Source of the DNA: Planctomycetaceae bacterium
GTDB taxonomy: Bacteria; Planctomycetota; Planctomycetia; Planctomycetales; Planctomycetaceae
NCBI GenBank assembly: GCA_037445755.1
Contig: JBBIJW010000023.1
Span: 22,351-86,350 of the forward strand
Direction of reading: 5' to 3'
Length of the DNA stretch: 64,000 nucleotides
Under the pieces are notes generated by a model, which had not been told where the DNA came from, did not search any database, and saw only the letters and a program-made list of their open reading frames with translations. The position numbers and the translations under genes are program-made. Below are positions 1 through 64,000 of this stretch, in pieces (positions within the stretch are counted from its first letter, which is position 1; every line of letters begins with the position of its first letter).

Positions 1-125
1 TTGAACTCCCCCCCTCACGGCCGTAGCATCGGCCTGCATGCACTGTGCCGGCCGGCACGCTCGGCGGTCCCGTCCGCCGGGTCTTTGGTCCTTCGACACT
101 CCTGCACCGCTCACTGTCGCTCGCC

Positions 126-2075
126 ATGTCTCAAGCCATCGAATCGGTCCTGCACGAAAAACGGAAGTTTCCGCCGCCGCCGGAGTTCGTCCGCCAGGCG
201 CACATCTCTTCCTGGGAGCAGTACCAGCAGATGTGGAACCGAGCCAAGGATGACCCGGCCGGCTTCTGGGGGGAGCTCGCCCAGACGGAGCTGGAATGGG
301 TGCAGCCCTTCACCCACGCTCTGGAAGGCCACATGCCGGAGACGAAGTGGTTCACCGGGGGCAAGCTGAACGCTTCCGTGCAGTGCCTGGACCGGCATCT
401 GAGCACCTGGCGGCGGAACAAGGCCGCGATCCTCTGGGAGGGGGAACCGGGAGATGCCCGCACCCTCACCTACCAGCAGCTTCATCGACAGGTGTGCCAG
501 TTCGCCAACGTCCTCAAACAGCTTGGCGTCCAGACGGGAGACCGGGTGACGCTGTACATGCCGATGATCCCGGAACTGGTGATCGCCATGCTGGCCTGCG
601 CGCGGATCGGAGCAACACATTCGATCGTCTTCGGCGGGTTCAGCGCGGACGCCATTGCCGACCGTAACAACGATGCACAGTCCAAGGTGGTGGTGACCGC
701 CGACGGCGGCTGGCGGCGCGGCAAGGAGGTTAAGCTCAAGGCGAATGTCGACGCTTCCTTGCCCAAATCCCCCAGCGTGCAGAAGGTCGTGGTCGTCCGT
801 CGCACCGGCGCCGAGGTGGAGATGCTCCCCGACCGCGACTACTGGTGGCACGAACTGATGGATCAGGCCGATGCAGATTGTCCCCCCACCCCCGTCGACA
901 GCGAACACCCGCTGTACATCCTCTACACCTCCGGCTCGACGGGAAAGCCCAAGGGGGTCCTCCACACCACGGCCGGTTATCTGCTCGGCACCAAGATGAC
1001 CTGTCGCTGGGTCTTCGACCTCAAGGAGGAAGACGTCTACTGGTGCACGGCCGACATCGGCTGGGTCACTGGTCACAGTTACATCGTGTATGGACCGCTG
1101 CAGAACGGGGCCACCGTTGTGATGTACGAGGGGGCCCCCAACTGGCCCGACAACGGCCGCTTCTGGGAGATCATCGAAAAGTACCGGGTGAACATCTTCT
1201 ACACCGCCCCCACCGCGATCCGCTCGTTCATCAAATGGGGGGACGAGTGGCCGCAGAAGTACGACCTCTCGTCGCTGCGGCTGCTGGGGTCGGTCGGTGA
1301 GCCGATCAACCCGGAAGCGTGGATGTGGTACCACCGCGTCATCGGCAGAGAGCGGTGCCCGATCGTCGATACCTGGTGGCAGACGGAGACCGGAGCGATC
1401 ATGATCTCGCCGCTGCCGGGGGTGACGGCGACGAAACCCGGTTCCTGCACGCATCCTCTCCCGGGTGTGGTGCCCGCCATCGTCACCGAGAAAGGGGAGC
1501 CGCTCGGTCCCAATCAGGGAGGATTGCTGGTCATCACGCAGCCGTGGCCCAGCATGTTGCGCACGCTGTACGGCGATCACCAGCGGTACCTGGATGTCTA
1601 CTTCGGGAAGATTCCCGGTCTGTACTTTGCCGGCGACGGAGCGCGGAAGGACGAGGAGGGGTACTACTGGGTGATGGGCCGCGTGGACGACGTGCTCAAT
1701 GTTTCCGGCCATCGGCTGAGCACGATGGAGGTGGAGTCCGCCCTGGTGTCGCATCCGTTGGTGGCGGAGGCGGCGGTCGTCGGCTTCCCGCATGAGATCA
1801 AAGGAGAGGGCATCTGCTGCTTTGTGATCCCCCGCGGCGAAACGCCCCCCGAGACTGTCAAGAAAGAGTTGATCGATCACGTTCGCAAGCAGATCGGAGC
1901 CCTGGCCACTCCGGATCAGATCCGGTTCACGAACGCCCTCCCGAAGACCCGCAGCGGCAAGATCATGCGGCGACTGCTGCGGGACATCGCCGCCGGCCGG
2001 GAAAGCGTCCAGGATACGACGACCCTGGAGGATTACAGCATCCTGGCGAAGCTGCGCGAGGAGGAGGAAGGATAA
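126..2075 (+). CDS. acs: acetyl-CoA synthetase (AMP-forming)
   Basis: ORF 45..2075. The first ATG at 126 gives [18 protein letters not shown]-binding signature [13 protein letters not shown] is present, and the C-terminal [14 protein letters not shown] is typical of Acs. Confidence 0.95.
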
Positions 2076-2317
2076 CGGCCCAGCCCCCGGTCCTCTCCCA
2101 CCTCACCCACGTGGGGGGGCCTCCGTCTCTGTCGCTACTGGAAAGCTCCGCTCCCCCCCACACCGATCACCGACGGTCGGCTGCCCACGGTTGGGAGGTC
2201 CACCCGTCAACATCCCCGGTCTCCGCTCAGCAACCCGGCCTTGGGCTGCGACGCGGTTCTCACTACGATTCCCGTCGGAAGGGGGGTGACTCTCCCGCCC
2301 GCTCGAAAGGACCCTCG

Positions 2318-3442
2318 ATGGGCGTTCCGATCTCCCAGATGTGGACCGTCGCGACGTATGTGCTGGGGCAGAAGCTCCGCGGCCGGCGACGGTATCCCCT
2401 CGTGCTGATGCTCGAACCGCTGTTCCGCTGCAATCTGGCGTGCGCCGGCTGCGGCAAGATTCAGTACCCGGTGGAAATCCTCCGCCGACAGCTCACTCCG
2501 GAGGAATGCTTCCGGGCCGTCGACGAATGCGGCGCCCCCGTCGTCTCCATCCCCGGCGGCGAGCCGCTGCTGCATCCTCAGATTCACGAGATCGTCGCCG
2601 GCATCGTGGCGCGGAAGAAGTACGTCTATCTGTGCACCAACGCCCTGCTGCTGGAGAAGCATCTCGACCGCTTCACACCATCGAAGTATTTGTCGTTCTC
2701 GATCCATCTCGATGGTCCGCGGGAGGAGCACGACGAGGCCGTCTGCCGCGAGGGGACCTTTGACATTGCCCTCCGCGCCATCCAGGCGGCGCTGGCGCGG
2801 GGGTTCCGCGTGACCACCAACACCACGCTCTTCTCCACCGCCGACGCTGACCGGATGCGGGAGTTCTTCGACCGGCTGATGGAACTGGGGGTGGAAGGGA
2901 TGATGCTCTCCCCCGGTTACCCCTATGAAAAAGCCCCGGATCAGGAGCACTTCCTCCACCGCCGCCAGACGACGCGGCTGTTCCAGCGGCTCCTGCATCG
3001 GGCCAAACGCTCCTGGCGGTTCAACCAGTCGCCGCTGTTCCTCGAATTCCTCCGGGGGAACTACGACCTGGAATGCACGCCGTGGGGCAATCCGACGTAC
3101 AACGTCTTCGGCTGGCAGAAACCGTGCTACCTCATTCAGGAGGGCTACGCGAACACGTTTCAGGAGTTGATGACGACGACGGACTGGAACGGTTACGGCC
3201 GGGCCAGCGGCAACCCCAAATGTCAGGACTGCATGGTCCACTGTGGTTACGAACCGACTGCGGTGGACCACGCCTTCGGCACGCTCCGGGGGCTGCTGGC
3301 GGCCGCCCGGGTGGCGCTGTTCGGGTTGCGGCCCTTGATCGGCAGCGGAACGGAACCGCTCCCTGCCAGCCCCCCCGCCCGCGGTCCGCTGGTGCAACTG
3401 GAAGTTCCCGTGCTGGCCGCCGACGGCAACGGGCGGGAATAA
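2318..3442 (+). CDS. hpnH: radical SAM adenosyl-hopene transferase (hopanoid side-chain biosynthesis)
   Basis: ATG 2318 ([11 protein letters not shown]). Radical-SAM cluster motif CNLACAGC is present. The C-terminal Cys-rich region ([19 protein letters not shown] ... [13 protein letters not shown]) resembles HpnH. Confidence 0.8.
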
Positions 3443-3647
3443 CGCGCCGTCGGTGGCGATGCGGCGGGACGAGAGGCAGGCAGCTACTTTTCTCCACCGC
3501 CCCCCCAGGGGGCCAGCACCCGCGGCTCTCCAGCCGTCCGCACATGACACCGCCCCCGTGCTTCGCCATGATCCCGAGGCGGCCGTTCCGCGGAAGGACA
3601 GACTTCACCCCTCACCACGCGGCCGCAGCGCCGTTCAGGAGATTGTC

Positions 3648-4685
3648 ATGGCCTGGGAAAAGGAATTGGACGTGGGACTGAGGGCGGTGCGGGCGGCAGC
3701 TCAAGTGTGCCGCTCCGTGCAGCGGTCCATCACCCCGGAGACGCTCGCCAAGCAGGATAAAAGCCCCGTCACCATCGCCGACTTCGCCAGCCAGGCGATC
3801 GTCTGCCGGGCGCTGGCGGAGTCCTTTCCGCAGGACGCCGTGATTGCGGAGGAGGAGGCGTCCGCTCTCCTGGCTCCGGAAAACGAGACGTTCGTGGAGC
3901 GCATGCTCGCCGAACTGCGGGCGACGGGCGTGGCGGCCGTTCGGGAGGAAGTCGCGGCGTGGATCGACCACGGACGGCACACCCCGCACCCGCGGCGGTT
4001 CTGGACGCTCGACCCGATCGACGGTACCAAGGGCTTTTTGCGCGGAGAACAGTATGCGATCTCGCTGGCGTTGATTGTCGAAGGGCGGATCGAGGTGGCG
4101 GTGTTGGGCTGTCCCAACCTGCCGGCCGCTGGCGCGGACAACCATCCACCCGGGACCGTCTTCACCGCCGTGCGAGGGGGCGGGGCCCAGGTGCGGCCGC
4201 TCGATGACGTCCGAGCACCGCCTCGACCGGTCCACACCAGCCCCACGCGGAATCCGGCACAGGCCCGGCTGTGTGAATCAGTGGAGTCGGGGCATAGCGC
4301 GCATGGGGCTTCGGCCGAGATTGCCGCGCGACTGGGCCTGCAGCATCCGCCCGTCCGTCTGGACAGTCAGGCCAAGTACGCCGTCGTCGCCCGCGGCGAG
4401 GCCGACATCTATCTGCGGCTGCCGACGAAGAAGGACTACCGCGAAAAGATCTGGGACCATGCCGGCGGCGTGCTGGTGGTGGAGGAGGCGGGAGGACGCG
4501 TGACCGACGTGGAGGGGCGGTTGCTCGACTTCACCTGCGGCGCGGAACTGGCGCGGAACCGCGGCGTGGTGGCAACGAACGGCGGACTGCACGAACCCGT
4601 ACTTGCCGCAGTGGCGAGCGTCCTCGGCAGGGGGGGAACGTCCCCCGCCAGAGAATCAGAGGAGAAGTCCGCTTTGAACGCTTGA
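3648..4685 (+). CDS. 3'(2'),5'-bisphosphate nucleotidase, HAL2/CysQ type (inositol monophosphatase superfamily)
   Basis: ATG 3648 (MAWEKELDVGLRAV). Motifs KSPVTIADFASQ, WTLDPIDGTKGF and WDHAGG are characteristic of the family. Confidence 0.8.
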   Translation: MAWEKELDVGLRAVRAAAQVCRSVQRSITPETLAKQDKSPVTIADFASQAIVCRALAESFPQDAVIAEEEASALLAPENETFVERMLAELRATGVAAVREEVAAWIDHGRHTPHPRRFWTLDPIDGTKGFLRGEQYAISLALIVEGRIEVAVLGCPNLPAAGADNHPPGTVFTAVRGGGAQVRPLDDVRAPPRPVHTSPTRNPAQARLCESVESGHSAHGASAEIAARLGLQHPPVRLDSQAKYAVVARGEADIYLRLPTKKDYREKIWDHAGGVLVVEEAGGRVTDVEGRLLDFTCGAELARNRGVVATNGGLHEPVLAAVASVLGRGGTSPARESEEKSALNA

Positions 4686-4998
4686 TCGCCCCCCGGCACA
4701 ACCGTTACGGCAGGTACCCCAGGCACGCTCCGCCGAGTCGAGGGGAGTCCCTTCGCCGCTCTGGGGTCACCGCCCGCCAGCGGCGCGATCGGAGCAATCG
4801 TCATCGCAGGTCCGGTCATCACGGTGTCTCATTCGCCGCCGTTGCTTTTCGGCAACAGATGTGGACCGGTGTGCTAGGGTTGCGGGTGTGGAGGCCGCTT
4901 CCTGAGCGGGAGGCCCTCCGGCCTGACAGGCGCGGGACACGCCGCAACAGGCAGCCCCCTGGGAGGCGCTCCGGGTTTCCCTTCCCCGGTTCACCGCC

Positions 4999-7299
4999 AT
5001 GCTCGATGACCAGCGTTTACGGACCGATCTGCTGGCGTTGGTGATCCTGGCGGCCGCGGCGTTTATCGCCCTGGCATTGTTCAGTTATCACCCGGCCGAC
5101 CCCCCCTCGACGCTAGTCTACCCCGCCGCGGACACGGTGCGGAATCTCTGTGGCCCGTTCGGGGCGCGGCTCGCTCACGCGCTCCAGACCTGGCTGGGAT
5201 GCGGCGCGTGGGTCGTCGTGGCGGCCCTGATCGCCTTCGATCTACGGCTGTTCTCCCGTCACCCGCACCGCAAGACAGGCATCCGAATCCTCGGTTGGAT
5301 GCTGATCGTCCTGTCGGCCTGCCTGTCGTGGCAGCTCCTCGCGCCCCACGCGGGAGAGGGACCGGCTGTCGGCAGTGGCGGTTACGTCGGCGCCTGGGGG
5401 ATGAAGTTGCTGGCGAACCAGCTCTCCTGGGCCGGGACGTTGATCGTCATCGCCACGCTCGCCGTGGCGGGACTGCTCCTCAGCCAGGAGTGGTTCCTGT
5501 TCCGACTTGTGGGGACTGTGACTGTGCTCCCAGTGCGGATCGCTGTCGGGATCGGGCGCGCGGTGCGGCGACGGTGCCGTACCGACACCGTCTCGCTGCG
5601 GGACGATCAGGCGTGTGCGACGTGGGACGAGGCGATGCGATCGCCCGTCGCGGCTGAGAGATCGGACGCGCCGCCGCTCGCGGAGGATTCGCCCCTCCCC
5701 GCTCTCGAATTCAAGGTGAACCCGCCTGTTCACGCCCGGGGGGGAGCAGAGAACCAGCCCGACCCGGCCGGACTGTACCAGCTTGGGACCCACCCCCAGT
5801 ACGAACTGCCGACGCTCGATCTGCTGGAAGAGAGCGAGGAATTCCCGTTTGAACTGCTGGCCCGCAAGGCTCAGGCGACGGCCGCCACCCTGGAGAAGAC
5901 TTTCCAGGAATTCGGCCTCCATGTGCGCGTCACGGAGATCGACACCGGGCCGGTGGTGACGCAGTTTGAACTGGACCTGGAACCGGGATTGCGCGTCTCC
6001 AAGGTGGCTGCCCTGCAGGATGACCTGGCGATCGCCCTGCGCGTGCCCGCCGTGCGCGTGGTGTCTCCCATTCCGGGGAAGAACACCGTCGGCGTGGAAG
6101 TGCCCAACGAACGGCGGGTAATGGTGCGGCTGAAGGAATTGCTGCAAGCAAGCGCCCCCCAGGCGGAGTCGCTGCGAATCCCGATCTACCTCGGCAAGGA
6201 CGTCAGCGGGCGTCCGCTGACGGTCGACCTGACCAAAATGCCGCACCTCCTGATCGCGGGTCGCACCGGGACCGGCAAGAGCGTCTGCCTCAACGCGCTG
6301 ATCTCCTCGATCCTGATGACCCGCTCGCCCGACGATGTGCGGATGCTGATGATCGATCCCAAGATGGTCGAACTCAGCCCCTACAAACGCATTCCACACC
6401 TGATGCACCCCGTCATCACCGATATGAAAAAGGCCGAGGCGGTGCTGGCCTGGGCGGTGGACAAGATGGAGGAGCGATATGACCTGCTCGCGCAAGTGGG
6501 CGTGCGGCACCTCGACAGCTACAACGCCCTGGGCAAGGAGCGGGTGCTGGACAAGCTGGGCGTGGAACCGGACAGCGATGAGGCGGAGGCGATCCCCGAG
6601 CGAATGCCCTACATCGTGATCATCGCCGATGAGATGGCCGACTTGATGATGACCTCCGGCAAGGACGTGGAAGGGCATATCATCCGCCTGGCGCAGAAGT
6701 CGCGGGCCGTCGGCATCCACCTGGTGCTGGCCACGCAGAAGCCGACCGTGGACGTGATCACCGGCCTCATCAAGTCGAATCTGCCGGCGCGGATCGCCTT
6801 CCAGGTCGCCAGCCGCACCGACAGCCGCGTGGTGCTCGACGAGTGCGGGGCCGAGCGGCTGCTGGGCCACGGCGATCTGTTATACCTCGCGCCGGGGACC
6901 AGCACGCTCACCCGGGCCCAAGGGACCTTCGTGTCCGATGAGGAGCTGCATCGTCTGCTGGCCTTCTTTGAGCAGTATGAGCCGCAGTACGAAGACGAGA
7001 TCGAACGGGCCACGCGGGCGGCCCTGCGCACCAGCCAATCCGGCGGTGAGGAGTCGCGGCCTCAGGACGACCTCTATCCGCAGGCCGTGGAGGTGGTGAT
7101 CCGGGAGGGACGCGGCAGCGTCTCCCTGCTGCAACGGGCGCTGGGCATCGGCTACGGCCGCGCCGCCCGCATGATCGACTGGATGGCCGAGGACGGCGTG
7201 GTGGGCGAGTACAATGGTTCCAAGTGCCGCGAGGTCGTCTGTACGTTGGAAGACTGGCAACGGCGGCAGGGGGAGATGGTGGAGGAAACGGCGGTCTGA
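4999..7299 (+). CDS. ftsK: DNA translocase FtsK/SpoIIIE
   Basis: N-terminal TM helices, Walker A IAGRTGTGKSV, a RecA-like motor domain, and a C-terminal gamma winged-helix (SVSLLQRALGIGYGRAARMIDWM). Confidence 0.95.
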   Translation: MLDDQRLRTDLLALVILAAAAFIALALFSYHPADPPSTLVYPAADTVRNLCGPFGARLAHALQTWLGCGAWVVVAALIAFDLRLFSRHPHRKTGIRILGWMLIVLSACLSWQLLAPHAGEGPAVGSGGYVGAWGMKLLANQLSWAGTLIVIATLAVAGLLLSQEWFLFRLVGTVTVLPVRIAVGIGRAVRRRCRTDTVSLRDDQACATWDEAMRSPVAAERSDAPPLAEDSPLPALEFKVNPPVHARGGAENQPDPAGLYQLGTHPQYELPTLDLLEESEEFPFELLARKAQATAATLEKTFQEFGLHVRVTEIDTGPVVTQFELDLEPGLRVSKVAALQDDLAIALRVPAVRVVSPIPGKNTVGVEVPNERRVMVRLKELLQASAPQAESLRIPIYLGKDVSGRPLTVDLTKMPHLLIAGRTGTGKSVCLNALISSILMTRSPDDVRMLMIDPKMVELSPYKRIPHLMHPVITDMKKAEAVLAWAVDKMEERYDLLAQVGVRHLDSYNALGKERVLDKLGVEPDSDEAEAIPERMPYIVIIADEMADLMMTSGKDVEGHIIRLAQKSRAVGIHLVLATQKPTVDVITGLIKSNLPARIAFQVASRTDSRVVLDECGAERLLGHGDLLYLAPGTSTLTRAQGTFVSDEELHRLLAFFEQYEPQYEDEIERATRAALRTSQSGGEESRPQDDLYPQAVEVVIREGRGSVSLLQRALGIGYGRAARMIDWMAEDGVVGEYNGSKCREVVCTLEDWQRRQGEMVEETAV

Positions 7300-7570
7300 T
7301 GGCGTCCCCGGCACCGGGGCCGAATTGCCGGCGGCGGTCGGTCGGCGGGGGAGCCGCCGCCGCCGGTTGCCTCAGCGTGGCTCAAAGGGCGCGGCGAACG
7401 CCGACAACGGCGCCGGAGCCGTTACCACCGGTGCAACCGGACGCTTCGCCGGAGGGATGCCAAGATTCGGCAGAGGGAGTATTTGCGAAGACAGTTCGCA
7501 ACCCACCCTGGAACTACGGTTTTGGCGGTCCGGCTGATCTTCCTCGCTGCTCCGTGCCGGATGCCCCGTC

Positions 7571-8800
7571 ATGCAGACTGCGGACCGCTACCGACGCCAC
7601 CTTCCCGCCAACGGCTCTCCGCGGGGGACGGTGATGGTCTTCGTCGCGGTGGTGCTGTCGGTGGTGTTTGTGTTCTGTGCCCTGTCGGTCGACATCGGGC
7701 TGATCGTGCTGGCGCAATCCCAGTTGCAGACGGCGGCGGACGCCGCAGCACTGGCCGGTGCCCAGGCGATTCCCCAGGGGGCGACTGCGGCGGCAGCAGC
7801 AGCGGAGTTCGTCGCGGAGCACCACCACGCCGGTCACGGCGCCGTCGACTTCCGACCTGCGGAAGACTTCGAGCTGGGACGCTGGGACGAGGCCACCGCG
7901 GCGTTCCTGCCACTCTCCGGCTCCGCCCGCAAACAGGCGGACACCGTACGCGTGACCACTCGCTGCCTCACATCCCGCGGCACGCATCTGCGGCTGTTCT
8001 TCGCGCCGATCTTCGGCACCCGCAGCGCCGAGGTGGAAGCCAAAGCGACCGCTCGGATCAAAGCTCATGCCTGCGGGCGGCTGGTGGGACTCGACTGGAT
8101 TCAGATGAGCAGTGGTTACACGGACAGCTACGACTCGCGCCTCGGCGGCTATGCCTCGCAGACGCCCGGCTCGCAAGGGAACCTGTGCAGCGACGGCCCC
8201 ATCACGCTCCAGCACTGCACTGTCAACGGCAATGCCAATCCGGGGGAGGGGTATTCCACGACCCTCCAGAATGCGATCGTGACGGGCAATCTGTCTACGC
8301 ATCCCCCCATCAGCGCTCCGCCGGTCGATCCGACTCCGGCGGCGCTCGCCAACGACAACGACCTGATCCCCCCCGAATACTGGGATGCCCAGGGCAACTT
8401 CAAGCTGCAAAGCCCCGACACACTCCAGCTTCCGCCCGGACGGTATTACTTTCCCCGGGACTTCATCCTGCAAGGTACGTTGGAGATTACCGGCCCGACG
8501 GAGTTCTACATCATGGGCTACACCAACGTGGCCGGGCAGGGACTGGTGAATCCCTCGATGCAGCCGATCAACCTCCAGGTCTACCTGTTTGGCTCCGACT
8601 ACAAGAACTCCGGCGGCTCGGATTTCTACGGCGTCGTCTACGGACCGGAGACGCACGTCCTGATCTCCGGAAACGCCAATTTCTACGGCTCAATTCTGGG
8701 GCGGACGCTGGCGATTCAGACCAACGCCGGCGTGCACTTCGACGAGGCACTCGGCGTGCTGGACATCGCCGCGCCCAAAATCCCCCGTCTGGTGGAATGA
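7571..8800 (+). CDS. TadE/TadG-like (Flp-pilus pseudopilin-like) membrane-anchored protein
   Basis: The N-terminus GTVMVFVAVVLSVVFVFCALSVDIGLIVLAQSQLQTAADAAALAGA matches the TadE/G-like N-terminal domain pattern. The C-terminal part is beta-rich (NANFYGSILGRTLAIQTNAGVHFDEAL). Confidence 0.55.
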   Translation: MQTADRYRRHLPANGSPRGTVMVFVAVVLSVVFVFCALSVDIGLIVLAQSQLQTAADAAALAGAQAIPQGATAAAAAAEFVAEHHHAGHGAVDFRPAEDFELGRWDEATAAFLPLSGSARKQADTVRVTTRCLTSRGTHLRLFFAPIFGTRSAEVEAKATARIKAHACGRLVGLDWIQMSSGYTDSYDSRLGGYASQTPGSQGNLCSDGPITLQHCTVNGNANPGEGYSTTLQNAIVTGNLSTHPPISAPPVDPTPAALANDNDLIPPEYWDAQGNFKLQSPDTLQLPPGRYYFPRDFILQGTLEITGPTEFYIMGYTNVAGQGLVNPSMQPINLQVYLFGSDYKNSGGSDFYGVVYGPETHVLISGNANFYGSILGRTLAIQTNAGVHFDEALGVLDIAAPKIPRLVE

Positions 8801-8815
8801 GCGACCGAGCCGTCC

Positions 8816-9235
8816 ATGCATTTTTTCCTCTCCCGTTCCTTCCTGTTGATCGCGACCATGGGCGTCGCCGGGACGCTGTGGCTGGCTCAGAGCTGGTGCA
8901 ACCACTTTCGCCAGTCGCTGGCGGACCCGCCCCGGCTGCACGTCGATCCCGGAACTCAGCTCTCGGTCGAGACAGATGGCCCTGGTGTGGTGACGAGACG
9001 GTTTCGGCTGAGCAACCGCGGTGGCCGGCGACTCATCCTCTCGCGGCTGAATCCGGACTGCCAGTGCCTCGACTCGTCTCCCCCCATCGTGATCCCCCCC
9101 GGAGAGACATACATCCTCGATCTGGACATCTCCGTGTCTGAGGAGGCACCCGTCCCAACGTGGCGGTTCCTGACGAACGATCCGAACCGGCCGCGACTGA
9201 CGTTGACGGTGGATCGCCCTCGTCCTCAGACGTGA
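8816..9235 (+). CDS. DUF1573-like membrane-anchored protein
   Basis: N-terminal TM helix followed by an Ig-like segment (RRFRLSNRGGRRLILSRLNPDCQCL ... PPGETYILDLDIS) typical of DUF1573. It starts 15 nt after the TadG-like gene. Confidence 0.5.
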   Translation: MHFFLSRSFLLIATMGVAGTLWLAQSWCNHFRQSLADPPRLHVDPGTQLSVETDGPGVVTRRFRLSNRGGRRLILSRLNPDCQCLDSSPPIVIPPGETYILDLDISVSEEAPVPTWRFLTNDPNRPRLTLTVDRPRPQT

Positions 9236-9281
9236 GGACGACGGCCCCCCGTGCGCTGGACCTGTCTGAAGGGCCCAGCAC

Positions 9282-10343
9282 TTAGGGCGTTGGCTTGTCC
9301 GGAGGGGGGGCGCTCTCGGCTGTCAGTCTCAGCAGCGATCCGGTCCGCCTCGCTTGGATGGCGCCGGGAAAGGTCGCGGCGCCGTCACCGCGATCTGCGT
9401 CCGCCAATTGCGCCAGTGCGCTCCAGTGACGAAAGGTCATCGCCCCTTCCGGCCACCCCCGGCCGCGCCAGAGCAGGCGAAAAGCTTCGCGACGGGTGGC
9501 GGGCGGCAGCGCGGCGAGCGGCCGCACATCCAGCCGGACCAGGGTCGGCATCGCCTCCAGCATGGCCGCAGTGAGCCCTTGCCCGGCGGCCGCGGTCATC
9601 TCTTCCACCAGTTCCCGGCACTGCCGTGCCAGACGGCAGAGCGCTGCGTCCACTTCCGGATTGAATTCCCGACGCAAGAGGGGCAACAGGACGTGGCGAA
9701 TCCGGTTCCGCGTCTGCCGCGTGTCGAGATTGGTGACGTCGCGCAGCCATGTCTGGCCGCGTGCCGTCAGCCACTGTTCGATCTCTTGACGCCGGACGGC
9801 CAGCAGCGGGCGGAGAATGTGCATCCCCGCGGCGAGGGGTGCTGCCGGGGCCATGCCCGCCAGTCCTCGCACTCCGCTGCCGCGGAGCAGGCGATGCAAA
9901 ACCGTCTCGGCCTGATCGTCGGCCGTATGGGCCATGGCCACCCAGGCCGCTCCGAGGTCCCGGGCGATCTCCGTCAACATGCGGCGTCGCCAGCGGCGTC
10001 CGCGATCTTCCCTGCCCGTGGCGGGACAGGAGGTCCCCCCGTGATCCTCCCCGAACCGGCGAATGACCAGCGGAACTGCGAGGCGTTGGCACAAGTCGGC
10101 CACCCACTGGGCATCTGAGGCCGAATCCGCTCGCCAGCCATGGTCGAAATGCGCGGCCGTCAACTTCCAGGCGAATGTTTCCTTCAGTTCTGCCAGCGCC
10201 GTGAGCAGAGCGGTGCTGTCGGGCCCTCCGGAGATGGCGATAATGAGCGGCTGGCCCTGGCCGACACGCCGGCCGACCTCCTCCGCGATCACCGGCAGGA
10301 GCGGGTCCGTGGCATCGAACGTGCAACTCGGGGAGACCATCAC
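9282..10343 (-). CDS. tilS: tRNA(Ile)-lysidine synthase
   Basis: PP-loop motif ISGGPDSTALL is present and the overall TilS layout fits. Start is GTG 10343 or ATG 10340. Confidence 0.9.
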   Translation of the reverse strand: MMVSPSCTFDATDPLLPVIAEEVGRRVGQGQPLIIAISGGPDSTALLTALAELKETFAWKLTAAHFDHGWRADSASDAQWVADLCQRLAVPLVIRRFGEDHGGTSCPATGREDRGRRWRRRMLTEIARDLGAAWVAMAHTADDQAETVLHRLLRGSGVRGLAGMAPAAPLAAGMHILRPLLAVRRQEIEQWLTARGQTWLRDVTNLDTRQTRNRIRHVLLPLLRREFNPEVDAALCRLARQCRELVEEMTAAAGQGLTAAMLEAMPTLVRLDVRPLAALPPATRREAFRLLWRGRGWPEGAMTFRHWSALAQLADADRGDGAATFPGAIQARRTGSLLRLTAESAPPPDKPTP

Positions 10344-10409
10344 CGATCCAGTGTAGCGGCGGGATCGGCGGGAGTGAGCAGGAATCGTGAGGCGGGACCC
10401 TCAGGGGGG

Positions 10410-11225
10410 TTACCGCTGCGCAATCAGTTCCGGACGCGGCAGGTCGGCGAGCGAGCGCAGTCCGAACAGTTCCAGAAACCGGGCCGTGGTCCGATAGGTC
10501 GGTTCTCCCCCCTCTTCCGTACGTTCGAGGGAGATCAACTGGCGACGCAGCAGTTGTCGCAAATGGGCGGCGGCGGAAGGGATGCCTGCCTCCTCGACCG
10601 CGGAACGGGTGAGCGGTTGTCGATAGGCCACCAAAGCCAGGACTTCCAGGGCCCCTTGGGCCAGTTTCACTTCCCGCGGACCGACGCCATAGACCCGCGC
10701 CCGGACCTTTTCAAACTCCGGGCGGAGCTGGAGGTGATAACCTCCCGCCGTCAGCAGGATTTCATAAGGACGTCGCTGACGCCGGTAGACGTCGTTCAGT
10801 TCGGCAATCCACCCCTCCACGTCCTCGGGTGAGGTCCGTTCGCCGATGAGATCGGCGAACTGTCGAGCGGTGAGCGGCCGTCCCCCCACGAACAGAAAGA
10901 CTTCGATGATCTGTCGGGGATGGATGCGCGGTTCCGTCGCCGGCGATCCGTCGCCGGTAGAGGCAGCGGGGCCGCACGCCGATGCCGGGGCGGCCTCCGG
11001 ATTGTCGAGTTCTGCGGGTGAACCTTCCCCTGCCACGGGTGGTTCGCCGGTCAGGAGGGACGAGGGGTCCGCATCCTCGGCGGCTTGCAGCGCCCGCTGA
11101 TAAGCGGCCTCCAGTTCGTCGGCGGACCAGGCCGCCTCACTGGGTTCGTCCGCGAAGGGCGCCGCGTCCGCCGGCGGGATGATCGCGCGAAACGGTTTGT
11201 CGTCTGCGGAAGACAGCGGGAGCAT
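10410..11225 (-). CDS. scpB: segregation and condensation protein B (acidic N-terminal extension)
   Basis: Two winged-helix ScpB repeats (EVFLFVGGRPLTARQFADLIG; LALVAYRQPLTRSAVEEAGIPS; YRTTARFLELFGLRSLADLP). ATG 11225 is preferred over the upstream TTG at 11303. Confidence 0.85.
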   Translation of the reverse strand: MLPLSSADDKPFRAIIPPADAAPFADEPSEAAWSADELEAAYQRALQAAEDADPSSLLTGEPPVAGEGSPAELDNPEAAPASACGPAASTGDGSPATEPRIHPRQIIEVFLFVGGRPLTARQFADLIGERTSPEDVEGWIAELNDVYRRQRRPYEILLTAGGYHLQLRPEFEKVRARVYGVGPREVKLAQGALEVLALVAYRQPLTRSAVEEAGIPSAAAHLRQLLRRQLISLERTEEGGEPTYRTTARFLELFGLRSLADLPRPELIAQR

Positions 11226-11360
11226 GGGCTCATCCCGACCAGTCTGTGAAACGTTCTCCCGGCGGGAGGGGGGACTATAGGCTGGAGGGGAGCAGAACCT
11301 CAAGAGGGTTTGGAGGGGGGCGCACGCAGTGTTGTTGGCGAGGGGGTTAAAAGCGCGCGA

Positions 11361-11382
11361 CCCTCAAGAGGGGTCTTGAGGG
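11361..11382 (-). terminator. candidate hairpin terminator downstream of the Cys-rich gene
   Basis: 9-bp stem CCCTCAAGA/TCTTGAGGG with a 4-nt loop. On the minus strand it is followed by TCGCGCGCTTTTAA, so the T-run is weak and displaced. A related CCTCAAGAGGG copy lies at about 11298. Confidence 0.3.
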
Positions 11383-11458
11383 CCGCGTGTGAATCGAACT
11401 CAGCCGGATCACTGCCGAGGAGATGCCTGACGACGGCAGTGGCACTGTTCCGTCGGAA

Positions 11459-12640
11459 TCACTTCGCGAGCGAGAACAGGTTGGACAGGTTCTTCGGAGC
11501 CGCGGAGGGGAAGTACCCCGTGGCACCTTCCGCCGGCGGAGCCACCGCGTCACCGGCCGGCGGGGTGGCCGGGGCGCAGCAGTTCGGCGCACAGCAGTTC
11601 TGCGGGCAGCAGCAGGAGTTGCCGCAGCAACGACGAGCCCGGCTCCGGCGAACCTTGCAGCAATAACCGCTGCCGTTGTCACAGCAGTTCGTGCCGCAGC
11701 AGGTCACGCCGCACGCATTCCGGGTCCGGCAGCAGCGCCGGCCGCGACGGCAGTGCGACGGGCCGCAGCAGGGATCGGTGCAGCAGTTCTGCGGGCAGCA
11801 GCAGGCGTTCTCGCCGCAGCAGCCGCAGCACGCATACCGATGACCGCGGCAGCGACGGGAGCGGCGGCAGCACGCGCCGCTATTGCCGTCACAGCAGTTG
11901 GCATCGCAGCAGGTCACGCCGCACGCCTTCCGGGTCCGGCAGCAGCGCCGGCCGCGACGGCAGTGCGACGGGCCGCAGCAGGGATCGGTGCAGCCGTTCT
12001 GCGGGCAGCAGCAGGCGTTCTCGCCGCAGCAACCACAACCGGCATACCGGCAGCAGCGCCGGGCACGACGGCCACGGACGCAGCAGCAACCGCTGTCACA
12101 GCAGTTGGCGTCGCAGCAGGTCACGCCGCAGGCGTTCCGGCCCCGGCAGCGGCGGCCGCGACCGGAGTGCGTCGGGCAGCAGCAGGGATCGACGCAGCAG
12201 TTCTGCGGGCAGCAGCAGGCGTTCTCGCCGCAGCAACCGGCGTAACGGCAGCAGCGCCGGGCGCGACGGCCGCGGACGCAGCAGCTACCGCTGTCACAGC
12301 AGTTGGCATCGCAGCAGGTGACATTGCAGCCGTGCCGACCGCGGCAGCGGCGTCCGCCGTGCGACGGGCAGCCGCAGGGATCGACGCAGCAGTTCTGCGG
12401 GCAGCAGCAGGCCTGCGGGCAGGCGCAGCAATCGGGTTTCACACAACGGCAATGCCGGGCGCGGCGGCCGGTGTGGCAACAACCCCCGACGGGGGCGCAA
12501 CACGTTGACGGGGCACAGCAGGACGAAGCGTAGTCACAACACTTCGACCCGCCGCAAGGGTAGCAACACCCGGCGTCAGCCTCGAGGCTGAGCAGGCCGA
12601 GCAGCGCCACCACGGCGGCACAGACTCGAATCGACTTCAT
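11459..12640 (-). CDS. secreted hyper-Cys/Arg-rich tandem-repeat protein, unknown function
   Basis: ATG 12640 is preceded by SD GGAAGGAGA (12650-12658). Signal peptide MKSIRVCAAVVALLGLLSLEADA. About 104 Cys by hand count in CC/CCC clusters. The preferred Cys codon TGC on this strand would be the rare Ala codon GCA on the other. Confidence 0.8.
   Translation of the reverse strand: MKSIRVCAAVVALLGLLSLEADAGCCYPCGGSKCCDYASSCCAPSTCCAPVGGCCHTGRRARHCRCVKPDCCACPQACCCPQNCCVDPCGCPSHGGRRCRGRHGCNVTCCDANCCDSGSCCVRGRRARRCCRYAGCCGENACCCPQNCCVDPCCCPTHSGRGRRCRGRNACGVTCCDANCCDSGCCCVRGRRARRCCRYAGCGCCGENACCCPQNGCTDPCCGPSHCRRGRRCCRTRKACGVTCCDANCCDGNSGACCRRSRRCRGHRYACCGCCGENACCCPQNCCTDPCCGPSHCRRGRRCCRTRNACGVTCCGTNCCDNGSGYCCKVRRSRARRCCGNSCCCPQNCCAPNCCAPATPPAGDAVAPPAEGATGYFPSAAPKNLSNLFSLAK
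11680..12490. repeat. four in-frame tandem repeats (periods 210, 207, 198 bp) inside the Cys-rich CDS
   Basis: Units begin with cacagcagtt at 11680, 11890, 12097 and 12295. Units 1 and 2 are nearly identical over about 130 bp. Confidence 0.9.
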
Positions 12641-13309
12641 TTTACAGCGTCTCCTTCCTGTGGGACTGGTGAGGCCGTCCTCACCGCTGGGTCGAGCGGT
12701 TCTGACATCGCGACGAAACTGGCCCTCTCCTTGTTGTGCCATTCCGCCGTATGCTCAGGTGACGGCAACGGACATACACATCGGTGAGCGTTGAGTTTCT
12801 CCTCCTTGAAGAACCTCATCGTCGCCGCGGGGCACATCCGTCTCCGACGTTGTCCCCCGCTGGGAGCGGCTGTGTCCTCGGCAACGTAGGACGCGACCTG
12901 GACTGAGTTCGAGACCGGGGGACTCGCTTGAACTATCGGACCGACCCCGCCAGCCCCTTGAGCCTCTCAAGTCGTTATCTGAAAAGCGGTTGCCGCGTCC
13001 GGACGTGACGCCTTTAGCGACTGTTCCGGTCAGTTAAGACCGCGAAACTGTCCGGGCTTCCATCCACTCGTTCGACACCGAATCCCTCCCAGTCTGGGGA
13101 AGCTGGCTCGAACGCGGATCACTTCAACGATTGTGGCAATTGTGGCGATCGGCACTCCTGTGCCTGAGAGGGGCACCAGGCCGCCCCTGAGGAACAGAAC
13201 GGATCTCCCGATCGTGCCTCCGCGCCAAGGTCTGGCACACCAGCACGATCCGTCCTAAGCTGACGTCGATGCCCCTTCGACCGTTCCTGACCGATGGGCC
13301 TCGCCGCTC

Positions 13310-14071
13310 GTGGTAACCCCTCTGCCGACGCCATCCTCGCCCCATACCGACGTCTTCGCCATTGCGGCGGAGTTGGGGTTGATTCCCTCCGAGCAGGTGG
13401 AACGACTGCGGGAGGAGTGTGCGGCCACCGGTCAGGCTCCGGCTCAGTTCCTGGCTGATCGCGGCCTGCTGAGCGCCGTGGAGCTGGACATTGTGGAAAC
13501 GCAGGCCTCCACCACGGACGTCATCCCCGGCTATCGCATCCTGGGTTTGATTGGCAAGGGAGGGATGGGGGTCGTCTACCGGGCGGAGCAGCGGACCCTC
13601 GGCCGCGTGGTAGCCCTCAAGACCATTCTCGTCAGCCGCATGGCGGATCGGAGCATGCTCGATCGGTTTGCACTGGAAGCCCGCACGGTGGGACAGCTCC
13701 GGCATCCGAACATCATTGCCGCCCATGACTTCGGCCGGCACGGAGGACGGCTGTACCTGGCCATGGAACTCGTCGAGGGGACTGATCTCGACCACCAGCT
13801 CAAAGCTCAGGGGCCCCTCGACGAGTGGCTGGTGTGGGGATTGGCCCGGCAAGCGGCGGCGGGACTCGCCCATGCCGCACAGCACCGCGTCGTCCATCGC
13901 GACGTCAAACCCGCCAATCTGATGTTGGTGGAGCCTCCCGAAGGCTATCCCCTCCCTCCCGGCCTGCCGATGGTCAAAATCGCCGATTTCGGTTTGGCGC
14001 TGTTGCAGGCGGAACTGGGGGAGCGGACGCGGTTGACGGCCACCGACACCACCTTGGGAAGTCCACACTAA
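13310..14071 (+). CDS. Ser/Thr protein kinase, N-terminal fragment (ends at an in-frame TAA inside the catalytic domain)
   Basis: GTG start. Kinase subdomains GKGGMGVVY, VVALK, HRDVKPANLM and KIADFGLA are present. The fragment ends ...TLGSPH then TAA at 14069-14071. Confidence 0.75.
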   Translation: MVTPLPTPSSPHTDVFAIAAELGLIPSEQVERLREECAATGQAPAQFLADRGLLSAVELDIVETQASTTDVIPGYRILGLIGKGGMGVVYRAEQRTLGRVVALKTILVSRMADRSMLDRFALEARTVGQLRHPNIIAAHDFGRHGGRLYLAMELVEGTDLDHQLKAQGPLDEWLVWGLARQAAAGLAHAAQHRVVHRDVKPANLMLVEPPEGYPLPPGLPMVKIADFGLALLQAELGERTRLTATDTTLGSPH

Positions 14072-15283
14072 ATGGCCCCGGAACAGCTTGAAAGCAGCGA
14101 CGTCGACTTCCGGGCCGACATGTATGCCCTCGGAGCAACGGTCTTTCACGCGCTGGCGGGGCGTCCTCCCTTTGCCGAACTGAAACTCTCGCAGCTCATT
14201 GCTGCAAAACTGGGAGAGGGCCGCCCCCGACCCATCAGCGAATACCGGGAGCATCTGGAACCGGCCACCTGCGCGCTGGTCTCCCGGTTGATGGCTCGGC
14301 AACCAGAGGAGCGTCCCGGTTCCTATCCGGAATTGTTGAGCGAAATCGACGCCGTCCTCCATTCACTGCGGACCACGACGCTGCCGGTGCCGGCCGGGAT
14401 TCCCCCTCTCTCTCCGAGTCCCCCTCCCGGCGGGAGCGCCACCGACCAGTTCCCCGGCGGGGTGACGGCGCCTCAACCGGCCGGGGCTGCCGGAGCACCT
14501 CCGCGGCCACACGCGCGGCGCTGGATCATGTCCGGGATCGCGGTCGGGAGTGCCGTCCTGCTCCTCATCGCCGCCATCGCCTGGCGACCTCAGCGGCGGA
14601 ATCGTCCTGAAGCCGTCGTACCGCAGCGGGTGGCAGCCGCTTCCACCCGGACCGTCCTTTCGCTGCTGAATGGGGTCGACACCCGGGGGTGGCTCATCGG
14701 GCACGGAAACTGGGTGTATCGGCCGGAGGAAGCGGCCTTGGTGGGGACGGACGGCATCATCACGCGCCCCATCCCCTTGGAAGTCGCGGAATTGGAAGGC
14801 GCCGCCCCGGCGCAACCGTATCGCTGGTATCGACTCGAATTGATCTTGTTGCCTCTGGCTGCAAGTCCCGCGGAGGGGGAACGGCCTGAGGACAGCCTGG
14901 ACAGGCAGGGGGGGGAGCGTGCCGCGCACCATCGGTCGCAGGAACTGCACTTTGGCATGGAGAGCATTGACGGGACGGAGGATGCGCCCCGGTACGTGCT
15001 GAGACGATCGGAGAGCGAGCTGTCGCTCGGCACGCGCGAATCGCACCAAGCGCCGTTTGTCCTCCATGCCGGTGCTGATGCCCGCCCCACGGACCCCGCG
15101 CAGGCAATGGCCGTCACGCTGGAACGTCTGCCGAGCGGCTGGTTTGTGGACGTGAACGGAACGGCATTCGCGGCAGTTCCGCTTCGTCCGCAGGAGCGGC
15201 CGGCGTTCAGCCTCCGCGCGGAGGGGGATGTCCGCTTTGCCGAGATGGCCCTGCATCCGCTCCGGCCCCGAGACCCGGAGTGA
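14072..15283 (+). CDS. Ser/Thr protein kinase, C-terminal fragment (rest of catalytic domain, TM helix, DUF1080-like ectodomain)
   Basis: Begins MAPEQ immediately after the TAA, in the same frame. Contains DMYALGATVFH, the TM segment IAVGSAVLLLIAAIAW, and a LLNGVDTRGW ... VDVNGTAFAAVPL jelly-roll pattern. Confidence 0.7.
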   Translation: MAPEQLESSDVDFRADMYALGATVFHALAGRPPFAELKLSQLIAAKLGEGRPRPISEYREHLEPATCALVSRLMARQPEERPGSYPELLSEIDAVLHSLRTTTLPVPAGIPPLSPSPPPGGSATDQFPGGVTAPQPAGAAGAPPRPHARRWIMSGIAVGSAVLLLIAAIAWRPQRRNRPEAVVPQRVAAASTRTVLSLLNGVDTRGWLIGHGNWVYRPEEAALVGTDGIITRPIPLEVAELEGAAPAQPYRWYRLELILLPLAASPAEGERPEDSLDRQGGERAAHHRSQELHFGMESIDGTEDAPRYVLRRSESELSLGTRESHQAPFVLHAGADARPTDPAQAMAVTLERLPSGWFVDVNGTAFAAVPLRPQERPAFSLRAEGDVRFAEMALHPLRPRDPE

Positions 15284-15519
15284 TCGGTCCCGTGTCCGCT
15301 CTCCCGTCTGCGGATGTTCCCGGTCAGGGGGTCTGGTCCTCCCTCAGAGGGGGAAGCGCCAGGAACGGGATCGCCGTGATTGGCGAGGAGCCTTGCCGCC
15401 CCAAGTTCTGTCTGCGATGGTGCCCGTGTACGGCTGGTCGGCGGCCGACGGGGCCCCCCCGGAATCGTTGCCGCCGCACTGCATCCACGTCTGACCTTCA
15501 ACCTGTGACCTGTCCTGCC

Positions 15520-18500
15520 ATGTTCCAACGATTGGCCGTCTGCCTGGGACTCCTTGCGCTCGTTCCTAATGCCTGGGCAGAAGAGGGGAAGCCGCCCCCG
15601 CTCCGGGTTCTGCTCATCACCGGAGGATGCTGCCACGACTACACCGCGCAAAAAGCCATCCTGGCCGACGGTCTGCGGGAACGGGCGCATGTTGATGTGG
15701 ACGTCGTCCAGCAGGGGGGGACGGCGACCAGCTCGAAGATCGAGGTGTACAGTCGCGACGACTGGGCCGCAGGCTACGACGTCATCATCCATGACGAGTG
15801 TTTTTCGGACGTCAAAGACACCGCCTACGTCGATCGGATTCTGAAGCCGCATCGCGCAGGGACGCCGGCGGTCGTGCTGCACTGCGCCATGCATTGTTAC
15901 CGGGATGGTCGGGACGAGTGGTTCCGGTTCTGCGGCGTCACCTCCCGTCGGCACGGCGCCCATTACGCCCACGAGGTCCTCAACCGGGACGCTGCCCATC
16001 CGATCATGCAGAGTTTTCCGGCCGGCTGGGCCAATCCGGCCGGCGAACTGTACTGGATCGAGAAGGTCTGGGAGACGGCTCACCCCCTGGCGTCGGCCAA
16101 GAATCGCGAACTGGGGAACGAGGAGGTCTGCGTCTGGACGAATCAGTTCGGCCGGGCCCGCGTCTTCGGGACCACCTTGGGCCACCATAACGAAACGGTC
16201 AGCGACCCGGTGTACCTGGACCTGGTGACACGGGGGCTGCTGTGGGCCGCCGGCAAGCTCGATGATCCCCGCTATCTCAAGTCGCCGGACGGTTCTCCCC
16301 GGCGTGTGCCTGTCAACCTCGCCCGCGGCGCCTCGGCGACCGCCTCCAGCGAGGAGACCAACAAACACAATCTCATCCCCCATGCCCTCGACGGCAACAA
16401 GGCCACTCGCTGGTGTGCCTCCGACGGTTCCGCTCCGCAATGGTTCCAGATCGACCTGGGGGAATCGAAGTCGGTGAGCGGCTGCGAGATCACCTGGGAA
16501 TCCGATGGCACGCTGTATCGCCACGTGATGGAAGGCTCCACCGACGGCCAGACGTGGACGCGGCTGGTCGATCACTCCCGCGACGGCCGGAGCGGGACGC
16601 ACGCCGACCGCTTTGACCCCCGGCTCCTGCGGTTCGTTCGCCTGACATTTCTCGGTTCCAACACCGGCGGCTGGGCCAGCATCCGTGAGTTCCAACTCTT
16701 CGGAAAGGAGACGGTCGAGGTCGATCCGGAGTCGGAGCGCCGGCAGCGAGAGCAGGAGTTCCTGGCGGACGTCTCCGTCCCGGAGGGCTTCGAGGTCACC
16801 CTGTTCGCCACGCCGCCGGCAGTGCAGTACCCGGTGTTCGTGGCCGCCGCTCCGGACGGAACGTGTTACGTCTCCGTCGACAAGAACGGCTCCCTCGATC
16901 GCGAGCCGCACCGCGGCGCGATCTATCGACTGCGGGACCTCAACGGCGACGGCCGCGCCGATGAAGTCCGCTTGTTTGTGCCGGACGTCGATTCTCCCCG
17001 CGGCATCGTCTGGGACCACGACCGGCTGTACGTGCTGCATCCGCCGCACCTGTCCGCCTTCATCGACCGGGACGGCGACGGCATCGCCGACGACCAGCAG
17101 GTGCTCGTGCGGAACATCGCCTTCGGCTTCCAGGACCGGCCCGCCGACCACACCTCGAACGGCGTCACGCTCGGCATCGACGGCTGGTTGTACCTGGCCA
17201 TCGGCGACTTCGGCTTTCTGGATGCGGAAGGGGCGGATGGCACCCGGTTGCAATTCCGCGGGGGCGGCGTGGTGCGCGTGCGGCCCGATGGGACCGGCCT
17301 GGAGGTCTACTCCCGCGGCACACGCAACATCCTCGAAGTCGCTCTCGACCCATTCCTCAATGGTTTTGCACGCGACAACACCAACGACGGCGGCGGCTGG
17401 GACGTGCGACTGCATCACTTCACTCCCTTCAGTCAGCACGGCTACCCCGCGCTGTTCATGAACTTTGCAGACCAGATCGTCCCTCCACTGGCCGATTACG
17501 GGGGTGGTTCCGGCTGCGGTGCACTGTTCCTCGATGAACCGGGATTGCCCGACGGCTACAGCCCTGCCCTCTACACCGCCGACTGGGGACGTAATGCCAT
17601 CTACCGGCACCGGCTGACGCCCCACGGTGCGACCTTCACGCCAGACCAGACGGAGTTTGTCCGCGCCACGCGAGTCACCGATCTGGACGTCGATGCCCTC
17701 AGCCGCCTGTACGTCGCCAGTTGGAAGGGGGCGACGTTCACTTACGCCGGGGAAGAGGTCGGCTATCTCGTCCGCATCACTCCCCGGGGATTCTCACCAG
17801 CGCCCTTGCCCGACTTTGAACACTGCTCCGACGTCGAGCTGGTGCAACTGCTGAAGTCCCCCAGTCATCGACGGCGACTGGAGGCACAACGGGCGTTGCT
17901 GCGACACGGATTGAACGAGACCGCCATCGCCGCTTTGCTGACGCTGGCGGGAGATTCCACGCAGCCGCTCGCCTCGCGGGTGGCGGCGCTGTTCGCCCTC
18001 AAGCAAGGGATGCGCTCGGGATTTGACGAGCGGGCGGCTCCCCTGGGTCTGCGTGACGCGGCGTTGCGCCCCTTTGTCAGCCGCGCGCTGGGAGACCGGC
18101 GCGGCGTCGGCACACCGTGGGATGCGGAACCTCCTCCGCGCGACGCCGCTCCCGCCCTCGTCGATCCCGTGGCGATCGGACTGGTGGACGACAACCCCCG
18201 CGCGCGGCTGGAGTCGGTCGTTGCCATCGCGCGGCTGCAACTCATCGATCTCGGTGGCGAAGTCGCCAAGCTGCTGGCGGATCCCGACCCCCGGGTGGCG
18301 CACACGGTGGTGCAGGCACTCATCGCCCTGAGGGCTCCAGAGCCGTGTCTGGCCATTGTGGACGAAGCCGGCCTGACCGGCCCCAAACGTGACGCGGCCT
18401 TGCGCGTTTTGCAGTCGCTGCACACCCCCGATGTCGTGGAAGCATTGCTGCTGCGGCTGCGTCACGAGCCCGATCCGTCACGCCGCCGCGGACTGCTGAC

Positions 18501-19806
18501 CGCCCTCTGCCGCTTGTATCACACCGACGGGGAGTGGTCGGGGAACAGTTGGGGGACGCGGCCGGATACTTCGGGACCGTACTATCAGCCGGCAACATGG
18601 AGTGAATCGAACAAGATTGCCGCCGCCTTGCAAACTGCTCTGGAGGGAGCGGATGCCGACGAGACAGCGTTCCTGCTCACGGAACTGCACCGGCACAAGG
18701 TGCAGCTCGACGGGACGCTGGATCGCGCACTCACTCTGGCGGAGCGAGATGCGCAGCAGCTACCGACGGCGATTCGCGCACTGAGCCGCGCTTCCCTCCT
18801 TCCGTCCCGGGCAGTTCCGCTGCTGCGGCGTGTGGCCGGCGATCAGAAGGCCGATGTCGTGCTCCGTGCGGAGGCGGCCCAGACACTCCTCCGCACCGGG
18901 GACGACGCCGATTTTGCCATCGCCTTCGGAGCGTGGGTGAGCCTCGCCGAGCACAGGACCGGACAGCGGGCGGTCGAGGAACTTTGGAATCGACTCCGCA
19001 ACCCCAAAGTGCTGGGAGGGCGGGTGGGCTACCTCGTCGAGCAGGCGGTCCGGGGCGAGTCCGGCGGCCGCTGGGCAGACGCCGCGCTCCTCACGCTCGC
19101 TTATCACGCGGAGACCTCGCCGGAGTCGCGCGAACTGGCGCAGCAGGCGATGGCGGCCGGTTGGACATCTCCCGCCCGGCGGGTGCAGCTCCTGGAGGCG
19201 GCGCAGGCGATTGACCTCCGCGATTTTGAGCCGCGTGTCCGCGAAGCGCTCCGCGATGCCGATGCGACAGTGGCGGCAACGGCCCGGCGAGTGGCGGAGG
19301 CCTGGAAGCTCCCCGCGGAGTCGACCCCCCTCGGTCCGCGCATCAAGGACCTCCCGCGCGATCGCGTCCAGGGAGAAGCTGTGGCCGGGCGCGGCGACGT
19401 CGCCTGGGGGAAGCACCTGTATGAGCGGGTGGGATGCAGCAAATGCCACACCGTCCGCAAGGATGAACCTCTCCGCGGACCGTACCTCCCCCAGGTGGCC
19501 AAGACCTACAAGCGCGAACAACTGGCCGAGGCGATCCTCGACCCCAACAAGAGCATCGCTCAGGGATTTGTGACGCAGGTGTTCGTGCTGGACGACGGGA
19601 CGCAGGTGGTGGGCTTCGTCACTGCGGAGAACGCCGAGCAGATCACCCTCCGCGATCGCGACGCCAAGGAGATCACCCTCGCCGTCGAGCGGATCGAAGC
19701 CCGGACGAAGCAGCAGATTTCCCTGATGCCCGAAGGGCAGGTGAACGAACTGACCGTCAGCGATCTGTCCAGCTTGTTGGACTACCTGCAATCGATCGCC
19801 GAATAA
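15520..19806 (+). CDS. multidomain secreted protein: ThuA-like + F5/8 type C (discoidin) + PVC-type dehydrogenase-like beta-propeller + HEAT repeats + cytochrome c
   Basis: ATG 15520 with signal peptide MFQRLAVCLGLLALVPNAWA. ThuA pattern LRVLLITGGCCHDY. Discoidin pattern ALDGNKATRWCAS...IREFQLFG. PEGFEVTLFATPP module. Heme motif CSKCH at 19435-19449. Confidence 0.85.
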   Translation: MFQRLAVCLGLLALVPNAWAEEGKPPPLRVLLITGGCCHDYTAQKAILADGLRERAHVDVDVVQQGGTATSSKIEVYSRDDWAAGYDVIIHDECFSDVKDTAYVDRILKPHRAGTPAVVLHCAMHCYRDGRDEWFRFCGVTSRRHGAHYAHEVLNRDAAHPIMQSFPAGWANPAGELYWIEKVWETAHPLASAKNRELGNEEVCVWTNQFGRARVFGTTLGHHNETVSDPVYLDLVTRGLLWAAGKLDDPRYLKSPDGSPRRVPVNLARGASATASSEETNKHNLIPHALDGNKATRWCASDGSAPQWFQIDLGESKSVSGCEITWESDGTLYRHVMEGSTDGQTWTRLVDHSRDGRSGTHADRFDPRLLRFVRLTFLGSNTGGWASIREFQLFGKETVEVDPESERRQREQEFLADVSVPEGFEVTLFATPPAVQYPVFVAAAPDGTCYVSVDKNGSLDREPHRGAIYRLRDLNGDGRADEVRLFVPDVDSPRGIVWDHDRLYVLHPPHLSAFIDRDGDGIADDQQVLVRNIAFGFQDRPADHTSNGVTLGIDGWLYLAIGDFGFLDAEGADGTRLQFRGGGVVRVRPDGTGLEVYSRGTRNILEVALDPFLNGFARDNTNDGGGWDVRLHHFTPFSQHGYPALFMNFADQIVPPLADYGGGSGCGALFLDEPGLPDGYSPALYTADWGRNAIYRHRLTPHGATFTPDQTEFVRATRVTDLDVDALSRLYVASWKGATFTYAGEEVGYLVRITPRGFSPAPLPDFEHCSDVELVQLLKSPSHRRRLEAQRALLRHGLNETAIAALLTLAGDSTQPLASRVAALFALKQGMRSGFDERAAPLGLRDAALRPFVSRALGDRRGVGTPWDAEPPPRDAAPALVDPVAIGLVDDNPRARLESVVAIARLQLIDLGGEVAKLLADPDPRVAHTVVQALIALRAPEPCLAIVDEAGLTGPKRDAALRVLQSLHTPDVVEALLLRLRHEPDPSRRRGLLTALCRLYHTDGEWSGNSWGTRPDTSGPYYQPATWSESNKIAAALQTALEGADADETAFLLTELHRHKVQLDGTLDRALTLAERDAQQLPTAIRALSRASLLPSRAVPLLRRVAGDQKADVVLRAEAAQTLLRTGDDADFAIAFGAWVSLAEHRTGQRAVEELWNRLRNPKVLGGRVGYLVEQAVRGESGGRWADAALLTLAYHAETSPESRELAQQAMAAGWTSPARRVQLLEAAQAIDLRDFEPRVREALRDADATVAATARRVAEAWKLPAESTPLGPRIKDLPRDRVQGEAVAGRGDVAWGKHLYERVGCSKCHTVRKDEPLRGPYLPQVAKTYKREQLAEAILDPNKSIAQGFVTQVFVLDDGTQVVGFVTAENAEQITLRDRDAKEITLAVERIEARTKQQISLMPEGQVNELTVSDLSSLLDYLQSIAE

Positions 19807-20091
19807 CCGCCGCAGGGAGATGCTTCCCGGCACCATCGTCTCCGCTGCGCGAGGCGATCGGCGGATGTTCCCTTTCTGGGCCACGTTTCCCTGACCCTCC
19901 CGCAGCGGGCCTCGACGCATTGACGAACCGTCGGCCGCTTGGGATGTTCCCTAGGGGCAATCCACCGCCGCGGGCGATCGGGGCCGATTGTCATGGGCGC
20001 CTCTCGATGTTCCTGAGGACCTGCGACATTGACGGCGACCACCGCTCTTTCGTACTTCGCATCGAGGTCACTTCTCCCTCACTGCTCCGCC

Positions 20092-22848
20092 GTGTCCGAC
20101 GTCAAACTGACCCCGATGATGCAGCGGTACCTGGAGGTCAAAGCAGAGACCCCCGGGACCTTGCTGCTGTTCCGCATGGGGGACTTTTATGAGCTGTTCT
20201 ATGAGGACGCCGAAACGGCCGCCCAGGTCCTCGGGCTGACGCTCACCAGCCGCGACAAAGGTTCCACCAATCCCGTCCCCATGGCGGGTTTCCCCTACCA
20301 TGCCCTGGAAGGGTATCTCAAAAAACTCATCCAGGCCGGCTACCGCGCCGCCATCTGCGATCAGGTCGAGGATCCCAAGACCGCCAAGGGGATGGTCCGC
20401 CGCGAAGTGACGCGGATTGTGACTCCCGGCACGCTCACCGACGAGACCCTGCTGGACCCCAAGGAAAGCAACTACATTGCCGCGCTCTCTCCCGGCAACG
20501 AAGCTCTGGGACTGGCGTGGCTGGAACTCTCTACGGGCCAGTTTCAGTGTCTCACCGTCCCGGCGCGGGATGCTCCTGGCCGCACGCATTCCTCTCCGGC
20601 CGGTGCATCGTCGCGGCGGACGGCGCGGGTGGACCCCGTGGCACTGGTGCTGGAAGAACTGGCTCGCCTGCGGCCGGCGGAGTGCCTGGTCCCCGAAAAC
20701 GCCCGCACGTCTCCCGCCGCAGTGCGTCTGGCCGAACTCGACGGACTGACCCTCACCGAGCGCGCCCCGTGGTGCTTTGCGCCGCATCAGGCGCGGGAAG
20801 TCCTCCTCAAACACTTCGAGACCCGCACTTTGGAGGGCTTTGACCTCGGCGCAGACGACGACGCCGGCGTCATTGCCGCGGGAGCGCTCCTCGAATACGT
20901 GCAGGAGACGCAGCGCTCGTCGCTGATGCACATCCTCAAGTTGGAGCCGTATCGCCGCGGCTCCACCATGCTCATCGACGAGGCCACTCGCCGCAGCCTC
21001 GAACTGACCCGCACCCAGCGCGAGGGGACCCGGGCCGGTTCGCTGCTCGACGTGCTAGACGAGACGGTCACGCCGATGGGGGCGCGGCTGCTGGCCGATT
21101 GGCTCGCCAGTCCGCTCACCGATCCGGTCGCCATCAACCGGCGGCTCGATGCCGTCGAGGAACTGACTCGCGACCCGCTCTTGTGCCGCGATCTCCGGGA
21201 ACAGCTCGCGCGGTCCTACGATCTGGAGCGCCTCTCCGCGCGGGTGGCGACGCAGCGGGCCACGCCGCGGGACCTGGCTGCTCTGGCCCAGTCGCTGGCC
21301 CTGCTGCCCAAGCTCAAGGCCCGGCTGGCCGGCCGCTCCAGCGATCTGCTCAGGACGCTGGAGGTCCGCCTCGACCTGTGTCCGGAACTCCGGGCCGACA
21401 TCGAGTCCACCCTGGTCGACGATCCGCCCCTCGTCGTCACCGAGGGAAACCTCATCCGCTCCGGCGTTCACCCTCAACTGGATGAACTGCGCGAACTGGC
21501 CCGCGGCGGCAAGCAGTGGATCGCCCGCTATCAGGCCCGCGAGATCGAGCGGACCGGCATCCAGTCGCTCAAGGTCGGCTTCAACAAGGTCTTCGGGTAC
21601 TACCTGGAAGTGACGGCCGCGAACAGGGACAAGGTTCCTCCCGACTACATGCGCAAGCAGACGCTCAAGAACCAGGAGCGGTTCATCACCCCGGAACTCA
21701 AGGAGTACGAAGACAAAGTGCTGCGGGCGGAGGAACGGGCGATCGCGCTGGAGCAGGAGCTGTTCACCGCCCTGCGGGAGCGCGTCAGCCGCGAGTGCCG
21801 CCGCCTGCAGGAAACCGCCCAGGTGCTCGCGCAGCTCGACGTGCTGGCAAACCTCGCTCAGCTCGCGGTGCAGCGACGCTATTGCCGTCCGTCGATCACC
21901 ACCGAACCGATCCTGCAGATTCGCGAGGGCCGACACCCCGTGCTCGACAAGCTCCGTCCCGGCGGCGAGTTCGTGCCGAACGACGTCCTGCTGGGGGAGC
22001 CGTTGCGTGCGGAGCGTTCCTCCTCCAGCGAGACTGCGGACGCCGCCGCACACACGGACCCCGCTCCTCTCCACGCTCCACCTACCACCATCATCCTGCT
22101 CACCGGCCCCAACATGGCCGGCAAGAGCACCTACATCCGTCAGGCGGCCCTGCTGACGATCATGGCCCAGATGGGGTCGTTCCTCCCCGCCTCAGAAGCG
22201 GTCATCGGCGTCGCCGATCGGGTCTTCGCCCGCGTCGGCGCCAGCGACGAGCTGAGCAAGGGGCAGTCGACGTTCATGGTCGAAATGACGGAGACCGCCC
22301 GCATCCTCAACACCGCCACCGAGCGGAGCCTGGTGATCCTGGACGAGATCGGCCGGGGTACCAGCACCTACGACGGCATCTCCCTGGCCTGGGCCATCAC
22401 CGAGTTCCTGCACGACGAGATTCGCTGCCGCACCCTCTTCGCCACCCATTACCACGAACTGACCGAACTTCCCCAGACGCTCCCCCGCTGCCGCAACTGG
22501 AACGTCGCCGTGCATGAGACGGGGGATGACGTGATCTTTCTGCACAAGATCGTGCCTGGCGCGGCGGACCGGAGTTACGGCATCCACGTGGCGCGGCTGG
22601 CGGGGCTTCCCCGCGACGTCATCGAGCGGGCGGATGTGATCCTCGATCAACTGGAGGCAGACCACCACGACGCCCAGGGGAAGCCGAACATCCCCCCGCG
22701 CAAGACGCGCGCCCAGCGGCGGCAACTCCAGCTCTTTGAACCCCCACCGCACCCCGTCATCGAGGAGCTCAAAACACTCGATCTCGACCAGCTCACTCCC
22801 CTGGCGGCGTTGCAGGAACTGGCCCGCATGAAACAGCGGCTCCAGTAA
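20092..22848 (+). CDS. mutS: DNA mismatch repair protein MutS
   Basis: [12 protein letters not shown]-terminus, Walker [14 protein letters not shown], and a full-length MutS layout. The start is uncertain: GTG 20092 is preferred and TTG 20029 is possible. Confidence 0.92.
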
Positions 22849-22913
22849 CGTCGGTAACAGGAGGCGCGCCTCGGAAGCGGGAATCCCCGGGGAGCATTCA
22901 GCCGCGACGCCGC

Positions 22914-23309
22914 TTACATCCCGGGCGGGGCGTGTTGCAGGGCGATCGCCGTGGCGGTGGCATAGGCGCGGCAGTGGGAGATCGTCACGAGGACCTGATC
23001 GATCCCCAGCCGGCGCGCCGCCTCCTTCGCCCCGCCGTGCAGCTCAATGAACGGCTGACCGCTGCGGCGGGTGCAGACCTCAATGTCCTTGAAGCCGACC
23101 CCTTTCGAGAAGCCGGTTCCCAGAGCCTTCATCACCGCTTCCTTGGCGGCCCAGCGGCCGGCGTAGTTCTGAATCGCCCCCTTGTGCCGCTGGCAATAGC
23201 GAATCTCCTGCTCCGTGTAGACCCGTTGCAGGAACATCTCGCCGTGCCGTTCGATCATCTCGCCGATGCGAACGACTTCGATGATGTCGGTACCGAGGCC
23301 GAGGATCAC
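22914..23309 (-). CDS. acpS: holo-[acyl-carrier-protein] synthase
   Basis: (V/M)ILGLGTDIIEV start typical of AcpS, and WAAKEAVMKALGTG. GTG 23309 is preferred; the ORF extends to GTG 23363. Confidence 0.85.
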   Translation of the reverse strand: MILGLGTDIIEVVRIGEMIERHGEMFLQRVYTEQEIRYCQRHKGAIQNYAGRWAAKEAVMKALGTGFSKGVGFKDIEVCTRRSGQPFIELHGGAKEAARRLGIDQVLVTISHCRAYATATAIALQHAPPGM

Positions 23310-23466
23310 AAGCGGGGGACCTTGTACGAAGCGGCGACGAGCGGTCAGCCCGCCGGCGGGCACACCCCGCCGTCCTCGCGCGGGTCGCCGGTTGCATCGC
23401 CGTGGATGCGGTTGCTACACAGGGGCAGACCACCTCTCACCCTCGATTTGAACGGGAATCGTCCCC

Positions 23467-23919
23467 ATGCTCAAGCACACGCTCCTGCATCCTGAGATCA
23501 ACCGCATCCTCGGCCGGGCAGGACACCATTCCCAGGTCCTGATCGCCGACGGCAACTACCCGGCCTACAACACGCTCGGTCCCCACGCGGAACTGGTCTG
23601 CCTGAATCTGGCTCCCGGCATTGTCACGTGCTGTCAGGTGCTGGAGGCGCTGCTCACCGCCGTCCCGGTGGAGGCAGCAAACACGATGGGCATTCCGGCG
23701 GACGACCCCGACGCGCTCCAGGGGGACCCGCCCGTGTGGGCGGAGTACCGGCGAATTCTTCAGGCCGCCGGCTGCCCGGTGGAGCTGCAGCCGATTCCCA
23801 AGTGGGAGTTCTACGACGCCGTCGCCAGCCGCAATCACGTGCTGACGATCCAGACTGGCGATCAGGCGTTGTGGGCCAACCTGCTGCTGACGATCGGGGT
23901 GCGTCGTCCCGGCGAATAA
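23467..23919 (+). CDS. RbsD/FucU family sugar mutarotase/pyranase
   Basis: MLKHTLLHPEINRILGRAGHHSQVLIADGNYP matches the RbsD/FucU family pattern, and the 150-aa size fits. Confidence 0.75.
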   Translation: MLKHTLLHPEINRILGRAGHHSQVLIADGNYPAYNTLGPHAELVCLNLAPGIVTCCQVLEALLTAVPVEAANTMGIPADDPDALQGDPPVWAEYRRILQAAGCPVELQPIPKWEFYDAVASRNHVLTIQTGDQALWANLLLTIGVRRPGE

Positions 23920-23946
23920 TGGCCGTTCGCCTGCCACTCCGGCCGC

Positions 23947-26013
23947 TCAGGCGCCGGGGAGGGGGATCGGCTGTTGCAGCAGCGGAACCGTGTTCTCGGC
24001 CGATGGAGAGGCGACGGACGCGGCAGCCTCGGGACCGGCCGACATCGCATCCGTCGGCGAGACGGTGGCTGTCGAGCGTCGCCCGCTCCGTTCAAAGCCC
24101 TTGGGCTTCCGGTCAGGTACGGCAGTCAAGGCAGCGTTGGCGTCCGGCGCCGTCTGAGCCGTGGTCCGGCGCGGCGCGGGCTTGCCGGCTTCCGCGTTGA
24201 CCCAGTCGCGCATCGCCGCCGCCAGTTCGAGCTTTCCCGCCGGCAGTTCCTTGCCGATCAGATGCAGGTCCTCCACCTGCAACCGGCCGCGCTCATTCAC
24301 CAGCCGGACCATCATGCCCCGCTCGGGCGTTCCCAGCGTGACCAGCACATCGTGGCCGAGTTCTTCGATCCGCGGCATGGTTCCCGGCAGAAAGCGGTCC
24401 ATGTCGACGGCGATCTCCGGAACCCGATCAGTACGCGACCAGATGATGCGCCGCAGGCCTTCGGAAGAATTGCGGGCGAGCAGCTCCACATTCCGTTGCT
24501 TCCACGCCCAGGCAAAATTGTGCACGGGGACCAGTACGCTGAACGTCGTCTTCAGCGAGCCGGAGCGATTATTCGCGGGGAACCGGACGTCATCGACTTG
24601 CGGACGTCCGCTGGTGGAGTGCAGCACGTAGGTCAGGGCGCGGGTCCCCTGGGTCACTGTGATTTCCGTCACCGGACCCTGGAAGATGGTCGTCACGATG
24701 CGTGGGGGAGCGCCGGGGATGCCGTCCCAGGGAAAGCCTTCGATCACCTCCGGGGACGCGAGGCGCTCCCATACCCGTTCATTCAAGTCGCGCGTCGAGA
24801 GTTGCGACAGCAGGGACACGTCCCGGGCCGCGAGGGCCTCGGCATAGACCTCCACTACCGCCTGAGCCGTGAACAGCACGGAGAGCGGCTTGATCTGCGC
24901 GCCGCCCCGCTCATAGATGGTCAGTTCCTCCACGCGGCAGGGAGAGGCCGGAGCCGGGGACGACCGCAGGCGCGGCTCCTGCTCCCGCTCGCGGGTCATG
25001 GTGACGAGATACGTGTCCTCCCCGACATCGAACAGCAGATCGATGCGGTGGTCGTGCTCCTCGAGTTCAAACCGCGTCGCCAGCAGGCGGGGGATCGGCA
25101 AGGGAACCGTGTCAAAGTCCGCGGCCTGGAGCGCCTGCTCATAAAACGTGGGCGAGGCCACCTGCCGCAGCGCCTCACGGTCCCGCGCTTCATAGGCGCG
25201 CAGGAACTCCGTCGCCTGTCGCACGCACCGCGCCACGTGCGCGGCCGACTCCGGAGGCCGACCACGCGTCGAATGCAGGACCGCATCCTGAATCACCCAC
25301 CGGGGGGCAGGGTCCGACAGCCGCACCAGTTCCAGCACCAATTGTCCCGACTGCCGCGGAAGCTGCACCGTCGCCCGGTTGGTCTGAATGCGCGCCTCCG
25401 GGCGGAACGTCTCCAGCTTGATCCCCGACAGAAACCGGTCCGTCACCTGGGCCAGGTGCACCGGAGAAAGCTCCTCCAGCGGCGACCGCAGGTCCGGATG
25501 CAGCCGCGCCAACGTCTCCTCGCGGCTCCCTTCGCTCCAGAATTTGAGAAACTCCTGCACGGTGATCAGCAAGTCCATCTGCTCCGTCACCGACTTGGTG
25601 AGCGGCGGTTGATCGCCCGGGCGGGCTTGGGTGAGGATCACGTCGTCCACGACCCATTTGCGGCCTCGCCGTTCGCCGTCCGGCGCTTCGCGCTTCAGCC
25701 GATACTGCACGGTGCGGGGTGGTTCGCCCACTTCCACCGTCACCAGCCGCTCGTCTGGACCGAGTTCCTGGATCTCCTTGACCGTCCCTTCCTCACGGGG
25801 GAGGGGGAGCACCGCCAGCGAATCCAGCGCCTCTGCCACGCGCAGCGCCCGCTGCTGAAAGTCCGCCGACGTGGAGGCCTGCAAGTCTTCGAGCTTCCCC
25901 GCCGCCAGCCCCGCTGTGAACGACTCAATCGCCCGTGCCGTGAAGAAGGAGGTGCAACCGCTCAGCCACAGGGCCAAAAGGCAGAAACTGCCGATGGAGG
26001 CGACGCGGGACAT
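23947..26013 (-). CDS. lipoprotein with about five repeated NTF2-like modules, unknown function
   Basis: Lipobox LLALWLSGC. Recurring module starts and ends are described in the findings. Confidence 0.7.
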   Translation of the reverse strand: MSRVASIGSFCLLALWLSGCTSFFTARAIESFTAGLAAGKLEDLQASTSADFQQRALRVAEALDSLAVLPLPREEGTVKEIQELGPDERLVTVEVGEPPRTVQYRLKREAPDGERRGRKWVVDDVILTQARPGDQPPLTKSVTEQMDLLITVQEFLKFWSEGSREETLARLHPDLRSPLEELSPVHLAQVTDRFLSGIKLETFRPEARIQTNRATVQLPRQSGQLVLELVRLSDPAPRWVIQDAVLHSTRGRPPESAAHVARCVRQATEFLRAYEARDREALRQVASPTFYEQALQAADFDTVPLPIPRLLATRFELEEHDHRIDLLFDVGEDTYLVTMTREREQEPRLRSSPAPASPCRVEELTIYERGGAQIKPLSVLFTAQAVVEVYAEALAARDVSLLSQLSTRDLNERVWERLASPEVIEGFPWDGIPGAPPRIVTTIFQGPVTEITVTQGTRALTYVLHSTSGRPQVDDVRFPANNRSGSLKTTFSVLVPVHNFAWAWKQRNVELLARNSSEGLRRIIWSRTDRVPEIAVDMDRFLPGTMPRIEELGHDVLVTLGTPERGMMVRLVNERGRLQVEDLHLIGKELPAGKLELAAAMRDWVNAEAGKPAPRRTTAQTAPDANAALTAVPDRKPKGFERSGRRSTATVSPTDAMSAGPEAAASVASPSAENTVPLLQQPIPLPGA

Positions 26014-26280
26014 CAGCTTGTCCTCGAACAGATGAGGGGAACCAGCGGCCAGACCCCCAGACGTTCGCGGCAGCCAGATCGGAGGGCTGATCGCGCGAAC
26101 GAGTCTGCGGGAACCGCGATTTGTTCGGATCGGAGGGGCGAAGGAAAGACCGTCTCAAGGAGACAGGAGAGGCGGCCGGGTTCTCTCACAAGCTCCGCGG
26201 ACGGTCAAGACGCCCTGCCCGGTCCGCCGACGGCAACGGCGGATTCGCACACCTCACCAGCGATTTCTGCGGGAACCGTG

Positions 26281-26310
26281 TTGACGTTCCCGGCAACACA
26301 GACGTATATC
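26281..26310 (+). promoter_or_regulatory. candidate sigma70-type promoter for the fliO/P operon
   Basis: TTGACG (26281-26286), an 18-nt spacer, then TATATC (26305-26310), about 100 nt upstream of ATG 26408. It overlaps the inverted repeats GGGAAC..GTTCCC and GTGTTG..CAACAC. Confidence 0.3.
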
Positions 26311-26407
26311 ACGCCCCCCTGCGCCACGGAGCCGCCTCCTGCCTGCCTGGCGGCTCTCCCACTGGTGGCTCCCCCGCCCCTCCCTCGATCCCCTCCCCCG
26401 GCGCCGC

Positions 26408-28159
26408 ATGAACCTTGATTCACCCAGTCTGACCGCCGCCCCGTGGAGGGATCGATCGCGCGGTCCCGCCTGGCGACGGCGGGGCCTCATTCCTCCCGTG
26501 CTGGCGTCGCTGGGGCTCTTGTGGTGCTCCGTCGCACTCGTCGCCGCCGAACCTCACACCCCCGTTGCGCACGCCGGCCCGGCCGTTCAACAGTCCCGGG
26601 TGGATCAGCCGTTCCTGTTCGGCTCGCTCGAGAAAAAAACGCCCATCGACCGCAACCCGGGCGACCCGCTCAAACCGCGCACGGCCGCTCCCGGAACCTC
26701 GCTGGGTGGAACCCTGGTCATTCTGGGAGGGGTGGTGCTGCTCATCCTGGCGGGAGGCTGGGCGGTTGGCCGCCGCACTCCGCAACGGCACGGCGGGCTC
26801 TCTGCCGCCGTGCAATGCTGGGGGACTCAACCCCTGACACCGCAACTGGCCATCCATCTGGTGCAGGTAGGGGAACGACTGCTGGTCCTCGGTTCGGGGT
26901 CGGACGGACTTCGCACTCTCGCGGAGATCACCGACCCAGGCGAGGCGGCCCATCTGCTGCACCTCTGCCGGGCGGAGTCCCCCCCCTGCCCCACCTTCGG
27001 AAACGTGTGGGATTGGCTGTGGGGACGCCGCCGCGGCGATGAAACCGCAAGCTCAGCGGCACACTCGAACCGAGTGCCGCGTTCGTCTGCACGCGGATCG
27101 GCGTCGTCGCGGGAGCAGTCGCACGCCTCGGCAGCGACGGCTCCTCGACCAGCCGCCTCCCGGACCCTTCACACGGCCGGAATCGTGCTGGCACTCGTCC
27201 TGTCGGGTTCTTCCCTGGTCGCACAGGAGCCAGGGCGAGGCGTGATCGGACTTGGGGCGACGCCTTTCTCCCCCCTCGAAGAGAACCCGCGCTCGGTTCC
27301 CTTGCCCGTAGCCGGGGCGGTTGCGCCTCGTCCCGCAGGGACGCCATGGGAAGCAGATGCTCTCGAACGTTCACCCCACGCCGCCAGTTCCCCGCTCCCT
27401 CCGCACGCCGGACACCCCCTCCCCGCAGCCACCCCGGAAACGCCGGCGACGTCGCGTGCAGCGGAAGTTTCGGCGTGGCTTCCGCCGGGCGGATGGGGGG
27501 GGATGCTGCAATGGGGGCTGCTCATCGGCGTGGTCAGTCTCGCCCCCGCCATTCTGCTGATGACGACCTGCTACGTCCGGATCATTGTGGTGCTGGGCCT
27601 GCTGCGGCAGGGGTTGGGCGTGTCGCAATTTCCGCCGACCCAGGTGCTGACGGCGCTGGCGCTGTTTCTGACGGCTCTGGTCATGTGGCCGGTGTGGAGC
27701 CAAGCCTACTCTGAAGGCATCGCCCCTTATGCGCGGGCGGCGACGGCGGATGAAGCTGCACTCCCAGCCGCGCTCACTGCCACGTTGCAGCCGGTCCGCG
27801 GCTTCATGAGCCGGCAGATCGAAGCGACCGGCAACACGGCCGCACTCGATTTGTTTCTGGAGTATCAATCAGGTACTGCGACGGCAGCCCCCGCCTACTA
27901 CGAAGACGTCCCGATCCAGGTGCTGTTGCCGGCCTATGTCCTGAGCGAGCTGAGGACTGCCTTCCTGATCGGGTTTCAGATTTATCTGCCGTTTTTGGTG
28001 ATCGACCTGGTGACATCCAGCGTTCTGGCGGCTGTCGGTCTGCAACTCCTCTCTCCGGGGGTTGTGGCGCTCCCCTTCAAATTGCTGTTGTTCGTCCTGG
28101 TGGATGGTTGGCATCTGACGGTGGAACTGTTGTTGCGGAGCATTGCTCCCGCCGTTTGA
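26408..28159 (+). CDS. fliP: flagellar export-gate protein FliP with N-terminal FliO-like region (fusion)
   Basis: The C-terminal approx 240 aa is FliP (LLMTTCYVRIIVVLGLLRQGLG ... FQIYLPFLVIDLVTSSVL ... LPFKLLLFVLVDGW). The N-terminal part has a TM helix plus a FliO-like AIHLVQVGERLLVLGSGSDGLRTLAEI. There is no in-frame stop between the two parts. Confidence 0.8.
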   Translation: MNLDSPSLTAAPWRDRSRGPAWRRRGLIPPVLASLGLLWCSVALVAAEPHTPVAHAGPAVQQSRVDQPFLFGSLEKKTPIDRNPGDPLKPRTAAPGTSLGGTLVILGGVVLLILAGGWAVGRRTPQRHGGLSAAVQCWGTQPLTPQLAIHLVQVGERLLVLGSGSDGLRTLAEITDPGEAAHLLHLCRAESPPCPTFGNVWDWLWGRRRGDETASSAAHSNRVPRSSARGSASSREQSHASAATAPRPAASRTLHTAGIVLALVLSGSSLVAQEPGRGVIGLGATPFSPLEENPRSVPLPVAGAVAPRPAGTPWEADALERSPHAASSPLPPHAGHPLPAATPETPATSRAAEVSAWLPPGGWGGMLQWGLLIGVVSLAPAILLMTTCYVRIIVVLGLLRQGLGVSQFPPTQVLTALALFLTALVMWPVWSQAYSEGIAPYARAATADEAALPAALTATLQPVRGFMSRQIEATGNTAALDLFLEYQSGTATAAPAYYEDVPIQVLLPAYVLSELRTAFLIGFQIYLPFLVIDLVTSSVLAAVGLQLLSPGVVALPFKLLLFVLVDGWHLTVELLLRSIAPAV

Positions 28160-28212
28160 AGCGGTGCTCACCCCCCCGTTCGGTCGCGTCCACGACTTCC
28201 CTAACGTTGACC

Positions 28213-28479
28213 ATGACTGCCGATTACGCCGTTGATCTCGTGCGTCATGCGGTCCTCACAGCAGTGCTGGTGGCCGCGCCGGTGTTGGCGGCAGTGTTCG
28301 CCGCCAGCGTGCTGATCGCATTAGTGCAGACCATGACCAACCTTCACGATCCAACCGTATCGTTGACGCCACGGTTGTTCGTGGGGGGGCTGTGCGTCGT
28401 CTGTCTGCTCGCCTGGATGTTGGAACGGCTGACGGACTTCACCACGGAACTCTATCGCGGATCAACCTGGGGGCTTTAG
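28213..28479 (+). CDS. fliQ: flagellar export-gate protein FliQ
   Basis: ATG 28213. An 88-aa two-TM protein, MTADYAVDLVRHAVLTAVLVAAPVLAAVFAASVLIALVQTMT, matching the FliQ/SctS pattern. Confidence 0.85.
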   Translation: MTADYAVDLVRHAVLTAVLVAAPVLAAVFAASVLIALVQTMTNLHDPTVSLTPRLFVGGLCVVCLLAWMLERLTDFTTELYRGSTWGL

Positions 28480-28563
28480 AGCGGATGACAACACGGACGA
28501 GCCGCCGACGTCGTTGCGGCGACGGCGCGCCCGTCCGGGGAGCTGACAGCCCGGCTCACCCTG

Positions 28564-29427
28564 GTGATGCCGGCTGATGCTCGCAGCGGCGAGGTCTGTA
28601 TGTTCATGGCCGATTCAGTTCTCCCCCACCCTCTGCTGCTCCTGACGGCCGACGCCCTGTGGCCGGTCTGGCTGATGACGATCCGTTGCTACGGGCTCTT
28701 GACGGTCGCGCCGATCCTCGGTGGCGCGGTGGTGCCTCATCGGCTCCGATTGGGACTGGCGGTCGTGCTGGGAGTGGCGGCCGGAATGACGGCCTCTCCT
28801 CCTGCCCAACCCACGCCGCTCCTCTGGCCCGAGCCGCTATGGCTGTCCCTGGGAGAGTTCGCCCTGGGCGCCGCGCTGGGGCTGGGGGTCATGATCGTGC
28901 TGGCGGGACTCAACGTGGCGGCCAGTCTGCTGGAACATCAGTGGGGCCTCCCCAGCACAGGCAACTCTTTCGGTGCAGAGACGGCCCCCCGCCCCCCCCT
29001 GGTTCATGTGTTGGGAGGCCTCGGCCTGGTGCTGTTTGTGACCTCCGCTCCCGTGGGAGGAGACCTGATGCTGGTTCGGTCCTGGCTCGATTCGCTGCGG
29101 ATGCTCCCCCCGGGCAGGGTGCAGGACATCGCCTCACCCGTGCAGGTTCTGCAGGACTGCGTCGCGGTATCGCTGCTGTTGGGACTCCAGGTGGCTGCAC
29201 CGGTCGTTGTCATGCTCGGGATCGCCCAGAGCACCTGGGCGATGCTGGCCAGGAACCGGGGCGGAGGGGTCTGGCAGGTCTCCCTCTCACCAATCCGGTT
29301 CCTCTTGGGAGTGGTGGTGCTGGCCGCGACGCTGACGGGGCTGAGTGAGCGGATCGCCGCTGCGCTCCAGAGCGTGTCAGCCAGCGGCCTGGGAGTGGGA
29401 ACGCCCGGGGAGGGACTGCCGCCATGA
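28564..29427 (+). CDS. fliR: flagellar export-gate protein FliR
   Basis: Polytopic membrane protein (MTIRCYGLLTVAPILG ...) placed between fliQ and flhB. The start is uncertain (GTG 28564, ATG 28567, 28600 or 28606). Confidence 0.8.
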   Translation: MMPADARSGEVCMFMADSVLPHPLLLLTADALWPVWLMTIRCYGLLTVAPILGGAVVPHRLRLGLAVVLGVAAGMTASPPAQPTPLLWPEPLWLSLGEFALGAALGLGVMIVLAGLNVAASLLEHQWGLPSTGNSFGAETAPRPPLVHVLGGLGLVLFVTSAPVGGDLMLVRSWLDSLRMLPPGRVQDIASPVQVLQDCVAVSLLLGLQVAAPVVVMLGIAQSTWAMLARNRGGGVWQVSLSPIRFLLGVVVLAATLTGLSERIAAALQSVSASGLGVGTPGEGLPP

Positions 29428-30194
29428 CCGAATTGGCTGACGAACGGACCCTTCCCCCCACGCCGAAACGCCGGGCCGAGGTCCTCGCCCGCGGCGACGT
29501 GCCGCACAGCAGCCTGCTGACATCGGCCGCCCTGCTGCTGACAGTGCTCACCTGGCTCGCCGTCTGCAGCCCCACGGGGACGGAGGAGGTGGGACGGTGG
29601 TGGCGCGACCAGTGGCAGGAGCCGCTCTCCCTCACCGGCGACGACGCGCCGGTCGAGCGACTCTCGGAAGCGCTCTGGACGTTGCTGAGCTGGACGGGCG
29701 GTCTGGGACTCCTGGGGATCGCAACGGTTCTGGGGGTGGAGTGGCTGCAACAGGGTCTTCGCATTCAGACGGCTCGCCTCTGTCCCGATGCCGCTCGACT
29801 GACCTCCGGAACCACGCGCGTGCTGGCAGGTCTGAATCCCCTGCTGTGGCTCTCCGAAGGGCTGCGCTGGACGGCGCCGACCATCGCCATGCTCGCCCTC
29901 CTGTGGACCCGCCGCGGGCGATGGACCGCACTGACGCACGCCGATCCCGTCACCTTGTTGACCGAGGGGGGGGCCTTGGGACTCGAAGTGCTCACGCGGC
30001 TGACCGCCACGATTCTGCTCCTCGCCCTTGGGCATTACGCCTGGCGACGGTGGCAGTGGGAACGGGCGTTGCGCATGACGGTTCAGGAGTACCGCGCCGA
30101 GCAAGAGCGGAACCTTGACCCGCGGAGGTGGGCAGTATCGGCCGACCGGCCGCCCGAATCGTCGTCGGAAACGCCCTCCCTCCCCGCGCAGTGA
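29424..30194 (+). CDS. flhB: FlhB, transmembrane N-domain only (C-terminal NPTH autocleavage domain absent)
   Basis: ATGA overlap with fliR. N-terminus ERTLPPTPKRRAEVLARGDVPHS, four TM helices, then MTVQEYRAEQERNLDP and a stop about 30 codons later. Confidence 0.75.
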   Translation: MTELADERTLPPTPKRRAEVLARGDVPHSSLLTSAALLLTVLTWLAVCSPTGTEEVGRWWRDQWQEPLSLTGDDAPVERLSEALWTLLSWTGGLGLLGIATVLGVEWLQQGLRIQTARLCPDAARLTSGTTRVLAGLNPLLWLSEGLRWTAPTIAMLALLWTRRGRWTALTHADPVTLLTEGGALGLEVLTRLTATILLLALGHYAWRRWQWERALRMTVQEYRAEQERNLDPRRWAVSADRPPESSSETPSLPAQ

Positions 30195-30218
30195 CGTGGT
30201 TCCTGCCTGCTGGACGCA

Positions 30219-31091
30219 TCATCGCGGCAGGCCGATCGGCGAGTCGCGCTCCGCCGAGAGCGGGGCACGGGGAGGGTCTGGCGGCCCTGCGGCAGGGGCG
30301 CCATGAGACGTCTCCGCCGTCCCCGCGGACTCCAGGGCTTGAGGTGCTCCGAGGTCGGTGACCGTCGGGCTGTCGGCCGTTTCTGTTGCCGCACCCTCCG
30401 TGGGAGCGGAGATCAATGACCGCCGTGAAGCCTCCCGCGGTCGCTGGTCAAACCAACCGGCCTCCTGAAACACCGCGTAAGTGAGCGTCGCCATCAGGGT
30501 GTAACTGAAGACGTTGGGCATCAGGGCGTCTCCCGACCATTTGAGGGCCGTTCCGGACGACCTCTTCAGCCGCAGACGGTGGTCCTTCACCTGCACGCTG
30601 TACAGCTCGTCCAGCAGCAGGTGGGAGAGAAACCCGACTGCCACCCCTCCTGCCATCAACAGCTTGACGGACGCCCGGGGACTGGGATAGGCAAGGTAGA
30701 CGGCCTCGGCGGCGATGATGAGGGCGGGAAGGCTGTGAAACATCCCGCGGTGCACCGACAAACGGCTGACGAGCGCGGCCCCCCCATACTTGATCGCCAC
30801 GTACAGGGCGATGATCACGAGCATGATCGTTTCGGGATCGGCCGGAAGACCCAGCAGAGCCGCCACGCGGTTGACGAGTAACAGCGGCGCCACGGCCCCC
30901 AGCAGACCGAACATTTCACGGACCGGACGCCCGTTGTCCGAATCGAGATCGGGGAGCATCCCGGCCACACCGGTGAAGCAGGCCGCCAGCACGCCCTGCA
31001 GCGGATGGAACTGAAAGGCCGTCACCGCACCCAGCCCATATCCCAGCCCGAGCAGGCTGCTGACGGTGATGTGTTCGCGATAGTTGGCCAT
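30219..31091 (-). CDS. membrane-bound metal-dependent hydrolase, YdjM/DUF457-like, with a disordered C-terminal tail
   Basis: MANYREHITVSSLLGLGY ... MLPDLDSDNG ... FHSLP pattern with multiple TM helices. Confidence 0.65.
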   Translation of the reverse strand: MANYREHITVSSLLGLGYGLGAVTAFQFHPLQGVLAACFTGVAGMLPDLDSDNGRPVREMFGLLGAVAPLLLVNRVAALLGLPADPETIMLVIIALYVAIKYGGAALVSRLSVHRGMFHSLPALIIAAEAVYLAYPSPRASVKLLMAGGVAVGFLSHLLLDELYSVQVKDHRLRLKRSSGTALKWSGDALMPNVFSYTLMATLTYAVFQEAGWFDQRPREASRRSLISAPTEGAATETADSPTVTDLGAPQALESAGTAETSHGAPAAGPPDPPRAPLSAERDSPIGLPR

Positions 31092-31307
31092 GCCTCATCC
31101 CGGATGGCGGCCCGCCCCCACCTCCCGGAGCGGCAGCGGGGCGGAAAGATACCCCGCTGACGTGACCAGCCACAAGACCGGTCAATCCTGGCTGAGAGGG
31201 CGGGGAGTCGGCTCGAACGAGGGTCGCGAATCGCCACGCCAGCCCCCCTCGCGACTCCGGACCGCCTCCTCCCCCCCGGCCGGTGGAACGGCCTCCCGAC
31301 CGCTGCC

Positions 31308-33347
31308 TCAGCGAGGAGTGCGCGTCTCCCCCTCCGGGTCGGGGAACCAGATCGACTTCAGCGGCCAGGCCTGCACGCGCGCGGTCGTGCCGGTTCCATT
31401 CGTAGACACCGAAACGCCCCGGCTGTCGGGAGCGGGAAAAATACAGTCGGTGAGCACCATGGCGCCATCAGCGGCGAAGACCTCAACGGAGGAGGCATCG
31501 ACAAACACGTGCAGGCGGATGCGACCGTCGCTGGCGGCCAGCGGCCCCGCATGGCGGCCGGCAAAACGAGGATGAAATGCCGACTCACCGGAACGACTCC
31601 GATCGACGAACACCTCCCGTGTTCGCGCATCGTAACCGATCACGGTCCGCTCCCCCTCGCCGACGCGGACGTTCAGCCCCACCTCCGTGGCATCCCCCAG
31701 ATCGAACTCGGCGATGATCTCCAGCCGGTCTCCTTCGATTCCAGCATCGGCCAGCGGTGTCTCGCCGGGAGGCAAAGAAAGGGTTGCCATCCGGACCGGT
31801 GTGCCGCGGAGCGATTGAAGCTCCCGGATCGGGGTCTGCACCAACCGCAGGCCCTCCGCGGTCCGACGCAAGCTCAACGAGCGAGGGATCGACATGGCAC
31901 TCCGCCAGGGGTCTGTCGGATGCAGGCAGGTTTCCCAGTTGTTCATCCACCCGATCCAGATGCGGCGGCCGTCCGTCGGGGGGATGTCGGACCAGGACAC
32001 GGGAGCGTAGAAGTCCCGCCCGTAGTCGACCCAGCGGACCGGCGGCGGCTGCTCATCGGGAACGAACCGCTCGCCGTCAAACCGGCCGACGAAATACTCT
32101 CCTCCCGATCCGCCCGCCACTGCGCCGGACCCCATGTCCACTTCCAACACCCACCTCGTTTCCCCGGGCTCGTTCTCGATCGGCAGCTCGAACAGGTCCG
32201 GGCATTCCCAATTGGGTTTTTCCGCCGCTCCGGCGGGACCGAAATCGCTCAGGTGGGTCCACTGCTTGAGGTCGGGGGAGGAGTAGAACCGCACCCGTTT
32301 TTGAGGTGCCAGGGAAACGACCATCACCCAGCGGCCGGTCGGAGCGTGCCAGAACACCTTCGGATCGCGGAACTCCGCCTCCCCGAGATCCAGGACCGGG
32401 TTGCCGGCGTACTTTGTCCAGCTCCGCCCGCGATCGGTGCTGTACGCCAGGTCCTGCGTCTGGCGGCCGTGTCCGTGCCCCGTGTACACGGCGACGAGCG
32501 GCGGTTCGTTCTCGCGGCCGAAACCGCTCGTGTTCTGGTGGTCGACGACGCAGCAGCCGGAAAAGATCATCACCCCATACTCTTCGTGGAGGGCGATCGG
32601 CAGATGTTTCCAGTGCACCAGGTCGCCGCTGACGGCATGTCCCCAGCTCATGTGTCCCCAGGCGTTGCCGTGTGGGTTGTGCTGGTAGAACAGGTGATAC
32701 TCCCCGTCGTGGAACACGAGGCCGTTGGGGTCGTTCATCCAGTTGAGCGGGGGAGAAAAGTGGAACTGGGGGCGATAGCGTTCCCGGTAGTACTCGGCGG
32801 AGCGTTGATACTCGTCCAGCCGCCACGTCCCCGTCCCCGCCCGCGGAACGTCGGTCTGCACAATGTGGTCGACGAGGACGTGTCCCCAGCCCCCCGTGGC
32901 CCGATCGAAGATGCGCAGGCGCGCCTCCCGGCCGATCAGATCGGCCACGTCCCACGTGTGCCAGAGAAGCTGTTCCGCATCGCGGCCAGTAGCAGTGCGG
33001 ACGGCCGCCCCGTCGATGACCAGTTCCATCCCGACTTGTCCCGCGCTGCGCCCCCCGCCGATCAGAAACGCCAGGGATTTCCGGGTGATCCGAAACGCCG
33101 GCGACGTCAGACTGCCGGTGGAGGCGTCTCCCCCGTGGTAGGAGTTGACGAGGCTCCTCCCGCGGAAGCCGCTGACCGGCATCTGGTCCGGCAACGCACC
33201 AGAGACCGGACCACGGCCGAAGGCGGTGCCTTCCACCTGCCACTCGCCGTAACCCTCCCCCTCGAAGTCGGCTAGGAGGACGTCCTCGGCGGTCAGCCGA
33301 TCCACCCACAGGCACGGCACCAGCCACAGCAAGAGCAGTCGTTTCAT
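31308..33347 (-). CDS. glycoside hydrolase family 32 (beta-fructosidase/levanase-like) with an N-terminal jelly-roll domain
   Basis: Signal peptide MKRLLLLWLVPCLW. GH32 motifs WMNDPNG, FRDPKVFW and WECPDLF are present. Confidence 0.9.
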   Translation of the reverse strand: MKRLLLLWLVPCLWVDRLTAEDVLLADFEGEGYGEWQVEGTAFGRGPVSGALPDQMPVSGFRGRSLVNSYHGGDASTGSLTSPAFRITRKSLAFLIGGGRSAGQVGMELVIDGAAVRTATGRDAEQLLWHTWDVADLIGREARLRIFDRATGGWGHVLVDHIVQTDVPRAGTGTWRLDEYQRSAEYYRERYRPQFHFSPPLNWMNDPNGLVFHDGEYHLFYQHNPHGNAWGHMSWGHAVSGDLVHWKHLPIALHEEYGVMIFSGCCVVDHQNTSGFGRENEPPLVAVYTGHGHGRQTQDLAYSTDRGRSWTKYAGNPVLDLGEAEFRDPKVFWHAPTGRWVMVVSLAPQKRVRFYSSPDLKQWTHLSDFGPAGAAEKPNWECPDLFELPIENEPGETRWVLEVDMGSGAVAGGSGGEYFVGRFDGERFVPDEQPPPVRWVDYGRDFYAPVSWSDIPPTDGRRIWIGWMNNWETCLHPTDPWRSAMSIPRSLSLRRTAEGLRLVQTPIRELQSLRGTPVRMATLSLPPGETPLADAGIEGDRLEIIAEFDLGDATEVGLNVRVGEGERTVIGYDARTREVFVDRSRSGESAFHPRFAGRHAGPLAASDGRIRLHVFVDASSVEVFAADGAMVLTDCIFPAPDSRGVSVSTNGTGTTARVQAWPLKSIWFPDPEGETRTPR

Positions 33348-33565
33348 GGCGGGAACAGACTCCGCAGGAGAGCAAGGGCGTCCGCCGGCGGGACGCAGGA
33401 CGAGAGGGGTGTTTCACGATCGATCGGACCGGCAGGCCAGTCTCGCACCGGGCGGAAGATCGGTTGGCCCTGAACGCGTCTCTGCGACTCCGGGCCTCCC
33501 GTCTCGGCTGGGATGGTACGGCCGGGGAGCGTCGCTGGCCAGACAGCGGTGGCCTGTGACAGTGG

Positions 33566-34080
33566 CGTAGGGTGAGCTGCGCCCACCGCGATATCACGGC
33601 TTCGCCGTTGTTCCGGTCAGGTTGTTTGGAGGCTGGGGGCCAGCGTGAACGACGTTGATGGAATCCCGACTTGGCGACAAGAGTTCCGACGATACGTTCA
33701 AGGCGAGTTCCGTCGGCGGTGAGTTGCCCAACCGGAACAACGGCGAAGCCGTGACCGCGATGTGAATCGGTCTTGCCAACTGGCTTCAAGACTACCGAAA
33801 TGCTGGGCGCAGCCCACCCCGCGGGATGACTGCGAAGGAGTGAGTCTATGGATGATGGCACTGGCATAGCCAGTGCCGTTCGCGGATCAGAGCTGCCGTC
33901 CCCACTCGCACTGGCATCGCCAGTGGCGCACTCCCTGTTCGCAGCCGGGTTCATAATTCATTGGCCACTGCCACCCGTCCGTCCAGTGCGTTCCCAAGCC
34001 GGAGCTTGGGAATGAGAGCGCAAAACCCGTCCCTCCCACGTCTCCTCGATGGCGGCTGGTGGGCAAAGCCCACCCTACGG
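33566..34080. repeat. intergenic cluster of REP-like palindromic units
   Basis: CGTAGGGTG(A/G)GC..GCCCACC units lie at 33566-33587 (+ orientation) and 34058-34080 (- orientation), with a partial copy at 33802-33825. Hairpins: GGCACTGGC-ATA-GCCAGTGCC (33857-33877), CACTGGC-ATC-GCCAGTG (33909-33925) and TTCCCAAGC-CGGA-GCTTGGGAA (33991-34012). Confidence 0.8.
33594..33754. repeat. MITE-like element bounded by perfect 24-bp inverted repeats
   Basis: tcacggcttcgccgttgttccggt (33594-33617) is the exact reverse complement of accggaacaacggcgaagccgtga (33731-33754). The 113-bp core contains a repeated gagttccg. Confidence 0.6.
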
Positions 34081-34168
34081 CACTGACCTACTGCACTGGA
34101 ACGGGCAAAAACCCGCCGCTTGTCCGTGTCGGGTTGAACCGCTTGTTGGGCCTTGGTCCTGCAATGTG

Positions 34169-34537
34169 TCAACCAAAAAAGGATGCGACTAGAGCACCAC
34201 CAACGAATGCGGCTGCTTTGCCAACCCAACCCCATTTGCGCTGGTTTTCCGCCTGGTTCACCGCGAAGACGACAATTGACATCGCAATGTTTGCTACGGC
34301 ATCACCATGGTTTTCAAAGAATGCTGTCACTCGGGTTTGGTCTTCGACATTCCAACCCGCCTGCTCCATCGCAAAGAAGCAGGCACCATAGTATGCTTTG
34401 TTGCATGCATCCGCATCGCCCATAACAGTGGGGTTATCAAGTAAGTAATTTGCGAGGCTTTGAGCTGCAACGCGGGCGACAGGGTTCATCATGGCAATTG
34501 CCGCACGAATCTGGTCTTCGCTTTCTAGGATGTGCAT
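34169..34537 (-). CDS. hypothetical tail-anchored small protein (low-GC islet, gene 2)
   Basis: 122 aa, with a soluble N-domain and a hydrophobic C-terminus, WGWVGKAAAFVGGALVASFFG. A/T-rich codon usage is unlike the neighbouring genes. It starts 14 nt after the stop of gene 1. Confidence 0.6.
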   Translation of the reverse strand: MHILESEDQIRAAIAMMNPVARVAAQSLANYLLDNPTVMGDADACNKAYYGACFFAMEQAGWNVEDQTRVTAFFENHGDAVANIAMSIVVFAVNQAENQRKWGWVGKAAAFVGGALVASFFG

Positions 34538-34551
34538 GTCATGTACCTTGA

Positions 34552-34908
34552 TCAGGAGCGAAAGAAATTATTCACTTTCCGAATGTTCGCCAGTTTTCTC
34601 TTTTGTTTTGGTCGGAGGAGGAGTCGAACGCTTCTGGGCATTCTAGACTCCAGTCGATTTATGCAAGTGCCGACGGCCGGTACGGCAGTGGCCCATGCGG
34701 CGAGACCAGCGATGATGAGTGGAACGCCCGAAACAAAAGGCAATACCCAACCCACGAAGCCAACGGCGACCAAAATCGCACCCAATGCAATTAGTGCAAC
34801 TCGCGATATGACGCCACGACTGGCACAAGGAACTGTGAACAGCGGTGCGAACTCGTCGATTGTGCGCGAGTCATTGATATGACGATCTGAGTCGTGGTCA
34901 ACCATCAT
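34552..34908 (-). CDS. hypothetical small two-TM membrane protein, PGPGW-like hairpin (low-GC islet, gene 1)
   Basis: 118 aa. The TM hairpin is VALIALGAILVAVGFVGWVLPFVSGVPLIIAGLAAWATAV and the C-tail is basic. Codon usage is atypical. Confidence 0.6.
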   Translation of the reverse strand: MMVDHDSDRHINDSRTIDEFAPLFTVPCASRGVISRVALIALGAILVAVGFVGWVLPFVSGVPLIIAGLAAWATAVPAVGTCINRLESRMPRSVRLLLRPKQKRKLANIRKVNNFFRS

Positions 34909-35130
34909 TTAGGAAGACCAGTTAGGTCATGCTCCCGCATGGCTTCCTGTTGCTACACCCCGCGATTTCCGGAGGTGCGTGACGTACGAGAGCCGCAACG
35001 TGGGGCAGGTCACGTGCTGGTTCAGTTTCGCCTCCGGAGCGGCGACGGTCAAGATGCCGGGTGCCGGGAGCTTCCGCGGCGCGGGTCGAACCCCGCCATC
35101 CCGCCGGGCTTGTGAGCGGAACGATCCCGA

Positions 35131-35177
35131 GGCGGATCGCGCTCAAGTGGCGGATCGCGCTCAAACGGATCGGTGGC
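35131..35177. repeat. 18-bp tandem direct repeat (about 2.6 copies)
   Basis: ggcggatcgcgctcaa occurs at 35131-35146 and 35149-35164, followed by a partial ggatcggtggc. It lies in the leader upstream of the islet genes. Confidence 0.85.
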
Positions 35178-35230
35178 AGAGTGGCCGCGCTCATCGGGGA
35201 GGTCCCGCAAGACACTGAGCAGTGAGTGAT

Positions 35231-35259
35231 ATTGCAACAGTCGCCGGGTGCTTTGTCAA
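35231..35259 (-). promoter_or_regulatory. near-consensus sigma70-type promoter facing the islet genes
   Basis: The minus strand reads TTGACA, 17 nt, TGCAAT. It is about 320 nt upstream of ATG 34908 and about 55 nt downstream of the SDR stop. Confidence 0.35.
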
Positions 35260-35314
35260 GCGTGTGCTTCACGAAACCGGGTGCCGAGTGCGACGGGGGC
35301 TTCGGCGGCAGGGT

Positions 35315-36202
35315 TCAGATCGTCATCGCCGAGAAACCCCCGTCCACAATCATGTTCGCGCCGGTCACAAAGCTCCCCGCGCGGTGGGAGGCCAGCAGCA
35401 GCACGGCCCCGATGAGTTCGTGAGGTTCGCCGAAACGGTTCATCGGCGTGTGGCGGAGGATGCTCTCCACGCGGTCCGGAGTGAGGATTCTCCGGTTCTG
35501 CTCGGCAGGGAAGAAGCCGGGCGAAAGGGCGTTGACGCGGATGCCGTAGGGAGCCCATTCGCGGGCGAGGTTCTGTGTGAGATTGATCACGCCCGCCTTG
35601 GAGACGCTGTACGTGAAGACCCGCGACAGGGGAGTGATGCCAGACATGGAGGCGAAATTGATGATCGAGCCTTTGACCTTAGCCGCGATCATCGCCTGAC
35701 CGAACACCTGGCAGGTGAGGCGCACACTCCGCAGGTTGACGTTGAGAATCCGGTCCCATTCCTCGTCGCTGATGTCGAGAAAGGGGGTGGAGGCGTTGAC
35801 GCCGGCGGCGTTGATGAGGAGATCGCAGGTCCGCCCTTCGGCGCGGAGGCGATCCCGCAGTCCCTCCAGGTCCTCGCGGCGCGTGGCATCAATCGGGTGG
35901 AAGGCTGCCCGGCCGCCGAGTCGTTCAATCAGTTGGGTGCGCTGCCGGCCGTGTTCCAGATGCAGTCCGGCGATTTCGACGCTTGCACCGGCCTGGGCGA
36001 GGGCCACCGCCACGGCGCCGCCGAGAACCCCTTCCCCTCCAATGACGACGGCCGTCCGGCCGGTGAGGTCGAACAGGTCCACCAGGAACGGAGCGGAGGC
36101 CGGCAGGCTGTGCGCGGGGGGGACCGCTGCCGCAGACTCTTCGCCGGTGCGGAGCGCCACCGGCGGAGGACGATCGAGGGGAAAGGGGGGGCGGTCGATC
36201 AT
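35315..36202 (-). CDS. SDR family oxidoreductase
   Basis: Rossmann motif [14 protein letters not shown] and catalytic YSVSKAG (YxxxK). There is an N-terminal extension of about 45 aa. The ATG overlaps the parA-like stop (ATGA). Confidence 0.85.
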
Positions 36203-37020
36203 GCGGCGGCCGAGGTGGAACAGGCGTGGGTCGCTTCCGCGGCGATCACTTCGTTCACCAGTCCGGCGTAGTCCTGCGCGCCGGAGCTGGCGGGGGCGTA
36301 GTCGAAGATCGACTGGCCGAAGCTGGGGGCCTCGGCCAGCTTGATGTTGCGTCGGATGCGGGATTCAAAGACACGGGCCCCCGCCCACGGGGCTTGTGGA
36401 TCGCTGCCGGCGAGGAACCGCGCCAAATCGTCGGTGACATCCGCGGCGAGCCGCGTCCCCGTCTCGTACAGGCAGAGGATGATGCCGCTCACCTTCAGCC
36501 GACGGTTCAGCCGCCGGGTGACGAGCGCCGTGGTCTCAAAGAGCTTGGAGAGTCCTTGCAGGGCGAAGAAGTGCGGCTGAAGGGGGATCAGGACTTCCGT
36601 AGCCGCGGCGAGCGCATTGATCGTCAGCACCCCCAGCGAGGGGGGACAGTCCATGATGATGTAGTCGTAGATGTCAGCCGGCAGCCGCTCCAGTTCGCGA
36701 CGAAGAATAAACTCCCGACCGGGAGCATCGACCAGTTCGAGCTCGGTGGCAGCCAGATCGAGATCGGCCGGTGCGACCCACAGGTTCGGCACGGCCAACT
36801 GGCGAATGTCCTCGAACTTGCGGCCGCCGGCGAAGACCTGATAGATTGTTCGCGTACTCCCCGCGGCGTCGATCCCCAGATGCAGCGAGGCATGAGCCTG
36901 CGGGTCGAGGTCGATCAGGCAGACCTTCCGCCCTTGACGGGCGAGTCCGGCCGCCAGATTGACGCTGGAGGTTGTCTTCCCGACGCCCCCCTTCTGATTC
37001 ATCAGAGCGATGATCCGCAT
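36199..37020 (-). CDS. parA: ParA/Soj-family ATPase (no adjacent parB)
   Basis: ATG 37020 gives [27 protein letters not shown], containing the deviant Walker A KGGVGKT. Length is 273 aa. Confidence 0.88.
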
Positions 37021-37199
37021 GGAGAAGTCCCCTCGGCTTCCGGGTGGAACTGAAATCGGCGGGGAGCGTACCGCCGACGGACGGCCGGTGATAGAGGAGC
37101 CGCGCCGCGGGCGCAGCGTTGGCGGATCACCCTGCGGAGAGGCGCAAAAACTGCCGCTGCCGGCGCTGCCCGGTTGAGTGCTGAAGCGGGCGGGCGTTC

Positions 37200-38549
37200 T
37201 CAGCGGTCGCCGCGCACCTGGGCGTCGCGGTCGCGGGCAGAGACGTCCGCCAGTCGCCGCAGCAGGTATTGCACCTGTTCGGAGTGGGCCGCCGACAGGT
37301 CGTGCGTCTCGCCGGGGTCGCTGGCGAGCTGGAACAGTTCCACGTGGGCAGCCTCTCCTTCCCCCTGGACAATGAGTTTCCAGTCTCCCTCGCGCACCGC
37401 GCGGGCGCGAAAGCCCGGGCCGGCCCAGTACAACGTCCGGGACGGAGCTGCGCCCCCCGTCAAGACCGGCCAGACGTTCTGGCCGTCCCAGCGCAGATCG
37501 TGGTCCGGCTGGTAGCCTGCGAGGGCGCACAAGGTCGGCATCCAGTCGGCAATGTGGATGGGCGCATGCACCTGGCCGGAGGAGAGTCGGCCCGGCCAGC
37601 TCACCACCGTCGGGACGCGGATGCCCCCCTCGTAAAGCTGTCCCTTCTGCCCCCGCAGAGGGACGTTTCTGCCGGGGAGTTTGCCGGAGGGATACACGTC
37701 GTCGGGATACTTGGTGTCATTGTTCTCGGCCCAGCTTCCGCCGTTGTCGCTGGTGAAGACGACGAGCGTGGAGTCGCGCTTCCCGGTGGCGTCGAGCGCT
37801 GCCAGAATCCGCCCCACAGCATCGTCCAGGTGCATGGTGCAGGCGACGTACTGCCGCGGCACTTCGCCATGCACTGCGGGTGGCACCCGTGCCAGCCACT
37901 CCTCCGGCTCCTTGATCGGGAGGTGCACGGCGGTGAAGGGGACGTACAGGAAGAAGGGCCGATCGCCGCGGGTCTGGAGCCACTGCACCGCTTCCCTCAT
38001 GATGAGATCGGTGACGTGCCCTTCCTCTTCGATCAGCACGTCATCGCGGTGCCACGTCTGCGTGTAGGGTCCGACCTTGTAGCGATGGTTCCACGGGCCG
38101 ACGCCCCCCGCCAGCGATCCATAGCTGTGATCGAACCCATACTTCCGCGGTCCCCACTCGGGCTTCGATCCGAGGTGCCACTTGCCGATGAGGGCGGTCT
38201 CGTATCCGACTGCCTGGAGCGCCCGGGCCAGGGTCACGGTGTCCCACGGACAGGCCCGCTCGTTTTGAGGGTTGACGACGCCGAACCGGCTCCAGTAACG
38301 GCCGCTGAGCAGCGCGCTCCGCGTCGGGCTGCACACCGGCGCAACGTAGTGTTGCGTCAGCTCGACTCCCTCGCGCGCCAGTCGGTCCAGATGCGGTGTC
38401 GGAGCTGGACCGCCGTGAAAACCGACGTCCCCCCAGCCGAGATCGTCGGCCATGAAGAAGACGAAGTTGGGGCGTTCGGCCGCGGGTAATGACCCTCCCT
38501 TCGTCAGCCACACGGCGACGACCATGCAGAACAGAGTGGGGATGCGCAT
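37200..38549 (-). CDS. sulfatase (formylglycine-dependent arylsulfatase family)
   Basis: ATG 38549 with signal peptide [15 protein letters not shown]. Contains [12 protein letters not shown] and the FGly motif [12 protein letters not shown]. Confidence 0.9.
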
Positions 38550-38668
38550 GCGACGGCCTCCCAGCAGGGACTCGACTGGGGCAGTGTAACCCGATGACCG
38601 TTTTGCCGCGACTCGTCGACGAGCGCGTCGAGGGTCCCGGCAGGCCAGGGTCCGGCGTGCGGTCGGCG

Positions 38669-41572
38669 TTATCGCACGACGAAGTTGACCATCCGCCCCG
38701 GCACCGCCACCACTTTGATCACCTGCTTCCCCGCCAGGTGCGCCTGGATGGACGGTTCCGCCTCGGCGATGGCCTGCATCCGGGCGGCGTCTGCCTCCGC
38801 GGGGACACGGACCTTGCCGCGCAGCTTGCCGTTCACCTGCACCGGGATTTCGATCTCCGTCTCGATGAGCATCTGCTCGTCCCACGCGGGCCAAGAGGCA
38901 TAGGTGAGCGACTCGTCATGGCCCAGCAGTTCCCACAGCTCCTCGGCGATATGCGGCGCGAACGGCGCCAGCAGCAGGACGAACGGTTCGAGACACGCGC
39001 GCGGCCGGGGGTTGTAGCCGGTAAAAGCGTTGGTGAACTCCATCATCCGGCTGATGGCGGTGTTGAAGCTCAGTTTCTCGATGTCTTCCGTGACCGCCTT
39101 GATGGTTTTGTGCAGCAGCCGTTGCTGCGCGACCGTGGGGGGGACGTCCTGGACGGCGGCATCGAGCGTGACCGTTTCGGCCCGCTCGTCGACGAACATC
39201 CGCCAGACCCGCGCGAGGAACCGGTACACCCCCTCGACGCCGCTCATGCTCCAGGGTTTCACCTGCTCGAGCGGGCCCATGAACATCTCGTACAGCCGCA
39301 GGGCGTCGGCTCCGTACTCGCGCACAATGTCGTCGGGATTGATGACATTCCCGCGGGACTTGGACATCTTGTACGCCCGGGCTTCGACGCGCACGGAGGG
39401 ATCGGCCTTCAGGACGAAGCCTTCCCCCTGTTTCACGACGTCCGTCTCGGCCACGCGCTCGCTGATCACCTGCCCCTCGGGTGTGCGCTCCGCCTCTTCC
39501 GGGGAGAGATACCGGCCGGTCGAGGCGTCCTTGAAGACCCGGAATTCCGTCTCGCCGAGAATCATCCCCTGGTTGACGAGCCGGCGGAACGGTTCGGGCG
39601 TCGAGACATACCCCCGGTCGAACAGCACCTTGTGCCAGAACCGTGAATACAACAAGTGCAGCACGGCGTGCTCCGCGCCTCCGATGTACAAGTCGACCGG
39701 CATCCAGTACTTCTCCACGGCCGGGTCGACGAACCGCTCGCAGTTGTGGGGATCGCAGAAGCGGAGGTAGTACCAGCACGAGCCGGCCCACTGCGGCATC
39801 GAGTTCGTCTCTCGCTTGAGCCGCGTCCCGTCGGGCGCGGTCGCGTACAGCCACTCTTCCGGCGCCCAGGAGAGGGGCGGTTCCGGCGTCCCCTTGGGTT
39901 TGAAGTCCTCCATCTCGGGGAGCGTGACCGGCAGTTCGCTCTCGGGAACGGTCCGCACCAGGCCGGTGAGGTTGCCCTCGGCGTCGAGTTCGTGCCACAA
40001 CGGGAATGGCTCGCCCCAGTAGCGCTGCCGTGAGAACAGCCAATCCCGCAGCCGGTAGTTCACTGCCTCGCGCCCCAATCCTGCGGCCGCAAGGTCGGCG
40101 GTGATGCGTCGCTTGAACTCGGCAGTGGGGAGGCCGTTGTAACTGCCGGAATGGATTGCCGTCCCCTCGCCGGTAAAACCGATGTTGTCGCCGGCGGGAT
40201 TCTGCACGACGTCGATCACCGGCAGGTGGAACGTCTGCGCGAATGCGAGGTCGCGTTCGTCATGCGCCGGCACCGCCATGATCGCGCCGGTGCCGTAGCT
40301 GATGAGGACGTAGTCGGCGATCCAGATCGGGATGCGCTCGCCATTGACCGGGTTGAAGGCATAGGCTCCCGTGAAGACGCCGGTCTTCTCCCGGGCGAGG
40401 TCGGTGCGGTCCAGGTCGCTTTTGAGGGCGGTCTTGCGGCGGTACTCGTCGACGGCCGCACGCTGCGCCGGAGTGGCGATGCGATCGACGAGGGGGTGTT
40501 CCGGGGCGACGACCATGTAGGTCGCGCCAAAGAGCGTGTCGGGTCGCGTGGTGTAGACCCGCAGGACGTTTGGCTCTGGCGTGGGGGGGAAGCCGCTTTT
40601 GCCGCGGTGTGCTTTCCAGGCGTGGAAGTCGGGGTGGGTCCCGGCGACGCTGTCGCCGGGCTTTGAGACGCTGTCGCCGGGGTTTGAGGCGCCGTCAACG
40701 AGGAAGTCCACCTCCGCACCGATGCTCTTGCCGATCCAGTTCCGCTGCAGGAGCTTGATCGACTCGGGCCAGTCCAGATCGTCCAGTTCGGCCAGCAGCC
40801 GCTCGGCATAGGCAGTAATCCGGAGCATCCATTGCCGCAGGGGACGGCGTTCCACGGGATGGCCGCCGATTTCGCTGGTCCCGTCCGCCAGGACCTCCTC
40901 GTTGGCGAGGACCGTCCCCAGCGCCGGACACCAGTTGACGGGGGCTTCCGTCTGGTAGGCGAGTCGGTGGGCGTCCTGATAACGGCGGATGGCGACGGTG
41001 GTCGTCGCGTCCGGAGTTCCGGCCTGCGACAGCGAGGGAGGGAGGGGCAACTCGGCGATGGGCCTCCCTTTTCCGCGGCGTCGCTGTCCGTCGGGCCCGG
41101 TCCATTCGTACTCCGGGTCGTACCAGGTGTCGTAAAGCTGCAGGAAGATCCACTGCGTCCAACGGTAATAGGATTCGTCGGTGGTGGAGAACTCGCGGCT
41201 CCAGTCGTAGCTGAAGCCGAGCATCTTGAGCTGCCGCTTGAAGGTCTCGATGTTCTGGTCGGTGGTGACGCGGGGATGTGTGCCGGTCTTGATGGCGTGC
41301 TGTTCCGCGGGGAGGCCGAAGGCGTCCCAGCCCATGGGGTGCAAGACGTGCTTCCCCTTCATCCGCGCGTAACGGCAGACGATGTCGGTCGCGGTATAGC
41401 CCTCCGGATGTCCGACGTGCAGGCCCGCTCCGGAGGGATAGGGGAACATGTCCAGGACGTACAGCTTCCCCGTGGTTCCGGGCGGCGGCTTGTTGGGGGT
41501 GACGAAGGTGCCTCGGTCGTCCCAGACCTGCTGCCACTTCGGTTCAATGCGGTGAGGGTCGTAACGGGGCAT
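38669..41572 (-). CDS. leuS: leucine--tRNA ligase
   Basis: ATG 41572 ([17 protein letters not shown]). The HIGH-type motif is HVGHPEGY and KMSKS is present ([10 protein letters not shown]). Confidence 0.95.
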
Positions 41573-41801
41573 GGAGCGTGGAAAGCCGAGAGTCCAGAGT
41601 CGAGAGTCGGGTCGCAACCGGCCGGAAGTGTAAAGTGCGACACAAAGTCGAGCCAACGGGTGCGGTCAATTTCGCACGGCTGGCAGACATGCCACCGCCG
41701 GGAATGCGCTCGGCCGCCCCCTCCCGTCTCCGGATGGCCATCCCCGTGAGCCGAAGCTGCGATCAGCCCGGGAGCATCAGGCCGCGGTCTCGGCACTCCG
41801 C

Positions 41802-42296
41802 TCAAGGCGGCTCTGTGGGCAGCTCCTTGGGGCGCCAGAGTTCCTTGAGCCGGATCCGCCACCGTCCGGTCGCCTTGTCGAAATCGACTTTCAACCGGGC
41901 GATGGCCGCTGTGGGGAGCCGGATCGACTCGCCGGTCCATTCGCGGAGCAATCCTTCCAGGCCGGGGTTGTGCCCGATCACGAGGAGGCGCTCCCCCGGA
42001 CGCGTCAACGGGGGAAGGACTGCCGCCAGATGTTCGACGGTGGCATGATAGAGATCGTCCCGGACTTCGATGGGCGGGGGGGGATCGCAGGCGGCGGCGA
42101 CCAGTTCCGCGGTCTCCCGGGCGCGCCGGGCGGAAGAAGTGACGATCCGCGCGGGAGCATCACCCTGAGCGACCAGCCAGCGACCCATGCGCGGGGCGTC
42201 GCGACGTCCGCGTTCATTGAGCGGACGCGCATGGTCGGGACAGCCGGCGTCCTCCCAGCTCGACTTGGCGTGTCGCATCAGCAGCAGCGTGGCCAT
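41802..42296 (-). CDS. histidine phosphatase family protein, SixA-like
   Basis: ATG 42296 gives MATLLLMRHAKS (RHG-type catalytic motif). Length 164 aa. It lies 28 nt downstream of ppk. Confidence 0.75.
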   Translation of the reverse strand: MATLLLMRHAKSSWEDAGCPDHARPLNERGRRDAPRMGRWLVAQGDAPARIVTSSARRARETAELVAAACDPPPPIEVRDDLYHATVEHLAAVLPPLTRPGERLLVIGHNPGLEGLLREWTGESIRLPTAAIARLKVDFDKATGRWRIRLKELWRPKELPTEPP

Positions 42297-42324
42297 AGGA
42301 GAGGCTTGCGACGGTGGCGGGACG

Positions 42325-44484
42325 TTAACCGGCCGCTTCCGAGGGACGATGGGGTTCAAAATAGGTCAAACCCCGCCCGTGCTGCATCGAGACACGGGCG
42401 CACGCCTGCTCGTACAACTGCTGCTGGGCGCGCAGCGGCGTTTCGCCGGGCTCGGGGACGATCCGCTCGTGGGTTCCGTCGGGGAGTAGCCGCCGCGCCT
42501 TCACATTGTCGCGGAAATAGGTCTCCAACGTCTCCACCAGCCGCGCGGAGCACTCCGCGTCTTCCACGGGGACCAGCAGTTCGATGCGGCGATCGAGGTT
42601 CCGCGGCATCCAATCAGCGCTGGCGATGAACACGCGGGGGTCGCCGCCGTGATGAAAGGAGATGATCCGCGAGTGTTCCAAAAAACGGTCGACGATGCTG
42701 ACGACCTCGATGGACTCGCTCAGCTTGCGGACTCCCGGCCGCAGGCAGCAGATGCCCCGGACGTTGAGCTTGATCTGCACGCCGGCCTGCGAGGCCTGGT
42801 AGAGGGCGTCGATGAGGACCGGATCGACGAGGGCATTGACCTTGGCCAGGATGCGGGCGGGGAGGCCGTCCCGCGCCTGCTCAATCTCCACCTGGATCAG
42901 GTCGAGGAGCGTGTCGCGGAGCGTGAGGGGGGCGGCTTCGAGCTTGCGATATCGCTGGGGCTGGGAATAACCGGTGATGGCATTGAAGAACTCGACGGCG
43001 TCGGCCCCCAGATCGGGATCGGCGGTCATCAGGCTCACGTCGCTGTACAGACGCGCGGTGACCTCGTTGTAATTCCCCGTGCCGAAGTGAACGATCCGCT
43101 GAATCCCCTGCTCGCCGCCGCGGCGGACGATCAGGCAGCATTTGGCGTGCGTCTTGAGGCCCTTGACGCCGTAAATCACCTGGGCGCCGGCTTCTTCCAG
43201 CCTTCGCGCCCAGGTGATGTTGCGGGCTTCGTCGAAACGGGCCTTCAACTCCACGACCGCCGTGACGTGCTTGCCGTTTTCGGCGGCCCGCAGGAGCGCG
43301 GCCACGATCGGACTGTCGCGGCTGGTGCGGTAAAGGGTTTGCTTGATCGCCAGGACGTCCGGGTCGGCCGCGGCCTCGTCGAGCAACCGTTGCACGGGCT
43401 CAAAACTCTCATAGGGATGCAGCAGCAGCACGTCCCGCTGGCTGACGACGTCGACCACTCGCTCCCCGGGGGGGAAATCGGGGGAGGGCTGCGGCGGCCA
43501 CGGTTCGTACTTGAGCGCTTCAAATCCCGGTTGATCGGCGATCCGCAGGAACGCCGCCAGGTCCAGCGGACCGGGAATGCGGTAGGTCTGATCCGCCGGC
43601 GCGCGGAGCACCTGTGTCAGGAACGAGAGCATCTGAGGGGAAGCGGCCTCTGCAATCTCCAGCCGCACGCATTCCGCCAGCCGACGCTCCGTCAAAAGCT
43701 GCTCCATTTCATCCAGCAGATCGGAGGCTTTGTCCTCTTCGAGTTCGACTTCGGCATTGCGGCTGATGCGAAAGGGGATGCACTCGGCCACGCGTTCGCC
43801 GGCGAAGAACCGGTCGGCGAACATCTGCACGGCATCCTCCAGCAGCAGATGCGCGACGCCGGTCTCGGACGGGAGAGGCAGGAATCGCGATGTGCCGGGA
43901 CCAAAGGGAATCACCGCGAAGCGATCCGCCGAATCCTCATCCCCCTGGCGAGGCGCCAGCCGCGCGCAGACACTCAGCACCTGGTTGGGAAGGAGGGGGA
44001 AGTCCTCCCGGCAGGTCACCGCCATCGGGGTGAGGATGGGAAAGACCTCATTCTCGAAGATGCGCCGCAGGATCCGCCGCTGCGCCGGCGTGAGCGTTTC
44101 GGGACGCAGACGACGGATGCCGGCCGCCGACAGCTTCGGTTCCAGGTCCTCCAGATAGCAGCGGTACTGCGTCTCCACAAGCTGCTGGACCCGGCGGCTG
44201 ATGGCCTCCAACTGCTGGCGCGGGGTGAGTCCCGCGGGGTCCGGGCGGGTGACCCCCTGCTCCACCTGCGCCTGAAGCGCCCCCACGCGGACTCGAAAAA
44301 ACTCATCCAGGTTGGACCCGGAAATCGCGAGAAACCGCAACCGCTCCAGCAGCGGGAGAGACGGGTCCGTCGCTTCTTCCAGCACGCGCTGATCGAATTC
44401 CAGCCAGCTCAACTCGCGGTTGAGATAGGCCGGTCTGTTGGAGGGTCCCCTGGGCATGAGTCTGTATCCGCTGTCGGCGACCAT
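42325..44484 (-). CDS. ppk: polyphosphate kinase 1
   Basis: AYLNRELSWLEFDQRVLEEA N-terminus and a full-length PPK1 layout with two PLD-like C-domains. The start is uncertain (ATG 44484 or 44457, TTG 44511). Confidence 0.92.
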   Translation of the reverse strand: MVADSGYRLMPRGPSNRPAYLNRELSWLEFDQRVLEEATDPSLPLLERLRFLAISGSNLDEFFRVRVGALQAQVEQGVTRPDPAGLTPRQQLEAISRRVQQLVETQYRCYLEDLEPKLSAAGIRRLRPETLTPAQRRILRRIFENEVFPILTPMAVTCREDFPLLPNQVLSVCARLAPRQGDEDSADRFAVIPFGPGTSRFLPLPSETGVAHLLLEDAVQMFADRFFAGERVAECIPFRISRNAEVELEEDKASDLLDEMEQLLTERRLAECVRLEIAEAASPQMLSFLTQVLRAPADQTYRIPGPLDLAAFLRIADQPGFEALKYEPWPPQPSPDFPPGERVVDVVSQRDVLLLHPYESFEPVQRLLDEAAADPDVLAIKQTLYRTSRDSPIVAALLRAAENGKHVTAVVELKARFDEARNITWARRLEEAGAQVIYGVKGLKTHAKCCLIVRRGGEQGIQRIVHFGTGNYNEVTARLYSDVSLMTADPDLGADAVEFFNAITGYSQPQRYRKLEAAPLTLRDTLLDLIQVEIEQARDGLPARILAKVNALVDPVLIDALYQASQAGVQIKLNVRGICCLRPGVRKLSESIEVVSIVDRFLEHSRIISFHHGGDPRVFIASADWMPRNLDRRIELLVPVEDAECSARLVETLETYFRDNVKARRLLPDGTHERIVPEPGETPLRAQQQLYEQACARVSMQHGRGLTYFEPHRPSEAAG

Positions 44485-44803
44485 TCTGCGGGCGTGTCGG
44501 GAGGGGATCAAGGGGGGCCGGCCGAAGCTCGAGGGCTTGCGCTTTGTACAAGCTTGGCGAAGGGCTTCTGTTCGCCGGCTGGCTTGTCAGCCGGGCCTGA
44601 TCGGTCCTCGCGGACAGCGATCTCCCCCCGCGTGAACTCCGCGACAGGCCTGGATCAGGGGAGGGGAGCTGCGCGCGGTGAATCAAGATTCACGCCCATC
44701 CCCCCTCCTCACCTGACCGTCGGACGGAAGAACGTCCCGTATTCTCCACGCCCCGCTCTCTACTCTCCCCGCTCGACTCTCCACCCAACGACGGCGCCTC
44801 CGG

Positions 44804-45778
44804 TCACGACCCCAACCGCTCCCCCTTGAACAGCTTGCGGCCGAGATTGGCGTTGTACGGCGTCCAGTGGGCGTCGGTGTTCGGATCGCTGACAATCAGC
44901 GACTGGAACTCGTTGACCTTCGCATCGAGGTTGTCGAGGTGATGCAGAAAGATCGCCTCCGGAGTCATGGGGAGCTTGGGGCTGCCGAACTCGTAGCTGC
45001 CGTGATGGCTGAGGATCATGTGCTTGATCCGCAGCAGGTGCTCCTCCGGCAGGCTTTCTCCCAGCACCTGCTCGACCAGCGCCGCCTTTTCATTGAGCAT
45101 TTCAATGCCGATGACGAGGTGGCCGAGGAGTTGCCCTTCGTCGGTGTAGACGAACGCGGCGTCGAAGCCGAGTTCGCGCACCTTGCCCAGATCGTGCAGG
45201 AAGATGCCCACCAGCAGCAGGTCGCGATCGACGGGCGGATACAGGTCCACGATCCGGATCGCCGTCTCCAGCAGGTTGACGATGTGCTCCACCAGCCCGC
45301 CGTGGTAGGCGTGATGCAGCTTGACCCCGGCCGGACAGCGGGCCAGCTCGTTCATCAACGGCTGGTCGTTGAGGTAACACTCCACCAGCGTCCGCAGGGG
45401 CCGCCGCTCGATGGTCAGCAGAATCTCCTTCAGCCGCCCCAGCAGCCGGTCGGTCTCCACCGACGTCCCCGGAATGAAGTCCGAGAGGTCCAGTTCCTCC
45501 GCCTCCTGGGGAACGATATGCGTGAGGATGATCTGCAGGTTTCCCTGATAGAGCTGCACCTTCCCACGAATGCGGACGAACTGCCCGGCGGAGATGTGGG
45601 CCAACGCCTCCTCCTTGACGTTCCAGAGCAGACCGCTGATCTGGCCGGTCCGGTCCCGCAGTTGCGCCAGCAGGTACAGCTCTGCATTCCGATTGGCCCG
45701 CAGTTGCTTGTCAGCCAGCAGATAGACCTCTTCGATCGTCTCCCCGTCCAGGAGCGTATTGACGTAACGACGCGACAT
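44804..45778 (-). CDS. OB-fold + HD-domain 3'-5' exoribonuclease, YhaM-like
   Basis: ATG 45778 ([13 protein letters not shown]). OB fold [17 protein letters not shown] and HD domain [11 protein letters not shown] ... FLHDLGK. Confidence 0.75.
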
Positions 45779-46044
45779 GCGAGCCTGCCATTCCCGAAAT
45801 GCCACTGATGGCGCACCCGCGCAGCGCGCATCACAAGAGCAACGGAGAACCACCACCGGCGCCATCTTAGAGAACGCCGGGGCGGTTGTCTGCCGCACCA
45901 CGGACGTTCCACAGGGGTTTGCCGCGACGGGCGGACCGGCCAACTCTCCCGCGACCCAACCTCGGGGCGGGTTCGCCCGGGAACCAGATCTCCGGGAACG
46001 GGAGGAGCGCGGGGTGCGACCAACTCCCGAGCGCGCCCGGGTCG

Positions 46045-47889
46045 TCAGGCCGCATGGCGGACCGGCTCCGGCGTCGCCGGACGCTGATCCTGACGCTGAT
46101 CCTGGCGGTGGAGGGGTCCGTGCTCCGGACCGGCACGCTGGTCAGCCGGAGGATTCTGCGGAGCGTCCGGTCCCGCCTGCCGGGGGACCTCACTCGACGC
46201 CGGGTCCGGTTCTTCCGCGCGGCCGCCGGCAAGCCCCGTCAGCACCGCGGGGAGCGTGACCAGCGACACGAACAGGCACGTGCTCAGCCCGATCACCAGC
46301 ACCTGACCCAGGCTGGCCAGTCCCCGATGCGAGGCCACAAGCAGGCTGCCGAACCCGCTCATCGACGTCAGCGACGTGAGGATGATGGCGTTCATCGTGC
46401 TGGGCGACGTGCGATACGGCCCGGTCTGTTTCCGGAAGTCGTGCAGCACGTAAACGCCGTTGTCGACGCCGATGCCGAGAATCAGCGGCAGGACGATGAT
46501 GTTGGCCGGATTGAGATCGACCCCCAGCCACCCCATGGCGCCGAACATCATCCCCAGCCCGACCACGGGCGGCGTCAGCGCCAGCAGGAGATTGCGGACG
46601 TTGGCCCCGTCGAAGACCGCCCCCACCGCCAGGGCCATGACGACGTACAGCGTCAGCAGCCAGCGGGCGTTCTCCCAAGGGTCGAGGCTGCTTTCACTCA
46701 CCATCGCAAACACGACCACGATCAAGGGCGCCAGGAGTGCCACCCACTTCGGTCCCGACTCGAGCATGTCGATCAGGAGCACCAGGCAGATCACCAGGAA
46801 CGCGGACCACCCCGCGTTGATGTAGCTCTGTCGAATCTGGCGGGCGGCTTCAAAGTTTTGCAGCGGCGTGCCGGTCGCCTCCGGATCGATGCTCCGCACG
46901 TCCGCCACGAACCGGGCCAGGGGCGCCTCATCCCACACCTGCTCCCGCGGAAAGACCCGCAGCAGCCAATCCCCCTGCGGACTGACAAACCGGTCGCGGA
47001 TGGCCGAGTCCAGATCGTCCACGGTCACCGGCGCAGGGTCGGCGGCGGCGGCGATGTGCTCCAGCTCCGTCCTGAGCGCCGTCAACATGGCGTACTGATA
47101 GCTCTCCAGGAACTCCACCTGTCGTTCCACCGGCAGCTTCTCGAACCCGTCGAGGAAGGCATCGAGACGCGCCGCCGCGGCCCGGACGGCGGGATCGCCG
47201 GAGGCCTCCAGCACGGTCAGCAGCTCCTCCAACGCCTGCCCGATCGTCAGCGGATCGATCTGCGGCAAGTCCCGGGGGATGGCGGAGAGCTGCGCCAGGC
47301 GGGCGCGGATCGCCTGCACCAGCAATTGCGTCTCCGACGGCGGGTAGGGGGGCATCGCCGTCGCCAGGTGCTCCACGTGCGCGACCGTCGGCAGCGCTTC
47401 GAACTGCTCCGCTCTCCGCCGCGCCTCGCCGGGACTGCTCGCCAGCGAAACCGCATACAGCAGCGACGCCCCCGACTGGCGAAAAATTCTCTGCTGCACC
47501 GCCACCGACTCCACGTCATCGGCCTGAAGATTGAGCAGGTTGGCGTCGTACCGCACGCGGAAACCCCACTCGCCTTGACGCCAGTCGATTGCCCCCGCCC
47601 CCACCGCCACGACGAGGATGAGACTCAGGCCGGTGAGCAGCAGCGGGCGGCGCGCCGTCAGCCGCCGCAGCCACTCCGCGCGGAAGGGAGTCGGCAGTTG
47701 TCTTGGCTCCACCCTCCGATCCGCGATTTTGAGCAGCGGAGGGAGGACCAGGAACGCGGCCGCCGCACACAACACGATCCCCCCCCCGGCGATGATCCCC
47801 AGTTCCGCCACGCCGAGGAATTGCGTGAAGGCCGCGCACAAAAACGCCAGCGCTGTCGTGATCGCCGCCGTCGCGATCCCCGTCCCCAC
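46045..47889 (-). CDS. RND/MMPL-family (HpnN-like) exporter, C-terminal fragment after a frameshift
   Basis: [20 protein letters not shown] continues the first TM bundle, followed by a second periplasmic domain and a second six-TM bundle. It reads in a different frame from 47658..49139. Confidence 0.7.
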
Positions 47890-49139
47890 CGATTCGCTGG
47901 TGCGCCGATGGTCTCATCGAGGTCGCCGCCATTCCGCCGCAGTTCCAGATACTTCGCCAGATAGTGGATCGCACAGTCGATCCCCAGACCAATCAGGATC
48001 GCCGCAAACGAGACCGACAGAATGTTGAGATGCCCCACCGTCACCGTGGTGTATCCGATCGCCCACGAGAGACCGACCAGGAGCATCACCAAGGCGATGA
48101 CCGGATGCCGCACGCCGCGAAACCCCACCAGCAGCAGCACGGCGACTCCCCCCAGCGAGATCAGCGACGCCCGCCCCATGTCCATCTGCGAACGATGCAT
48201 CTCGTCTGCTTCCAGCACCGGGATGCCCGTGAGGCCGAAGGTCGCCTGGGGAAATTCCTGTGCGGCCGCCGCCAGCAGCGTGCGAATCCGTTCAATGGCC
48301 GGCGAGGTCCCGCTGAAGTCCTCCGGCGACTGGATCGGCACCGCCGTCAGGAAACCCATGGTCCCATCTGGCGTCGATTGATAGCGCACCGCCCGGAGCG
48401 CCTCCAACCGCCCCCGCGCCAGCGGAAAGACTTCCGGCCAGGGAGAGAGAAACCCTGCGGCGGCGCGATCCGGAACCCCGCTCATGCCTGCCGAACCAAC
48501 GCCGCCCCGGCCGGGACTGATCGCCAATGCTGCAAAGCTCGTCAGGCTCTCGCTCAACCGCACTGCCTGGGAGAGCGTCGCCGCCGTCTCCGCCGCGCGG
48601 CCGTTCTGCTCCGTCCACCGCAGGTGGCTGGTCAGGCGGCGGCAGTACGACTCCAAGCCCGCCCGGTCCCAGTGGCCCTCCAGAATGGGACCATAGATCG
48701 TCATCTGCTTCAGACCCTGTTCCAGCTCCGCCGGAGAAAGGTATTGCAGACCCTTTCGCAACAGGGGACCCGGATCAAACTTCCAGCTCACGCGCTGGAA
48801 CAGTTCCGGTTGCTCGCGGAGCTGCATCCCCAGCCGATCGAGCGCCGCCGTCACCACGCGTGGGTCCGGCGACTCGATCACAATCACCAGGTCCGACTGG
48901 TCCCCGAACCGCTCCACGAATTGCAGCCACCGCTGCTGAAACGGCGCCCGGGGATCGATCAGGTCCGACCGGCTGGTCTTGAACGTGAGGAACCGCGCCG
49001 CCAGCCCCACGCCCAGCACGGCCGATATCAGCATCAACCACAGCGCACTCCCCGGACGGCGCATCTGCGCGCGGGTCACGAGGCTCAGCAGACCGGTCAG
49101 CGCGCCACTCGGCGGAGTCTCGCCTGAGCTGCCAGCCAT
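47658..49139 (-). CDS. RND/MMPL-family (HpnN-like) exporter, N-terminal fragment before a frameshift
   Basis: ATG 49139. TM1, a periplasmic domain and the TM bundle up to GLGIDCAIHYLAKYLELRRNGGDLDETIG read normally, then an Arg-rich out-of-frame tail runs to the stop at 47658. Confidence 0.7.
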   Translation of the reverse strand: MAGSSGETPPSGALTGLLSLVTRAQMRRPGSALWLMLISAVLGVGLAARFLTFKTSRSDLIDPRAPFQQRWLQFVERFGDQSDLVIVIESPDPRVVTAALDRLGMQLREQPELFQRVSWKFDPGPLLRKGLQYLSPAELEQGLKQMTIYGPILEGHWDRAGLESYCRRLTSHLRWTEQNGRAAETAATLSQAVRLSESLTSFAALAISPGRGGVGSAGMSGVPDRAAAGFLSPWPEVFPLARGRLEALRAVRYQSTPDGTMGFLTAVPIQSPEDFSGTSPAIERIRTLLAAAAQEFPQATFGLTGIPVLEADEMHRSQMDMGRASLISLGGVAVLLLVGFRGVRHPVIALVMLLVGLSWAIGYTTVTVGHLNILSVSFAAILIGLGIDCAIHYLAKYLELRRNGGDLDETIGAPANRWGRGSRRRRSRQRWRFCARPSRNSSAWRNWGSSPGGGSCCVRRPRSWSSLRCSKSRIGGWSQDNCRLPSARSGCGG

Positions 49140-49481
49140 AAGGTCGTCCCTGACACAGAGGCTCGTCGCCCGGACCTCCGGACGAAACTCGGTCTGGTCG
49201 TTCCCCACGAATCCCTGCCCGGCGGTTAGCGCGGATCGCACACCCGTCGCGGGGCCGGTGGAGGCGGAAGTCTAGGGAAACCCCTCCCGACCCGGCAAGC
49301 AGAGTTGCCGCCTCCCAAACCGCACCCCGTCATCCCCCCAACTGCATTTCCTCCTCTCCGGCCCACTGCACCGGCGGCGAGTTTCGTCCGCCCTGCTCCT
49401 CCGATACGATGCTGTCATCAGCGGATGTCGATCGGTTGCTCCTCTGCTGACCGCTGACGATGCCCTCTCTGGAGACCGCTC

Positions 49482-52400
49482 ATGACTCCTCGTCTTGCCG
49501 CCGTCCTCCTGGCGGTCACAGCCGTTGGTTTCGGACTCTTCCCCGCTGTGTCCTCGGCCGGCCTGGAAATGGGACTGGCCCGCCGCGACATCACACCCGA
49601 TGCCCCCCTGCGGTTGTCAGGTTATGGGAACCGGGCCGTTCCTTCCCAAGGGGTTGATACTCCTCTTCATGTCCGCGCCCTGGCATTCCGGGAGACCGGC
49701 GGCCCGGTCCATCTCCTGTTGTCGGTCGACACGATCGGCTTCTCGGCCGCCCTGACGCAAGAGGTCCTTCAGGCCGTCGAGGCCCGCCACGGGGTCAGTC
49801 GCGCTCGGCTGGCCATCTGCTGCACGCACTCCCATACCGCACCCCACCTGTCGCGGGGGCTGGACAACCTCTTCTCCACCCCTGTGACGGACGAGGAACG
49901 AACCGCGGCCGCGGCCTATACCGATCGCGTCCGGGATGAGTGCATCGCCGCTGCGGGGGATGCCATCGCTGCCCTCGCTCCCGGGCGGCTGTTTGTCCTC
50001 ACGGGGCGAGCGACTTTCGCCCGTAATCGCCGGGTCCTCAAGGACGGCGTCTGGACCGGCTTCGGAGAGAATCCCGACGGACCGGTCGATCACTCGCTGC
50101 CGGTGCTGGCGATCACGGCGGTCGATGGCCAGACGCTGCGGGGAGTGGTCTTCAACTATGCCTGCCACTGCACGACGTTCGGCGGCGACTACAACCGCGT
50201 CAACGGTGATTGGGCCGGTTATGCCGCTGAATACCTGGAAGCCGCCCACCCCGGAACGATCGCCCTGTGCGCCATTGGCTGCGGAGCGGACCAGAACCCC
50301 GAGCGGGACCCGCAGCGCGCCTTGGACATCGCCCAGATGCAAGGCCGGCAGATTTCCGAGGAAGTGCAGCGGCTGCTGCGGGGCGGAAAGCGAGTGGAAG
50401 TCACCGCCTCACCGCGAGCCTCGTTTGGCTTTGCGGGACTGCCGATCGACCGTCCTTCCGTCGACGATCTGCGGAAGGCACTGGAAGACCGTCGCCCGCA
50501 GGTGCGCCGCCACGCCGAAGTGATGCTCGACATCCACGCCCGCATGGGACGTCTGCCGGAGACCTATCCCATGCCGATCCAGGTCTGGCGGTTCGCCGAC
50601 CAGTTCGCGATGGTCTTTCTGGGCGGGGAGGTCTGCGTGGACTACGCCCATCGCATCCGGCGGGAACTGTTGCCCAAACTCGCCGCGCCGGCCGCGGGGC
50701 AATCCACCGACGAGGGCGCGCCGCAGCCGGTGTGGGTGGCCGCCTATGCCAACGACGTCTTCGGTTACGTCGCCTCCGAACGGATGCGTTCCGAAGGGGG
50801 GTACGAAGTCGACTTCTCCATGATCTACTACCTCCAGCCGGGACGCTGGTCGAGCGGCACGGAGGAGGTGATCCTGCGTCGTGTGCACGAACTGTTCGAG
50901 CAACGCGGCGGTGATGAACCGCTGTCGGTGAATGACGCCCTCCACACGTTCACGCTGCCGGAAGGGTACGAGATCGAACTCGTCGCCGCGGAGCCGCTCG
51001 TCACCGATCCGGTCAACTTCGCCGTGGACGCTCAGGGGCGGCTGTGGGTGGTGGAAATGGGGGACTATCCCCGCGGTGCTCCGGATGCACGGGGCTGGTC
51101 CCCCCCGGCCCTCCCCGGCCACAAGGCCTGGGACAGCGGCGAGCCGGGCGGGCGGATCAAGGTCCTCACCGATACCGACGGCGACGGCCGCTACGATGCC
51201 GCCACAATCTTTCTCGACGGCCTGCGCTTCCCCACCGGCGTCTTCCCCTGGCGCGAAGGCGTCTTGATCTCCTGCGCCCCCGACATCCTGCTGGCCCGCG
51301 ACGACGATGGCGACGGCCGCGCCGATCACCGCACAGTCCTCTTCACCGGATTCGTGGAAGATAACCCCCAGCATCGCATCAACGGCTTCGAGTACGGACT
51401 CGACGGCTGGCTGTATCTCGCCAGCGGCGCGTCGAATGGCCGCGTGACCTCCGTCCCCACGGGGGAGACGGTGGACGTCTCCGGCCGCGACCTCCGCATC
51501 CATCCCGACACCGGCCGCATCGAACCGGTCAGCGGACGCAGCCAGTACGGCCGCTGCCGCGACGACTTCGGGAACTGGTTCGGCAACACCAACAGCGAGC
51601 CGCTGTTTCAGTTCGTGATGGAAGACCGGCAGTTGCGGCGGAATCCGTTCGTGCCGGCTCCGTCGCCGCGAGTCTTTCTCACCGACCCGCCGCGCGCCCC
51701 GCCGGTCTTCCCCACCAGCCGCACCGTCGATCGGTTCAACGACCTGTTTGCGGCCAACCGCTTCACCTCGGCGTGCAGTCCGTGTGTCTTTCGGGATCGA
51801 ACGTTCGCCGCCGCGCACGATCCCGCGGCCGATGCTTGTTCCGTCCTTGTGTGCGAGCCGGTGCACAATCTGGTGAGCCGGCTGGAAGTGCGTCGGACCG
51901 GCCTCGTGTTCTCCGCGGCCAGGGTCCCTTCCGAACAACAGTCGGAGTTTCTCTCGTCGACCGACCCGTGGTTTCGGCCGGTCCGGCTGATGACCGGCCC
52001 CGACGGCTGCCTGTGGGTCTGCGACATGTACCGCCACGTCATCGAGCATCCCCAGTGGATTCCCGAAGCGTGGCAGGCGCGACTCAACCTTTCCGCCGGT
52101 TACGACCGTGGCCGCATCTACCGCGTCCGACCTCGCCAGACGCCCCCGCGACCGATCGACAACCTCGCCGCCATGACCGATGCCGAACTGGTCGCCCAGC
52201 TTGCCGACTCCAACGGCTGGCGGCGGGACACCGCTCAGCGACTGCTGCTGGAGCGGGCTGATCGCACCGATGCCAGCCTCATCAAGGCCGTCCGATCGCT
52301 GGCTGAAATGCATCCCTCCCCCGCGGTGCGCACGCAGGCGCTGTGGACCCTGGTGGGCCTTGTCCCCGAGGCGCGCTCAGACGAGGCCTTGCGCGACCGT

Positions 52401-53837
52401 TTTCTGGCCAGCCACGACCCGGAACTGGTGATCCAGGGTTTGCGTGTCTTTGGATCGGCCGGATCGGCGCGGGGAGCCGCTGTGCTGGTCGATCTGGCGG
52501 CTCATCCCGTTCCACGAGTGCGGTTCGAGACGGTGCTCGCCGTCGGCGACAGTGATGATCCGCAGACGCAACTGCGCGTGCTGAAAACCGCCGCTCTCCA
52601 CGATGTCGCCGATCCCTGGATGCGGGCCGCCCTGTTGAGTTCCGCGTCGCAGGTCGCCGTCCCGCTGCTCCGCGACGTCCTGGCGAACCTCCCCCCTGCT
52701 CCGCAGCGCGAGGCCCTGGTGGAAGGACTGATCGCCACGGCGTTGGGACCTCGTCCCGGACAGGGAGTGGCGGACGTGCTGACGATCCTGGCGCCGGCGG
52801 CCGAGGGGAGTCACGGACAAGCAAGCGAGATCGCCCCCTGGCAGTGGACCGCACTCGCCAGTTGCCTCGACGTTCTGGCGCGGCAGAAACAGACCCTGGC
52901 AACGCTGGAGGCCAGTCCAGAACCTCAGTTGCAAGCGGCCCTGCAGCGGATCGCACCCCTCCTGGACGCCGCCCGGATGCGGGCCACCGATGCCGAGTCC
53001 CCTCTCCCGGTCCGTGTCGCAGCGGTCCGACTGCTCGGCCGCCGCGGGACAGAGGCTCCCGCCGACCGCGAACGTCTCGTCGGCCTGCTCAAGCCGCAGG
53101 AGCCGCCCGAAGTGCAACTGGCCGCAATCGAACGGCTCGCCGACCTCCGCGAATCGGAGCCGCTGCTGCGACATCTCGGCCGGCTCGGACCCCAGCGGCA
53201 AGCGGCGATCGAGTCGGCGCTGCTTCAGCACCGTGAGCTGACGCAACAACTCCTCAGGGCGGTGCGTGCCGGGGAAGTCCCCTCCTCCGCCCTCTCCGCC
53301 GCGACACGTTCCGCACTCCTCAATCACCGTGACGGCAGCGTCCGCGCCCAGGCCGCAGAATTGTTGGGCTCCCTGGAACGCCCTTCCCAGGCGAACGTCA
53401 GCCAGAGAGTGGAACGCGTGGCGGCGCTGGGGGGTGATCTGCAGCGCGGCCAGCAGGTCTTCGAGAAACGGTGCAGCGCCTGTCATCGGCTGCAAGGGAT
53501 CGGGACCGACGTGGGACCGCAGCTTGGGGCGCTCACCAACAAGTCTGCAGAGTACCTCCTGACGGCCATCCTGGACGTCAACCGGTCGGTCGAGCCGCGC
53601 TACCGCAGTTGCACCGTGCTGTTGGTGGACGGCCGCTTGCAGACCGGGCTGGTGGTGGAAGAGACCGCCACGAGCCTGACGCTGGCGACGGCGGACGGCC
53701 GCCAGCACCCCATTCTCCGCCGCGACATCGAGGAACTGGTGCTGTCCGGCCTGTCGTTCATGCCGGAGGGTCTGGAACGAGACCTGTCCGATCAGGACCT
53801 GGCGGACGTCGTGACCTTCGTGCAGCAGGCGCGGTGA
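49482..53837 (+). CDS. multidomain secreted protein: neutral ceramidase-like N-domain + PVC-type dehydrogenase-like beta-propeller + HEAT repeats + cytochrome c
   Basis: Signal peptide MTPRLAAVLLAVTAVGFGLFPAVSSA. Ceramidase-like GLARRDITPDAPLRLSGYGNR. LPEGYEIELVAAEP module. Heme motif CSACH at 53472-53486. Confidence 0.85.
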   Translation: MTPRLAAVLLAVTAVGFGLFPAVSSAGLEMGLARRDITPDAPLRLSGYGNRAVPSQGVDTPLHVRALAFRETGGPVHLLLSVDTIGFSAALTQEVLQAVEARHGVSRARLAICCTHSHTAPHLSRGLDNLFSTPVTDEERTAAAAYTDRVRDECIAAAGDAIAALAPGRLFVLTGRATFARNRRVLKDGVWTGFGENPDGPVDHSLPVLAITAVDGQTLRGVVFNYACHCTTFGGDYNRVNGDWAGYAAEYLEAAHPGTIALCAIGCGADQNPERDPQRALDIAQMQGRQISEEVQRLLRGGKRVEVTASPRASFGFAGLPIDRPSVDDLRKALEDRRPQVRRHAEVMLDIHARMGRLPETYPMPIQVWRFADQFAMVFLGGEVCVDYAHRIRRELLPKLAAPAAGQSTDEGAPQPVWVAAYANDVFGYVASERMRSEGGYEVDFSMIYYLQPGRWSSGTEEVILRRVHELFEQRGGDEPLSVNDALHTFTLPEGYEIELVAAEPLVTDPVNFAVDAQGRLWVVEMGDYPRGAPDARGWSPPALPGHKAWDSGEPGGRIKVLTDTDGDGRYDAATIFLDGLRFPTGVFPWREGVLISCAPDILLARDDDGDGRADHRTVLFTGFVEDNPQHRINGFEYGLDGWLYLASGASNGRVTSVPTGETVDVSGRDLRIHPDTGRIEPVSGRSQYGRCRDDFGNWFGNTNSEPLFQFVMEDRQLRRNPFVPAPSPRVFLTDPPRAPPVFPTSRTVDRFNDLFAANRFTSACSPCVFRDRTFAAAHDPAADACSVLVCEPVHNLVSRLEVRRTGLVFSAARVPSEQQSEFLSSTDPWFRPVRLMTGPDGCLWVCDMYRHVIEHPQWIPEAWQARLNLSAGYDRGRIYRVRPRQTPPRPIDNLAAMTDAELVAQLADSNGWRRDTAQRLLLERADRTDASLIKAVRSLAEMHPSPAVRTQALWTLVGLVPEARSDEALRDRFLASHDPELVIQGLRVFGSAGSARGAAVLVDLAAHPVPRVRFETVLAVGDSDDPQTQLRVLKTAALHDVADPWMRAALLSSASQVAVPLLRDVLANLPPAPQREALVEGLIATALGPRPGQGVADVLTILAPAAEGSHGQASEIAPWQWTALASCLDVLARQKQTLATLEASPEPQLQAALQRIAPLLDAARMRATDAESPLPVRVAAVRLLGRRGTEAPADRERLVGLLKPQEPPEVQLAAIERLADLRESEPLLRHLGRLGPQRQAAIESALLQHRELTQQLLRAVRAGEVPSSALSAATRSALLNHRDGSVRAQAAELLGSLERPSQANVSQRVERVAALGGDLQRGQQVFEKRCSACHRLQGIGTDVGPQLGALTNKSAEYLLTAILDVNRSVEPRYRSCTVLLVDGRLQTGLVVEETATSLTLATADGRQHPILRRDIEELVLSGLSFMPEGLERDLSDQDLADVVTFVQQAR

Positions 53838-53846
53838 CGGCGAGAC

Positions 53847-54740
53847 TCACTCGATGATCCGCACGCGGCGGACCCCCTCGGCATACCAGTCGGCCAGCGG
53901 GCCGCGCTTCAGACTCCGCAGGGCGTTTGCCGCCGTCGCCCGGCGGAGCTCCAGTTCCGCCGTCAGCACCTCCTCGGTGAAGATGCCCGCTTCGGAAAGG
54001 AGATTGCCGTCCGGGGCGATCAGCCGGCTCTGCCCGTGCGAACCGCCTCCGTCGGGATGAGCGGGGGCGTTGGCATGGACGATGTACACGCCGTTCTCCA
54101 CCGCTCGGGCCTGAATCTGCGCGCGATACGGGCCGAGCTTGCTCTCCTGCGTCACGGGGGACTCGTGCGACACGTAGAACACAACCCGGGCGCCGGCCAG
54201 CACCGGCAGCCGCACCAGTTCCGGGTAACGTTCGTCATGGCAGATGATGACGCAGCAAGGGACACCGCAGAGCCGAAAGACCGAGAGGTGGTCTCCCCCC
54301 GTCGGCCACGCTTCGGCGAGTTGCACCTTGTGGTAGCGCTCGACGACGTGGCCCGTCTCATCGATCACCAATGCGGAGTTGTACAGGCGGTCTTCTTCGC
54401 GCCAAGGCGTCCCCACAACGGCGGCGATGCGGAGTTCGCGACAGGCTTCGACCAGGAACTGTTCTGCCGCGGCCAAATCCTCCGCGGTGGTGGCCTGGAT
54501 GACATCCGCGAAGTAGCCGGTGACGGCACATTCGGGGAAGACGGCCACCTGCACGCCGCGCTCGGCGCACTGAGACAAGTGCTGGCGAATCTGCCGCAGG
54601 TTCGCCTCCCGGTCGCGCGTGGAGCGCACCTGCACCGCGGCGACGTGCAGGCTCTCCGGCTGCGGAGCGCCGTCCGCCACGGCCAACGCTCCCCACCCCA
54701 GACTCACACACAACAGGAAGGTCAGCGTGTCGTTCCTCAT
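53847..54740 (-). CDS. carbon-nitrogen hydrolase (nitrilase superfamily), secreted
   Basis: Signal peptide, then VAAVQV ... VAVFPECAVTGY (Glu) ... CCVIICHDERYPE (Cys). Confidence 0.85.
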   Translation of the reverse strand: MRNDTLTFLLCVSLGWGALAVADGAPQPESLHVAAVQVRSTRDREANLRQIRQHLSQCAERGVQVAVFPECAVTGYFADVIQATTAEDLAAAEQFLVEACRELRIAAVVGTPWREEDRLYNSALVIDETGHVVERYHKVQLAEAWPTGGDHLSVFRLCGVPCCVIICHDERYPELVRLPVLAGARVVFYVSHESPVTQESKLGPYRAQIQARAVENGVYIVHANAPAHPDGGGSHGQSRLIAPDGNLLSEAGIFTEEVLTAELELRRATAANALRSLKRGPLADWYAEGVRRVRIIE

Positions 54741-54823
54741 GGCGGCGCCTGCAGGAGGATGCGGCCCGCCGATCAGAATACCGCGCGAGGATGGTCAGGA
54801 AACAGCGACGGGAACGCGCCCTC

Positions 54824-56872
54824 TCATGCGGCGGCTCGGTCTTCATCGGTGCTCTGGAAGAGTCGCCGGTAGACGACGCAGCTTTGCAGCAGTTGCTCGT
54901 GCGTCCCGCTGGCGAGCACCTGGCCGTCGTCCAGGACGACAATCCGGGTGACGAACTGGAGCAGGCTGGGGGTCATGGAGTGCGTGACGAGCAACACGGT
55001 GCGGCCTTGGCAGTAGTTTTGCAGGGCGCGGTGAATCAGCGCGGCGCTCTCGTTGTCGATGGCGGAAGTGGCTTCGTCGAGGATCAGGAGCGCGGGGTTG
55101 CGGACGATGGCCCGAGCCAGCGCGATCCGCTGTCGCTGCCCTCCGGAGAGTTCCTTTCCCCGTTCGCCGATTCGCGTCTGCATTCCCTGCGGGAGGGCGT
55201 CCAAAAGGGGCGTTACGTAGGCCTGATCGGCGGCCTGGCGGACCTGGTCCTCGGTGGCGTGGGGAGCCCCATAAGCGATGTTCTCGTACACCGTCCCGTC
55301 GAACAGCACCGTGTCCTGCGTCACCAGCCCGATCTGTCCGCGCAGGTCCGCCAGCTTGACGGCGTTGATCGGCACGCCGTCGATGCGAATGTCGCCGGAG
55401 TCGCAGTCGTAAAAGCGGGGGAGCAGGTTGACCAGCGTCGACTTGCCGCAGCCGTTCGCCCCTACGATGGCCACCACTTCCCCGGCCTGCACGCGCAGGC
55501 TGAGGTGCTTGAGGACCGGTCCGCGATGCGTGGCCCCCGTCCCGGGAGGATAGGCGAAGGTGACGTTGTTGAATTCTAGGGTGCGGCTGAGCCGCGGCAA
55601 TGGACGCGGACTCTCCGGATCGCGGATTCTCGGCTGCTGATCGATCAGTTCAAACACGCGGTCGATCGACACCCCCGACCGCTTCAGCCGCGAATACACG
55701 TTGGACATCTTCCGGCACGGATCGAGCATCCCCGCCAGCATGGCGTACAACCAGGCCAGATCGGAGATGTCGGGTCGGTGCGCCGCCAGCCGGATGCCCC
55801 CGATGTCCTCGGTGTGATTGAGCACGAGGTACGCGGCCGGCAGCAGGGCCGCAAACAGGGCCAGCATCACCAGCACCTCGGTCGTCGGCTTGGCGATCGA
55901 GTCGATGCGGACCAGCCCCACCGCCTTCTGGAGGTATTCCTTGTACTCGAGATGGAACTGCGTGCGGTGCCGCGACGCCGTCCCGAACGCCAGCACCACT
56001 TTCAACCCCTCGAAGGTCTCTTCCAGGATGCGGTACAGCCGCGACATGCTCTCCGTCATGCGGCGGCTGGCCCGCTTGACGAGCTGGCCGTAGCGGAGAA
56101 AGAAAATCCCCATCAGTGGAGCAAACAGCATCGCCAGCACCGTCAGCCGCCAGTTGATCCACAACGCGATCGCCAGGCAGGCCAGGCACTTGAGCGGCTC
56201 GCGGACCAGCCGCCCGCTGATGAGGTTCATCCCCAAGGCCATCTGTTCGGTGTCGAACGTGAACCGCGACATGAGCTGCGCCGCCCCGTGCGACATCAGC
56301 GCGGGGTAGTCGAGCTGGAGCGTCTTGCGGAACATCTCCTTGCGGACGCTCATCAGCACGATCTGCACCACGCGGCCGACCATCACGTCCTGGACGAAAA
56401 TGAACACCCCTTTGAGAATCGTGGCCACCAGCAGCACCACGAGGATCAGCGTAAACGTCTGAAACTTCTCGCGGGGGACCCACGTCATGACGTGGGTCTG
56501 AATCCAGCGCATCCGCCAGGCCCGGGCGTCCGCTTCGTTCCGTTTGCGCTCGGCGCGGACCATCGCCCCCAGGGCGTCGGCAAGCTGCGGATCGGATCGA
56601 TCCCGCCCCTCCTCCCGATGTTGTTCCACTTCCCGCGCCAGTCGTTCCTGCGTCTCTCCCCACTGAGTCGATTCCAGTTCCGCGCGCTCAATCTCCCCCG
56701 CCACATAGGTGTGCAGGCTCTCTCCCTCCAGCAGCACCTTGACGACCGGGAAGGCCACGGAGAGGTTGGCCCCCCACAACACCGCCACCAGACAGCCGAA
56801 CAGTGTCGAGACGACTAGCGCCCGCCGATGCGGCCACAGATACGGAATCAGACGTGCGTAGCTGCTCCCCAC
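54824..56872 (-). CDS. ABC exporter, fused permease/ATPase (MsbA-like) with a long TM1-TM2 loop
   Basis: Walker A GANGCGKST, signature LSGGQRQRIALARA, and Walker B LLILDEATSA. GTG start. Confidence 0.9.
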   Translation of the reverse strand: MGSSYARLIPYLWPHRRALVVSTLFGCLVAVLWGANLSVAFPVVKVLLEGESLHTYVAGEIERAELESTQWGETQERLAREVEQHREEGRDRSDPQLADALGAMVRAERKRNEADARAWRMRWIQTHVMTWVPREKFQTFTLILVVLLVATILKGVFIFVQDVMVGRVVQIVLMSVRKEMFRKTLQLDYPALMSHGAAQLMSRFTFDTEQMALGMNLISGRLVREPLKCLACLAIALWINWRLTVLAMLFAPLMGIFFLRYGQLVKRASRRMTESMSRLYRILEETFEGLKVVLAFGTASRHRTQFHLEYKEYLQKAVGLVRIDSIAKPTTEVLVMLALFAALLPAAYLVLNHTEDIGGIRLAAHRPDISDLAWLYAMLAGMLDPCRKMSNVYSRLKRSGVSIDRVFELIDQQPRIRDPESPRPLPRLSRTLEFNNVTFAYPPGTGATHRGPVLKHLSLRVQAGEVVAIVGANGCGKSTLVNLLPRFYDCDSGDIRIDGVPINAVKLADLRGQIGLVTQDTVLFDGTVYENIAYGAPHATEDQVRQAADQAYVTPLLDALPQGMQTRIGERGKELSGGQRQRIALARAIVRNPALLILDEATSAIDNESAALIHRALQNYCQGRTVLLVTHSMTPSLLQFVTRIVVLDDGQVLASGTHEQLLQSCVVYRRLFQSTDEDRAAA

Positions 56873-57108
56873 GGCTCCATCCGCTGCTTGAGCCTCTTCA
56901 GTGCTTGTGCAGGGGAGCGCACTCCCGGGTGTGTTTCGGGAGTTCCCCTGCTTTCAGTTCCAACCATCCCGGTCGAAAGGGGCGGGATTAGAGCCGGAAT
57001 CCCCCCCTGTGTCCATGCGAACTTGCCCGGGAAAGTGGGAGAGAAGTGCGGGTCAGAAGAAGATGAAACGCCTGCAGTGCTGATGATCCTGCCAGGCTGA
57101 GGGAAGCG

Positions 57109-58008
57109 TCAGAAAGGGCTGCGCGACGTGAAGAATCCGGCCGGGGAGACCCGAACGCCGCGCCCGAGTTCAGAGATGTACTGCACCAATCGCGCTTCAG
57201 CGGCCGGGAGATCGGCGCCGAGACGCGCGGAAAGGGGCGGAGGTGCTCCTCCGCGGCGTAGCTCGCGCAGATATTGGGAGAGCAACTCCTGTCCGCCCGG
57301 GGCCTCGTGCAACAGGTAATGGACCCAGGCCCAGGCCTCCTGGTAATCCTCCCGGCGCATCTCGACCACTTCTTCCAGGCGTTCCAGCCGACGGAGGTCC
57401 GGCCGCCATCCCGCGGCGGCCGCGTTCGCCAGCGGATCAACGTGCTCGCGATTGAGATGCCGTGAGTCGCTGCTGCCGACCTCGAAATACTCGGCGATTC
57501 CCTCGTCCAGCCAGAGCGGGACCCGGCCGACCGCCGCGTGCAGCAGGCCATGCGTGTACTCGTGCCTCAGGTCGACCATCACCTGCTCGCCCCAGTGGGC
57601 ATAGACGGCCAGTTCGCGGGGGGTGCCGATGAAGAAGGCACGCCGCGCGGGGAGGTTGGGGTGTGTCTCGCGCATGTACCGGGCGTAGCGGTCCCGATCG
57701 GAAAAAAGGTACACGACCACCTCCCGCTCGCCGGGAGGGAGGCTCAGCGTTTCCGTCAGCCGCGTGCGGATTTCCCCCAGTTCCTGGAGAATCTGCTCCT
57801 CCTGTGGGAGTCGCTGGTCGGTGAGGAGCAACACCTGATGACTGCGGACGGCATGGCCGCTGGGAAGCCCCTGGGGGACCGGCTGGCGGGCCGCCGCGCA
57901 ACCCAGCCCTCCCATCAACAGCACCAGGCCGGTGGCGCAGACACGGACAGCAGCGAGCGGCGACGCGCGGCCGCAGTCTGAGCGCCGATCGCCATGCCTC
58001 CCTGCCAT
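57109..58008 (-). CDS. DUF1570-like putative zinc metallopeptidase lipoprotein
   Basis: Lipobox LLMGGLGCAA, HExxH motif HEYTHGLLH, and downstream WLDEGIAEYFE. ATG 58008 is preferred over TTG 58059. Confidence 0.7.
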   Translation of the reverse strand: MAGRHGDRRSDCGRASPLAAVRVCATGLVLLMGGLGCAAARQPVPQGLPSGHAVRSHQVLLLTDQRLPQEEQILQELGEIRTRLTETLSLPPGEREVVVYLFSDRDRYARYMRETHPNLPARRAFFIGTPRELAVYAHWGEQVMVDLRHEYTHGLLHAAVGRVPLWLDEGIAEYFEVGSSDSRHLNREHVDPLANAAAAGWRPDLRRLERLEEVVEMRREDYQEAWAWVHYLLHEAPGGQELLSQYLRELRRGGAPPPLSARLGADLPAAEARLVQYISELGRGVRVSPAGFFTSRSPF

Positions 58009-58549
58009 GCGGCGCGATCCTTTTCTACGGGCCGTTCCGAGGAGGGAGGATGGTCGCAAATGGGACCGCGGCCAGCAAGAGGGATTCGATTCGAGGGCAG
58101 GGAAACTCGAAAGGTCCGCCAGCGGAACAGCGGGTGTGCTCGCTGAGGGGTGAGAGATCGCCGTCTCCGGGAGATTGTCAGGGGGAATGCGGACGGCGTG
58201 TTGATCATCGAACCGGGAACTCCACCCCCACGGGGATCACACCTCTTCTTCCCGCAGACTCCTCGACTTGGATGGGGGGATGCTCCCAGCGGAGAGGTGA
58301 TCGCCGACCGCGAAGAGCAGACCGGCACGGCTGGCAAGCCAGCCGGCGAACCCGGCCGGCGAAACCCAGCCGAAGAAACCCAGCGACGAGCAGGGGATTT
58401 GGCCGATCGCGCACGGCGGGAGCCGGGAGAAGAGTTCCACGGCAGATGGACGCCCATTTCGCGCAAGAGTATGCTGATCTGTTACAACGACGTCGCGGTT
58501 CGTTGCGACCCTTGGCCTCCCCATCCCTCGCACCGAAAAGTACGGAACC

Positions 58550-61054
58550 ATGAGCCACGTCCCCTCCCATGTGACTCGACTGGCCGGACTGCTCCTGTTG
58601 TCGGGATTCCTGACGGGGAGGGACGTTGGCGCTCAGCATCGGCACAAAGCCGCCGGGGGACAGGTCCATCAACCGGTCGAATTCTCGCTGCGCTCGGTCC
58701 GGGACGGCGCCTGGTCCGATCCCCGCACCTGGGAGCCTGCGCGGGTTCCCGCCGGCGGCGACCGCGTGCTCATCAGTCGAGGGACGCGCGTCACTTACGA
58801 CGTCCAGAGTCCCGAGGTGATCCGGCTCGTGCAGGTGGTGGGGACGCTCGCCTTCGCCCGGGACCGCAATACGGAGCTGAACGTCGGGCTGCTGACGATC
58901 CGGCATACGGACGTCGGTTCGGAACAGGGCTTTGCCTGCGAGTTCGAAGGGGCCGAGACCGGACCGCAGACGCCCGATGAACTCTGGCCGTCGCTGTTGG
59001 TGGGAACCCCGGACCAGCCGATCCCCGCCGAGCACGTGGCGCGCATTCGCCTGCATCATCTGGAAGGCCTCGACCCCAACGACGCTCCGGCCATTGCCTG
59101 CTGCTCCGGGCGGATGGAGATTCACGGCAGCCCCCTGAATCGCACGTGGGTCAAACTCGCCGCGGATGCGCGGCCGGGGGAGACGCAGGTCACATTATCG
59201 GAGGAGGTGAGCGGGTGGCGCGTCGGCGATGAGGTCCTGGTGACGGCGTGGCATCGTGCCGAGGGACAGGGGTCGTTCCGCCGGAACAAGCAGCCGCAGA
59301 CCGAGCGCCGCCGCATTGCCGCCCTCTCTGGCCGGACGCTCACGCTGGACGCGCCGCTCGAGTTTGAGCACCGCGGCAGCGGCGAGTTCCGCGCCGAGGT
59401 CGCCAATCTTTCCCGCAATGTCATCATTGAGAGCGCGGCACCGGAGGGGGTCCGCGGACACACCGTCTATCACGCCCACAGCCGCGGCGGCATCAGTTAC
59501 GCCCGCTTCGCCCATCTCGGCAAGGAGGGGGTCCTGGGGCGATATCCGATCCACTATCACCTCGTCGGGACGACGATGCGCGGCAGCAGTGTGCAGGGGG
59601 TGGCGGTGGTCGATTCCCACAACCGCTGGGTGACAATCCACGGCACGCAGTATCTCGTGGTGCGGGATTGCATCGGCTACCGGAGCGTCGGGCACGGTTA
59701 CTTTCTGGAGGACGCCACGGAGGTCTACAACCTGCTGGATCGCAATCTGGCGGTGCAGGCGTATTCCGGAAAACGTCTGCCGCAGCAGGTCCTGCCGTTC
59801 GATCCGAATGACGGCGCCGGCTTCTGGTGGAGCAACGGCCGGAACACCTTCACCCGCAACGTCTCCACGGAGAATGATGAATACGGTTACCGCTACGATA
59901 TGCAGCATTCGCGGTCATTCAGCGCCACGCTGCCGATCCTGCAGCCGGACGGTTCCCGACGCCCCGTGGACGTCCGCACAATTCCCATCTGGCGGTTCGA
60001 GGAGAACGAGGCCCGGGCCGAAGGTTTCTACGGCATGGTGGTGGCAGCCAACGGCGACAGCCAGCCGGACGTCCCCCTCCGCGACCAGCGGACATTGGAG
60101 CAGATTCGCCACATCGACTGGACCGGTCCGGATGCCCGGCATCCGCACGTCATCCGCCGGCTGACGATCTCCGGCGCGCACTACGGATTTCGTCCCCACA
60201 GCCCGTCGATGCTGATCGAGGACCTCCGCATCGACCGGGTGGCCTACGGCGTCTATCGCCCTGCCCTCGACAATCACGTCTACCGCAACGTGCACCTGTC
60301 CCACGCCGGTCCGGAACCGTTCAACCGTGGCATGGACGACGCCAGCGCCCAGAACGGGAGTTTCAGCGTGGACGGCCTGCGGATCGACGATCTCACCGGC
60401 GGCGATCAGCGGCATCCGGTGGTGCACATGAGCGACAACAACCTTACCGGCCGCGCGGAGAGTCACTTCCGCAACGTCTCGTGGCCGCAGGGGAGCGCGC
60501 GACGGCCGATCTTCAACCGCGGCGGCAGCGTCCGCGTCCCGCCGATTCTGGATCGGGGCGTGCCGTACTTTGTGCACGACTACTTCGGACCGGGGCGGCA
60601 CGCCAAGATCGTCAGTACAGCCGCCCTCGACCTGCTCCATGACGGACATGAGTACCGATCCGACCCCCCGCTGACCGGCGACGAGTCGGCGGTGGCGGAA
60701 GTGACCGATGTCGAGTGGCCGACACTGCTCGATCCCGTGGATGACGTCCCCCCGGCGACGATCATCCTGGCAGTCCGTGCGGTGGGGGAGCGGCTGCACG
60801 TTCGCGGCGTCTCGCACGACAACGGAGAGATCGCCGCCATCCGCGTGAACGGTCAGCCGGCCGAGGTGCTCGCACGGCAAGCGGGCGTGGCGGACTGGCA
60901 GGTGCTGGTGGACCGACCGAAGGATCATCAGCTCCTCGCTGCGGCAGTCGATGACGCCGGCAATCAGGAACAGACCGGGCATCGCCTCCGGCTGGCGGCT
61001 CTCCTCCCGGCGGACGGAACCGATCCCAGCGTCGTGGGAACGCGCGGTCAGTAA
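58550..61054 (+). CDS. G8-domain / right-handed beta-helix secreted protein
   Basis: Signal peptide. G8-like start WSDPRTWEPARVPAGGDRVLISRGTRVTYD. The remainder looks like repetitive beta-helix sequence. Confidence 0.65.
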   Translation: MSHVPSHVTRLAGLLLLSGFLTGRDVGAQHRHKAAGGQVHQPVEFSLRSVRDGAWSDPRTWEPARVPAGGDRVLISRGTRVTYDVQSPEVIRLVQVVGTLAFARDRNTELNVGLLTIRHTDVGSEQGFACEFEGAETGPQTPDELWPSLLVGTPDQPIPAEHVARIRLHHLEGLDPNDAPAIACCSGRMEIHGSPLNRTWVKLAADARPGETQVTLSEEVSGWRVGDEVLVTAWHRAEGQGSFRRNKQPQTERRRIAALSGRTLTLDAPLEFEHRGSGEFRAEVANLSRNVIIESAAPEGVRGHTVYHAHSRGGISYARFAHLGKEGVLGRYPIHYHLVGTTMRGSSVQGVAVVDSHNRWVTIHGTQYLVVRDCIGYRSVGHGYFLEDATEVYNLLDRNLAVQAYSGKRLPQQVLPFDPNDGAGFWWSNGRNTFTRNVSTENDEYGYRYDMQHSRSFSATLPILQPDGSRRPVDVRTIPIWRFEENEARAEGFYGMVVAANGDSQPDVPLRDQRTLEQIRHIDWTGPDARHPHVIRRLTISGAHYGFRPHSPSMLIEDLRIDRVAYGVYRPALDNHVYRNVHLSHAGPEPFNRGMDDASAQNGSFSVDGLRIDDLTGGDQRHPVVHMSDNNLTGRAESHFRNVSWPQGSARRPIFNRGGSVRVPPILDRGVPYFVHDYFGPGRHAKIVSTAALDLLHDGHEYRSDPPLTGDESAVAEVTDVEWPTLLDPVDDVPPATIILAVRAVGERLHVRGVSHDNGEIAAIRVNGQPAEVLARQAGVADWQVLVDRPKDHQLLAAAVDDAGNQEQTGHRLRLAALLPADGTDPSVVGTRGQ

Positions 61055-61070
61055 GGCACGGGAGGGAGCG

Positions 61071-62039
61071 ATGTCCGGGCAATGTAAATCGCAGGATGGC
61101 AGAGCGCGTGCAGGGAGGTCGCCAGGGTTGTTCCTGGTCGGATGCAGCCTGCTCGTCGTGGGCGCCGCGGCGGGGCGGGCGGCGGAGCGATTTCGGAACC
61201 TCGCGGCCGAGAGTCCGCTGCCGCGCGGATCAGGTCTGGCGGCGGCATATCCGGGCGACGTCGGGATTGCGGCCGATCCCCGCGTCGTCTTTGCCGACAA
61301 CTTTGAAGCCGGACACTTCCGGAACTGGGACGAAGTCCGCAACGACGGCCAGGAGGTGCTGTCGCTGGTGGATGAATCCGCGGTGGAGGCGCGGCTGGGC
61401 CGCAAGTCGTTGCAGGTGACAGCGTCACTGGGTCGGAACACCGGCGGGGGTCTCACCCAGTGGTACCAGCCGTGCGACCCGGTCTTCATCCGCTTCTACA
61501 CGAAGTTCGCCGCCGACTGCGATTACGTGCATCACTTCGTGACGCTGCGGGCCAACAAGGGACTGCGGGGGGGAGACCGCTGGTCGGGCTTCGGGGGTGC
61601 GGGACAACAACCCCGTGGCGATGAACGGTTCTCCACGGCACTGGAACCGTGGGGCGACTGGGGACGGTTGACGCCGCCGGGGAAGTGGAACTTCTACTCC
61701 TACTGGCACGAGATGCGCCCCAGTCCCGACGGGAAGTATTGGGGGAACTCGTTCCTCCCGGAGCAGCCGCAGCCCATCCCCCGGGACCGCTGGATCTGCT
61801 GCGAGTTCATGCTCAAACACAATACCCCCGGCCAACCGGACGGCGAGCAGGCTTTCTGGATTGACGGGGAGCTCCTGGGGCACTGGCGGGGGATCAACTG
61901 GCGGACCTCGCCGACGTTGTGGGCCAATGCCTTCACCCTGGAGAGCTACGTCACCGACCGCTGGACGAAGAACCGCGTCAACGTGGTGTCGTTCGACAAC
62001 GTGGTCATCGCCCGCGAATACATCGGACCGACTCCCTGA
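61071..62039 (+). CDS. secreted concanavalin-A-like (jelly-roll) protein, possible polysaccharide lyase/hydrolase
   Basis: ATG 61071, 16 nt after the G8 gene. Signal/TM segment GLFLVGCSLLVVGAAAG. FADNFEAGHFRNWDEV ... FWIDGELLGHW ... VSFDNVVIAREYIGP pattern. Confidence 0.55.
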   Translation: MSGQCKSQDGRARAGRSPGLFLVGCSLLVVGAAAGRAAERFRNLAAESPLPRGSGLAAAYPGDVGIAADPRVVFADNFEAGHFRNWDEVRNDGQEVLSLVDESAVEARLGRKSLQVTASLGRNTGGGLTQWYQPCDPVFIRFYTKFAADCDYVHHFVTLRANKGLRGGDRWSGFGGAGQQPRGDERFSTALEPWGDWGRLTPPGKWNFYSYWHEMRPSPDGKYWGNSFLPEQPQPIPRDRWICCEFMLKHNTPGQPDGEQAFWIDGELLGHWRGINWRTSPTLWANAFTLESYVTDRWTKNRVNVVSFDNVVIAREYIGPTP

Positions 62040-62104
62040 GCGGAGGGCAGAAGCTTCCCCCCGCGCAATGAAGCCGCCGGTCTGAGGGTGAGGAGGCCGT
62101 GTCC

Positions 62105-63052
62105 TCAGCAGGCGCGTTCTCCCGCCTCAGCGACGGAGGGGGTGGAGGGACGCGGCCGCTCCACAAACCGGATCATCAGACCGAGCAGAATCAGTCCCCC
62201 ACCCGCCAGGGTCCACCACGCCGGCCGCTCTCCCCAGGCCAGCAGCACCCACACGGGAACCAGCAGCGGCTCGATCATCCCCAGCGCCGTGGCTTCGTGA
62301 CCAGGGATGCTCCGCAATCCCCGCGCGAACAGGATGTACGGCAAGCCCATCTGCACGATGCCGAAGGCCGCCAGCAATCCCCATTGAATCCCCTGCGGGA
62401 CGGGGGCGGCGCCGCAGGCGAACGGCGCCAGGCAAATGGCCGTCGCCAGATGATTGAGCGCCACCAGCCACGCGGATTCCAGCGCCCGCAGGTTCCGCAA
62501 GGCCAGCACCACCCCGGCGTAGCACATTCCGGAGGCCAGTCCCCATCCCACGGCAGCCGGTGCGGCCCCCCGCAGCTCATGCCACAAAATCGTCCCCACG
62601 CCGGCGGCGACGAACAGCAACAGCCACCAGTCGCGGCCGATGGCCCGTTCCCGGAACACCGTCACTCCCACCAGCAGCACCCACACGGGGGCGGTCATCT
62701 GCAGCCAGATGGCATTCGCCGCCGTCCCTTGGGCCATCGCCGACAGGTAGGAATAGTTCATGGCCGCGAACAGCAGCATCATGGGAATGAGCCGCCAATT
62801 CCAGCGGGGTGCGCGGACCAGGGGCCACAACACCACGCACGCAAACAGGGCCCGCCAGAAGGCGAGGACCGGTCCCGGCCAACCCTGAAACGAGGGGGCC
62901 TTGGCAAAGAACCCGCTCATGCTCCACAGAACGGCGGCAACGAGCACCAGCAGCCGCGCCCGCACCACGGACGCGGCCAGACGATCGGCCACGTCGGACT
63001 CCTCCGCCAGTTCCCGGGGGGTGACAGGAATTGCTCCATTGCCGTCGGTCAT
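62105..63052 (-). CDS. EamA/DMT-family transporter
   Basis: Ten predicted TM helices in two EamA-like halves. Confidence 0.8.
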   Translation of the reverse strand: MTDGNGAIPVTPRELAEESDVADRLAASVVRARLLVLVAAVLWSMSGFFAKAPSFQGWPGPVLAFWRALFACVVLWPLVRAPRWNWRLIPMMLLFAAMNYSYLSAMAQGTAANAIWLQMTAPVWVLLVGVTVFRERAIGRDWWLLLFVAAGVGTILWHELRGAAPAAVGWGLASGMCYAGVVLALRNLRALESAWLVALNHLATAICLAPFACGAAPVPQGIQWGLLAAFGIVQMGLPYILFARGLRSIPGHEATALGMIEPLLVPVWVLLAWGERPAWWTLAGGGLILLGLMIRFVERPRPSTPSVAEAGERAC

Positions 63053-63345
63053 GGGAGCGACCTTCGACGGCGGGGGCGGGAAGGTGAAGCAGATTCACAA
63101 CCTCTCTCTCCCCTGCTCCAGGGGAGAATGCCGGGGTGAGGGGTGCGCGATGCTCCGGGCTTTCGCCTCCCCCGGCCGGGGGCCGCCCTCTCCCTCAACG
63201 GGGAGCGGGTTTTGAAACGTCCTCTTGTCAGGAGCAGGGTTCTCATTTCCAGGGTGTGTGAGGGAAAATGGTTGCACCCATCGTCCCGGGTCGTCGTTGC
63301 ATCATCGAGCGGCCAGTGCACCTGCAATCCGCGAACCATCGCCAC

Positions 63346-63696
63346 ATGACCGTCGAACAGATCATCTTCGGACTTTATCTGGGGGTGGGGCTGATGCTGT
63401 TCGTGTTCGGCATCCCCCTGTGGCGTTGCCTGATCCCCCCGAACAGGTGGTGCGGGTTTCGCACGCCGAGCACCGTCCACAACGAGCACATCTGGTATCC
63501 TGTCAATCGAGTGACCGGGATGTGGATGATGGCCGTTGGTCCCGTCACGGCCCTGACGGCGTACGCCGTCTACCGGGCCGGCCTGGCGGGGGACGTCGCC
63601 GCGTGGATCAACCTGGCGGTGTTGTCGATCGGGATCGTGGGGATGGTGGTGCACGCGGGGACCATCTTGCGGGGGCTCAAGAAGACCGGATCATAA
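63346..63696 (+). CDS. SdpI/YhfL-family membrane protein
   Basis: ATG 63346. PPNRWCGFRTPSTVHNEHIW matches the SdpI-family N(x)GxRT...W pattern. There are about four TM helices. Confidence 0.6.
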   Translation: MTVEQIIFGLYLGVGLMLFVFGIPLWRCLIPPNRWCGFRTPSTVHNEHIWYPVNRVTGMWMMAVGPVTALTAYAVYRAGLAGDVAAWINLAVLSIGIVGMVVHAGTILRGLKKTGS

Positions 63697-63735
63697 CACC
63701 TCGCGGGGCCGGCGGGGTGCGGGGAGACTGGACTC

Positions 63736-64000
63736 ATGCGACGGCGGACCTGGCTGAAATCGAGTGCCGCGGCTCTGTGGTCGCCGGCGTTGCTGTCGGC
63801 ACTGGAACAGGAACGCGTGGAGGAAGCGGCCGCAATCCTCCAGGAAGCGACCGCCAGCGGATTGGTCCAGGCTGCCACGCTGTGTGTCCGGCAGGGAGAG
63901 TTCGAGTTCCTCCGCGCCTTCGGCGGAGCACGGTCCGTCGATGACCCGTTCCTGCTCGGTTCCATCACCAAACCGATCTGCATCTCCGCCCTGATGACAC
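63736..64000 (+). CDS. serine hydrolase (beta-lactamase family), 5' partial, Tat-type signal
   Basis: My own translation from ATG 63736 gives MRRRTWLKSSAAALWSPALL... and then GSITKP (SxxK active-site motif). The ORF runs off the window end and is not in the ORF track. Confidence 0.6.
   Translation, partial: MRRRTWLKSSAAALWSPALLSALEQERVEEAAAILQEATASGLVQAATLCVRQGEFEFLRAFGGARSVDDPFLLGSITKPICISALMT

What the first reader, a model, noticed from the sequence alone, without database searches (positions are those of the whole stretch)
11459..12640. Secreted hyper-cysteine/arginine repeat protein (about 28% Cys) with no recognisable bacterial family
This minus-strand ORF has a strong SD (GGAAGGAGA) 9 nt before ATG 12640 and a classical signal peptide (MKSIRVCAAVVALLGLLSLEADA). 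The mature chain is made almost entirely of C, R, G, P, N and D. By hand count it has about 104 Cys in about 370 residues, arranged in CC/CCC clusters (CCGENACCCPQNCCVDPCCCP, GVTCCDANCCDSGCCC, VRGRRARRCCRYAG). These form four units of 66-70 aa, followed by a Cys-free tail (ATPPAGDAVAPPAEGATGYFPSAAPKNLSNLFSLAK). The composition recalls mammalian high-sulfur keratin-associated proteins, protamines or metallothioneins rather than any bacterial family I know. Established background: planctomycete envelopes were classically described as proteinaceous and rich in cystine and proline, and Cys/Pro-rich (YTV) wall proteins are reported from Rhodopirellula. My inference is a disulfide-crosslinked envelope or holdfast matrix protein, or a periplasmic thiolate metal sink. 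The gene is divergently arranged with the interrupted Ser/Thr kinase gene.
Basis: partly seen in the sequence, partly recalled or inferred. Interest (0 to 1): 0.85.

Follow-up and report, generated by a model that had tools for sequence, protein, structure and literature searches.

The report
Secreted 28%-cysteine orphan repeat protein
An uncultured planctomycete carries a real, evolutionarily conserved gene for an exported, strongly basic protein in which more than one residue in four is cysteine. It has no detectable relatives in any database, it most resembles hair keratin-associated proteins by convergence, and public gene callers and assemblers systematically miss it.

Summary
ORF 11459-12640 (-) encodes 393 aa: a Sec-type signal peptide, then a 370-aa mature chain with 104 Cys (28.1%; other window genes average 1.3%), 48 Arg and net charge +36. 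It contains four 63-70-aa units built from CCxxx pentads, and a Cys-free tail.

It is a real gene. It has a Shine-Dalgarno sequence (SD) 9 nt before the ATG and host-like synonymous codon use. The antisense Ala-rich ORF uses the genome's rarest Ala codon. Three related metagenome contigs (ScpB 99/89/77% identical) carry its 3' part in synteny, with dN/dS of 0.14-0.38 and only in-frame indels.

No homologue turned up in Pfam, NCBIfam, PDB, 5.8 billion protein clusters or 1.84 billion representatives. More distant relatives lack it at this locus. Public assemblies break inside the repeats, and gene callers pick the wrong frame.

Cys density is conserved (20-21 per unit) but Cys positions turn over, which argues against a fixed knot-like fold.

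Function is inferred, not shown. The best guess is a disulfide-crosslinked, polyanion-binding envelope or extracellular matrix protein, a convergent analogue of keratin-associated proteins. The main rival is a thiolate metal sink.

It is an orphan with narrow distribution, unusual and worth an experiment.

The parts
12650..12658 (-). Shine-Dalgarno GGAAGGAGA, 9 nt upstream of the ATG
   Evidence: Read directly from the sequence.
11459..12640 (-). Complete CDS of the hyper-Cys protein (393 aa plus stop)
   Evidence: ORF list and translation. Synonymous codon score is 0.435 bits/codon against 0.32-0.51 for reference genes. dN/dS is 0.14-0.38 against orthologous fragments.
12572..12640 (-). Sec-type signal peptide MKSIRVCAAVVALLGLLSLEADA (n-region MKSIR, 14-residue h-region, A-D-A cleavage motif)
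   Evidence: Sequence inspection. No twin-arginine motif. The -3 residue is D, so it is not a canonical lipobox. No signal-peptide predictor was available.
12434..12571 (-). N-terminal degenerate Cys-rich segment (residues 24-69), CC-x4-5-CC spacing
12242..12433 (-). Repeat unit 1 (residues 70-133, 20 Cys)
12038..12241 (-). Repeat unit 2 (residues 134-201, 21 Cys)
11828..12037 (-). Repeat unit 3 (residues 202-271, 21 Cys)
11639..11827 (-). Repeat unit 4 (residues 272-334, 20 Cys)
11570..11638 (-). Partial fifth unit (ARRCCGNSCCCPQNCCAPNCCAP). This is the site of pentad-sized in-frame indels between strains.
11462..11569 (-). Cys-free C-terminal tail ATPPAGDAVAPPAEGATGYFPSAAPKNLSNLFSLAK. The last 21 codons are identical at the DNA level in all four lineages.
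11394..11524 (-). About 130-nt block (end of CDS, stop and first ~65 nt of the 3'UTR) that is 100% identical at the DNA level in window, L023, L024 and L025
   Evidence: It folds stably (z = -4.05). No Rfam match. Single copy in the window.
11346..11389 (-). Terminator-like hairpin (14-bp stem GGCCCUCAAGA..UCUUGAGGGUC, CCCC loop) followed by UUUU, between the Cys-rich gene and scpB
   Evidence: Fold, conserved in relatives. It fails the strict scan, which requires at least 5 T.
11423..12508 (+). Antisense Ala-rich shadow ORF (361 aa), judged non-coding
   Evidence: 88 of 140 Ala codons are GCA, which accounts for only 9% of Ala codons in reference genes. Codon score -0.32. dN/dS 1.06-1.5.

Best explanation
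This is a genuine, lineage-restricted gene of an uncultured Planctomycetaceae bacterium.

The product is exported through Sec and loses a 23-residue signal peptide. The mature ~38.8-kDa chain is a polycationic (net +36) block copolymer. CCxxx-pentad blocks that are neutral or acidic (CCGENACCCPQNCCVDPCCCP, VTCCDANCCDSGCCC) alternate with Arg-rich linkers (RGRRARR, RRGRR, KVRRSRARR). Only 6.5% of residues are hydrophobic, so there is no basis for a hydrophobic core.

Inferred mechanism: outside the cytoplasm the roughly 100 thiols are oxidised into a dense, largely non-stereotyped network of intra- and intermolecular disulfides. The arginine linkers bind anionic envelope or extracellular polymers. 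The result would be an insoluble, covalently cured matrix in the cell envelope, surface layer or holdfast. That makes it a convergent functional analogue of mammalian ultra-high-sulfur keratin-associated proteins, and it fits the PVC-group habit of disulfide-crosslinked envelope proteins.

Shown: gene reality, export signal, composition and architecture, purifying selection, conservation of Cys density together with positional turnover, and orphan status.

Inferred: oxidation state, localisation, crosslinking and polyanion binding.
For: Gene reality:
- Shine-Dalgarno sequence (SD) and ATG.
- Host-like synonymous codon use, with 87% of Cys codons being TGC.
- GC3 of 83%.
- dN/dS of 0.14-0.38 in the Cys frame, against 0.2-0.3 for the neighbouring scpB.
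- All four indels between orthologues are multiples of 3.
- A hairpin terminator follows the stop.

Export: a canonical n/h/c signal peptide.

Matrix-type rather than fixed-fold:
- 6 of 13 orthologue substitutions create or destroy a Cys.
- In the internal repeats, 14 of 28 Cys columns vary, yet each unit keeps 20-21 Cys.
- One strain gains a CCCPQN unit (+3 Cys), so Cys parity is not conserved.
- 47 adjacent CC pairs and 13 CC-x3-CC motifs, the pentad pattern of KAPs, against 5 CxC and 1 CxxC.
- 24 hydrophobic residues in 370.
- AlphaFold gives no confident fold (pLDDT 42).

Background: Cys-rich proteins are recovered from planctomycete cell-wall preparations (PMC8567305, PMC12673574).
Against: - There is no expression, localisation or redox evidence.
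- The protein is unrelated to the YTV wall proteins (no Pfam hit at all for the protein at E<=10, which includes the YTV model, and no YTV tripeptide).
- The gene is confined to a narrow clade, so it cannot be a general planctomycete envelope component.
- Neighbouring genes are housekeeping and give no functional link.
- The same composition could serve metal binding.
- The KAP analogy rests on my memory of KAP sequences, not on a comparison run here.
- The repeat count in the window could be affected by assembly of a repetitive region.
Confidence: 0.4

Rival explanations
1. Exported thiolate metal or metalloid sink, a giant metallothionein-like protein. The Cys clusters would stay reduced, or be re-reduced, and would sequester soft metals such as Cu(I), Cd, Zn, Hg or As(III) in the periplasm or outside the cell.
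For: - 28% Cys with almost no aromatic or hydrophobic residues, and a modular repeat build.
- Cys density rather than exact positions is conserved.
- Vicinal thiols bind As(III) and Hg well (general chemistry, from my own knowledge).
- From my own knowledge, an exported Cys-lined copper store (Csp1 of methanotrophs) is a precedent for thiolates outside the cytoplasm.
Against: - The motif spectrum is not MT-like: 5 CxC and 1 CxxC against 47 CC.
- 13% Arg and net +36 would repel cations and is atypical of metallothioneins.
- Sec export of an unfolded chain into an oxidising compartment favours disulfides.
- No metal-resistance or metal-sensor gene lies nearby.
- No hit to any MT family in Pfam or NCBIfam.
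Confidence: 0.2
2. Polyprotein precursor. After export, the chain would be cut at the Arg-rich linkers, which offer dibasic sites, into several ~20-30-residue disulfide-rich cationic peptides with antimicrobial, toxin or signalling activity.
For: - Regular alternation of Cys blocks and RR/RxRR linkers; 16 dibasic sites.
- Signal peptide present.
- Secreted Cys-rich tandem-repeat architectures (SCREPs) exist in bacteria and eukaryotes (PMC6262176).
- Rapid repeat-number change between strains.
Against: - Disulfide-rich bioactive peptides keep invariant Cys frameworks; here Cys positions turn over.
- The linkers themselves contain Cys.
- No protease, transporter or immunity gene is adjacent.
- I know of no precedent for such precursors in bacteria.
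Confidence: 0.08
3. Secreted protamine-like condenser of extracellular polyanions (eDNA, polyphosphate or acidic/sulfated polysaccharide). Arg clusters would do the binding and Cys crosslinks would lock the complex, as a biofilm or holdfast glue. This overlaps with the best explanation but puts binding first and structure second.
For: - Arg clusters of B-x-B-B-x-B-B type and net charge +36.
- An Arg plus Cys composition recalls mammalian protamine P1 (from memory).
Against: - Cys outnumbers Arg two to one.
- There is no evidence on ligands.
- Adjacency to scpB is separated by a terminator hairpin, and the protein is exported, so a nucleoid role is unlikely.
Confidence: 0.15
4. Not a functional gene. 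It would be a chance ORF in a GC-rich TGC/GCA-type repeat, or the real product would come from another frame such as the Ala-rich plus-strand ORF.
For: - Both strands are open across the repeat.
- Public gene callers chose other frames on related contigs.
- No protein of this kind exists in any database.
Against: - The Cys frame has host-like codon use, whereas the Ala frame scores -0.32 with 63% GCA.
- dN/dS is 0.14-0.25 in the Cys frame and 1.06-1.5 in the Ala frame (same three orthologue pairs). The only other low-omega frame shares wobble positions and has 5 stops.
- SD, signal peptide and terminator are all present.
- The protein tail and the Cys count per unit are conserved.
Confidence: 0.03

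Closest known systems
Mammalian ultra-high-sulfur keratin-associated proteins (KAP4/5/9-type; Pfam Keratin_B2 / Keratin_B2_2)
   Same: About 30% Cys. CC-x3 pentad repeats, often with Pro (CCCPQNCCVDPCCCP here). Rich in Arg, Pro, Gly and Ser, and basic. No hydrophobic core. Length polymorphism through 15-nt pentad indels. The KAP properties are recalled from my own knowledge; the properties of this protein come.
   Different: No sequence homology was detected: no Pfam hit at E<=10. This protein is bacterial and Sec-exported rather than cytosolic in keratinocytes. It has a higher-order 63-70-aa repeat, Arg-cluster linkers and a conserved Cys-free tail. The resemblance is convergent.
Planctomycete YTV cell-wall proteins (Rhodopirellula, Gemmata, Tuwongella)
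   Same: Cys-rich secreted proteins from the same class of bacteria, recovered from cell-wall preparations (PMC8567305, PMC12673574). The presumed role is a disulfide-stabilised proteinaceous envelope.
   Different: No YTV motif and no Pfam YTV hit. YTV proteins occur across the Planctomycetia, whereas this gene is confined to a narrow clade. From my own knowledge, the Cys fraction here is several-fold higher.
Chlamydial cysteine-rich envelope proteins OmcA/OmcB
   Same: PVC-superphylum precedent for an envelope made rigid by intermolecular disulfides between exported Cys-rich proteins (general knowledge; see also PMC2811131).
   Different: No homology. From memory, OmcA has about 15% Cys and OmcB about 5%. 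They lack CCxxx pentads and Arg clusters. OmcA is a lipoprotein, whereas this protein has no canonical lipobox.
Metallothioneins (bacterial SmtA/BmtA/PmtA; ciliate Cd-MTs with CCC clusters and modular repeats)
   Same: About 30% Cys, few aromatics, and a modular repeat build. CC and CCC clusters occur in ciliate MTs (from memory).
   Different: Metallothioneins are small, mostly cytosolic, Lys-rich rather than Arg-rich, and dominated by CxC and CxxC motifs. This protein has 5 CxC and 1 CxxC against 47 CC, carries a signal peptide, is 370 aa long and has net charge +36. No MT family hit.
SCREPs (secreted cysteine-rich repeat proteins), an architectural class
   Same: A signal peptide followed by tandem Cys-rich repeats. 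The class includes many uncharacterised bacterial members (PMC6262176).
   Different: SCREP domains are independently folded units with fixed Cys frameworks. Here Cys positions are not fixed and Cys density is far higher. SCREP is a descriptive class, not a homologous family.

Membership tests
Keratin-associated proteins (Pfam Keratin_B2, Keratin_B2_2 and related) | Significant match to the family HMM | tested here: not met
   hmmscan against Pfam-A at E<=10 returned 0 families. HMMER's composition filters may suppress weak matches.
Keratin-associated proteins (Pfam Keratin_B2, Keratin_B2_2 and related) | CC-x3 pentapeptide repeats with about 30% or more Cys | tested here: met
   13 CC-x3-CC motifs and 47 CC pairs. 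Cys autocorrelation peaks at lags 1 and 5-6. 31% Cys in the core. This is resemblance only, not homology.
Planctomycete YTV wall proteins (Pfam YTV) | Multiple YTV motifs / match to the YTV HMM | tested here: not met
   No Pfam hit. The tripeptide YTV is absent from the sequence.
Planctomycete YTV wall proteins (Pfam YTV) | Presence in cell-wall (SDS-insoluble) fraction | not testable with these tools
   Needs proteomics of envelope fractions.
Metallothioneins | Match to an MT family model (Pfam/NCBIfam) | tested here: not met
   0 hits in Pfam and NCBIfam at E<=10.
Metallothioneins | CxC/CxxC-dominated Cys pattern, small size, cytosolic | tested here: not met
   5 CxC, 1 CxxC, 47 CC. 370-aa mature chain. 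Signal peptide present.
Metallothioneins | Metal-thiolate clusters in the native protein | not testable with these tools
   Needs ICP-MS and thiol titration of purified protein.
SCREP architecture (secreted Cys-rich repeat proteins) | Signal peptide plus tandem Cys-rich repeats | tested here: met
   Signal peptide. 198-210-nt tandem repeat in 2.8-3.7 copies. Four aligned units.
SCREP architecture (secreted Cys-rich repeat proteins) | Each repeat is a domain with a conserved Cys framework | tested here: not met
   14 of 28 Cys columns vary among the four units, and 6 of 36 vary among orthologues.
Lipoprotein (as for chlamydial OmcA) | Lipobox [LVI][ASTVI][GAS]C at the end of the signal peptide | tested here: not met
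   The sequence is D-A-G-C. D at -3 does not fit, whereas the A-D-A|G signal peptidase I site does. This was judged by inspection only.

The most novel reading that the evidence does not exclude
A previously unseen class of bacterial extracellular material: a de novo evolved, repeat-expanded bacterial 'keratin-associated protein'. Its ~100 cysteines and Arg clusters would cure into a covalently crosslinked polyelectrolyte matrix (envelope armour or holdfast glue). Families of this kind would be systematically absent from protein databases, because short-read assemblies break in them and gene callers choose the wrong frame. If so, hyper-Cys proteins may be much more widespread in bacteria than the catalogues suggest.
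Probability: 0.25. Interest if true: 0.85.

Novelty: new variant of a known kind. Interest (0 to 1): 0.68.

Why it matters
To my knowledge no bacterial protein of this size approaches 28% cysteine. The known bacterial Cys-rich structural proteins (chlamydial OmcA/B, spore-coat and exosporium proteins, YTV proteins) and the bacterial metallothioneins are far lower or far smaller.

If it is a crosslinked matrix protein, it gives a concrete and testable molecular candidate for the old observation that planctomycete envelopes are proteinaceous and cystine-rich. It would also be a striking case of convergence with hair matrix proteins.

There is a methodological point too. All three related short-read contigs whose upstream end reaches the gene stop inside the repeats, and the two with a gene called there had it in a wrong frame. 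The family therefore has zero representation among ~15 billion predicted proteins. That is a blind spot which may hide other extreme-composition genes.

Tried and rejected
Homologue searches that found nothing:
- Pfam and NCBIfam scans of the protein at E<=10: nothing.
- Word-indexed search of 5.8 billion clusters with the full protein and with the Cys-free tail alone: nothing.
- Exhaustive phmmer against 1.84 billion representatives: nothing.
- PDB sequence search at E<=10: nothing.
- Exact look-ups of the protein, the 427-aa long form, the shadow ORFs and the mis-called fragments: none is in the collection. The source genome itself is therefore not in the protein collection; the best ScpB hit is 99% identical, not 100%.

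DNA-level searches:
- The search for related loci in GTDB genomes gave 28 pattern hits, none confirmed by tblastn. Low-complexity masking may have contributed.
- The CCCPQNCC DNA pattern found 9 stretches in GTDB genomes and 13 in JGI metagenomes. All are single, out-of-frame chance matches.
- These DNA collections evidently do not hold the related contigs L023-L025, so absence there is weak evidence.

Other checks:
- AlphaFold2 on the single sequence gave pLDDT 42 and pTM 0.20. I did not run a fold search because it would be meaningless at that confidence.
- Rfam over 11200-13400 returned only sub-threshold noise.
- The strict terminator scan found none, although a strong hairpin followed by UUUU is present.
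- A search for operator-like palindromes in the 670-nt upstream spacer gave nothing interpretable.
- Literature searches for the sample accessions and for comparable bacterial proteins found nothing specific.

Readings considered and rejected:
- Ala-rich plus-strand gene (codon use and dN/dS).
- Upstream ATG 12742 as the start: no properly spaced SD, and it would bury the signal peptide.
- Lipoprotein (D at -3).
- Tat substrate (no RR motif in the n-region).
- Nucleoid protamine linked to scpB (the protein is exported, and a terminator lies between the genes).
Full report
**1. What is there**

The minus-strand ORF runs from ATG 12640 to stop 11459-11461. GGAAGGAGA lies at 12658-12650, exactly 9 nt before the ATG.

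The product is 393 aa. It starts with MKSIRVCAAVVALLGLLSLEADA, which has a basic n-region, a 14-residue hydrophobic core and an A-x-A cleavage motif. This is a textbook Sec signal peptide. It has no twin-arginine motif, and D at -3 excludes a canonical lipobox.

The mature chain has the following properties.

| Property | Value |
|---|---|
| Length | 370 aa |
| Cys | 104 (28.1%) |
| Arg | 48 |
| Gly | 43 |
| Pro | 26 |
| Hydrophobic residues (I, L, M, F, W, V, Y) | 24 |
| Mass | 38.8 kDa |
| Net charge | +36 |

Seventeen other genes of the window average 1.3% Cys, with a maximum of 2.7%.

**2. Architecture**

Tandem Repeats Finder reports a 198-210-nt period in 2.8-3.7 copies. At the protein level there are several parts:
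- a degenerate N-terminal Cys segment;
- four units of 63-70 aa;
- a partial fifth unit;
- a 36-residue Cys-free tail.

Each unit alternates four elements:
- a Cys-pentad block (CCGENACCCPQNCCVDPCCCP);
- an Arg linker (SHxGRGRRCRGRN);
- a second Cys block (ACGVTCCDANCCDSGCCC);
- a second Arg cluster (VRGRRARRCCRYAG).

The Cys spacing is dominated by CC (47 cases) and CC-x3-CC (13). Only 5 CxC and 1 CxxC occur. Cys autocorrelation peaks at lags 1 and 5-6.

**3. Is it a gene?**

ORF length is not evidence here, because the TGC-rich repeat leaves the antisense GCA (Ala) frame open for 361 codons as well. Four independent lines point to the Cys frame.

(a) Synonymous codon use. I scored it against eight confident genes of the window.
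- The Cys frame scores 0.435 bits/codon, inside the reference range of 0.32-0.51.
- The Ala frame scores -0.32. 88 of its 140 Ala codons are GCA, which is only 9% of Ala codons in reference genes.

(b) GC3 is 83% in the Cys frame and 54% in the Ala frame.

(c) Orthologues. The downstream gene is scpB. Its closest database relatives, at 99, 89 and 77% identity, sit on contigs L023, L024 and L025. Translated in the right frame, each contig carries the 3' end of the same Cys-rich gene directly upstream of scpB.

dN/dS by frame:

| Frame | dN/dS | Note |
|---|---|---|
| Cys frame | 0.14-0.38 | comparable to scpB (0.2-0.3) |
| Ala-rich antisense frame | 1.06-1.5 | no purifying selection |
| Other low-omega frame | 0.20-0.27 | shares wobble positions; contains 5 stops |

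(d) All four indels between the orthologues are multiples of three (+18, +15, +3, -6). They add or remove pentad-type units such as CCCPQN and PNCCC.

A strong hairpin followed by UUUU separates the gene from scpB.

I put the residual probability that this is not a functional gene at about 3%.

**4. Distribution and why databases are blind to it**

No relative was found anywhere:
- Pfam or NCBIfam at E<=10;
- PDB sequences;
- 5.8 billion protein clusters, queried with the whole protein and with the non-repetitive tail;
- an exhaustive phmmer pass over 1.84 billion representatives.

Scans of GTDB genomes and JGI metagenomes for the CCCPQNCC DNA pattern gave only single, out-of-frame chance matches.

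The three orthologous fragments explain the silence.
- L023, L024 and L025 each end inside the repeats, so short-read assembly breaks there.
- On L023 and L024 the called "genes" (23 aa and 57 aa) are in the Leu/Arg-rich frame, not the Cys frame.

In more distant relatives (ScpB 69% identical or less; 13 loci, 110 kb) the region around scpB has no hyper-Cys ORF and different neighbours.

The ScpB hits that carry a source name point to Planctomycetaceae. The nearest named genera, Planctomicrobium and Maioricimonas, are only 45-49% identical.

The gene is therefore a lineage-restricted orphan of an undescribed Planctomycetaceae clade. One caveat applies: DNA-level homologues elsewhere in these genomes, or in data not held here, could not be excluded.

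**5. What the pattern of evolution says**

- Of 13 amino-acid differences among the orthologues, 6 create or remove a Cys (C<->G, C<->S, C<->H).
- Among the four internal units, 14 of 28 Cys columns vary, yet the units carry 20, 21, 21 and 20 Cys.
- One strain has an extra CCCPQN (+3 Cys), so even the parity of the Cys count is not kept.

Selection thus maintains Cys density and the block pattern, not a defined disulfide topology. That is unlike knottins, defensins, granulins or SCREP domains, whose Cys frameworks are invariant. It fits a protein that works through bulk chemistry, either crosslinking or thiolate clusters.

By contrast, the Cys-free tail GYFPSAAPKNLSNLFSLAK is invariant. It may form a docking or anchoring element; KNLSNLFSLAK can be drawn as an amphipathic helix. 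That point is inference.

AlphaFold on the single sequence gives no confident fold (pLDDT 42).

**6. Most likely mechanism**

Steps supported by the sequence: the protein carries a Sec signal peptide and lacks the residues to build a hydrophobic core.

Inferred steps:
- In the periplasm or outside the cell the thiols oxidise. Adjacent cysteines rarely bond to each other (general protein chemistry), so CC pairs reach out to different partners.
- This gives a dense intra- and intermolecular network.
- The Arg clusters (B-x-B-B-x-B-B) bind anionic polymers.
- The outcome is an insoluble, covalently cured matrix in the envelope, surface or holdfast.

This mirrors how ultra-high-sulfur keratin-associated proteins work. 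From memory, those proteins share the CCxPx pentads, the ~30% Cys, the Arg/Pro/Ser/Gly bias and even the 15-nt indel polymorphism. It also matches PVC-group precedents, namely YTV proteins in planctomycete wall preparations (PMC8567305, PMC12673574) and chlamydial OmcA/B.

My confidence is about 0.4.

Rivals:
- a giant exported metallothionein-like sink (0.2), weakened by the non-MT motif spectrum, the +36 charge and Sec export;
- a protamine-like extracellular polyanion condenser (0.15), which overlaps with the best model;
- a polyprotein precursor of cationic Cys-rich peptides (0.08), weakened by the Cys turnover;
- not a gene (0.03).

The neighbourhood is housekeeping and gives no functional clue: ACS, an HpnH-like radical SAM gene, FtsK, TilS, ScpB, a Ser/Thr kinase, MutS, LeuRS and PPK.

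**7. Comparison and novelty**

Membership in the KAP, YTV and MT families was tested by HMM and failed. The KAP-like pentad pattern and the SCREP-like architecture (signal peptide plus Cys-rich tandem repeats, PMC6262176) are met only as resemblances.

I rate it a new variant of a known kind, namely secreted Cys-rich crosslinking or repeat proteins. Its composition is, to my knowledge, unprecedented for a bacterial protein of this size.

The most novel reading not excluded is a de novo, repeat-expanded bacterial "KAP" that forms a new kind of extracellular material and represents a hidden class missed by assemblers and gene callers. I give that a probability of about 0.25.

**8. Caveats**

- Only the last 93-130 residues of the orthologues are available.
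- The N-terminal two-thirds and the repeat number rest on the window alone, and repeats are assembly-prone.
- In L024 the sequence before the last unit matches the window's unit-2/3 junction rather than its unit-3/4 junction. This hints at repeat-number differences.
- HMMER's composition corrections reduce sensitivity for such sequences.
- The signal peptide was judged by inspection.
- All functional statements are inference.

Noticed in passing
window 11394-11524 (minus strand); L023, L024, L025 equivalents: A block of about 130 nt is 100% identical at the DNA level in all four lineages. It covers the last 21 codons of the Cys-rich CDS, the stop and the first ~65 nt of the 3'UTR, and it shows not one synonymous change. 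Elsewhere scpB dS reaches 0.48 and the intergenic spacer as a whole (this block included) differs by 11-21% between the window or L023 and L024/L025. The block folds stably (z = -4.05), has no Rfam match and is single-copy in the window. This suggests a nucleotide-level constraint such as a 3'UTR RNA element, an sRNA or an antisense feature. With no variation, covariation cannot be tested.
   Followed up: partly
window 14069-14071 (plus strand), within kinase 13310-15283: The Ser/Thr kinase is split by a single in-frame TAA that sits exactly where the Tyr of the conserved G-[ST]-P-x-Y-M-A-P-E activation-segment motif should be (GSPH*MAPEQ). This looks like a TAY-to-TAA nonsense change: a recent pseudogene, a strain polymorphism or a sequencing error.
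   Followed up: partly
L023 1-72; L024 1-174 and 190-303; L025 start: Three public short-read contigs from related organisms (L023, L024, L025) terminate inside the repeat gene. On L023 and L024 the automatic gene calls are in the Leu/Arg-rich frame, not the Cys frame. As a result the family has no entry among ~15 billion predicted proteins.
   Followed up: yes
window 11423-12508 (+): A 361-aa Ala-rich antisense shadow ORF (63% of its Ala codons are GCA) is kept open by the TGC repeats. It could easily be mis-annotated as a gene. Codon use and dN/dS (1.06-1.5) argue against it.
   Followed up: yes
L024 2-60 versus window 11828-12080: In the 89%-ScpB relative, the sequence preceding the last repeat unit (RRCCRYAGCGCCGEN) matches the window's unit-2/3 junction, not its unit-3/4 junction. 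This suggests a different number of units or gene conversion between units. Pentad-sized indels (+CCCPQN in L023; +C and +PNCCC in L025) show ongoing length variation.
   Followed up: partly
window 7571-8800 (+): The ORF with no Pfam hit in its long form (7483-9141) matches a TadE/G-like N-terminus and DUF7305 when started at 7571. Relatives have it called as 409 aa plus a separate 139-aa gene (L023).
   Followed up: no
window 13128-13151: There is a near-palindrome containing a direct repeat (CGATTGTGGCAATTGTGGCGATCG) in the 670-nt divergent spacer, about 160 nt upstream of the kinase start. It may be an operator. Nothing comparable lies close to the Cys-rich gene's start.
   Followed up: no
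L028 632-1147, L035 9400-9888, L036 423-875: In several more distant Planctomycetaceae (ScpB 53-56% identical), the gene directly upstream of scpB is a DCC1-like thiol-disulfide oxidoreductase rather than the Cys-rich gene. This is probably coincidental.
   Followed up: no

Follow-up and report, generated by a model that had tools for sequence, protein, structure and literature searches.

A conserved short FlhB in a planctomycete flagellar gate operon, probably a membrane-domain gate subunit without the specificity switch

Introduction

To our knowledge, type III secretion systems are without exception taken to depend on FlhB/SctU as an essential switch composed of two domains. The locus described here, located in a stretch of 64,000 nucleotides (the window) of contig JBBIJW010000023.1 from a Planctomycetaceae bacterium (assembly GCA_037445755.1), ends a flagellar gate operon with an flhB gene of only 256 codons and raises the question of whether the switch domain was cut off recently, is supplied from elsewhere in the genome, or is dispensable for this gate.

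Results and Discussion

Organization of the gate operon and its convergent neighbour

The export genes of the window are arranged in the order fliO/P-fliQ-fliR-flhB, with the short flhB as the last gene, and at least 20 genomes share the order fliO/P-fliQ-fliR followed by a short flhB. The features are as follows, in window coordinates:

26408..28159, + strand: fused fliO-fliP ORF, first gene of the operon; 583 aa as the longest ORF, start uncertain
28213..28479, + strand: fliQ, 88 aa (longest ORF from 28108); Pfam Bac_export_3, E 1.6e-16
28564..29427, + strand: fliR, 287 aa as the longest ORF; Pfam Bac_export_1, E 1.6e-23
29424-30194, + strand: short flhB, 256 aa; FlhB membrane domain only, without the C-terminal autocleaving domain
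29439..30104, + strand: FlhB_TM region, residues 6-227; conserved N-terminal segment, four helices, FlhB_L loop, and linker start (LRMT...E..R.E)
30105..30191, + strand: C-terminal tail of 29 residues (228-256), poorly conserved and probably disordered
30195..30218, no strand: spacer of 24 bp separating the stop codon of flhB from that of the convergent YdjM-family gene
30219..31091, - strand: YdjM-family membrane protein gene, convergent with flhB; Pfam YdjM, E 3.9e-11

In the fused first gene, residues 120-182 matched Pfam FliO and residues 372-574 matched FliP (E 1.8e-64), and the same fusion was found in the orthologues L046, L048, L040, and L025. The fliQ orthologues were called as 88 aa, and the likely start of fliR is the ATG at 28600, giving 275 aa as in its orthologues (273-275 aa). 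The gate genes have evolved more rapidly than the genes around them (dN/dS 0.26-0.42 versus 0.08-0.14), the individual values being 0.26 for fliO-fliP against the L048 orthologue, 0.35 for fliQ, 0.42 for fliR, and 0.40 for the whole short flhB. The ATG start of flhB at 29424 shares the sequence ATGA with the stop codon of fliR, and the TGA at 30192-30194 ends flhB. A scan of 25900-30400 for promoters and terminators gave nothing above chance.

The convergent gene lies as close to flhB as an earlier note on this DNA had observed, at 24 rather than 25 bp, and so narrow a spacer leaves no room for a C-domain downstream of flhB. The orthologous contig L048 shows the same convergent layout with a 20-bp spacer. 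The YdjM-family gene, which is 86% identical to its L048 orthologue (dN/dS 0.14 overall, 0.34 for the tail), marks the boundary of the operon and lies outside the export system.

The short FlhB comprises the membrane domain

Pfam Bac_export_2 (PF01312) matched flhB residues 6-227 at profile positions 1-219 of 335 (E 1e-25), while positions 220-335, the C-terminal third, found no match in the short FlhB in the Pfam search. The C-domain is thus missing, as had been claimed from the sequence alone; the 256 aa contain no NPTH, and the ORF ends 29 residues past the matched region. Hydropathy showed three strong helices together with a weaker one, the third. Across 37 short and full-length relatives the columns G24, S29, Q109, G111, R132, M218, E222, and E226 were invariant, and G129, in the FlhB_L loop between helices 2 and 3, was nearly so; among nine short FlhBs, Q109, G111, and R125 were invariant. 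The dN/dS value was 0.34 for residues 1-227 and 0.38-0.82 for the tail (residues 228-256), which had a pLDDT of about 56-58 in the AlphaFold model. The tails of other short FlhBs vary in length and sequence, with a median end 41 residues past the LRMT motif.

A profile built from short FlhBs aligned to residues 5-240 of the solved FlhB chains 8z5s and 6s3l (E 2e-40), which correspond to the membrane domain and loop only; a PDB search with the single short sequence gave no match. The AlphaFold model of the short FlhB (pLDDT 81.7) superposed on chain K of 6s3l with TM-scores of 0.54 (query) and 0.69 (target). For an all-helical model such as this one, the E-values of Foldseek were of no use, and 6s3l_K alone had a meaningful TM-score.

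These features place the gene in the FlhB/SctU family. Over the first ~230 residues it is like canonical FlhB (and SctU/YscU/SpaS; PDB 6S3L, PMC7064499), sharing with it the N-terminal segment, the two helical hairpins of the four-helix membrane domain, the FlhB_L loop with Q-x-G...G..R, the LRMT linker start, and the position after fliR next to the fliPQR genes. In contrast to canonical FlhB, the short form lacks the whole of FlhB_C (~120 aa), and with it the NPTH site, the FliK-responsive switch, and the early-substrate docking pocket. An assignment to the injectisome (SctU-type) branch does not fit, considering the match of the short-FlhB profile to flagellar FlhB (2e-40) versus SpaS (3.6e-12), the grouping with native flagellar FlhBs, and the presence of FliO. 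We consider it likely that this protein of 256 aa is an FlhB naturally without a C-domain, consisting of FlhB_TM only.

The truncation is shared by relatives

The short form has been conserved, and purifying selection acts on it. A comparison of flhB length in relatives, proposed in the earlier note, upheld the 256-codon gene: three independent metagenome orthologues drawn from JGI and Logan assemblies (86, 73, and 70% identity) have exactly 256 aa and the same synteny, and the same-genus genome G001 carries a 237-aa FlhB at 36-38% identity. Of the 150 top-ranking clusters (50% identity), 88 fell between 224 and 290 aa and none between 300 and 329 aa, with NPTH in none of the short ones. The short FlhB recurs in many genera and was also found in two other planctomycete families.

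Two explanations would retain a C-domain, present or recent. According to one of them, a frameshift or nonsense mutation, or an assembly artefact, cut flhB and left the ORF 30128-30361 as a decaying C-domain, a possibility that the earlier note had kept in view; the alternative frame is open over 77 codons and bears a loose visual likeness to the NPTH region. However, it is open because it coincides with the 3′ tail of the YdjM-family gene, a tail that is conserved on the minus strand, and all three plus frames of 30050-30800 scored negatively against a family-specific FlhB-C profile of 73 sequences (filters off), Pfam likewise finding nothing there. Moreover, the 256-codon ORF and its convergent neighbour are shared by the JGI/Logan orthologues at 70-86% identity, and the much more divergent G001 orthologue is also short, all of which makes a recent pseudogene or artefact extremely improbable. 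According to the other explanation, FlhB is split, its C-domain being supplied in trans by a YlqH-like FlhB-CC or by fusion to another protein. Such stand-alone proteins, the converse fragment in that they are a C-domain without the membrane part, are encoded beside full-length FlhB in many planctomycetes (G056, G018, G022, and many more genomes), and two relatives have an FlhB-C-like domain embedded in proteins of ~855 aa that are not FlhA. Nevertheless, this genome, which is 96% complete, yielded no stand-alone FlhB-C in a Pfam search at E ≤ 1, in a phmmer search using those proteins as queries, or with the family-specific profile (filters off), which matched the full-length FlhB of a second flagellar cluster on contig C5 and had its next best hit at E 4.4; the only FlhB-C detected in the genome by sequence searches is part of that C5 protein. 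A fusion of FlhB-C to the second FlhA, encoded on contig C4 in an open frame of 855 aa with a likely start at MPKAG, was considered and rejected, the N-terminal extension being rich in Arg, Pro, and Gly and non-coding-like. Genomes with a short FlhB as their sole FlhB likewise had no C-domain match, and a split FlhB, also suggested in the earlier note, appears very improbable.

Two export systems in one genome

Contig C5 carries a complete second flagellar cluster with a full-length FlhB (NPTH intact), FliK, rod proteins, and FliI, and all five Flg_bbr_C matches of the genome as well as its FliK match are located in this cluster. The components duplicated in the genome are only FliP, FliQ, FliR, FlhB, FlhA, and a sigma factor. 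Regarding flhA, none is adjacent to the gate operon or present elsewhere in the window, as had been pointed out, and two copies reside on other contigs; its absence from the operon is no anomaly, a separate flhA-flhF-sigma28 locus being normal in this bacterial family. A native-type locus of this kind is situated on contig C4, and C4-type loci are present in genomes of every FlhB state. The flhF gene is single-copy and adjoins the relic flhA. A divergent FliF-FliG fusion is encoded on contig C19, and FlgM is present. No native fliH, fliI, or fliN was found in this genome, while genomes that have a short FlhB and no other do contain native FliI, FliH, and FliN. The native set does not amount to a complete flagellar system with its own rod, hook, and filament substrates and FliK.

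In the FlhB tree, the C5-type proteins grouped with other families (support 100/99), the short forms from two-system genomes formed one clade (99/91), and the other short forms were scattered among full-length native ones. Between genomes G000 and G001, the relic FlhA is 62% and sigma28 94% identical, values similar to or above those of the proteins of the active system. The window operon is therefore best regarded, with reasonable confidence, as one piece of what is left, in reduced form, of the native flagellar export apparatus of the Pirellulaceae, to which the C4 locus, the C19 fusion, and FlgM would also belong.

Co-occurrence with the loss of FliK and of rod and hook genes

Across relatives, the short FlhB co-occurs with the loss of native FliK and of all native rod/hook genes. 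Genomes whose only FlhB is short had no FliK (0/14), no rod/hook proteins (0/14), and no flagellin (0/13), and FlgM was found in 11 of 14. These genomes keep the fliF-fliG fusion, fliH, fliI, fliN, fliOPQR, and the short flhB, and most of them keep the gate together with FlhA, sigma28, and FlgM. Genomes with a full-length FlhB, in contrast, had FliK in 19 of 20 cases and four to five rod/hook proteins, and G056 had two full rod sets along with two full-length FlhBs. Intermediate states were observed in G092, G004, and G111, which have no rod genes and carry a full-length FlhB without NPTH. In the two-system genome G105 the native flhA contains stop codons, so some lineages may be losing the relic.

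Possible roles of the reduced gate

Structural work has described FlhB_TM as wrapping FliPQR, its loop as essential for secretion, and FlhB_C as a flexibly tethered separate domain (PMC7064499), and early subunits dock at FlhB_C (PMC8983047). If the C-domain serves to dock early (rod/hook-type) substrates and to receive the FliK signal, it would become dispensable once those substrates were lost; NPTH would have disappeared first and truncation would have followed, several times independently. FlhB_TM, in turn, would be kept as an integral subunit of the FliPQR-FlhB gate, with its loop gating the pore. That the C-domain became dispensable after the loss of the early substrates and the ruler, with the membrane part remaining as a structural gate subunit, is in our judgement the probable explanation, and a gate working without a switch, one of the options raised earlier, is the one favoured by the comparative data.

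Two other views of the operon were weighed. It could be a non-functional relic in slow decay, open yet idle, as might be suggested by dN/dS values raised relative to the flanking genes, by the broken native flhA of G105, and by the loss of native fliH, fliI, and fliN here. Against slow decay, all four ORFs have stayed intact in at least 20 genomes and throughout a clade whose terminal branches measure about one substitution per site, dN/dS is far under 1, the invariant loop and linker residues of FlhB are retained, and the relic FlhA and sigma28 of G000 and G001 have diverged no more than the proteins of the active system; we regard this possibility as unlikely. The operon could also encode an alternative gate for one and the same flagellum: in certain conditions the short-FlhB gate and the second FlhA would be built into the C5-type basal body, with FliF, FliG, FliI, and the rod used in common, and the resulting flagella would differ in export behaviour. 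The restriction of the duplicates to gate components in this genome and the position of the single-copy flhF beside the relic flhA would agree with such sharing. However, the short-FlhB gate needs no flagellum, as it is kept in 14 genomes without rod, hook, and FliK; this genome has also kept its own native-type FliF-FliG fusion, and rod and hook subunits would be without a docking site if FlhB-C is absent (PMC8983047), which renders an alternative gate quite unlikely.

Returning to the reduced gate with a structural FlhB_TM, it is more speculative that the surviving gate still exports something by an FlhA-dependent late-substrate route. The most obvious candidate would be the retained anti-sigma factor FlgM, which would control the very conserved sigma28, although its export by the relic gate is a speculation from gene content. 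As no native fliH, fliI, or fliN exists here, the relic would need the proton-motive force alone or borrowed parts. FlhF and sigma28 might have been kept because the second flagellum needs them. A broader and tentative proposal, which we consider possible but rather doubtful, is that a rod- and hook-less descendant of the flagellar T3SS, composed of the FliF-FliG ring, FliOPQR, FlhB_TM, FlhA, FlhF, sigma28, and FlgM, with or without FliHIN, may be maintained in Pirellulaceae that have no flagella and in two or more further planctomycete families. Such a descendant would act as a stand-alone export or signalling device of the cytoplasmic membrane in a constitutive "late-substrate" mode without a specificity switch, for example by moving FlgM into the periplasm and thereby tuning a repurposed sigma28 regulon.

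Comparison with known systems

Reduced flagellar systems occur elsewhere: the Chlamydiae, members of the same PVC superphylum, are non-motile bacteria with orphan flagellar FlhA, FliI, and FliF homologues, and Buchnera has flagellin-less basal bodies in which rod and hook are retained. We know of no conserved C-domain-less FlhB in either case. In Salmonella, C-terminal truncations and autocleavage mutants of FlhB alter substrate switching, which locates the switch in FlhB_C and makes it genetically separable from the membrane domain. Those mutants carry point mutations or lack only part of the domain, and the flagellum around them is complete; the planctomycete protein is by nature devoid of the whole domain, and the ruler and early substrates are absent with it. 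The best precedent for a functional flagellar export apparatus without a flagellum is non-flagellated Lysobacter, which has kept flhA, flhB, fliP, fliQ, fliR, and fliI as expressed, protein-exporting components with non-flagellar roles (PMC7688988). In Lysobacter, rod, hook, ring, and hook-cap genes are still present, chiefly flagellin is missing, and no FlhB truncation was reported (PMC7688988), whereas the planctomycete relic has no rod, hook, or FliK, carries a FliF-FliG fusion, and has lost the FlhB C-domain. In the literature searched, neither an FlhB without its C-domain nor the planctomycete relic is described.

Implications

On the reading favoured here, an entire family of gates would have given up the switch domain, FliK, and every early substrate but retained the membrane domain of FlhB. 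This lends support to the idea that FlhB_TM acts by itself as a structural gating subunit, the role of FlhB_C being confined to the ordering of substrates, and it makes testable what a minimal fT3SS gate can do without a switch. For annotation, short flhB genes should not be labelled as pseudogenes, and gate genes alone are insufficient to score genomes as flagellated. More generally, the short FlhB is indicative of an export apparatus, conserved among planctomycetes, that has no flagellum and appears to persist without the switch.

Organization of the flhB locus

The flhB gene of the window is preceded by a fused fliO-fliP ORF, fliQ, and fliR, and the flanking genes are of housekeeping type, e.g., those encoding MutS, a GH32 enzyme, and a sulfatase. 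The flhB ATG overlaps the fliR stop codon (ATGA), and its TGA (30192-30194) and the stop of the convergent gene lie 24 bp apart.

26408-28159, + strand: fliO-fliP fused ORF, with a long low-complexity linker joining FliO and FliP
29424-30194, + strand: short flhB, 256 aa ORF
30219-31091, - strand: YdjM-family gene, convergent with flhB

Residues 6-227 matched positions 1-219 of the 335 in the Pfam Bac_export_2 profile (E 1e-25), and the C-terminal third of this profile had no match in the protein. The earlier note had described the ORF, its overlap with fliR, the convergent neighbor, and the missing C-domain (FlhB_C, which bears the NPTH autocleavage site) accurately. The fliO-fliP fusion is common to the closest orthologues (L046, L048, the same-genus relative G001, and G105); in more distant relatives, fliO and fliP are separate or overlapping. 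Elsewhere in the window, a Ser/Thr protein kinase gene (13310-15283, + strand) consists of two in-frame ORFs split by a TAA (14069-14071) that stands in place of the Tyr in the conserved GSPH-Y-MAPE motif; the gene is a pseudogene through nonsense mutation, or else the TAA is a sequencing error.

In the solved structure, FlhB_TM wraps FliPQR and provides an essential gating loop, while FlhB_C is a flexibly tethered domain absent from the map (PMC7064499); FlhB_C is the docking site for early subunits (PMC8983047). A short-FlhB profile aligned to residues 5-240 of the solved FlhB chains 8z5s and 6s3l (E 2e-40). The AlphaFold model of the short FlhB (pLDDT 81.7) displayed two long hairpins, a less confident helix 2-3 loop, and an unstructured tail, and its sole geometrically meaningful PDB match was FlhB of the FliPQR-FlhB complex (TM 0.54 by query, 0.69 by target). 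In 37 short and full-length relatives, the invariant residues included the loop positions Q109, G111, and R132 and the linker positions M218, E222, and E226.

Three more orthologues in the protein database (86, 73, and 70% identity) were each exactly 256 aa long, and their contigs (JGI and Logan assemblies, other samples) showed the same gene order, with the convergent YdjM gene 20 bp past the flhB stop. This test, performed at the assembly level, ruled out an assembly artefact as the cause of the short flhB, given the length and synteny of the orthologues in independent assemblies. Against them, the dN/dS of flhB was 0.34 over residues 1-227, and its 29-residue tail gave 0.4-0.8. The suggestion that a frameshifted, decaying C-domain persists in the ORF at 30128-30361 did not hold: a profile made from 73 C-domains of the same bacterial family and searched with every filter disabled scored negatively in all three plus frames of 30050-30800, the underlying DNA belongs to the minus-strand gene, whose conserved tail it forms, and the orthologues likewise end at 256 aa. 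Nor did a stand-alone gene supplying FlhB_C in trans emerge, as the same profile matched, genome-wide, nothing but the full-length FlhB of contig C5 (E 3e-47; next match E 4.4). The window FlhB is a conserved, selected, and natural form devoid of the C-domain.

A second flagellar cluster in the genome

The window is part of contig C23 of a 5.03 Mb assembly (96% complete; G000). Contig C5 of this genome bears a complete flagellar cluster, composed of fliG, fliI, fliQ, fliR, flhB (354 aa, with NPTH), motA, motB, fliL, fliM, fliN, fliP, flhA, a sigma factor gene, flgF, flgG, flgA, the FliK gene, and hook genes. Six-frame translation searches identified two copies of FliP, FliQ, FliR, FlhB, FlhA, and the sigma factor, and one each of FliI, FliG, FliM, FliN, FliL, MotA, and FlhF. 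All rod, hook, and FliK matches were located on C5, and motility presumably rests on this cluster, which alone has rod, hook, FliK, FliI, and Mot genes. The remaining native genes are scattered: on C4, a second flhA with flhF and a sigma28-type gene downstream, and on C19, a very divergent FliF-FliG_C fusion. G000 lacks native fliH, fliI, and fliN.

C4:138105-138881 (L008:14105-14881): sigma28-type gene, beside flhA-flhF
C19:34518-36596 (L094:8518-10596), - strand: FliF-FliG fusion, between a sigma54 activator gene and a gene encoding a 729-aa FlgI (P-ring)-like protein with HEAT repeats

Natural FliF-FliG fusions of reduced systems, comprising a YscJ_FliF N-terminal part, FliG_M, and FliG_C, were also present at L090:11235-13085 and L091:10078-11793.

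Distribution and ancestry of the short FlhB

FlhB matches in 121 genomes of the family fell into two classes, full-length (profile 1-335) and N-only, the latter covering profile positions from about 2-220 to 2-240 in open frames of 236-290 aa. At least 20 genomes shared the order fliO-fliP-fliQ-fliR-short flhB, and in most named Pirellulaceae, e.g., Pirellula staleyi, Aporhodopirellula rubra, and Rhodopirellula maiorica, the same operon ends in a full-length FlhB of ~360 aa. The C4-type flhA-flhF-sigma28 locus was present in every genome examined, whatever the form of FlhB (full-length, short, or both); only genomes with both had the C5-type cluster (fliLMN-fliP-flhA-sigma). In the FlhB N-domain tree, C5-type proteins joined, with 100/99 support, FlhBs from the other families of the class, those short FlhBs that come from two-system genomes formed a single clade (99/91), and the other short forms were scattered among native full-length FlhBs, implying that the C-domain was lost at least two times, six by parsimony. 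The recurrence of the operon, the C4 locus, and the tree together indicate that the window operon represents the native type of the family, though derived and reduced, and the short FlhB belongs to this reduced native export apparatus.

A search of 1.84 billion cluster representatives yielded 541 relatives of the window FlhB. Among the best 150, 88 measured 224-290 aa, none 300-329 aa, and 62 at least 330 aa; NPTH was found in none of the 88 short ones, which ended a median of 41 residues past the LRMT linker motif. In a phylum-wide sample, two more families had a short FlhB as their only copy.

Co-occurrence of FlhB forms with other flagellar genes in 34 chosen genomes (rod/hook scored by Flg_bbr_C, flagellin by Flagellin_N)
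Full-length and short FlhB (n=10): FlhA 2; FliK 10/10; rod/hook 5 each; 2 Flagellin_N matches each
Short FlhB only (n=14): FlhA 1; FliK 0/14; rod/hook 0/14; FlgM 11/14; flagellin 0/13, plus one exception (79%-complete genome)
Full-length FlhB only (n=10): FlhA 1; FliK 9/10; rod/hook 4-5 each; 2-3 Flagellin_N matches each

The short form goes together with a lack of the native ruler and early substrates, and short-only genomes retain an operon that comprises a FliF-FliG fusion, fliH, fliI, fliN, fliOPQR, and short flhB. Some genomes were intermediate in state. Three without rod genes (G092, G004, G111) carried a full-length FlhB that had lost NPTH, and G017 bore a TPTH variant. G056 combined ten rod/hook matches, equal to two complete systems, with two full-length FlhBs.

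Other variants of the cleavage region were observed. The native full-length FlhBs of G051, G013, and G064 had NPTE in place of NPTH in apparently complete systems. Two 274-aa ORFs, one in G119 (L036, G119:C100) ending a few residues past the N-P of the former cleavage site and one in an Aureliella helgolandensis MAG (L137; FlhB positions 4-271) probably ending near the same point, would be "pre-cleaved" FlhB_TM+CN forms. An FlhB_C-like domain was embedded in ~855-aa proteins of G053 and G127 (L041:3220-5781 and L042:3748-6315, both - strand), with NPTH retained in L041 and NPNS in L042. The L042 protein has an N-terminal zinc-ribbon-like motif, a TM helix, and a coiled coil, and the L041 frame runs past the contig end, leaving its N-terminus outside; neither is FlhA, and no homologue was found in G000.

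Loss of the C-domain and potential role of the remaining gate

We propose that once rod/hook substrates and FliK were lost, FlhB_C would have become dispensable, decaying first through loss of NPTH and then undergoing repeated truncation, with FlhB_TM retained as a gate subunit. Partial T3SS loci are mostly of flagellar origin, according to Abby and Rocha (PMC3459982). Of the documented cases, Lysobacter enzymogenes OH11 comes closest: in this non-flagellated strain, the flagellar T3SS genes that are left are expressed, mediate protein secretion, and influence twitching. Unlike the planctomycete relic, it keeps rod and hook genes, and neither paper describes a truncated FlhB (PMC7688988, PMC7277350). 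The literature searched contained no account of a C-domain-less FlhB or of the planctomycete relic.

Between G000 and G001, relic proteins shared 62% (FlhA), 57% (FlhF), 94% (sigma28), 49% (FliO/P), 49% (FliQ), 41% (FliR), and 36% (short FlhB) identity, and C5-type FlhA and FliP 66 and 70%. Two points weigh against a working relic gate: the native ATPase is missing in G000, and the gate genes evolve faster than their neighbors (dN/dS 0.26-0.42 vs. 0.08-0.14), yet well under neutrality. In addition, flhF and sigma28 might be retained for the other flagellum. In G105 ("Planctomycetaceae bacterium BC1.73"), the native-type flhA (C3:333734-335198) is broken by several TGA stop codons, so the relic may be undergoing loss in some lineages; its fliO/P-Q-R-short flhB operon is intact. 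The sigma28-type factor, 94% identical in two genomes whose other flagellar proteins share 36-70%, scored 450-490 bits family-wide, non-flagellated members included, which suggests a role beyond flagellar genes. Speculatively, the surviving gate could export late-type cargo via FlhA, for which the FlgM/sigma28 pair would be the obvious candidate.

Follow-up and report, generated by a model that had tools for sequence, protein, structure and literature searches.

A low-GC islet within a 64-kb stretch of DNA (the window) carries two small genes, ORF A and ORF B, which encode predicted membrane proteins. The pair turns up in unrelated bacteria as well, in many cases close to genes for anti-phage defence or mobility, and on these grounds it is probably a so far undescribed candidate module of the defence or toxin type that arrived by horizontal transfer. 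The coordinates of the islet and of the features around it are collected in Table 1.

Table 1. Features of the islet and its surroundings (positions in the window; aa, amino acids)
Feature	Position	Strand	Description	Basis
Low-GC islet	34150..34920	.	essentially both coding sequences, nothing more	GC, GC3 and tetranucleotide data
ORF A	34552..34908	-	118 aa; acidic N-terminus, predicted two-helix transmembrane (TM) hairpin, strongly basic C-terminal tail	
ORF B	34169..34537	-	122 aa; predicted acidic all-helical N-domain of ~100 aa, then C-terminal Gly/Ala-rich helix ending the protein	
Spacer, ORF A stop to ORF B start	34538..34551	-	14 nt; tight, like other loci	
Palindromic repeat cluster	33560..34085	.	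between ORF B and GH32; three GGTGGGC..GCCCACC copies, two GCACTGGCAT.GCCAGTG copies	
GC-rich spacer	34909..35314	.	406 bp, ORF A to SDR stop codon; holds 18-nt tandem repeat at ~35122-35164	
Candidate promoter	35231..35259	-	TTGACA-17-TGCAAT, ~316 nt upstream of ORF A	
Left-hand synteny breakpoint	2076..2232	.	acetyl-CoA synthetase stop to radical-SAM upstream region	
Right-hand synteny breakpoint	~35312	.	inside the GC-rich spacer	blastn against relatives' contigs L104 and L105

The composition of the islet is atypical for its host, i.e. foreign. In sliding windows of 760 bp across the 64 kb, the GC minimum (0.513, against a mean of 0.666 with a standard deviation of 0.024) falls at 34171-34930, and the runner-up has a GC content of 0.605. 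The GC3 values of ORF A (0.52) and ORF B (0.50) contrast with 0.81 for the GH32 and SDR genes and with 0.806 +/- 0.036 (minimum 0.72) for the 35 likely genes of the window, while the tetranucleotide distance of the islet (z 3.9) is the second highest in the window. The drop in GC content and the preference for codons ending in A or T, both described in the initial annotation, were therefore borne out by calculation.

Two minus-strand genes of the proposed lengths, separated by 14 nt, were likewise confirmed. Judged by conservation, both genes are real and nearly always adjacent. The same pair recurs beyond the window in unrelated metagenome contigs, which were scanned with an 18-sequence alignment (a 40-sequence alignment was too divergent), and in 9 of the 12 informative loci the ORF B homologue is directly preceded by a homologue of ORF A, at a distance of -14 to +19 nt in each of the nine. 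Three ORF B homologues have no hairpin partner, and some occur alone or with another small membrane partner; at locus L097 the upstream position is taken by a different membrane gene with a weak, sub-threshold match to Phage_holin_3_6 (E 0.004). The two families are complementary in charge (basic tail versus acidic domain), and a Mantel test found no significant co-divergence between them (r 0.20, p 0.12). Most occurrences of the pair are in uncultured environmental bacteria, planctomycetes among them. ORF A was missed or assigned to the wrong strand by gene callers in at least two assemblies, so that standard annotation does not show the pairing; the exact ORF A protein is missing from a collection of 15 billion proteins because the gene caller chose an antisense ORF.

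The hosts of the pair span 36-72% GC, and in five of the loci the pair is poorer in GC than its contig: L001 (0.515 versus 0.587), L002 (0.48 versus 0.553), L086 (0.55 versus 0.653), L087 (0.542 versus 0.708) and L092 (0.60 versus 0.657). At L089 the offset is reversed, ORF B having a GC content of 0.41, above the 0.36 of the host, and at L099 pair and host have the same value (0.72), and the pair looks native there.

The initial annotation had described ORF A as a PGPGW-like TM hairpin with a basic tail, and this description holds. Hydropathy analysis predicts hydrophobic helices at residues ~35-55 and 62-82, joined by the turn 'GWVLPFVSGVP', and the tail (residues 85-117) contains 12 K/R. 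A low-confidence AlphaFold2 (AF2) model (pLDDT 66) places helices at 33-55 and 62-89 and further helices in the tail. Homologues of ORF A are 24-38% identical to it and share a 'GWxLPFxxGxP' turn and a conserved terminal FF motif; residues G43, G50, W54, L56, P57, G61 and P63 are invariant. The protein matches DUF454 over model positions 1-42 of 115 (18 bits, E 0.003; gathering threshold 35.1 bits, not reached) and PGPGW (15.3 bits, E 0.015; gathering threshold 23.3 bits, not reached). The full DUF454 model of 115 positions comprises four hydrophobic segments, and the PGPGW model is a two-TM one. Among eight ORF A family members, DUF454 is matched by seven (best E 6e-6) and PGPGW by three (best E 6e-4), all below the curated cut-off, and a profile built from the ORF A homologues retrieves two PF09656 proteins (P0011 and P0012). 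This indicates that ORF A is a divergent, sub-threshold DUF454/PGPGW-like hairpin, whose kinship with these families would be distant and limited to the hairpin region.

In the present analysis ORF B is, by sequence similarity, the founding member of a rare unannotated family: a set of 1.84 billion proteins contains 46 representatives, almost all of them 116-130 aa long. Seven homologues share 59-66% identity with it. No match above threshold was obtained for ORF B, nor for ORF A, in Pfam, NCBIfam, PADLOC or PHROGs, and a Pfam scan of 40 family members gave nothing consistent. The single PADLOC match (HamC2, E 0.016) is not significant, and a match to phrog_13007 (E 0.0014) was treated as due to chance, since only 1 of the 40 family members shows it. 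A profile search of PDB sequences reached a best E of 0.043. For the AF2 model (pLDDT 81.7), Foldseek found no fold relative in the PDB (best E 0.88, globin-like noise) or in BFVD (best E 2). An anti-sigma factor, suggested by a helical domain followed by one TM helix, was considered and rejected, as the neighbourhoods examined contain no sigma factor gene and the protein has no zf-HC2 Pfam match. The protein contains an 'RKWGW' interface motif and is closed by a helix at residues 109-121, preceded by R100 and K101. Its tail, 'GKAAAFVGGALVASFFG', is glycine-zipper-like, a motif present in 22 of 40 family members. This helix corresponds to the C-terminal membrane anchor described in the initial annotation, but as an anchor it is uncertain, being only moderately hydrophobic (KD19 maximum 1.4, with Lys107 inside the segment) and modelled at low confidence (pLDDT 47-65 there). 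The two-Cys character ascribed to the N-domain did not survive comparison with the family, in which Cys53 alone is semi-conserved and Cys46 is not.

The non-coding flanks gave a mixed picture. A cluster of REP elements with repeats on both sides of the islet had been proposed. The palindromes on the GH32 side are real and include a nested inverted-repeat element (33565-33822) whose 24-nt inner arms are perfect (DNA fold z-score of the cluster -6.4), but a genome-wide REP family is unsupported: the repeats are confined to the cluster, with no other copy in the 64 kb and none in the relatives' contigs. On the SDR side, the short tandem repeat of ~18 nt was found and nothing else. The view that these repeats bound a cassette is not supported, as the non-coding flanks seen in the window do not travel with the pair. 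A strong promoter belonging to the islet was not upheld either; a consensus sigma-70 scan of 33300-35400 yielded 0 promoter-like sites, and a match of the grade of the candidate in Table 1 is expected about once per window by chance (rough estimate). A search of the same region against Rfam returned nothing relevant. The 64-kb window contains no tRNA gene, and no integrase, transposase, tRNA or bracketing direct repeats mark the islet site.

Comparison with close relatives (~84% identical in DNA) placed the islet at the edge of a rearrangement. The window segment 2232-35312 (~33 kb) is inverted or rearranged relative to them, and the islet lies within 400 bp of one breakpoint. In the relatives, the SDR gene is followed by the radical-SAM gene, which in the window lies 33 kb away on the opposite strand; therefore the GH32-SDR junction, regarded in the initial annotation as syntenic, is not ancestral. 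No repeat is common to the two breakpoints. A functional tie between the pair and the SDR gene was rejected, as their adjacency was made by this lineage-specific rearrangement. Behind their SDR gene the close relatives have nothing that corresponds to the GC-rich spacer (blastn against L104 and L105). A synteny search around GH32 in 80 species-representative loci (at most 64% identical, too distant) found no SDR gene, ORF A or ORF B beside GH32.

All 7 flanking genes tested have relatives of at least 90% identity, whereas the nearest relative of ORF B reaches only 66% and ORF B is the sole member of its 90% cluster. The relative of GH32 at this level (P0068) is encoded together with a YdjM-like protein (P0071) on an 8,419-bp Logan contig. 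The evidence that the close relatives lack the module is indirect: it was not detected in them, and no empty site was seen there, since synteny in L104 and L105 ends at the SDR stop codon and the islet site itself lies outside their coverage. The earlier proposal of a horizontally acquired cassette fits these data, together with the foreign composition, the recurrence in unrelated contigs and the defence and mobility genes found next to the pair elsewhere.

Recognised defence genes lie within ~6 kb of the pair in 4 of the 8 contexts of at least 5 kb (a small sample with no matched background), and transposase or primase genes occur in 3 of the 8. These neighbours are: (i) ZacC (E=0), ZacB (3e-182), DUF6361 and SoFic (4.5e-37), i.e. 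Azaca plus SoFic (L092), (ii) a DISARM-type DrmD/DrmA-like helicase (7e-173) and a DDE transposase (L086), (iii) bSEFIR (9e-64) and an IS110 transposase (L101), (iv) HEPN_AbiU2 (L089) and (v) Prim-Pol/AAA_25 and HTH_17 (L001). Other surroundings are ordinary, with sugar epimerase or polysaccharide genes: an epimerase gene is the neighbour at L002/L003, and at L099 the pair stands in a same-strand run with two genes for zinc-ribbon membrane proteins, beyond which lie genes for an epimerase, a glycosyltransferase and a radical-SAM protein. No defence or mobility gene adjoins the islet in the window itself. Both proteins stayed below the curated cut-offs of all defence, toxin, holin and phage families; PADLOC-DB v2 gave no match for ORF A and no significant one for ORF B, and SLATT_1 was matched at no better than E 2.6.

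We tentatively favour the explanation that the islet arrived by horizontal transfer as a membrane module of two genes, complete in itself, and is possibly a conflict or defence effector, the function being what we infer. ORF A would sit in the inner membrane as a small hairpin protein, its basic tail in the cytoplasm, and ORF B, made from the transcript of ORF A, would consist of an acidic all-helical cytoplasmic domain tethered by its C-terminal glycine-zipper-like helix. Purely by inference, the two proteins might form a membrane complex in which the basic tail of ORF A docks the acidic domain of ORF B; such a complex could act in a conflict system, as an effector of the abortive-infection or toxin/immunity type. 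Once triggered, it would work through oligomerisation of the hairpin and glycine-zipper helices, which would permeabilise or depolarise the inner membrane. The foreign composition, the conserved pairing, the rarity of the family and its lack of annotation, its patchy hosts with their GC offset, the defence and mobility neighbours, the failure to detect the module in relatives, the breakpoint position and the charge complementarity were counted in favour of this explanation. Against it were counted the lack of a curated match, the defence association in half of eight contexts without a background, the ordinary neighbours at L002 and L099, the host-like GC content at L099, the lack of a defence or mobility gene by the islet in the window, the three partnerless ORF B homologues, the non-significant Mantel test, the uncertain insertion of the tail and the indirect nature of the evidence for absence from close relatives. 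It is rather doubtful that the hairpin protein and the putatively tail-anchored ORF B are, more specifically, an as yet undescribed minimal two-gene anti-phage (abortive-infection) system, built on a family that none of the libraries searched contains, whose acidic domain senses infection and frees a depolarising glycine-zipper/hairpin assembly.

It is quite possible that the pair forms an accessory membrane complex outside any conflict, i.e. an envelope or membrane-homeostasis module such as a tethered scaffold or regulator, which would be native in some lineages and occasionally transferred, its proximity to defence genes reflecting landing in variable regions. The host-like GC content and the run with zinc-ribbon membrane proteins at L099, the epimerase beside L002/L003, the wide distribution of DUF454/PGPGW with no conflict role reported and the lack of a defence-library match for either protein all point that way; the sparse and patchy distribution of the family, the foreign composition in most hosts, the defence genes ~6 kb or nearer in four of eight contexts (mobility genes in three) and the failure to detect the module in close relatives that share all flanking genes argue against it. 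A toxin/immunity or toxin-antitoxin addiction cassette, in which one protein (through the hairpin of ORF A or the glycine-zipper helix of ORF B) is toxic, the other neutralises it and the resident DNA is stabilised without phage sensing, is unlikely. The genes are small, translationally coupled and stoichiometric, the pair is linked with mobile elements, the ORF A hairpin with its basic tail and the glycine-zipper-like tail of ORF B (in 22 of 40 members) suit such a role, and lone or re-partnered ORF B homologues resemble the partner swapping of toxin/immunity pairs; yet no similarity to any known toxin-antitoxin or immunity family was found, none of 72,556 plasmids, a common home of addiction modules, carries the pair, and no secretion system or bacteriocin gene lies nearby in the loci examined.

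A remnant of a phage lysis cassette (holin/antiholin or a holin-like pair), an option raised in the initial annotation, is disfavoured as very improbable. The predicted topology of ORF A resembles that of class II holins (two TM helices, both termini cytoplasmic, charged tail), and the gene upstream of ORF B at L097 has the Phage_holin_3_6 match mentioned above, but searches of 2.9 million viral contigs, of 50,697 phage genomes, of PHROGs (with the whole family) and of BFVD structures returned no relatives, and no endolysin, spanin or other phage gene adjoins the pair in any locus. Equally improbable is an assembly artefact, i.e. a chimeric join in a metagenome-assembled contig whose low-GC segment does not come from this genome. 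Gene order in the relatives does differ at exactly this point, and the independent Logan contig L004 spans only 33725-35207 of the window, short of GH32 and of the SDR gene; against this, L004 is 100% identical to the window and crosses both transitions between low and high GC, and the rearrangement breakpoints share no repeat to mislead an assembler. With relatives at only ~84% DNA identity, a genuine rearrangement is nothing unusual, and a wrong join would still leave the gene pair real and conserved elsewhere.

The defence repertoires of uncultured environmental bacteria such as planctomycetes are poorly known. If the favoured reading, a conflict or defence effector, is true, this module of ~240 codons would represent a new protein family and a new architecture among membrane-targeting conflict systems, and it would offer a first way into the function of the DUF454/PGPGW hairpin superfamily, which is large and uncharacterised; if the pair is a benign accessory membrane complex, the finding is routine. 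Whatever the function, there is a practical lesson, as the mis-called ORF A hides the pairing and the islet marks a synteny breakpoint.

Several known systems resemble the pair in part. Membrane-acting defence effectors include 2-TM or SLATT-like effectors and the small TM effectors of CBASS, Thoeris and type III CRISPR. Like membrane-acting abortive-infection and defence effectors, the pair is small, predicted to reside in the inner membrane and found in defence islands (Azaca, DISARM-type, bSEFIR, SoFic, HEPN_AbiU2); it differs from them in having no sequence match to them, no fused or co-encoded signal-generating enzyme or sensor domain and, for the N-domain of ORF B, no recognisable fold relative. 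ORF A shares with class II holins and pinholins a two-TM hairpin, termini predicted to lie in the cytoplasm and a highly charged C-terminal tail, whereas the pair is without phage context, lysin or viral homologues. Glycine-zipper membrane peptides and toxins carry GxxxGxxxG helices, to which the tail of ORF B bears a likeness. The motif of ORF B is, however, short and compositionally simple, it matched no Gly-zipper Pfam family, and the tail is joined to a 100-aa cytoplasmic domain, which those peptides do not have.

The closest likeness in sequence is to DUF454 (PF04304, the E. coli YbaN family) and PGPGW (PF09656). The literature holds no published function and no reported conflict role for either, and therefore the resemblance leaves the role of the module unexplained. 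The alignment of ORF A and its eight partners with these families covers the first TM hairpin and includes the tight Pro/Gly-rich turn 'LPxxPGxP', common to both sides, but ORF A is distinguished by its long basic tail, its terminal FF motif and its obligate downstream partner.

The strongest compositional dip in the whole window is a 760-bp stretch (34171-34930) with a GC content of 0.513; the window averages 0.666 (sd 0.024), and the next-lowest stretch reaches 0.605. This segment is nearly coterminous with the coding sequences of two small genes, ORF A (encoding a membrane hairpin protein) and its downstream partner ORF B, and holds little else. Their GC3 values (0.52 and 0.50, respectively) lie about 8 sd from those of 35 likely window genes (0.806 ± 0.036, minimum 0.72; 0.81 for neighbouring GH32 and SDR), an offset that amino-acid composition cannot explain, and the tetranucleotide deviation (z 3.9) ranks second in the window. 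The G+C drop, the excess of A/T-ending codons and the two minus-strand genes 14 nt apart, as described in the initial annotation, were thus borne out, with GC, GC3 and tetranucleotides all deviating and with gene coordinates and lengths confirmed. The strong promoter also attributed to the pair was not recovered: the scan reported neither a sigma-70-type promoter nor a convincing terminator. The strongest tetranucleotide outlier of the window (z 9.0) is a gene at 11459-12742 (minus strand), whose 427-aa product opens with a signal-peptide-like segment and contains a tandem repeat extremely rich in Cys ('CCCPQNCC...DANCCD...'); the repeat array (11669-12412) has a DNA period of ~198-210 nt in 3-4 copies.

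Features of the low-GC gene pair and its surroundings (window positions, unless residues are indicated)
Feature	Position	Strand	Remarks
ORF A	34552-34908	minus	118 aa
ORF B	34169-34537	minus	122 aa
ORF B compact bundle	residues 7-15, 19-34, 36-40, 42-59		helices, AF2 model
ORF B long helix	residues 67-101		AF2 model
ORF B terminal helix	residues 109-121		AF2 model
Nested palindromic, MITE-like element	33565-33822		~260 bp; DNA fold z -6.4
MITE-like element, outer arms	33565-33587 and 33800-33822		
MITE-like element, inner arms	33594-33617 and 33731-33754		perfect, 24 nt
Initially proposed promoter, TTGACA-17-TGCAAT	35259-35231	minus	~316 nt upstream of ORF A; unremarkable
Left breakpoint	2076-2232		
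Right breakpoint	35312		islet <400 bp away

The two genes are a genuine, conserved membrane module. Among contigs from other assemblies, the ORF B homologue is immediately preceded by a hairpin gene in L001, L002/L003, L085, L086, L087, L092, L099 and L101/L102; with the window counted, 9 of 12 informative loci have the pair. Each of these nine separates the two genes by -14 to +19 nt, so that ORF A and ORF B form a conserved, probably translationally coupled unit. ORF A is a genuine gene although it was left uncalled, since hairpin proteins precede ORF B homologues elsewhere. No hairpin partner was found in L089-L091 or L095, nor in L097/L098, where another small membrane gene, DUF2975-like, stands upstream of the ORF B homologue. 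This third gene, of 100-115 codons and with weak matches of DUF2975 or Phage_holin_3_6 type, was located in L086 (5356-5658), L097 (462-809) and L098 (2-400); it stands ahead of the pair in L086 and substitutes for the hairpin partner in L097/L098, a placement that hints at modular partner exchange. As far as we found, the pairing of ORF B with a DUF454/PGPGW-like hairpin is undescribed: full-text literature searches yielded neither a description of such a pair nor any paper on the function of PGPGW, DUF454 or YbaN.

The search with ORF A returned no match, itself included, and its exact sequence is not in a 15-billion-protein collection. This absence results from gene calling, since in L004 (an independent Logan contig of the window sequence) an antisense ORF (window 34532-34882, plus strand; L004 326-667) was picked instead. 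The ORF A homologue of L092 (5596-5997) is likewise uncalled; annotation thus misses the hairpin partner systematically, and protein databases do not show the pairing. The N-terminus of ORF A is acidic; two hydrophobic helices (~35-55 and 62-82) with a Pro/Gly-rich turn between them follow, and then a strongly basic tail (12 K/R in residues 85-117). The AF2 model of ORF A is of low confidence (pLDDT 66). The partners at other loci (89-133 aa, 24-38% identical to ORF A) have in common with it the turn 'GWxLPFxPGxPL', a C-terminal FF motif and the invariant residues G43, G50, W54, L56, P57, G61 and P63. DUF454 was matched by 7 of 8 family members (best E 6e-6) and PGPGW by 3 of 8, all under the curated cut-offs, and the family profile also recovered PF09656 proteins. 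The hairpin is a distant relative of PGPGW and of the first hairpin of DUF454/YbaN, and the PGPGW-like hairpin with a basic tail noted initially stands.

Seven ORF B homologues (59-66% identity, all 122-125 aa) were found in a 5.8-billion-protein collection, and a profile search among 1.84 billion representatives gave 46 members (32 with E<1e-10), nearly all of 116-130 aa. Their signature consists of an N-terminal helical domain with 'AxxxMxPxARxAA' and 'HGxxVxxVAxSI' motifs, a basic patch and a C-terminal helix 'WGWxGKAAAxxxGxxxGSxFG'. The AF2 model is all-helical (pLDDT 81.7). The terminal helix, initially taken for a membrane anchor, is present, but it is Gly/Ala-rich, only moderately hydrophobic and poorly modelled; its insertion in the membrane is therefore no more than plausible. 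The supposed 'two-Cys' character of the domain is not a family trait, because Cys53 alone is semi-conserved across the alignment. The earlier failure to recognise a family holds for ORF B: Pfam, NCBIfam, PADLOC and PHROGs scans gave no significant match, no sequence relative was found in PDB, and Foldseek drew a blank against both PDB (best E 0.88) and BFVD (best E 2). Scans of 40 family members gave no consistent match, and phrog_13007 was rejected as a relative, being matched by one member only. The family is missing from all libraries searched.

In contig L088 (5200-5694), an ORF B homologue lacks the first ~40 domain residues, reads on into unrelated sequence past the glycine-rich helix and has no upstream hairpin gene; it is probably a decayed copy. 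Three long proteins, P0041 (1455 aa), P0052 (1378 aa) and P0054 (706 aa), match the middle part of the ORF B profile (~26-87) partially, 5-8 times over, which could reflect low-complexity noise or a repeat-domain relationship to the N-domain. The ORF B soluble domain carries a net negative charge in 88% of 40 members (mean -4.3) and the ORF A tail is net positive in 9 of 9 partners (+3 to +11). Such charges are compatible with the tail docking on the acidic domain; the tail charge would also follow from the positive-inside rule.

The module is compositionally foreign in the window genome and, on indirect sequence evidence, was not detected in close relatives: relatives of at least 90% identity in other assemblies exist for each of the seven flanking genes examined (GH32, YdjM-like, radical-SAM, inositol phosphatase, ParA, SDR and sulfatase), and the ORF B 90% cluster is a singleton, with the nearest homologue 66% identical. 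The best GH32 matches, in Planctomycetaceae MAGs (57-64% identity), mark the organism as a planctomycete but lie too far away for synteny to be compared. Two close-relative contigs, L104 and L105 (~84% DNA identity to the window), were reached via the 90% cluster of the SDR protein. They are collinear with the window from 43342 down to 35312 (LeuRS, sulfatase, ParA, SDR) and continue past SDR with radical-SAM/DUF3463, inositol-phosphatase and FtsK genes, which correspond to window 2232-7322 on the opposite strand. This gene order indicates that window 2232-35312 (~33 kb) has been inverted or rearranged relative to these contigs, and the GH32-SDR junction, previously assumed syntenic, is not ancestral, as a radical-SAM gene follows SDR in the relatives. 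The two breakpoints have no repeat in common, the 406-bp ORF A-SDR spacer has no counterpart in L104/L105, and both contigs end before the GH32 side.

Between ORF B and GH32, three GGTGGGC..GCCCACC palindromes, two GCACTGGCAT.GCCAGTG palindromes and one nested inverted-repeat element were identified. The reported repeat cluster is therefore real on the GH32 side, but its palindromes occur nowhere else in the 64 kb, are missing from the relatives' contigs and do not travel with the cassette at other loci. For the MITE-like element, no Rfam family was found, nor any second copy in the window or the relatives' contigs.

The module is scattered over unrelated hosts (contigs of 36-72% GC), where defence islands or nearby mobility genes are a recurrent setting. 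In most high-GC hosts the pair is poorer in GC than its contig: L001 (0.515 vs 0.587), L002 (0.48 vs 0.553), L086 (0.55 vs 0.653), L087 (0.542 vs 0.708) and L092 (0.60 vs 0.657). The islet of L086 (~1.8 kb at 0.55-0.58, contig ~0.68) is like that of the window. In the 36%-GC host of L089, ORF B (0.41) is above the host, and in L099 (0.72) and L101 (0.52) the module and its host coincide. Repeated transfer among hosts of differing GC, with partial amelioration, would give such a pattern. The neighbours include: an Azaca cluster immediately downstream (ZacC, E=0; ZacB, 3e-182; DUF6361) and SoFic-like Fic, ADP-ribosylglycohydrolase and TY-Chap3 genes upstream (L092), a DISARM DrmD/DrmA-like helicase fragment (7e-173) and DDE transposase (L086), bSEFIR (9e-64) and IS110 transposase (L101), HEPN_AbiU2 (L089), and a Prim-Pol/PriCT/AAA_25 primase-helicase with an HTH_17 gene (L001). 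The upstream genes of L092 (1438-5163) may form a separate toxin/antitoxin-type module within the same defence island. In L099 (1309-3624), two same-strand membrane proteins with zinc-ribbon motifs precede the pair and epimerase, glycosyltransferase and radical-SAM genes follow it, possibly a native, larger operon context.

We propose that the ORF A and ORF B proteins would join as an inner-membrane complex, a putative conflict-system effector (abortive infection or toxin/immunity) that may act via membrane permeabilisation. Recognised defence genes in 4 of 8 contexts of at least 5 kb and mobility genes in 3 of 8, as raw, uncontrolled counts, make the association suggestive. The conflict-system reading is tentative, a little short of an even chance; with a plain toxin/immunity variant included, it becomes slightly favoured. 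The main rival, a benign accessory membrane complex merely residing in variable regions, is a serious possibility, distinctly short of even; ordinary epimerase or polysaccharide genes neighbour the pair in L002 and L099.

A holin remnant is very improbable. Relatives of the family were absent from collections of 72,556 plasmids, 50,697 phage genomes and 2.9 million viral contigs. An assembly artefact is equally remote: L004, 100% identical to the window, stops before GH32 and SDR but crosses both low-GC/high-GC transitions, which makes a chimeric assembly unlikely. The pair constitutes a concrete, testable candidate system of clean minimal architecture, with a modest, uncontrolled context signal and a predicted function, and belongs in kind with the small membrane modules that abound in defence islands.
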